A DNA stretch of 32,028 nt from positions 1-32,028 of the forward strand of contig CAJVPI010000388.1 of the NCBI GenBank assembly GCA_910592345.1, written 5' to 3'. A model generated the notes under the pieces. It did no database searches and was not told the DNA's origin. It saw only the letters and a list, made by a program, of their open reading frames with translations. Shown here one piece after another: positions 1-32,028 of this stretch. This DNA is from Paraglomus brasilianum (taxonomy: Eukaryota). Position 1 is the stretch's first letter. The number at the start of each line of letters is the position of its first letter. Both the position numbers and the translations under genes were made by a program.

Positions 1-32
1 TTTAACTTATAATTGACTGCTGTATATCGCTC

Positions 33-287
33 ATGTCAAAAATAAATTTATCGATGTGCGATTATTATAAAAGTTTAGACCATAGCGATTTAGCATCCAA
101 AACATTAGTTAGGCGCAGAGCGCTCTGCTTCGCAGATGAAGTTCGAAAACAAATTGGGGATAAACTCTCCAACGACACTCTACGTAAAAGAACTGAAAAG
201 GCAAGGAAAATATTTGCTCTCTTTAACAGCAGTTTTAAAGAGAAAGATGCGAATGGTAAACTGCAATACGAAAAAACTAAAGTTTGA
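33..287 (+). pseudogene. Fragment of a multicopy Glomeromycotina-type hypothetical protein family (possibly TE-derived)
   Basis: The ORF contains EVRKQIGDKLSNDTLRKRTEKARKIFALFN, resembling an 'EVRKQL...LRKxxExARKIYxLF' motif I recall from repetitive AM-fungal proteins. It is short and has no convincing continuation. Confidence 0.4.
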
Positions 288-838
288 CATAAAATCTCAA
301 ATTTTGAAAATGTACAATAGTGGCCGATGAACACGAGAACGTTAAAATTTCGTTGTCAAAAATTTCTAATAAACAAGTGTTTATTTATCGCGCTTATAAC
401 GTTCAATTTGTTTTACCTATCAAGACATACGGGGTCTTTAAGCGTTTACACATATTCGGTCAAATACTAAAAACAACTCGGAAATTTAGCCAGCATACTA
501 ATACTTGTTATGATGTAACCGAAAACGTTCTAGTCATTATTTAACAAAACAAATATGTACCCTTTCCCAGCATTATTACCTGATTTATTATCCTAATATC
601 AACATCGACTTTTCGGTTATTTCCGTGATTGCTTTTAACAAGAAATTTGGTTCAAGCGGAACTCTCTATATTTCCAATATGGCCTGGTAAGCCTTCAGAT
701 ACTTTATTAAGCTAAATGTGCAATCAAGTGATTCAAACAATTCCCGGCGAGAGGGAACTTTCTATTACGAAAGATACTATCTTATTGCTAAAGTAAAAAG
801 TTACAACGAGACAATACCCAATTTAACACGAGGGTTAT

Positions 839-1404
839 TCACTGAACAAAAAAAAACGCCGTGTCTTCCCCATACTCAGATTTTTTCGATCCCAGCTTAT
901 GCACAATGTAAACACGTCCGATGGGTATTAGATTATTAGCGCCCGCGTGTTGAGGTTGCAAAGTAGATGGCACGTGGAATGCGTTTGGAATGACACCGTT
1001 AGCAAACATGGTGTCTCGAACGAGATACAGCTCTTGAACGTCTCTGAAATGGAAAATACAGCGACTGTTTTCATCTCTGCGTCCCCTAGTGAGATTATAG
1101 GTAGCGATCCGATCCATTACTGCATTATAAGCTGCCCATCCGTGAGCCGCGATCCACGCTTCGTTTGGCTTAATAACTAACAGAGGGTCATATTCGTCAG
1201 CGTTTGAAACCTGTTTCGTATATTTCTTAACGTCAGCGCTTGGTGCATCCGGAAAGAGCTCTTTGATTACTTCTTTGATGGTCGGGAATAGTTCAAGTTC
1301 TGCAATAGAATAGTAGAGATAATTAGAATGTCATCCAAGTATTCGTCCAAGTATTGGGTGCTTTCAAATAGATCTTTACCGTCGCTTTCTTTCGTTTTAA
1401 ACAT
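839..1404 (-). pseudogene. Intronless ~188-codon hypothetical protein gene with one apparent frameshift near 1331
   Basis: ATG at 1404 gives MFKTKESDGKDLFESTQYLDEYLDD. A second frame then runs stop-free from ~1330 to 839 (HSNYLYYSIAELELFPTIKEVIKELFPDAPSADVKKY...DEYDPLLVIKPNEAWI...RRDENSRCIFHF...KKSEYGEDTAFF). Adding one base at gatgac/att joins the two frames. Confidence 0.55.
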
Positions 1405-2060
1405 TTTTATTGAAAAGAGAGAAAAGGTGATTCGAACTTGTTTACTATTATTTCTATTCATTTTATATAAGTTTTGTCGGGTCTTAAATTCTCGATTCTG
1501 TCATTGATACACTCGAATATTTGCATGATTGTACAACTCCTGTCACAAGTTCCTATCATGAGTACAACCACAAGGATGCTTCGTCATAATTAACAGATAC
1601 ACAGATATCACAGCCTCAATCTTGCCCTTGTTTCTAATAATAGCACATTAATATTATTTATGTAATATTGAATACTTCTAGTAAGATTATTATTGGACAA
1701 TTGGAAAAGTTCCGAAGTGTAAACAAGAGCTATAATTACACTTGATAATGGAGTCTACACACAGTTGTCAGTTCGAGAAATATCCGGGAAGCCAAAAAAA
1801 TCGAATCGAACCAAACGAAAAATCGGGGGGGGGGGCTTTCACATTCCTGCGCAAGCATGCCCACAGCAGCCGTGTTATTGCGGTTTTCACAGATACAACA
1901 TCACGGATCTCAAATTCCTCGCCAGTTAAGGATAATAATAAGGACATATCATTCCGCGTGACCCAACAAGGCTTGGAACATTTCCCTCAGTTCCATTTGC
2001 TCGATGTAACATCGCGTATCCAGATGTGACGACGCAAACCCGAATTTCTGCACAGCCCCG

Positions 2061-2330
2061 ATGGGGATACAAGGATTCTGGGATGTGTATTTTCTTGCGG
2101 GGATTGGAAATAAACATACCAGTTCATTGAAAAAGGATATTGCGATGTTTCTAAATCATTCAGGTACGTCTGATCAAGCAATTGATACCTTATCTAACAT
2201 GCCTACGTCGAGGGAAATCGACGTGAGAAAAATATTATATCTTCTATTCACAGAGATAATATGATACAGTTGCACACATGACTACAGTCCTTGCGATCCC
2301 AATACCTACAACAACTGCGATTCCATACCG
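2061..2330 (+). pseudogene. Internally deleted relic of a fungal multicopy, probably transposon-associated protein
   Basis: YFLAGIGNKHTSSLKKDIAMFLNHSGTSDQAIDTLSNM and a downstream HMTTVLAIPIPTTTAIP segment resemble motifs I recall from repetitive AM-fungal ORFs. The segments are truncated and separated by a stop. Confidence 0.4.
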
Positions 2331-2392
2331 ATCTAGAGGTCAGAAAATATTATGAACTTGTGTTTCTTTTGACTAATTCTATAAGTTTATGG

Positions 2393-2393
<1 letters not shown>

Positions 2394-2437
<44 letters not shown>

Positions 2438-2438
2438 G
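2394..2438. repeat. (TTG)15 microsatellite
   Basis: Perfect trinucleotide run, read directly. Confidence 0.95.
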
Positions 2439-5400
2439 GTTGTCATATATTCCATACTATTTAGTTGGATATATTGTATAACTGGTTCTCGTCCATGTCG
2501 AAGTCCCCGTAATCCATATTTTGCTTCTTGGTTGGACGTGCTAGTAAGCGCGTTTGGGAGGTTAATATAAAATACTAATGGAGATATCGTTAGCCTATGA
2601 CAATATTATAATCGTGTGAGTTACTTGTATTCCGTTGGAACAAGATTAACGCTCGACGCTAAGCGAAGAGTTACTATCTTTAGTACTGGCTAAGAAAGAC
2701 ATAATAGAATGGATATGACGCTAAGCGTATTATTAGCATTCTAGTCGTTGGGTTATGCTTCCCAGAATCTTAGTAGGAATACGGTGCGGGAATATTCGTC
2801 TAGACATGTAGTTTTCGTGGCAAGTCATAATCACTTGGCTACACGAGAGTAATTTGTATAATCGTTAACTACTACACAGTGCCCATAATGAGGCGATACT
2901 GAGCAGAACCCTCGGTTATAGCCCATCGCGTTCACAGTCGTATAATTGACGTATGTGTGAATTGATCTACTTTCTTATACGAGTACGACATACGTTTCTT
3001 AATACGTTTCTTAATATGCAGTCGTATAGAAGTATTGACGAAAACTATAAAGTCACGAGACACTTTGCAATTAAGGTATGAATATTTCGGGCTCATTTGC
3101 AAAAAAGCGACTTCAGAGCTTGCATCACAGAATGAACAACTCGGCGAGGTTTTACTAAGGTAGATGGGGGATGTTCAAGTAGGTTGCTCTGGGTATTTTC
3201 CCAGTTGAAGATTTCGAAAACCCCTTGTTTTTAAGTTCTTTCATAACGCTTAGCATAACAAAAATAATTTATGGTTATTTTGGATAGAGAAATTGTTCGG
3301 CAGGCGGCAGTTATGCTCGTACGATCAGAAATTAATTAATTTCGATGATTGGAATGAATGAAACCCGGATAGGTGTTGGTCTCAGTATAGATAGTTTAGA
3401 AAAGCAAAAACTTCAGAGGCGAGGCATTAATATAGAACTATCGAATAGCAAATCTGCTACGAGTCGAATCATGTATTTTATTTCTATATCAATAAAAAAT
3501 CCGAGCCTTTCTTCGACAAATAGGTTTCAGAAAAAGAACCCACCAAATTCTTGGGAAGGGTCTTGAAAAATTACGCAACTTTTCTTCTGGCTTCGTATAC
3601 ATAATAACGTATGCTTTACTTGTATAAAACAATGTTAAATGCTGAAACTCTTGGCTGAGATTAGGAATGATAATGTTACCGATTTTACATAATATTGCAC
3701 GTGATATAGTGCACAAATTTAATAAATATTAATACAAATATTAATATAAATATTTTCTGGAGCTTCCGACCGACAATAATTTTTGATTAAAATTATTTTC
3801 TCATAGTTATAATCCATAAACTTAATGTCAAAATTTGCTACAAACATTACCTTGGTATGGCGTTGATAAAAAGTTGGTTGTCTTTGTGTGATCTTAAGTC
3901 ATATTCTTCGTAGACTTTCTGTGGCTGTTACGAGAAAATATACCAGATAATTCTTTAATGGGAGTAAGCCGCTCTTTGAATTAGTGTAATTATGTAGATG
4001 ATGAATTGTGTATATTTTACTACTAATAATGGCAATGAATGAATACACTATTAAACACATGATTAGTAAGTACCGTAAATTGTGCCTTTAATAGTGTGTA
4101 GCATGGTGCGTTGTGAGAATTTCTACTCATAAAACGGAAAGACAGTTGGAAATTGAAAATTGTCTAGTATTTTAAGCCAATAACAAGGTGGGACGCCAAT
4201 ATATAATAGAAGACTGATAACATCACGAATATAATTCGGAGTCTCGCTAGTATGTTTCCATTGCTCGTCTCTGACAACGAATTATGATCTCAAGTCATAA
4301 TAATAAAGCAAGCCAATTCCGTCATCATAGAGGAGCAGTGTCATGCTAGTATATCAAGAGAGCAATAATATAAGACATTTGAGAATTAGCTTCAACAGAA
4401 TGGTTTACCAACACATTTTTTAACTCGAAATATTCCCAATTGCGTTTTTAATGCTTATGTTACTATATGCAAACCTGCATTGCTAAAGTAGAGCAATTCA
4501 TAATAGCCACGAACGGAGGGAACATCGATTTAATAGACTTTGTCAATCTCAAATTTAGTCACTCCGGATTGTTAACTGTTTAAATAACATACTATTAGCA
4601 CTCGAAGCATTGATTATAGATCGACTGCTGATGCAAAGTGTGTACATCAATACTAAATTTATACCGCTCAATAACAGATTTATTGTATTTATTGTCAAGT
4701 AATGCGTGACAGCGTTTGTAACGATAAACTTATTATATCAAAACACCAACTTACCAAATCCAGTCTAGTGTATGTTTATGCAAAAAATAATAATAAATTT
4801 TTATATCGTTTTGAGTGTTCGTCATAACGCACTATTACGTCTGAATTGCTATAGTAGGCATTGTGTCCATACTGACTATAGTCATGTCTGCTGAACGTTC
4901 GTACCTTAATGGATGGGTGACACAATGGTGCCTACTCGCATCGAGAAGAGAACTTTTTAGTGTTGAGATAAATTTACTAGTCTAGTATGTGGATATCACC
5001 TTGAGAACAAATTAAACAAATGTCGCGATGGAACTAAATTAATAAAATTCCTACATGAGCAGGGCCTGATAAAGGTTTCTCTACGAATGACTCAGCGTCT
5101 TGTGATTCTACCAGTAAAACTAGTCAGAACTCGGTTCACAAGACTTTTCTTGCAGGTCTTGAACATGATAATATGGGTTTAAATTTTGTAAGCTATGCTA
5201 ATACGCCAATTAAAGCCCTCACATTTGAATATATCACATTACGCTTTCAATATTTCGGAAGGGGAGTATCTGACGAGAGCCAATTTACGGCAAACATAGT
5301 ACTAAATTAGCAGAAAACGAAGGAATTTACGGTAGAAATACTGTAGAGTCGCTCATTCACAGTACTTGTTCGAATAAATAACTTTAGAAATAGCTTGACC

Positions 5401-7036
5401 ATCAAAAGTCATGGGCAAAGAATAATAATGTCTTTTATCGACTCATTAAGCAACAAACGAAAATACAAGTCTGCTCTGCGAAATCCATTCATGTTTTGCG
5501 ATTAAACAAAATAGCCCCTGAAAATGATAAAAGAACGATGTGCTATTTATCACATGGTTTCACGTGATGATCAACTTGCGTTTGTTATAAGCACATGTAT
5601 AAAAGGCATTTGTGCAACTCCAACAAGTTTGCCTTCTTGCTACAGCAATCTTAATTATTAGTAACCAGCCGCCACACTTGCATAATGATGTACTTTTAAA
5701 CGTATCGCATCGACGGATTTTCTTTACACTCCCGATTTGCACTCTGCATACAACACACTTTCGGCAGATTCCGTAGAGCTTTGTTCGGTCTATGGGATCA
5801 CGGGATATGCGTAATCCCTAACAACGTTTCATCGAGTTTCATTGTGAGTAATTGGTCATTGTTAACGTATATTTGTCGCTAACGATTTTAGTAATCCCAA
5901 CGATTACACATACACTCTGATTGCCCCAAACATACACCATTTTTATCTTATCTTCAGGTCATACAAAGACCAAAGACGGCGTTGTTCATATGGATTCTAC
6001 TTAGGCTTGCGTCATCATTCCATTTGCATAACGAGATCATGCTCGCTTCCCCCCTTTTCTTGTTTCAACCGACGATGGCTGAAGAAGTTGCTATATTGAA
6101 AAAAAGAGATTGATCCTGGGAAATAAACCAGACATCTGGTGATAGGGTCGTCGAATAACCGCAAAAGAATTTACTTAGCGGGAAGTATTCGCATAGAATG
6201 CATGTACGGTTCTCTCCGCTTTTAAAAGTGTGGAGGCTTGAGAGGTTGTTCGATGGTGGGGGGAGAGATGGAAAGGGAGCTCGGCGTATTGGGAATGTCC
6301 ACAAGTGTACTTTATACCGAAACCAAGAATAAATGCCATCATCATGATAACGAAAATCGGCAAGAATGTTGCTCTTTTTATTTTCTTTCTTTCGTATTGA
6401 TAACCCGCCCGTACACTGTTTATTTATTAGGTTTGATTATCTAGCGCCGACGGATTTTATTCATTCCGTGTTTTTGCATCTAATTCTTACTTTTCGCCAT
6501 TACTGTGTGTTGAGCAGTAAACAGTAAACAGTGCGTTGAATGGGAATTTAAACTCCCTGTTGAAATTGTATGCTTTTTTTTATGCTGCATCCAAATCAAG
6601 ATCGAAAGGTACATGGTCTGTCGAATGAATTGACCAAAACACTGCAGATGATATACACCATTAGTATAGAGTATCACAGAGACAAAAAAAAGCCCTGTGT
6701 CATTCACCCCTGGCACTATTCCTTTTCTCAAATGTGGGTGCTGCAGATTCAAAAAGGCCTGTCTACGCCTTCGGTCACGCTCCAGAAACTTTAGAAATTA
6801 CTTAACTCTTTCTTAGACCTCTCGTTCCCAAAATAATAATACTCTTCGAGAGTGGTTGCCATATACTAATATATCAACCTCTTTTCCAAACTATCCCCTT
6901 GCCCCTTTTGTCATATCACATTCTCCCCCCCCCCCCCGCTAACTTCTTTTATATAGATAGAATAGTAAATAACTGATAGCACTTATTGAAAAAAAAAAAA
7001 GACACCGCGCAGTCATTCATATATTATATCACTATC

Positions 7037-10000
7037 ATGGAAGGCACACTTCACACACTCGACGACACAATGCACGACACGATGTCAGATGCACACTTAG
7101 TAGACAATCATATAATGGACGGTACTGAACCCATAGTCGAAGAGGAAGTACTATCTGTAGATGTGGAGTTAGCGAAACAGAAGGAAATATTTAAAGATTT
7201 TTCAACTGAATTTCAGAGGTTACAACTTAGCCCTGGCGGCCCTCTCGGAGAATACTTCGAAGCAGTCCAAGCTCTTGCACAGTGGCTGATACGACAGTCT
7301 TCCCGTTTCCCAGACTTTCCCCTAACAGACTCAAAACCCGACCAAGATGCTCTTTCCTCTATTAACGACATATTAGCAAGATTACACGCAGAAATAATAA
7401 CACAAAAATCAGAGCATGCTAAAGTAGTAGAGCTGGGCGAGCAGCTATTATCGTCTACGAACACTTCAGAAGAACAACAAACAATACAAAATATCCAATA
7501 TACAATAGAACAACTATGGTTGTCCTTCACTGAAATAATAAAGACAAGTAACGTTAAATTGCGAGAGTTCCATTGGGTGGCTGACATACAAAAAAAACTA
7601 GACGATGTAATATCACAGGTCAAAGAGGTCGAAGCGACATTAGACGGCGTTGAGGAAAGCAGGCGCAGAACACACGATGACCCTGCTAACGGCCAACTAA
7701 GTGACGTCATTGTCACAGGTTTTATCTCAACATCCCAACTAGACGAATGGTATACCAGGGTTGTAGAAATTGAGGAACTGCTTCATAATGTTGACGAGAA
7801 AATCAATGACATCCATCAGCTCCAAGTCCAACATAGGCAATACAGAATACCCACAGAGCTCAAACAAAATATTGACAATACCATCAGCACAAGCGTTAAT
7901 TCACTTAAAAGCAAAATAGCAGAGATCAAGACTGCTATAGAATACGAGCGGAAAATATGTCGCTGGTTTGATGAAGCAAAAGAGATAGAGAAATGGATAG
8001 CCGATACTCAGAGTAGGACAAATCAATTAGAGGTTCCCGACTTTATCAATAAACAAGAATGGACAGAAGAAGAACAAAATCTAGAAGTAATAGTAGACGA
8101 AAGACGAAAGATGATTGACGCAATTACCGCAGACGTTGAACAATTCAAACAAGATAGGATCGATTTATTAAATAGTAAAGCTGATGATATTATTGCTGAT
8201 ACAAAAGATTCATCTAATCAAGACGATCAAGCGGTTATAGATTTGATAACGAAGCAACGCAAGAATCTGGACGATAAGCTTGCCAAACTAACAGATTACA
8301 TAACATTGATTCTATCACAAACAACTGTCGAACGATATACGGGACTTCTCAAGAATCTCAATGACTTGCAGAAAATGCGGCTACACATGCAATCAGTCCG
8401 AAAACTCATTGCCCAACAAAACGATGCTGAACTAGTGACCGGTGATGTAAAGGAAGTCGAGGTAGAGATAACAAACTACCAACCAGAGCTGCCAACCGAC
8501 GACTCTGCTCTATCAAAGGCTGTACGACAACGCCATTCAAAACTGTTAATTACCATACAAAACATCCGCGTAGCTGTGGAAGAGAACAAACTTCAGATGG
8601 CCGCCTATCTCAGTCCCTCAAGTCCGAGCTCCCCAACTTCGGCTGGGTCGGACTTTGACAGGCTAAGCTCTGAAATTCAGGAACGACTAGAATCGTTTAG
8701 TATACGACTTGTCCCCCCACCCGTGTACATGCTCGAAACAGATTCAGAAAACGATGAACCAGAACGAGTACATGGACTTACGTGCAATGATGATCATGTC
8801 GAAGAGCTCACGGAACGGTATGGTTCGATAGAATCGGAACTAGTTTCATTTGAGAGAAGCATTTGGGTCGAATTCTGGCTTAACAGTGAAAGAGCAAAGA
8901 GAGTTCGTGGTACCGAGGTCAAAGAACGGATCAATGAACTAGAGACAAAGTTTGCCGAGGTCAAAGGTTTTATGGAACTTCGCAAGTCAGATCTCGTTCG
9001 TATAAAAGAAGGCCGAGAATTTGCGAAAAAAGCTCACGCGATCCAAGATCAATTCGACATTGTAAAGGGTAAAATGAGACGCGGTGACGTTGAAACCACA
9101 ACCGATGCTTCAATCCAAGAACTCGACAACCACATGAGCGAAGCCCAAACTCTTCTCGATGGACTTTGTATAGCTCACACTCCAATGATGGCTGAAGATT
9201 TCGATGACAGCAGCTTCAGAGAATCTTTCGAAAAAATTATTTCTGAACAACAACTTGTCCAGGACTGGATTGAAGAAGTACGCATCTGGTTCAGAGAGGC
9301 TGAGCGTATTCGTATCTGGATCGAACAACGTATAGACGTTTTGGAAAACGTTCCCCAGGTAGATGTCTATCAGGAAGGTCCAGCGCCAGTGACTGAAGAA
9401 CAAGTCAATACATGGCAGAAAGAGTATGAAGAATTGGAACATGACGTGGAAAAGTTTGATGCAGAAGATATGTCTCGACTTCGCGATCATGTTAAAAACA
9501 TCATGAGCAGTGACAAAAACACTTCCAACACAATGTCGCCGGCCGACACAATGACGATATCTATAACGTTAAAAACCCTCGCTTTCTTAGATCAACTTTT
9601 CAACATGTTAAAACGACGTGCTAACGAACTAGACTGTTTGGCGTTGCGTGTTCAGTGGGAGCAAGAATATGAGGAAGCCATGAAACAGTGGGAAGGTTTC
9701 ATCACAGAGATTAACGACTTTATAAAACAACGCAGCCGATGGAAAGCTCCTACTAGTACGCGAGCAGACGGTTTTTATGAAGCCATTTTGCAACCATCTT
9801 ACAAAGAAAACAGCGCAGAAGCTCAGACTTTTGGAACAAGGATTAGCAAGTTTAAAGATTCGGTTATTGCAGAAGCTGGACGCGTTTTTGACGAGTTAGT
9901 CGACGTATCGGCCACAGAGCTTCCAGAACATTTATTAGTACGGCAAGAGAATTTGGAAGACCGGGATTACGAATATTTGACGCTGTATCATACTTTTGCA

Positions 10001-13000
10001 AAGAATATCGTTGCTCAAAAGAAAAAGGTCCTCGATTACGTTTCTGACGCAGAGGCTGCTCACCTTGAAGGCTGTCGTTTGCGCGATGACTTGATAAAAG
10101 AAGAATCTAATCCCCGCGCATCAATGGAAAACAAATATGTAGCACGAGTAAAAGCCCTTAATGACAAAATCAACAACGCATGGCAAACCAAAGGCTCAAC
10201 GGTCATTTACCCAACACATCCTCGTCATGAAGAATCCGAAAATGCAGAGGTTCAAGAAGGAGTCGAGAAATATTACAAGTGCCTGCAAGGTCTCACCAGC
10301 GAAGTTGAAGAAGCCCTAAAAGCTTATCAGTGCGCTCTCAGGCTCTTTAAAACCGCTGAAGAATGTAAGAAGGAAGCTGCAAGGTTGGAGAAATGGATTG
10401 CAGATAAGCACAAGTTCCTTAACAAGCGCAAGAGTGACATGCTTGCAAAGAAAACATTTACCAAGGAAGATGTGGAAAAGTTCTTTGCCGATAACACTGA
10501 ATTGACGTCAAATGTAGCTGATTTTGAATCTAAAGATCTTCGTGATTTGCTTGAAAAGGTCGCTGCTCTTGTTGCCGAGGTCAGGACTATTGGAACAAAG
10601 TGCGTTAACACCGACGAATTAGAGAATATGATGCACACTCTCGAAGGCCGTCTCGCTGGTTTACACGAACATATCGAAACTGACGCAGAGGTATTGAGAA
10701 AGAAAATGGTAGAATCTTACATGAACCAAGCAACAGAAATTACATCTTGGATTGAGCCTCGGCTACAAACTTTGCTTAGCATAGCAAATGATGACACGCT
10801 TGGCGAGCAGACCGAGAAGCGCTTGCGTGAATTGATTAGTGAAGTGGATCGTATCGAAACTGCTCGTCAAGGGTATCGTACGTTTGAATTGGGAAAGAGC
10901 CTTTCTGTAGGATTGGTGCAAGAAATGACGCCACTAGAGCGCAAAGTCGAAGGCGAAAGCGAAAGCGATGACGTAGATGTTGATGTTGTTAAAGTTGACG
11001 TAGAAGCTGTTACCGCACGACAGAAGGAACTCGATGATCTTTGGGAAGCATTGAAAAACGCCGTTCCAGAAGCTCGCCAAGTCCTAGAACAAGCACTTCT
11101 CTTTGTCGATGTTAAAGAAAAAGCCAACGAAATACTTAAAAAGATTGCTGATTTGGGCAAGGTGATTGAGAACACAGATGTCAAAGATATGGATCACGCT
11201 ACAACAAGAGACTGGCACATTAAAATAAAGGATATCGAGGAGATTGAATTTTTCCGATTAGTCAGACTTTATACTAATGTTATTGAAAGTCTCCGAGAAA
11301 AACCAACAAAAATAACTGATAAAGAATCGAGTGTGCTCAAAAGTAAATTAGATCAAATATCGGAAGCCATTCTCGGGATCAAGAAACTTATTGGCAAAAA
11401 GTCCGACGACTTTGAAGCTTATCAATCATCACAAGTTGCCTACGCTCATAAAGTACGCATTGATGACCTACAGCGATGGATTGAACAGACTATAACGAAC
11501 TTTGCAGATGCCACACAATATGGTCTAATGGTAGGCAAAAATGAAGATCAAAACAACAACAATTTCCAGTCGTTATCTCTTTTATTTGAAGAGTTTACTA
11601 ACGAACTGCCGGAACGTATGAACGAATTGGAAAGTATCAAGGCTGAATTTCAAGACATTTCAGCACGAGGAGATATTCGCGAACTACAAGACATTATTAA
11701 ATGGCACGATCAGCTCGGTACTTCTTGGGATAGATTAGAACTAGCTACTTCAGAAATGAAAGGACTTGTTGACAAAGTCAAGAGTTGGTATGATTGTCAC
11801 GGGAGCATCTACCGTGTTGAAACTGACATTGTTAATGGGTTACGGCAGCGCATTGATAAGCTTGGAAGTACAGGATACGATGAATTAGCTGCAGAAGTCA
11901 ATGAATTAGATGACAAGATAAAAGAAGGGTATTCGAGACTCGAGAAAGCTAAAGTTGCCTCTCATAAAATTCCAGAGAAGCCAGGAGAACCACTCGACGC
12001 GCAGAACAAACTTAATTTCAAAGATCATCATGACGATATGACAAAACGATTAGATGCATTATCAGCTGCACTCAAGGTTGCATTAACAGCAGCGCATAAT
12101 GCATCCGCTCTCGCTGCTTTCCATGCAGAGGCAGACCGTATCATATCTGATTGCTTAGAAGGAACAGCTATTGTAAAAACCCGTCACGATGATTTAGAAA
12201 TTAGTGGATATTATGCTCTTGAAGTCAATGCTCTCGAAAAAGTCCTCCGAGGTTCGATTGACGGATACACAGAAAGTGAACAAAAGTTACGTGGCCTTGA
12301 TGATCAAGTAAATGGAAGTTTCAAGACGGAGGCTGATTCATTGATAGAACAAAATCCTACCATCAACAAAGAACGTATATTGAGTATCTATAATAGAGTA
12401 AGCGATACTTTGAAAGGATTTTCGGATGCAGTTGCACTTGAGCGACGAGAGCTTGAGCTTGTACGTAGGCTATATGCACATGCTAAAGCTGCTCGGGATA
12501 TCAAGGCATGGATACAGGGATGTAAACGTGCTGTACTCGACATTCAGGTTGATGTTACCGATCAGGAACTAGAAATTGCAGACCTTGAAGAAAAAGTAGC
12601 CCGATTCCAACCAACAGTTGATACATTCGTAGAAATGGCACGAAATGCCTTAGTACCAGAAGCCGATAGTGCTGATATTGATGTACCGCAACCAGAAGAA
12701 TCAAATCCCAAGATCAAAGATGCCGTACAACAGCGAACTGACCGTGTATTAGACGACTGGAATGCTCTCAAAGATTTATTAACGACAGTAAGAAAGAGTC
12801 TCAACGCTTCCAGAGAGAACCAAGAAGTCAGTCGAGCCATCAAAGATATTCTCATGGCCATTGGCCAAGTCAAGGAACGAGTACTGAACATTGAATCATA
12901 TATCACAGGCGAAACCGTAATCCGCCTGCCCACAAAAGAAGACATTGATAATGGTGAGCGGGAGCTTGATGAAATCCAGGCTGAGATTGACCACATTCTT

Positions 13001-14655
13001 CAGCCTAGGATTGAAGCTTTGGACGAGATGCTCAGCAACCTCACAGAAAATGCGACCGGCTATTTGCAACAGCGCGCTGGTATTGCCGAAGCTTTGACGA
13101 ACCTCGCCAATATTATCGACAGCAAACGTAATCAACTCCGAGAAGCGAATCGTCTATCAATATTTGGCACCAAGGCTGACGAAATGGAAGCTATGATAAG
13201 CTCGTTATTAGAAGTAATCGACGCGGCATCCACAGCAACAGATAACAATCTTGCAGCACTACCCAAAACTGAGCTTCAGACTAGACTTATTGAGCTAGAG
13301 ACCAAGTATCAATACTACGAACCAAAGATATCTCAAGAATTGGAGAACATTCGAATCATGGCCGAGGCAATTAAAGACGACTGGCGAGTAGAAGAACGAC
13401 TCGGCACCCTCACTGAACAGTGGGCAGAGCTGAAGGCATTAGCAAACACAAAGAAAGATGAGTTGAAGCGTTTGCTTTCCGGTCAGAAGCGTGCAGCACA
13501 ACCATCCACCAGACAGCGGCGAGCGGCATCAAATCCTTCTTCAGGTACGGCACCATCAAATTCGCCTGTGCGTACAGTAACAACTCGTCCTTCATCAAGG
13601 TTAACACCAAGATCATCAACTTCTTCATTACGAACAGCACGATCGCCCTCGCCGGCGTCTAGCCGTCTTACCAAAAGAAGTGTTGTGTCACCCAACGGAT
13701 CTCCGTCAAGACACAATGTTAACTATCGATCAAGATTGGCTAGTCCGTCGAGTACTCCGAGACAGACGCCGAGCCCGACACCTGGCGCTCCTGGAACTCC
13801 ACGAAGACCTCCGATCAGACTATTGCCGCATTCCATTAACAATTACGTACCTGATCCTAATGATCAGTTGGATGTTGAGGTTGCAAGGATCGTTAACGCT
13901 TGTCCCGTCAAGATTAAAGTCTCTATGGTTGAAAGAGAATCTGGAAAATATATGTTTGGTGAAGTGGAGCCTAAACTGTGTTACTGTCGTATTTTGAGAA
14001 GTCGTATGGTCATGGTCAGAGTTGGTGGTGGCTGGGCTGAACTATCAAAGTAAATATACAAAGATATCTTTTTTTCTTCTTCTGTCTGTTCCGTCTGTTT
14101 AGTTAACAAATACTAAATACTATTTTTTTTTTCACCTTATCCCATATAAACAATTTCGCAATTATCCCCACAAAATTTTATTTAAAGATTCCTTGTCGGT
14201 AAGTACATGATTCTTTTTCTTTTTCCAATCATTATGACCACGAAACGTCAACAAAGATTCTTCAAAAGAAAAAAAAAAGCGATGATTTTTTCTCTCATTT
14301 TCAACCCTGCGTTTATCATATTATAACCTATAGATAACAATGATGCCACTCTCCAATTCATTCTGCCAAAACAGAACACGCTAATCTGGAACAAAAGTAC
14401 ATCCCCAAAGCCCGGTCTTTTGTCGGACCTAACGAAATCGAACCTAGTAGTAAAGCCGCTGATGGTGCCCGTTTTCATGAGGCGTACATCAGCCTTGAGC
14501 CGACGGGACCAAGACTCAGAGAAGGAGAAACGAGTTCTAGTCCCGTGGCGTTGAAAAGCTCGATCGCTAAAAGAAATGTGAGTAGTTTAGATAAGTATTC
14601 GAAACGTTTTGGGCGACCGAGCGGGAGTGGGAGCGGGTATAAGAGAGTAGATTGA
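7037..14655 (+). CDS. Giant spectrin-repeat-like rod protein with C-terminal GAS2/GAR domain (spectraplakin-like), ~2434 aa; exons 7037-14049, 14188-14198, 14375-14655
   Basis: ATG at 7037 is in good context (atcATGG), with an in-frame stop upstream at 6977. Helix-A-type signatures recur (WFDEAKEIEKWI, WFREAERIRIWI, EAARLEKWI, QATEITSWI, IDDLQRWI, ARDIKAWI), as do helix-C 'L..LW..L' patterns. The GAS2 motif is DQLDVEVARIVN...GKYMFG...CRILRSRMVMVRVGGGWAELSK. Splicing (GT 14050/AG 14187, GT 14199/AG 14374) restores the expected FLVEH. Total 7305 nt = 2435 codons including the stop. Confidence 0.9.
13841..14380 (+). other. GAS2/GAR microtubule-binding domain split across three exons
   Basis: NYVPDPNDQLDVEVARIVNACP...VMVRVGGGWAELSK|FLV|EH. 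VMVRVGGGW is the GAS2-domain hallmark. Confidence 0.9.
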
Positions 14656-16233
14656 TTTATACAGATTGATTTGGGAATTTGGGTTTTTCTTCTGAGGATT
14701 TGTCTGGGTGATGACAAGAAAAAAAGAACATTCAGGGCATTGAGTCTGTTTTGTCTGCGTTCGTCTTATTTTCATTATTTTATTTCATTATTTCATCATT
14801 TCATTATTTATTTTTATTTTTTTTTATTTTTTCGTTTTCTTTATGGTCACTTTGCTGTTTCTCTACAATTTTATGAGAACAAAAAAAAAGGCACTCTCCC
14901 TATATATTTATATGTTATTTATGTAATATGTATCTATTACTAAAAATATAAAAGAACACACTGAGCTATTAGACACCTTTATAAAAATTATTTATGAATC
15001 AGAAATTAACATTTCATAAAAAAATTCTCTCTTCCCCCCAAAATTATTATTACAATCTTCAACCCATTCATTTTTCACAGAACCGTGAACTTTGCATATG
15101 GGCAATAGGGTTAGCGATACTGGTTTATTTCCTGATCGCATTGAAGCAGCCATCGGGCGCATTCGACAGTTGTCAACTCAAGAATACACAGTTCTTGATT
15201 TGTACCTAGCCACCGGAGAACATTTTATAAAGTAAAATCATACGTTATGGACTCTCTTTTTCTTCTAATTTTGCCCATTATTTTATAAATTCATTTGTAC
15301 CTATCTCTTTAGGATTTTCTTAGATCTTTTATACAGTTTCTTTCTCTTTTTTTCTTTTCTTTCTCTTTTCTCTTGGGGATCTATGGGGGAAGGTGGGGAA
15401 GAGTATGGTTGGGAGAGAAATAGCAGAATTGTAAGTTTCCAATAATTTCTGTAATTAAATTTAGAAATGTATATCGTGATCAATTGTGATAGTGTTAGTT
15501 TGGAGAGAGCGCTTGTCGAAATTTCCACGAGTGATCGCGTTGTGTGTGAGTTTGGTCATATTTTTATCTTTATTGCCCATCATATTATCACAAGTCTCAA
15601 TAGCTGGGCAAAGCAGCCACGAACAAGACAATTTAAGCAAGGACAGGAATGCTTTATAGCAGGTCTATTATAATCTCTAAAAACTCTATATTTAGAAAAA
15701 AGATCAAGTAAAACCAAAGTGAGTGTGGTCAAAGGATATGTCCATTGTCATTCACGTGGTGCTTGTAAGAGACTATAGAGTTACCATCACTGTAATTGAT
15801 TGGAAGACACTCTTTGAATACGTTGTCTTGCAAGCATCGAATAAACCGAACCTGAGATGTTGAGCTAGTCAATTGACAAGTGACAAGCTATCTACCTGTA
15901 CTTGGCAAGTTCATTAGGTACCTAGGTTCATTCTACTTCACATTCCATCAATTACGTAATAATATCAATAATCCCCTTACAATCCCCTCATCACCGTTCC
16001 TTGCCATATTAGGAAAGTGCGCTCATATCTTACCAACAGTGGTTAATTTTTTATTGCCCAAATTTCGCGCTTTTCCCCTAACCCTATCATCATTATCATT
16101 ATTCGTATGTCGACCCGCGCGCAGCAAAGTTTACGAAGGAATTATTAGGAACAAACAACACCGTCTTACAACACACCACCTGTCGAATTAATTGATTTTT
16201 CTCTCTTTTTAACGATTTCTCTTTCGAATCAAA

Positions 16234-18285
16234 ATGTTTGCAAGCTGGACTGCTTGGTTTGCGCCGAAAGTTGATCAGCAAGCACGCGATCTCTGGGGTA
16301 AAGTACAAGTCTCTTTTTTTCCTTCCCGAAACTAAGCTACACATACTTTTTTTACTTCAACTTGTCTTAATTTCTGACATTATTCGCTGCCATTTCTTTT
16401 TCTGTTATTACGTCTCGCAGTCTACCATGGTGGCAAACGCAACATTCGCCCGTCGTGTTGCGATTTATTCTTTAGCAACGATAAAAACGAACCTGAAACG
16501 AGACAGTAAGTAATATGCGCATTTTTTCATGGGCTGTAAGTGTTAATTAACCAACTATATCCGTCTTTGCCTTTGTAGACTATTGCAGCAAAAGACTGTT
16601 GTTATATACCACCCAAGTTGGATAAAAGATTGTCACAACAGAGGCCGTCCAGTGCATTTAGGACCTTTTGTTCTGCCGGACTTTGACTTTCGTGAGTTAT
16701 CAAAATTTATTTACGTTTACATTGTTACATTTATTCCCGTAATATCAATTTTGGTCGCTTGCTTTCCTTTTTTTTTTTTTTTCTAACGTTTCTTTCTTTA
16801 TTCTCTTTTCATCTGTTCGATACTTTACCTTTCCTCTGTAGCTATACGACGTCGAATTCAATCGACTGCTTCCTTGCCTAGTTCTCCCCATTCACCCATT
16901 CTAACATCGACACACAGTTCGCCTACCCCTGCTCCTACCTACGCTCGAACTCAGACCAATTCAACCAGATACAGTCTGCCGATAAATGTGACCTTTGAGC
17001 GATCGTCTTCACTAGGTTACGTTGATGACTTGGATCCTCAATATGGAATACCAAGACGACGTGCACGAAAAGTCAGGTCATCGGATTCGCCTTTTATTGA
17101 TTTTACCAGTATAAACGGCAGTAATAGTGCAAGTGTTATCGAGAACGAAGGAGCAACTGATGAATTAGATGCGAATGCGAATGAATCAAAATTGCCTGAT
17201 TACTTTTATAGGCAGGATGGGTGGAACAATAGGTAAGCATTGTTTGCTTAAAAATGCAAACTGAGATTGGAGAGACATTGAAAGGATTCAAGGAAAAAGC
17301 TGGGGTTTTTAGATTAGGGCACGTGAGTGTTGTGATTACAGTCTTTTTTTACCCATGTTAACGTAAAAAGATTTGTTCGGTCTCGCTTGGTGTTTGTTGT
17401 TTGTTTTTAATTTAATTCATCTGGCTATTTTGATTATTATATTTCCAGTGCTATCCGTATTGTTCTTTTGACTGTTGCTCTTATTACTACATCAAATGCT
17501 GTCCGCCTTGTCGTTCCTTTTATTTCCTTCTTTCCCTCTCCACAAACTCCCTCCGTACCAACCTACCCTTTGCAGGCCGCCTCCTCCACCAACACCGCCT
17601 CGGCCGGCTAGCAGAGCCTCTCGCTCTCCCTTAAGGTGATTTATCAATTACTGGAGATGTATTTTTACGCGTCTGCGAGTTTGTTAGAAATCTAACCTTG
17701 GTACTTTTTCTGCAGAAAGAAGAGAAGGTTAGACACCCCGGAAGTTTTTAGGAGATATGAATGTGAGAGCGATCAAATGAATGAGGTCGAAAGCGTAGAC
17801 GTAATTGGAAATTCAATCAGGAATGCAATGGACAACGAACAAGAGACTATAAGTCACAACGTGGAGAACCATGTGGAGGAAGTAATTAATGAAGGACGCG
17901 AAGATGACGTGACCGAAGACCAGAGAAATGACCGTTCCGAAAGGTATATCTGGAGACTAGGTTTACTTTTTTTTTTTTTTAAAAAAAATTTTCTTTCGCC
18001 ATATTCACTCTTGCGACTAATGCTTCAAATTCCTACAGAGGAACGACTCCTCCACAGCCAGAATCATTCCATCCGGCACCTTACCCAAATACCCCCACCC
18101 CTTCTCGTTTTCATACACCTCCAACACCAACACCACAACCTTCCACAATTAGCGCCAATCAGCTAAAACAGCGTGCAACCGTTTTGTTGATGGCTTTAAA
18201 CCCATCGCGAACGTCCATATTTGAGGCAGCTGAAATACTTCGGCCAGGGTTTGGTGGGTTTGAGATTGAGGAATATGGAGGATGA
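16234..18285 (+). CDS. TERB2-like protein (BRCT-like N-terminal domain, disordered middle, short C-terminal motif), ~395 aa; exons 16234-16297, 16421-16505, 16579-16691, 16842-17232, 17576-17635, 17716-17943, 18039-18285
   Basis: All six introns are GT-AG with consistent phases; 1188 nt = 396 codons including the stop. N-terminus: MFASWTAWFAPKVDQQARDLWVYHGGKRNIRPSCCDLFFSNDKNEPETRQLLQQKTVVIYHPSWIKDCHNRGRPVHLGPFVLPDFDFPIRRRIQ. It has an NLS-like RKKRR and ends ...SIFEAAEILRPGFGGFEIEEYGG*. The gene model is solid. The TERB2 identity rests on alignment by eye to remembered human TERB2. Confidence 0.75.
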
Positions 18286-18739
18286 GAAATTCAAGTGTTA
18301 CAGATAGCAGTACGGATAATTGCGTCGAACAGAAGCATAAAAGTTGTGGTTTAGAGGATACTCCATTAGACGTGGTACTCAATGAAGGTTCAATAGAACG
18401 AGATATGAACATATTATGCATGCAAGTCAGTAGAAGAGCATTACATGAACAGTACAAGAATAGAGTAAGGCATGGATTTGGTTATAATAATTCTCCTTAC
18501 TGGTTTTTACGATCGGGGAGAAAGGGGTGGGAAATGTATTTAATGGAAAATCAATAGGCTGTTGCTGAATAACGTCAGCCAATAGATCATTACCCTGTAC
18601 CGATCATGGGCTTGATCAAAACCTTGAACACGAATATTCGACTTTGTATGAGCACTTTGGGCTATTTACGTAGTTTCGATTTTATTGTTAATCAATTCAA
18701 TATCTACAATTGTTGGTTATTGGAAACACATACATGCAA

Positions 18740-18740
<1 letters not shown>

Positions 18741-18774
<34 letters not shown>
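18741..18774. repeat. Compound (CA)10(TA)7 microsatellite between convergent 3' ends
   Basis: Read directly. Confidence 0.95.
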
Positions 18775-18930
18775 AGGGCTCGAATAAAAACAGATGCCAT
18801 TTCTGTAAAATGTCCTTTGTTCAATGAATCAGAGCTATCCTAATATCTAAATAATTATATGCAATATTCTCCGCGTGTGTATGCAATAATATCTTTAAAA
18901 GATCAATCTATATATATGGACAAGGTTAAA

Positions 18931-21900
18931 TTATGACAGATCGAATCCAACACCCGCATCGATTGCATATTCCAATTTCCTATAAAAATAATAGAGAATA
19001 ATTAAATACAATACATTCAAACCAAACCAACTCGAGCATGACCAAACTCGTCACCCTCAACTTACGCTCTCAACGTCTTTTCATCAGGATATGCGGGCAA
19101 CTTTAACAAGTTAAAACAAGTGCTGCTCGTAGGCAACCTTAATTCCTTCCCGGCATTTCGAATAGCAAACTTTGGAACAAGCTCTCCAAACCCGAGTAAA
19201 GGTGGTCGAGAACATGATGTCACAAATTTAATTAATTTACGTTTTTGTTCTTCACTGAAGCAAGAGACAACATTCCAGAAGTTTTGGATTACAGTGTCGT
19301 CATCGCTATAGCCAGAGTAGACGGTATTCTGACGAAGATCGTCAAGGTTGATATCGATCTGTGCTCCACCAACGAGAACCTGGAGTTCTTGCTATTGTGC
19401 AAAGTTTTGAAAATTAAAAAGAGTGGATGAATAAGAAAGAAGCGCATTTAGGTACATTCGTATATTTTTCTTGGTAAAGACAAAACTCACCTGATTAAAC
19501 ATTTGTAGCCATTTTGGCTCAATCAAGTCAGAAAGCCCTTTAAAGAATGCCTTGCATTGCTTGTTGATTTGTGTGTTTAATCTGTAATTGGCAACTCGAA
19601 AGACGTATTGATATTTTGTTTCATTAGTCACCGGAGTGTTCGCGCCGTTCGGTATAAGTTCAACTATACGAGACACTCCAAGCTCTAGAAAAGGTTGATA
19701 TGGATGCGAATATGGGTTATAAATAACGTAATATAAAAGTCCATATCAATTAATGTATAGAAATATTAAGTCTTGATCTTACCATGGTCGACAACTGTAA
19801 AGTTCACTCCGAAATCACTCTCGACGTTTCCTTCATAATTTTTGAGTATTATTAATCCTTTATATAATTCTGGATCCAGCGATGGTAAGTCGTCCACTGG
19901 AATAAGCAGAAAGACGGCAGGTATGAGTTCAGAATACAAGAGTAGCTCGCGCCAAGTTTACGCAAATTTTGTACTTACAATATGATGATCTACTAAGCCA
20001 TTTACTCAAGAAGAACCCAGCAAATGCAAAATCAACCAATACTCCTTCATATAAAGCTTTACCCAATATACGACCGAGGAACTCATAATAGTTCAGTTGT
20101 TGTTCTATAAAAAAAAAACCCGAAGAAGAAAAAAAAGATAAGTCTCAACGCTAAATTGACAAATCATGTGACATAGAACACCTTTGCATGTTTTTACCTT
20201 CTTGAGCATATCTCAACGTATTAGGATACAGCAATTGATCTTTAGTTGTAACAAATAAGCCACGGTTTGCATCGAATGCTTCTTTACACAACCTGAAATC
20301 AAAATACATCAGCAGCTTATTCCCAAGAAATTTCTTGCAACCTTGCAATTCAACTTACAAAGTCAAAAATTCTTTCAACAATCCCCCGCCATCAACCCCA
20401 GCCTCCGTAAGGTTGTGCTGATCAATGAAAGAGATTGCTATGCGATCTTTTAGTTCTTCTTTCAATCCACTAAGATACGTATAGGCGTCTTCGAATATGT
20501 GAGTCCGGCGGATATCGACGCGTATTCGGTAGTGATTATATGGTCTAAAAAATGAACAATAATTAGTATAATCCCCCTGGAAGAGTTGACTGGATTTTAA
20601 AAAACCACCAAAGCTCCAGGAATCGACTAACATAAAATCTTAAATAGATATCATAGAGGTTCTAACAATAGTACTAACCGCTTTGGATCATTTTGTACAA
20701 ATTTCCTAAATAGCTTGACTCGGTCTTCGAATGGAATAACAAACGGAATGCTATTCAATATCTTTATTCGATGACTGATAGGAGCGATTCGACGTGGACC
20801 ACTTTTGGGAGGTAAATCTTCGGCACCTTGTTCATAAGACGCTGCTTCGTTGATGAAAGATGCCATATCCATCTGCGAAGCCATTAACCAGTGACCTGTT
20901 TCTGTGAATTGGCGACGAGAGCTGTGTGTAAAAGAGAGAATTAAACAATAAAAAGTAGACAGTAAGTAAAAAGAAGGGGCAGTCAAACAATCGCGAGATA
21001 AAAACACGGATGTAACGTTCAATATTGATTTAGCGCCAAACACTCACTCTCTCGCATGTATTTGCTGGAGCACCTTTGTCAATATATCCCTTAAATACGT
21101 AAGTTGTATACATGTGCCTTCGAGCACATATTCCATTTTGAAGTGTGAATTCCAATATAGTGCAAACGTGACATTCTAAAGTGGCGAAATAATCATTACG
21201 CTTAATGCTTCGAATAATTTCTGCACCCTAAATTTTCACAAACGTACCCTCAAGCAAGCAGACATCTTGATAACTTCACCAAGATTCAAAGGATTCTTCC
21301 CATCTTCAAAGAACTCGTCATCTCCAGTGGTCAGTAATACGCGACTAAATAGCTCACATAGCAGGGCCAGCATTTCCCATTGTTGGGCATGCGCAGGGTC
21401 TACGAAAGATTGTAATAAAACAAATGGTTGAGGATAACTAATAGACCGACCCGGATAATAAATGAACCATGACACTGTTCTAAAATATCTTCCTTTACAT
21501 TCTTTCCTCCCATCATAGCTAGCTCACCTGTAATAACTGCCGTGGGAAACATTCTCTCATTAATTTTCTCGTATAATTCCATTGCTGTGAACCCTTCCCA
21601 AATCATCTTGACGTAGGTATCTTTCTTGTCTGGACTAAATCTCTTCATCATGCTAGTCAACAGCTGCTGCTTCTTCAATGGCCATCGACTCATGAGAGCC
21701 ATGAGTAAATTACAGACACGGAGTAGTGACGTTGAACCAGAAGACGAAGTAGCGAAGGCGAAGATAGATGCAAGTTGAGGACCTTTGAAAAAACGTTCGA
21801 TCCACCAAAGCAGACGAGTATCTATAGGGTGATGTGGTGTGTCGGAAGATGAGAGTCCTTCGTTTTCGTCCTCGTCGTCGTCGTCGTCGTAACTCGAGGA

Positions 21901-23946
21901 TGCTGTGTTGAAGAAGGAGGAGGAAAAGTGGTGAGAAAGTATTCAAAGATAATTTAGTAAAAATATCTTGATGAGCGTACTTACTGTTTGCCTTTTTATT
22001 AGAGAGTGCATTTGTTGGAATTAATGTAAATAAATTCTTCAGAACTTCCAAGTATGCAAGCTATAAAAATTATACATTAGCCATAAGGGAGATAGTAAAA
22101 CAAAACGCTGCTCTTTCACTCTCTCCCTGTGACATTTACCATAACGTCATCCAACGTAATACCCTTATTAATAGCAAATTTACTCAAAGATGCCATCTTC
22201 TCTGGACGAGTAAAAGCCAGTATATTGCTCAATAAACCAGCAGCCTCTTCTGTGCTCAAAATCAACTCTGTGCCTGTTCCCGCTCTCAGTCCCTCTTCGG
22301 TTTTAAAACTCATTGTTGACAGCTCTGTCATAACAACATCGATTGGAATGTGCGCCGTGAATGCTGATAGTTCTTGTTTTATGCGATACATCAGAAAGGG
22401 CATTTTTAAAATTTCTGTGATAAAGGCGTGGATAGAGGGAATTAAGACAGGGGAGTCGGCAGAGAGATTACGGAAGGGAAGGGTTGAGAGGTGGCTTAAG
22501 GAAGGTATTGTCGGTGAGGGTACGTCAACTGGCTGTAAAACATGGATGATATGAGAAGGGAAAGTAAGGAAGCATAAGAAACAAAGAAGTAGAGTTGTCT
22601 GTGAATAAGTGCTTCTCAACATACCAATCCAAGGAGATGATTACTCAATTCTCGATACAGGCCTTGCTGTATTAAATGCTCAAGAAGACAGTTAACGATC
22701 TTTCTGTGTCAAAGAATATAAACCACGATTAAACTTAAATCATCGGAACAACGCTGCTATAAACCAAACTTTCAGACAACACTAACTTTCTGCAAAATTC
22801 ATCCCTAATTTGCAAGTAGTTTGACTCATCTGTGGCTGATCGTATGAGATTCACGTAATCAAGAAGAGTCACACGGAAATTTGGGTGTCTTGAAAATAAG
22901 AGACAAAATGTAAATTAGTATTATTGATCTTGCGGCGTTTATCAAGAATGGTGTATAACTATTTGATAACCATGCTAGCCAATGAATCTGCCGTCTTTTG
23001 CGCACAATCTCAATTAGCACATTGAAAGAACTCAAACCTCCCCTAATTACCACTCTAACCTTCGCTACCCAATAATAACTCTTTACTTTTTCACCATTGA
23101 AACCCATTGAAAGCCATTGAAAGCCATTGAAAACCGTATCTCAAGTTATGAAAAGACAGTTCTAATGGCACAATAATTTTAAACAGACTTACAAATTATG
23201 AGACCCAAAACGTCTGAGAAACAAAACTAAAAGACACTTTGTTTGATAAGTCCAAACGTCGCGTATGTCATCGTATAAAAAGGGATGGATAAAGAGTATC
23301 GTGTCTTTCGTTGAGGAAATTTTAAATTAAAAAGTGAGTATTGACAATGACTTTGTATTCTATGGTAAAACATGAACAAATTTGAAACTACATTCGGAAG
23401 CCAAGCTCCCCTCATTCACTTCTTTCAATTCTCTTGTCCCTTGCTATTATCCTATACAGCTACCCCACCTTGTCGTTTCAAAGTCAATAAATAACACAAA
23501 AGAGTCTCTCTCTCAACGTCCTGAAATGGTCGGTAAAAGAACAAGAATTTTCTGACCAGAAGAACCAAGTTCAGAGCCGCCACGGGAGGCGAGGAGTTTG
23601 AATTCAAGTAATTCTTGGCCTCAATATCCCATTCTAAGCGTATAGATGCGCGTGACTTTTTGGCGATTGTTCTGCCTCGAACAAATGCCTTTTTGTAACG
23701 AAAGAAGGTAAAGTAAGTGAAAGGAAGAGAATAATTCTGACATTCGGTTTCCGGTTCTCAGCCTCCGCTTTTTCGTTCTTTCCTACTTACTTGTATCTTT
23801 GTGGCGGACTCTTTTCTTTTCTTCTCATATTGTCTTGCAAGCCTTCTTTCCTGATTACTTCGTAATAAAGCCGGTTTGTCCTTTAAATTCCTCGAGCCGC
23901 CGAGATTGATCTGAGGACGTTTTTTGGCGTTTCCGTCGAAGAACAT
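18931..23946 (-). CDS. HUL5: HECT E3 ubiquitin ligase, UBE3C/Hul5 family, ~1041 aa, 18 exons (23946-23791, 23688-23469, 23304-23193, 22888-22787, 22703-22625, 22532-22140, 22060-21985, 21902-21528, 21399-21248, 21175-21048, 20921-20679, 20544-20359, 20292-20198, 20104-19979, 19896-19783, 19684-19491, 19391-19066, 18979-18931)
   Basis: N-terminus MFFDGNAKKRPQINLGG, IQ motif (KIQAFVRGR), QIHARDSRRQF, IPFVIPFEDRV, EAGVDGGGLLKEFL, FLGRILGKALYEG, LDDLPSLDPELY, FVTSCSRPPLLGF, catalytic RLPTSSTCFNLLKLP, and C-terminal GFDLS*. The exons sum to 3126 nt = 1042 codons including the stop. Confidence 0.92.
23094..23133. repeat. 4 x 10-bp tandem repeat (CCATTGAAAN) in HECT intron 3
   Basis: ccattgaaac ccattgaaag ccattgaaag ccattgaaaa. 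Confidence 0.9.
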
Positions 23947-24045
23947 TATGTAAGATTATATAATGGTTACTGTAGAGGAGATAATAATATAAAGGGTGAA
24001 CGGTTTTAATCTATAATAATAAGTGTCTGCATTCTCGTCTTGGAG

Positions 24046-24064
24046 TATATATATATATATATAT
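24046..24064. repeat. (TA)9 tract ~100 bp upstream of the HECT start codon
   Basis: Read directly. Confidence 0.9.
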
Positions 24065-24699
24065 CAAGATACGTAATTCAATTATCAAGGGCTTCAGTAT
24101 TCGTCATTATTTACACAAACGAGATTTAGATACAAGTCTAACCTAATATAGGTCATTGTGTTTGGTGAAAAAAAGTGTCAAAGGTTGCGCTAAACAATTT
24201 AGAATTTGAGATTGACCGATGTGAAAACGTCTCGGACTGGATTATTATGTCAATTTTCTGCTCTTTATGAAGAGCGAAGACTAACGCTAAACGATAAAGA
24301 CCATATATATTATCCAGGACTTGCGGAATATGGCAAGTAAATTGCTTCCAGTTTAGACTTGATCTCTGAAAGGGATAAGGCTTTTATAACATACATTTGG
24401 TTCATCTGTGCTAGTCTTTTTGGAATGTTTTTGAGCTTTAATAATATCATAGCTCATGAGGTTTATGACAATCCAGTAACTATAACAGTGCATACTCTCT
24501 GTATTATTACTAATTCCTGGGACATTTTGACGTAAATATCAATTTTGGTAATACAAATAATACAACAACTTTCCATTTCATTTTCAGTTTTGCCGTCGCG
24601 CAGTGTTATGGAGCCTCGATGAGACTAATGTACATATAATTTTACATATTTAATGTTCGAATGCCAAAGTCTGTGTGTTAAGCAAAAGTGACGAAGCTC

Positions 24700-25030
24700 T
24701 TTTACTCTAGAAGGGCTATCTAAAGGGAATGAGGAGAGGTTGTCAGTTTGCTAGTAATAGTAAATCGATTCAAACAGTCTGTCTCACACTTGGGAACTAA
24801 AACTCCAACGTGAGGTAAGCATCACATGGATTTTACAATATCATTGAAGATATTCTGAGACATTATTTATAATTACACTATGTTACTGCACTATCAGAGA
24901 AGACTGTTATTTGGACAGACTTGTGTGTTTCAATTAGAATTGTTTATGGATGTGCAAGCAAATTGTATAAACCATTTAATTTATAGCTTGCATGCTTGTT
25001 AATGTTGCAAAACTTTTGTAACACACTGTA
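24700..25030 (+). mobile_element. Heavily deleted Tc1/mariner relic with a surviving right terminus
   Basis: KTVIWTD at 24900-24920 matches the context of the first catalytic Asp of Tc1 transposases. The end ...caaaacttttgtaacacactg|TA is the reverse complement of TA|CAGTGTGTTACAAAAGTTTTG, a Tc1-like TIR with TA target. The left boundary is uncertain. Confidence 0.5.
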
Positions 25031-26002
25031 TTTCAGAACATTAAATATTTACAATAAGGAATCCATCACTATTACTATGAACACACTGAACACTATGAAC
25101 ATGCATGGACACTTAATCTAGCTTGCAGCAGATTCGTGTATGTGCTGCACTTTCTGCAATATTCTACACCCACTGGACAAAAGCATTGGCAATAAAGCCA
25201 TCAACAAAATGGTCGCACGCTGTTTTAGCTGATTGACACTAATTGTGGAAGGTTGTGGTGTGGGTGTTGGAGGTGTATGAAACGGGAAGGGGTGGGATTA
25301 TTTCCTTTATGTTATAAAAATTCTTCATAAAACGAAGTAAATTCACCGGTCACATAATATGGTTTCAGATATAAGTCTAGTACACCAAAGAATGTATCAC
25401 AAGCTAGCCTGTTCATTCCTAATCGATATAAAAAGTCTCTCCGCGAAGAAATGTCTTAACTCCTAAATCGCAAATTTTTATTGCGGTGTCGGCATGTTCA
25501 GTCACTTTACCATAACCTGTCTAATAAGAATTACTTTTAACACGGCTTTGCGCATCACCAGATACTATATAAATATACGGTAAATAAAGGTCATTATAGA
25601 TATGCTCGTTTGAACAGTATTAGTACACGATTTATTCTGAAATGTCGGATAATAGTCTTGTTACAATTATTATATTCTATTGGCAAATACAATATGTCTT
25701 TGCTTATTATCATTATATTTTTGTGATGAATTGTTTTTTACATTATATAATTATGACCGTGTTAAAAGTATATAGAAAATCGTTTGTTTTTTTTTTTTTT
25801 CAAATTGCCATTACTTTATATTATATTATATTATATTAGATGACTGTAAATAAAATTTATATCATTTTGACTGTGCAATTTTTAGGATATTACCATCGAC
25901 ACTTGGAGTGCCACTTCGTATTTATACTTTTTTGACAGAAGTTGTCAACAGTAAATTCTCTTTATACGTACTAACTTGTTAGACTCCTATAATAGAAAGA
26001 AA

Positions 26003-26923
26003 ATGCCACAAAGTTTAGAGTTCACCGATTTTGAGCGAGGAATGATTATAGGTTTGAGATAGCTGTTATTCTCAAATGTTCCAAGGGGCTGTTCAGGGTG
26101 GTATTGAACAATATAGAGAGGATGGACACGCCACGGTGCTGCCTCGCTCCGGTAGACCACAAAAACTTAGTGATAAAGACGAGCGACTATTGATAAGAGT
26201 AAAGAAGAAGATAGAAGCGTAACACTCGACCAGTTAACGGAAAATTTTAATAAAAATCTTCTATAAAGAACAGTACAGCGTACTCTACATTATTATGGCT
26301 TTTACAGTAGAGTCACAAAAGGAAACCATTAGTTAGCGAAAAGAATAAAAAGATCAGGTATTACGGTGGTGCAAGAACGTAAAAGATTGGAAGGGGGAAT
26401 GACAAGGTAATTTTCAGTGATGAGTCAAGGTATCTATTATTTAAAATCGATGCGCATAAGCTTGTCTGGAGACTACCTGATGAAAAATATTGGAAGACTG
26501 TTTGGCACACCGACCGAAAAACACTCTGGAGGGGTTATATTTCTGTAAGGATAGACTAGAGGACCAGTTGAAGGAAATATCAATGCCACCATGTATAGAC
26601 AAATCTTGGGAGAATATCTGTTGCCTTATCTACAAGAACTTGGCAATGAAAGTATATTTTTCAAGATGACAATGCCCCTTATTAATTCACTTGAGTGGCC
26701 CTCTCGTCCTGACCTTAATCCAATAGAGCATCTGTGGGATGAATTAGAAAGAAGGATTAGGCGAAATAAGTTTAGACCGGAAAAATAAGGCAAGAATTGT
26801 TTGCTGCAGTGAAAAGAGAGAGGGATCAAATTACAAGCGATGTAATCAATAAATTAGTCGACAGTGTGCCCCGAAGGAGTTAAAGCTGTATTGAAATCAA
26901 AGGGAGATGCTACTCCATATTAA
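26003..26923 (+). mobile_element. Tc1/mariner (DD34E-type) transposase pseudogene
   Basis: Recognisable motifs: MPQSLEFTDFERGMIIGL, PRSGRPQKLS, VIFSDES, FQDDNAP, LEWPSRPDLNPIEHLWDELERRI, LVDSVPRR, KSKGDATPY*. It carries multiple stops, frameshifts and deletions. A possible left TIR TA|CACCCACTGGACAAAAG lies at 25165-25183, but no matching right TIR is visible. Confidence 0.9.
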
Positions 26924-27112
26924 CTATGCTAAAAAGAGCGTGTTGAATGATTTAACTTACGCTAATGTTTATTATGTGCGTGGTTTGAGAAAATTAGCAT
27001 AATAGATAATAATAATCGCACATCACATCTCAGATGATATTTCACAAAGTCACCTGAATATTTGGCCACATACAGCAAACTCATCAACAGAGAGCCAAGT
27101 TATCATTTCGAA

Positions 27113-28763
27113 ATGACTAACTTAATTGATATAGTTGACCTGTCTTCAGGTCTTTCATCGGATTATGAAAAGCTTTATGAAAGCAGCAAATATACAGATG
27201 TTTCGATCAATGTTGGAAAAGAGCCAAACAATAAAATCTTTCTTGCTCATGCAGTAGTATTGTGCACGAGAAGCACATATTTTGAGAAGATGGTGGTTGA
27301 AAATACAGAAGAGTTTCAACGGACAGTTATGACTTTTGAAGATGTAACATCCGAAGTCTTTGAAATTTTACTTAGGTAAATGTTTATTAAGACGCTAAGT
27401 AATACAGTCCTTTCGAATGGTTCCTTACTCAACCGATTTACCATAAATTTACTATGTTTATAGATTTATTTACACAGGAAAAGTGACTTATGATTCAAGT
27501 GAGTTCATCAACTGGATTAGTCTTTTGGATGCCATTTGCAGATTCGAATTAGATAGCCTTTTTACCACAATTGGAGACTATTTGGTTAGTCACCAAAAGG
27601 AATGGATACAACACAACTTTTTTACAATCCGTGAATATGCCTCGTCCTCAAGTTCATTGAATAAGCTTTTGAATTACTGCAATGACATTATGATATCATC
27701 TCCAGAGATTCTCCTTAAATCTGATAATTTGGCAAGTCTACCAAAAGAGAATATGATTGCTCTACTCAAACATGATGAACTTAACATGGAAGAAATTGAT
27801 ATTTGGACATCAGTAATACAATGGGGTATTACTCAAGTTCCAGGTCTTGAAAATGAACCTCACAGCTGGTTGTCTGAAGATTTTACTAAAGTCAGAGCAA
27901 TTATATCTGACTGCATTCATCATATAAGGTTTTTCAATATTTCATCTGAAGATTTTCAGGAGAAAATTGTTCCATATGATGAGTTATTAACAAAAAATTT
28001 GCGGCATGATATAGTTTTTTATCATATCAATAAAAATTATGAACCAAAATCAATAGTTTTACCCCCAAGGAAAGGTCAAGCAATTTATGATAATAAGACT
28101 AATGAAGAGGACAAAATTCTTAATGTTAATGCTGATATTGACTCAGTTATCATTAATGAACAACAAGCAGCATGGATTGCACAAAAGATAATGGAAACAA
28201 TGAAGAGAAATCAAGAAAGTCAAAGAGTCTCTAGGAATGGGAAGAGCAGTTGTTGCTATAAGTTTACCCTACTTTATAGGCACAGTAGGGATGGTAATGC
28301 ACCCAAAAATTTTCGACAAATGTGTGCTGAGAAAGGCCCCACAGTAACTGTTGGAAAAGTATGGAATACAGAAGAAATGCTTGGTGGATACAATCCCATT
28401 TCTTGGAGCACTTTCAATTCACTCCCACCTTTTGATACTAATACTAATACTAAGTTAAATCTTCATATTAATTTGTATCAACTGGTTCATATTCAAACTT
28501 CAGAAAGCTTTATATTTTCATTAAATAAGGATAATTTGGATGAAAGCATAGCGAGTTTTATTGTTGATAGTAAGTATGCCATTGGTGAACAGAAATTTTC
28601 CTATCCTTGTTTTGGGGACAGTGATTTAGTTTTTGGAGCTACTGGTATTATTTTTTGTAAACCTTGTTCTACAAAAAGGTTCTATGAAATTGCAATAAGG
28701 TCTACCTCAGATAATTTTGGATGGGTGGACTGGGAAGTATTTTCAGTTACGAAAATGAATTAA
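27113..28763 (+). CDS. BTB/POZ-BACK-TLDc domain protein, ~520 aa; exons 27113-27375, 27464-28763
   Basis: BTB: YTDVSINVGKEPNNKIFLAHAVVLCTRSTYF...FEILLR|FIYTGKV. BACK: LLKHDELNMEEIDIWTSVIQWG, CIHHIRF. TLDc: FTLLYRHSRDG, KGPTVTV, GGYNPISW, ESFIFS, PCFGDSDL, DWEVFSV. The intron is GT 27376 / AG 27463. This family is highly expanded in AM fungi. Confidence 0.92.
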
Positions 28764-29368
28764 TTTGTTTAGTTAGTTACGATGATTTGCAACTATTGTA
28801 TTGCCTGTATTGAGAATTATTATGCACATCAATAAAGGTACAGTAACCATATTTTTTAAGGTAAAACAGACTAAATATGAACAATGGGTTTCCGATAAAC
28901 ATTTTATAAAAATTTTATTGTTGTATTAGTTGATTTAGCCTCACTCTAGTGGAAAAACGACGATCTCATCCATTATTACGAATGTCGACGTTGCAATCAA
29001 TTTGAAAATTTAATATGTAAATTTTAAGCGATGAAAAAATTGATGCACATACAAAATTTAAAAAATACACATACCTCTCTTTATATGGTAGCATTTGGGA
29101 ATATTACGTTCTTACCATCTGGGTTTATTAAGCATATGACCATGACCGATTTTAGTTAAATTGCACATAAGCCATTCCGTAGATATTTGAAATCCGCATA
29201 CGATAAACGCTAACGTCCTCCATACTAATACGCATCTATTCCTTCTTCATACAATACTTATTTTTATCCGCAATGCTGCGGACAATGTTAGACGTCCGCA
29301 GTTCTCCACATCAATTACTTGCATTGTACGCTATACCTTACCTGATAAAAACGCGCTAATACTAAATA

Positions 29369-29951
29369 ATTTAGTAACTTAGCAATGGTGCACGTTTGTG
29401 TGCACGATTTTTTCCTCATCAGACTTAACTCTCATCGTACCTGTCCGTGGCGCAAAATTGTACTTAACCTCAAATATGTCTATTCCCAGGAGAATTTTGC
29501 AATGTTACGACTTTATATTTACTTTAATTCAATAGTGTAAGAATTTACTTTCTTACATTCGTATACTATCACAAATCACTTACGATGTCGTTATTACGTA
29601 AATATTTTTCCTATTGCTAATAGTTATAGCGCCATACCTTTTCGTCGGAAAATTTCCTCGACTAATTCCATTTCAATGTCATTAATAAATTCTCTATCTT
29701 TTTTACCCTCATCTTTGTGATTTGTAAAATTATTTTCATATTGCATATTATTATTATTAAGAGTCTTCCTGATTTGCTGTACGCTAATGTTCTGCAAATT
29801 TTTATAAAATGATGCAGGGGCGTGCAACTTGGGTGGACATATTTGATGGAGATAAGTACGATTTTGCGCACAGACAGGTCGTCCAACGAGAGTTAAGGCT
29901 GATGAAAAAAAAAATTATGTAGGTGCCCGCAAACGTGCGTCATTACTAAAT
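29369..29951. mobile_element. ~580-bp element bounded by diverged ~110-bp inverted repeats (MITE/foldback-like)
   Basis: Left arm 29369-29480 (atttagtaa..gcacgtttgtgtgcac..tcatcagacttaactctc..acctgtccgtggcgcaaaattgtactta..tcaaatatgtc) matches the reverse complement of 29836-29951 (atttagtaa..gcacgtttgcgggcac..tcatcagccttaactctc..acctgtctgtgcgcaaaatcgtactta..tcaaatatgtc). Confidence 0.7.
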
Positions 29952-31229
29952 ACACGTAAATTAGCCTGCCACTTTAATTTTCAATTTTTTTCTAACAATG
30001 ACAAATAAACCACCATCTAGCCGGAAATAAATTTTCACTATCGATTCGATCTATTCTTTGAAACAACTTAAATTGTTTCTATTGTCGTTATAATGGCAAA
30101 TAAAATATACGCCATCTCACCGCAGAACATTCGCTTATTATTCGTAAATAATATCCATTCTGCCAATTAATTTTATTTTGCTTTCAAAACAATTGTTTTC
30201 ATTTTCTTTGTACGTTATACTTTGAAAATTACGCCATTAACCACAAACACCTTTTACTTATTTGTTTGCCAACATTTACCCAATGTTTTACAACAATAAA
30301 ATAATACACATGCACTGTACTATTGGATTACTTATCCGATATTGTCATATTGCAAGGCGTGGTTTATTAATTACTAAAACAATTGTTGTATGTCAGATTA
30401 GAGTTGGATAATCTATGAACGCAGCATATTTTATTAGCCATAATGTATCGAAATACTTAATTCCATCGTTCCTCACATATCGAAAGCTAATCATTTGTTT
30501 CAGCAAAAAAGAAATGAGTTTATTACAATCCGAACTTTTTGTTCGCTATTATTTTCTTTTAATATTGGAAATAATAAATAATACAGCTTGCTGATCGGAG
30601 AGTTATTTGATCTTTTTTTCTGGCAACCCCTCTGACAAATATGGAGTATAATCATCAGAGAATCAATTTACGATAACGATATTATGACAAGTTTATTAGA
30701 TTCCTTAAAAGAAGACATCCTAGAGGCAATGACCACTGAATAATGTTAATATTACATTATTAGGTACATGTTTCTTTATGTGCTATTGCGATTTACTTCA
30801 TGCAGTTAAATACTGAAACATAGGCTGGCATTTTCATAAACGGCTTATGAATTATTACAGCAGATAGAGCTCTTATACAAAATTATATCGTATAAGGTGT
30901 AAGAAATATGGTTATACCATATAATTTCGTTGCTAAATTGCATCGATGTTCTTTACACTATTTTCCCCGCATACATTTTTATTATGACAATCTAATTCAT
31001 ATGATAACTTGCTTGATGTTTTATCATCGTTAGTGTAAAGGCAAATGTCTTTCAACCATCGAAATATGTATTATGTCTGAATTTGACATTTAAAACTAAT
31101 GTCTAGTATCGAAGCATTCGTGGAGAATTTTAAAATAAATGGGGTCAAATGTCATAAGTTTTTAGCCCGCCTGTCATTGTGGACAAATATCATCTACAAT
31201 TTAATCAAATCAAAATAGTCTATATTTAC

Positions 31230-31510
31230 AGCTTAACCGTACTGCTAAAAGATTCTATCTAATAATTCAATGCAAATCATTGTACGATTAGGCTATATTG
31301 ACAGTCTAACCGTAATGCTAAAAAGTATCAAATGCAAACATCAAATACAAACACCAAAATACATTCTAACCATTATACTAAAACTTGTACCAATAATTTT
31401 AATGTAAAATTATCATACGATTAGATTCATACACATTGACAAAAAGCGACTACATTTACCATCTAACCAAAAGCTGCTAGAATTACTGTCGATATCCAAT
31501 GATTTCAAAT
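31230..31510. repeat. Degenerate tandem array, ~4 units of 60-100 bp
   Basis: (c/t)taacc(g/a)...ctaaaa-like motifs recur at ~31234, 31306, 31366 and 31463, and aataatt..aatg(c/t)aaa..tacgattag occurs twice. Confidence 0.55.
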
Positions 31511-31937
31511 AATAATCGTATACACAAAATCGCGTGCGATAATCATTAGTGAACGGAAATGAATTTCGGCTAGATATTGGTGCATGGAATCAGAGGCCAA
31601 CATATAAAGGAGATTTCCTGTCATCTACCAGTGCCCATCTCCACTTTTGTGGAGGTAATGCATAACTTATCACTTCTAGGAATGTGTCATTGGACTGACT
31701 TAATTAGTATTATTACAGGGGACGTAGGACGATTACAGTAATCGCAACAAAATTATGTGCTGCCCCATTGTCCCAACACCGAGTTCGTTATCTCACACAC
31801 ATGCTCTTCTGCAAACCCAAACCCTGAGTCGCCTCGGTTGCGGTTGGGACCCCTTTTACTAGCTCGCCCTCGAGGCGTACCATATGTTGGTTATTGGGCT
31901 CACTGAGCTGCCATCGGCGCTGTTAAATGGCACAATA

Positions 31938-32028
31938 TACAGTGGTGTGCAAAAAAAAATGACAATTGTTTAAATCTCTCTGGTTTTAACATGAGCAATC
32001 TAATTAAAGTGTATGATATATCATTTTA
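31938..32028 (+). mobile_element. Probable left terminus of a Tc1/mariner element running off the window
   Basis: TA|CAGTGGTGTGCAAAA matches the typical Tc1-like TIR start with a TA target site. The partner TIR is not in the window. Confidence 0.5.

What the first reader, a model, noticed from the sequence alone, without database searches (positions are those of the whole stretch)
16234..16870. Hidden multi-exon gene encodes a TERB2-like (meiotic telomere bouquet) domain in a fungus
Seen: four small exons splice into MFASWTAWFAPKVDQQARDLWVYHGG...CDLFFSNDKNEPET...VIYHPSWI...VHLGPFVLP...IRRRI. From memory, human TERB2 begins MFQGQRGWFCGSVSQDLRQFWVAEGG...ADFLFSCDASHPDT...VFHAYYL...VALGHFILP...IRRKI. 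The match is colinear from the start Met (MF, WF, V, WVxxGG, DxxFSxD, PxT, H, LGxFxLP, IRRxI). Established: TERB1-TERB2-MAJIN tethers telomeres to the nuclear envelope in meiosis and is generally described as metazoan, while yeasts use unrelated proteins (Ndj1; Bqt1-4). Inference: the complex may predate the animal-fungal split and persist in a lineage with no observed sexual cycle, supporting cryptic meiosis. I also recall similar domains in basidiomycete hypothetical proteins, so database hits may already exist.
Basis: partly seen in the sequence, partly recalled or inferred. Interest (0 to 1): 0.9.

Follow-up and report, generated by a model that had tools for sequence, protein, structure and literature searches.

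The report
Fungal TERB2 sharing animal introns
A root-symbiotic fungus has a real, spliced gene of the TERB2 family, until now described from animals, with introns in the same places as animal copies, so this meiotic chromosome-tethering protein is likely older than animals; its job in the fungus and its partners are untested, and it lacks the loop that grips TERB1 in humans.

Summary
Confirmed and extended. The four exons start a seven-exon gene (16234-18285, 395 aa), already annotated as an unnamed CDS of Paraglomus brasilianum; RNA contigs bridge junctions 1-3. The N-terminal domain passes the Pfam TERB2 cut-off (41.7 bits against 27; BRCT_2 14.8), hits only human TERB2 in the PDB by sequence, and is predicted to fold as a BRCT domain. 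Two introns match two animal TERB2 loci exactly in position and phase, the third in phase and within two codons. Relatives occur in other arbuscular mycorrhizal fungi, Calcarisporiella, Zoopagomycota, Blastocladiomycota and a unicellular holozoan. So TERB2 very likely predates the animal-fungal split. The whole complex is not shown: 33 of 33 fungal proteins lack the five-residue segment carrying human Tyr56, needed for TERB1 binding; the MAJIN-binding tail is clear in 29 of 33 fungal proteins but degenerate here; TERB1 and MAJIN could not be searched. It adds little to the case for cryptic meiosis. This scan noted TERB2-like genes in three other fungal genomes before; my literature searches found no such report. 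New lead: introns 4-5 are often unspliced in RNA contigs, which would cut off the tail.

The parts
16234..16297 (+). Exon 1 (codons 1-21 plus one base); start Met; intron after it in codon 22, phase 1, same as animal TERB2 loci
16421..16505 (+). Exon 2; intron after it in codon 50, phase 2, same alignment column as animal codon 49
16579..16691 (+). Exon 3; lacks the five-residue segment with human Tyr56; intron after it in codon 88, phase 1 (animal codon 96, phase 1)
16234..16861 (+). TERB2-type N-terminal domain, residues 1-94, predicted BRCT fold (pLDDT 93-98 over residues 1-80)
16842..17232 (+). Exon 4: end of the domain, then Ser/Pro/Thr-rich linker predicted disordered
17233..17575 (+). 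Intron 4, no branch-point match near its 3' end; often unspliced in RNA contigs; alternative acceptor at 17448 gives a 271-aa product
17576..17635 (+). Exon 5 (Pro/Arg-rich); its splicing is seen only as loose ends of contigs from relatives and in the annotation
17636..17715 (+). Intron 5, weak donor; unspliced in contigs of 4 of 7 RNA runs; retention gives 238 aa
17716..17943 (+). Exon 6; basic cluster at residues 238-242 (predicted nuclear localisation signal), then acidic linker
18039..18285 (+). Exon 7 with stop codon
18103..18267 (+). Conserved tail, residues 336-390: predicted helix 353-367 and a degenerate MAJIN-binding-like motif (Leu381, Pro383, Phe388 for human Phe192, Pro194, Tyr199)

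Best explanation
This spliced, transcribed seven-exon gene encodes a TERB2-family protein with introns at animal TERB2 positions, likely inherited from the common ancestor of animals and fungi, and it likely works as a two-ended nuclear adaptor that ties chromosome ends to the inner nuclear membrane in meiosis. Shown: gene structure, splicing of introns 1-3 and 6, family membership, shared introns. Predicted: a BRCT-fold head, a disordered linker of about 250 residues with a nuclear localisation signal, and a helix plus motif at the tail. Inferred: the tail would wrap around a MAJIN-like membrane protein, as the human tail does, while the head would dock on a telomere-bound protein through a surface unlike the human one, because the TERB1-gripping Tyr56 segment is absent; that segment is likely an animal addition.
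For: Pfam TERB2 41.7 bits, cut-off 27, against BRCT_2 14.8. A profile of 9 non-animal rows scores human TERB2 at E 3.5e-12 and the next BRCT (REV1) at 0.0056. Of 37 other proteins found among 1.84 billion, 36 have TERB2 as best family. Introns 1 and 2 fall in the same column and phase as in 2 of 2 animal loci, intron 3 in the same phase two columns away. The same head-linker-tail layout as human TERB2 (PMC6297230, section 8). A matrix from animal tails alone finds the tail motif in 11 of 12 other fungal proteins scored (at most 4 of 2000 shuffles; 9 of them had been picked for having a motif); strict motif in 29 of 33 fungal proteins. In this protein residues 336-386 are 49 of 51 identical to P. 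occultum, more than the head (81 of 94), and align without gaps to the Rhizophagus tail (10 of 2000 shuffles). The tree puts it on the non-animal side (93/89).
Against: The Tyr56 segment, whose change abolishes TERB1 binding (PMC6361898, section 8), is present in 23 of 23 animal rows and absent in 33 of 33 fungal rows. The tail motif here is weak: no hmmsearch domain; 238, 139 and 41 of 2000 shuffles reach its score with animal, fungal and joint matrices; the Asp191 position is Ile. A fungal full-length profile did not hit the human TERB2 tail chains in the PDB. By fold alone TERB2 (Z 12.0) is tied with ligase IV and XRCC1 BRCTs (Z 12.5-11.6). Transcripts are in 7 of 7 RNA runs laid, three of them rhizosphere metatranscriptomes, whereas Hydra TERB2 is gonad-specific (PMC7227075). 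The F/YxLxP motif ends in Asp here. No TERB1 or MAJIN was found or could be searched.
Confidence: 0.55

Rival explanations
1. A true TERB2 orthologue, but with a vegetative job: it would tether telomeres or other chromatin to the nuclear envelope, or act in DNA repair, in ordinary hyphal nuclei; the meiosis-only role would be an animal specialisation that came with TERB1 docking.
For: Transcripts in 7 of 7 RNA runs laid, including 3 rhizosphere metatranscriptomes. No Tyr56 segment. BRCT fold shared with repair proteins. Meiosis has never been seen in these fungi (PMC3184777, abstract).
Against: The tail motif of animal TERB2 is kept across fungal phyla. Many RNA contigs keep introns 4 or 5, which would remove the tail, so transcription need not mean full-length protein.
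Confidence: 0.27
2. A TERB2 orthologue that in Paraglomus has drifted away from a MAJIN-type partner: the tail binds something else, and the ancestral tethering function is lost or rewired.
For: Both Paraglomus proteins miss the strict motif that 29 of 33 fungal proteins have; weak matrix scores.
Against: The tail is the most conserved part between the two Paraglomus species (49 of 51), keeps Leu/Pro/Phe at the three wedge positions, and is colinear with the Rhizophagus tail. The P. occultum model is fused to another region after residue 387, so its tail end cannot be judged.
Confidence: 0.13
3. An ordinary fungal BRCT protein that resembles TERB2 by chance or by fold alone.
For: Fold searches tie TERB2 with other BRCT domains; UniRef names several relatives 'BRCT domain-containing protein'; Atlas feature search ranks TERB2 only seventh, 0.84.
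Against: 28-29% identity to TERB2 against 5-21% for the other BRCT chains listed; nine orders of magnitude in profile E-value; shared intron positions; shared tail motif in relatives.
Confidence: 0.03
4. An animal gene that entered the assembly as contamination or by horizontal transfer.
For: TERB2 is described as metazoan (PMC7227075, PMC13522668).
Against: Orthologues in P. occultum, Rhizophagus, Glomus and other phyla; non-animal side of the tree; near-identical DNA in soil metagenomes and RNA in rhizosphere runs.
Confidence: 0.02

Closest known systems
Human and mouse TERB2 (Pfam PF15101; PDB 6J07 with TERB1; TERB2-MAJIN structures in PMC6361898 and PMC6297230)
   Same: N-terminal domain from the start Met, 28-29% identical over 91-105 aligned positions; flexible linker; C-terminal motif with hydrophobic-x-Pro and an aromatic five residues later; intron positions shared with two animal TERB2 loci.
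   Different: Lacks the Asp55-Tyr56-Glu58-Asp59 segment that binds TERB1; linker about 250 residues against about 60; tail motif degenerate (Asp191 position Ile, Phe192 position Leu) and preceded by a predicted helix; no terminal basic patch; transcripts in rhizosphere RNA.
Single BRCT domains (REV1, XRCC1, DNA ligase IV, Crb2, Rap1)
   Same: Same predicted fold, Z 8-12.5, rmsd about 2-3.7 A.
   Different: 5-21% identity; Pfam BRCT_2 far below cut-off; no tandem BRCT or catalytic domain.
Yeast meiotic telomere adaptors Bqt1/Bqt2 and Ndj1
   Same: Same inferred role, linking telomeres to the nuclear envelope (PMC7227075, PMC13522668).
   Different: No sequence likeness found: no such Pfam or PDB hit; they would be later replacements.
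Unnamed fungal TERB2-like proteins in public databases (Rhizophagus, Glomus, Calcarisporiella, Dimargaris, Coemansia, Linderina, Basidiobolus, Paraphysoderma)
   Same: Same head without the Tyr56 segment; 28 of 34 hits carry a precomputed PF15101 label.
   Different: Most keep a much clearer tail motif than Paraglomus; sources name them hypothetical or BRCT proteins.

Membership tests
TERB2 protein family (PF15101) | Score above Pfam's curated cut-off | tested here: met
   41.7 bits against 27, residues 2-84
TERB2 protein family (PF15101) | Best hit is TERB2, not another BRCT family | tested here: met
   Only PDB hit 6J07_A; profile E 3.5e-12 against 0.0056; 36 of 37 library hits are TERB2. 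The reverse search from human TERB2 was not run.
TERB2 protein family (PF15101) | Common descent shown by intron positions | tested here: met
   2 of 3 introns exact, 1 of 3 same phase within two codons, in 2 of 2 animal loci
TERB2 protein family (PF15101) | N-terminal domain has the fold of human TERB2 | tested here: met
   Z 12.0, rmsd 2.2, 91 residues; the fold is shared with all BRCT domains, so it does not discriminate
Subunit of the TERB1-TERB2-MAJIN complex | TERB1-binding segment Asp55-Tyr56-Glu58-Asp59 | tested here: not met
   Spacing 27 with aromatic at 56 in 23 of 23 animal rows; 20-23 in 33 of 33 fungal rows, 22 here
Subunit of the TERB1-TERB2-MAJIN complex | C-terminal MAJIN-binding motif (Asp191, Phe192, Pro194, Tyr199) | tested here: inconclusive
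   Best window is at the expected place (376-390) but p 0.02-0.12; Rhizophagus tail aligns at 10 of 2000; clear in 29 of 33 fungal proteins; no PDB tail hit
Subunit of the TERB1-TERB2-MAJIN complex | F/YxLxP motif at the end of the domain (all animal taxa, PMC7227075) | tested here: not met
   Phe80 and Leu82 kept, last position Asp84
Subunit of the TERB1-TERB2-MAJIN complex | TERB1 and MAJIN encoded in the same genome | not testable with these tools
   No genome held; no TERB1 or MAJIN query available; none among 166 open frames of the window scanned
Subunit of the TERB1-TERB2-MAJIN complex | Meiosis-specific expression and telomere localisation | tested here: inconclusive
   Transcripts in 7 of 7 RNA runs laid, but contigs give no level or cell type; introns 4-5 often unspliced
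Canonical BRCT families (PF00533, PF16589, PF12738) | Score above cut-off | tested here: not met
   BRCT_2 14.8 against 27.3; the others not listed at E up to 10
BRCT fold superfamily | Parallel sheet flanked by helices, superposable on BRCT domains | tested here: met
   41 chains at Z 8 or more, the listed ones nearly all BRCT

The most novel reading that the evidence does not exclude
The ancestor of animals and fungi already had a TERB2-MAJIN-type tether for meiotic telomeres; animals later added the Tyr56 loop to dock TERB1, and yeasts replaced the tether. Arbuscular mycorrhizal fungi keep it switched off in hyphae by leaving introns 4 and 5 unspliced, so fully spliced TERB2 mRNA would mark the cells in which their never-observed meiosis takes place.
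Probability: 0.15. Interest if true: 0.88.

Novelty: new variant of a known kind. Interest (0 to 1): 0.62.

Why it matters
The papers I read date TERB1-TERB2-MAJIN to the first animals and treat yeast adaptors as unrelated. A TERB2 gene with animal intron positions in early-diverging fungi moves at least one subunit back to the opisthokont ancestor and makes Bqt1/2 and Ndj1 likely replacements. The clean split (tail motif kept in fungi, TERB1-gripping loop only in animals) gives a testable order of assembly for the complex. It also shows that the TERB2 head is a BRCT domain, which my search did not find stated in print. For mycorrhizal biology it offers a candidate marker for telomere clustering, but no proof of meiosis.

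Tried and rejected
Single exons against Pfam and the PDB gave nothing useful; the signal needs the spliced protein. Word-based search with residues 1-97 found only the two Paraglomus proteins. One of 38 profile hits (P0010, a 2014-aa repeat protein) was spurious and dropped. An alignment of 16 mostly animal rows was too diverse for a contig scan; 7 closer rows gave 2 loci from 135 pattern matches. hmmsearch with tail profiles found no domain in this protein. A fungal full-length profile missed the human tail chains. Fold searches cannot separate TERB2 from other BRCT domains. No MAJIN- or TERB1-like frame among 166 open frames of the window (150 of 214 frames of 45 aa or more went into; small exons would be missed), and no fusion to MAJIN among the Pfam labels of 34 hits. 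No named Ascomycota or Basidiomycota hit came from sequence searches; the Atlas gives Basidiomycota clusters at 0.91 and 0.94 as leads only. The soil DNA run X5 did not cover exons 1-3, so it is no control for those junctions. I considered a phosphopeptide pocket in the head; the register against REV1 puts an acidic residue where the binding Lys is recalled to be, so I make no such claim. No complex was folded, since no partner sequence was available.

Full report
Observation. The sequence shows an ATG at 16234 and GT-AG introns at 16298-16420, 16506-16578 and 16692-16841. Three more introns (17233-17575, 17636-17715, 17944-18038) give an open frame of 395 codons ending at 18285. The same 395 residues are on record as CAG8528563.1 of Paraglomus brasilianum, an arbuscular mycorrhizal fungus, on a contig of the window's length. 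The gene is therefore annotated but unnamed. I laid 7 of the 10 RNA or probable RNA runs listed and one soil DNA run. Intron 1 is skipped in 4 of 7, intron 2 exactly in 2 of 7, intron 3 in 4 of 7, intron 6 in 2 of 7; three studies contribute. Junctions 4 and 5 appear only as loose ends of contigs from related species (X16, X8).

Family. Pfam gives TERB2 41.7 bits (cut-off 27, E 1.6e-10) over residues 2-84 and BRCT_2 14.8 bits (cut-off 27.3). The only PDB sequence hit at E up to 10 is human TERB2, 6J07_A. A profile of the two Paraglomus heads found 38 proteins among 1.84 billion; of the 37 others, 36 have TERB2 as best family, 35 above cut-off, and one is a spurious repeat protein. A profile of 9 non-animal rows scores human TERB2 at E 3.5e-12 and REV1 at 0.0056. 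By structure it is not decisive: the model (38-row alignment, pLDDT 93-98 for residues 1-80) has a BRCT fold, with ligase IV at Z 12.5 and 12.4, TERB2 at 12.0 and XRCC1 at 11.8, all tied, though TERB2 stands out in identity, 29% against 5-21%. The Atlas model ranks a TERB2 cluster first by structure, TM 0.79, but seventh by features.

Range. Named relatives: P. occultum, Rhizophagus, Glomus, Calcarisporiella, Tieghemiomyces, Dimargaris, Dispira, Coemansia, Linderina, Martensiomyces, Basidiobolus, Paraphysoderma and the unicellular holozoan Syssomonas. Many of the fungal rows are close Coemansia copies. In a tree of 42 heads the 23 animal rows form one side (93/89) and Paraglomus lies on the other; fungal monophyly is neither shown nor rejected (p-AU 0.19). 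14 of the 23 animal rows are named; I assigned the other 9 from their sequence.

Introns. Both have introns after coding base 64 (codon 22, phase 1), 146 (codon 49, phase 2) and 286 (codon 96, phase 1). The window gene has them after base 64, 149 and 262. In one alignment introns 1 and 2 share the column and phase; intron 3 shares the phase and lies two columns away, and is exact if the gap is placed as in the alignment to human TERB2. A rough chance for two exact matches is 2 in 10,000. The animal exon borders are my models from GT-AG ends, not from RNA. This is the strongest evidence for descent from one ancestral gene.

The TERB1 side. In the human complex Asp55, Glu58 and Asp59 make salt bridges to TERB1, and changing Tyr56 abolishes binding (PMC6361898, sections 7 and 8). 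That segment is a five-residue gap in this protein. The spacing is 27 with Tyr or Phe at position 56 in 23 of 23 animal rows, 20-23 in 33 of 33 fungal rows, and 26 without an aromatic in Syssomonas. A defining feature of the complex is thus not met; I do not file the protein as a subunit of the animal complex. Other parts of the large interface may survive, so binding of a diverged TERB1 is not excluded.

The MAJIN side. Human Phe192, Pro194 and Tyr199 form a wedge in MAJIN, and Asp191 a salt bridge (PMC6297230, passages). A matrix from 15 animal tails (8 of 23 rows had no motif and were dropped) finds the motif in 11 of 12 other fungal proteins scored, at most 4 of 2000 shuffles; 9 of these were picked for matching a pattern first. 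The strict pattern is in 29 of 33 fungal proteins. Here the best window is always 376-390, with Leu381, Pro383 and Phe388 at the wedge positions, but 238, 139 and 41 of 2000 shuffles reach it and hmmsearch finds nothing. Stepping stones help: residues 351-388 align without gaps to three Glomerales tails (10, 19 and 39 of 2000) and with one gap to Linderina (15), not to Calcarisporiella (335) or Dispira (272). Residues 336-386 are 49 of 51 identical between the two Paraglomus species, against 81 of 94 for the head and 64-84% for the linker. The tail is under constraint and likely homologous to the MAJIN-binding motif; binding is inferred.

Mechanism. Human TERB2 is a head and a tail joined by a flexible linker (PMC6297230, section 8). 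The fungal protein has the same layout, with a longer disordered linker and a basic cluster at 238-242, predicted to be a nuclear localisation signal. I infer an adaptor between a telomere-bound protein and an inner-nuclear-membrane protein, most likely in meiosis (0.55); a vegetative tethering or repair role is the main rival (0.27).

Expression and splicing. All 7 RNA runs laid hold pieces of the gene; runs were chosen for that, and contigs give no level. Intron 5 is unspliced in contigs of 4 of 7 runs (X7, X8, X10, X16) and the 5' part of intron 4 is covered in 4 of 7 (X8, X10, X11, X16); X11 also uses an acceptor at 17448, while introns 1 and 3 are only seen spliced. These forms give 218, 238 and 271 residues, without the basic cluster and tail. 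Intron 4 has no branch-point match near its end and intron 5 a weak donor. Regulated splicing is one reading; slow splicing, precursor RNA or DNA in the libraries are others. It is a lead only.

What is known. PMC7227075 (parts 1-2 of 6 and passages read; no occurrence of 'fung' in the main text; supplement not readable, and its phrase 'mainly in metazoans' points to tables I could not see) dates the complex to the metazoan ancestor. PMC13522668 (2026) and PMC9140367 (passages) repeat this. Searches: TERB2 with BRCT, 0 papers; TERB1 with arbuscular mycorrhizal, 0; TERB2 with Mucoromycota, 0; TERB2, MAJIN and fungi, 9 papers, seen as a listing, one read in passages; one search likewise. The library omits most subscription journals. 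Databases already label such fungal proteins PF15101 (28 of 34), so the match is visible but, as far as I found, not discussed. Meiotic genes in these fungi are known (PMC3184777, abstract). That Kickxellales, Dimargaritales and Basidiobolus form zygospores is recalled, not checked. Earlier notes of this scan describe TERB2-like genes in three other fungal genomes; they are unchecked and not counted as support.

Verdict. Real gene, very likely a TERB2 orthologue (about 0.93), a variant without the TERB1-gripping loop. Interest 0.62.

Noticed in passing
window 6980-14053 (+): A 2357-codon open frame with a weak spectrin repeat and a C-terminal GAS2 domain (Pfam E 2.7e-14; PDB hits to MACF1 at E 2e-4): a spectraplakin-like giant protein in a fungus.
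   Followed up: partly
window 19065-20144 and probably further to about 22640 (-): Multi-exon HECT ubiquitin ligase gene facing the TERB2 gene.
   Followed up: no
window 26058-26785 (+): Weak HTH_32 and DDE_3 matches below cut-off: likely a decayed Tc1/mariner-type transposon.
   Followed up: no
window 27038-28763 (+): BTB, BACK and TLDc domains in two frames: one spliced gene.
   Followed up: no
window 17233-17715: Introns 4 and 5 often unspliced in RNA contigs, plus an alternative acceptor at 17448 that adds a hydrophobic stretch and a stop at 271 aa.
   Followed up: partly
P0002 (P. occultum), residues 388-649: The annotated protein continues into an unrelated region after the tail motif; probably two genes fused by the annotation.
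   Followed up: no
P0045, P0072, P0070-P0074, P0036: Broken gene models of Rhizophagus, Coemansia and a fish-like row start, stop or diverge at the positions of introns 1 and 3, hinting that these introns are shared more widely; inferred from protein models only.
   Followed up: partly
P0039 (1040-base JGI contig) and P0026 (Syssomonas): P0039 joins a head without the Tyr56 segment to a very animal-like tail motif; P0026 has an intermediate spacing. Possible intermediates from unicellular relatives of animals.
   Followed up: partly
run X16 on window 16223-17233: At least three divergent spliced versions of the gene in one rhizosphere metatranscriptome, with the same intron positions: related species also transcribe it.
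   Followed up: no
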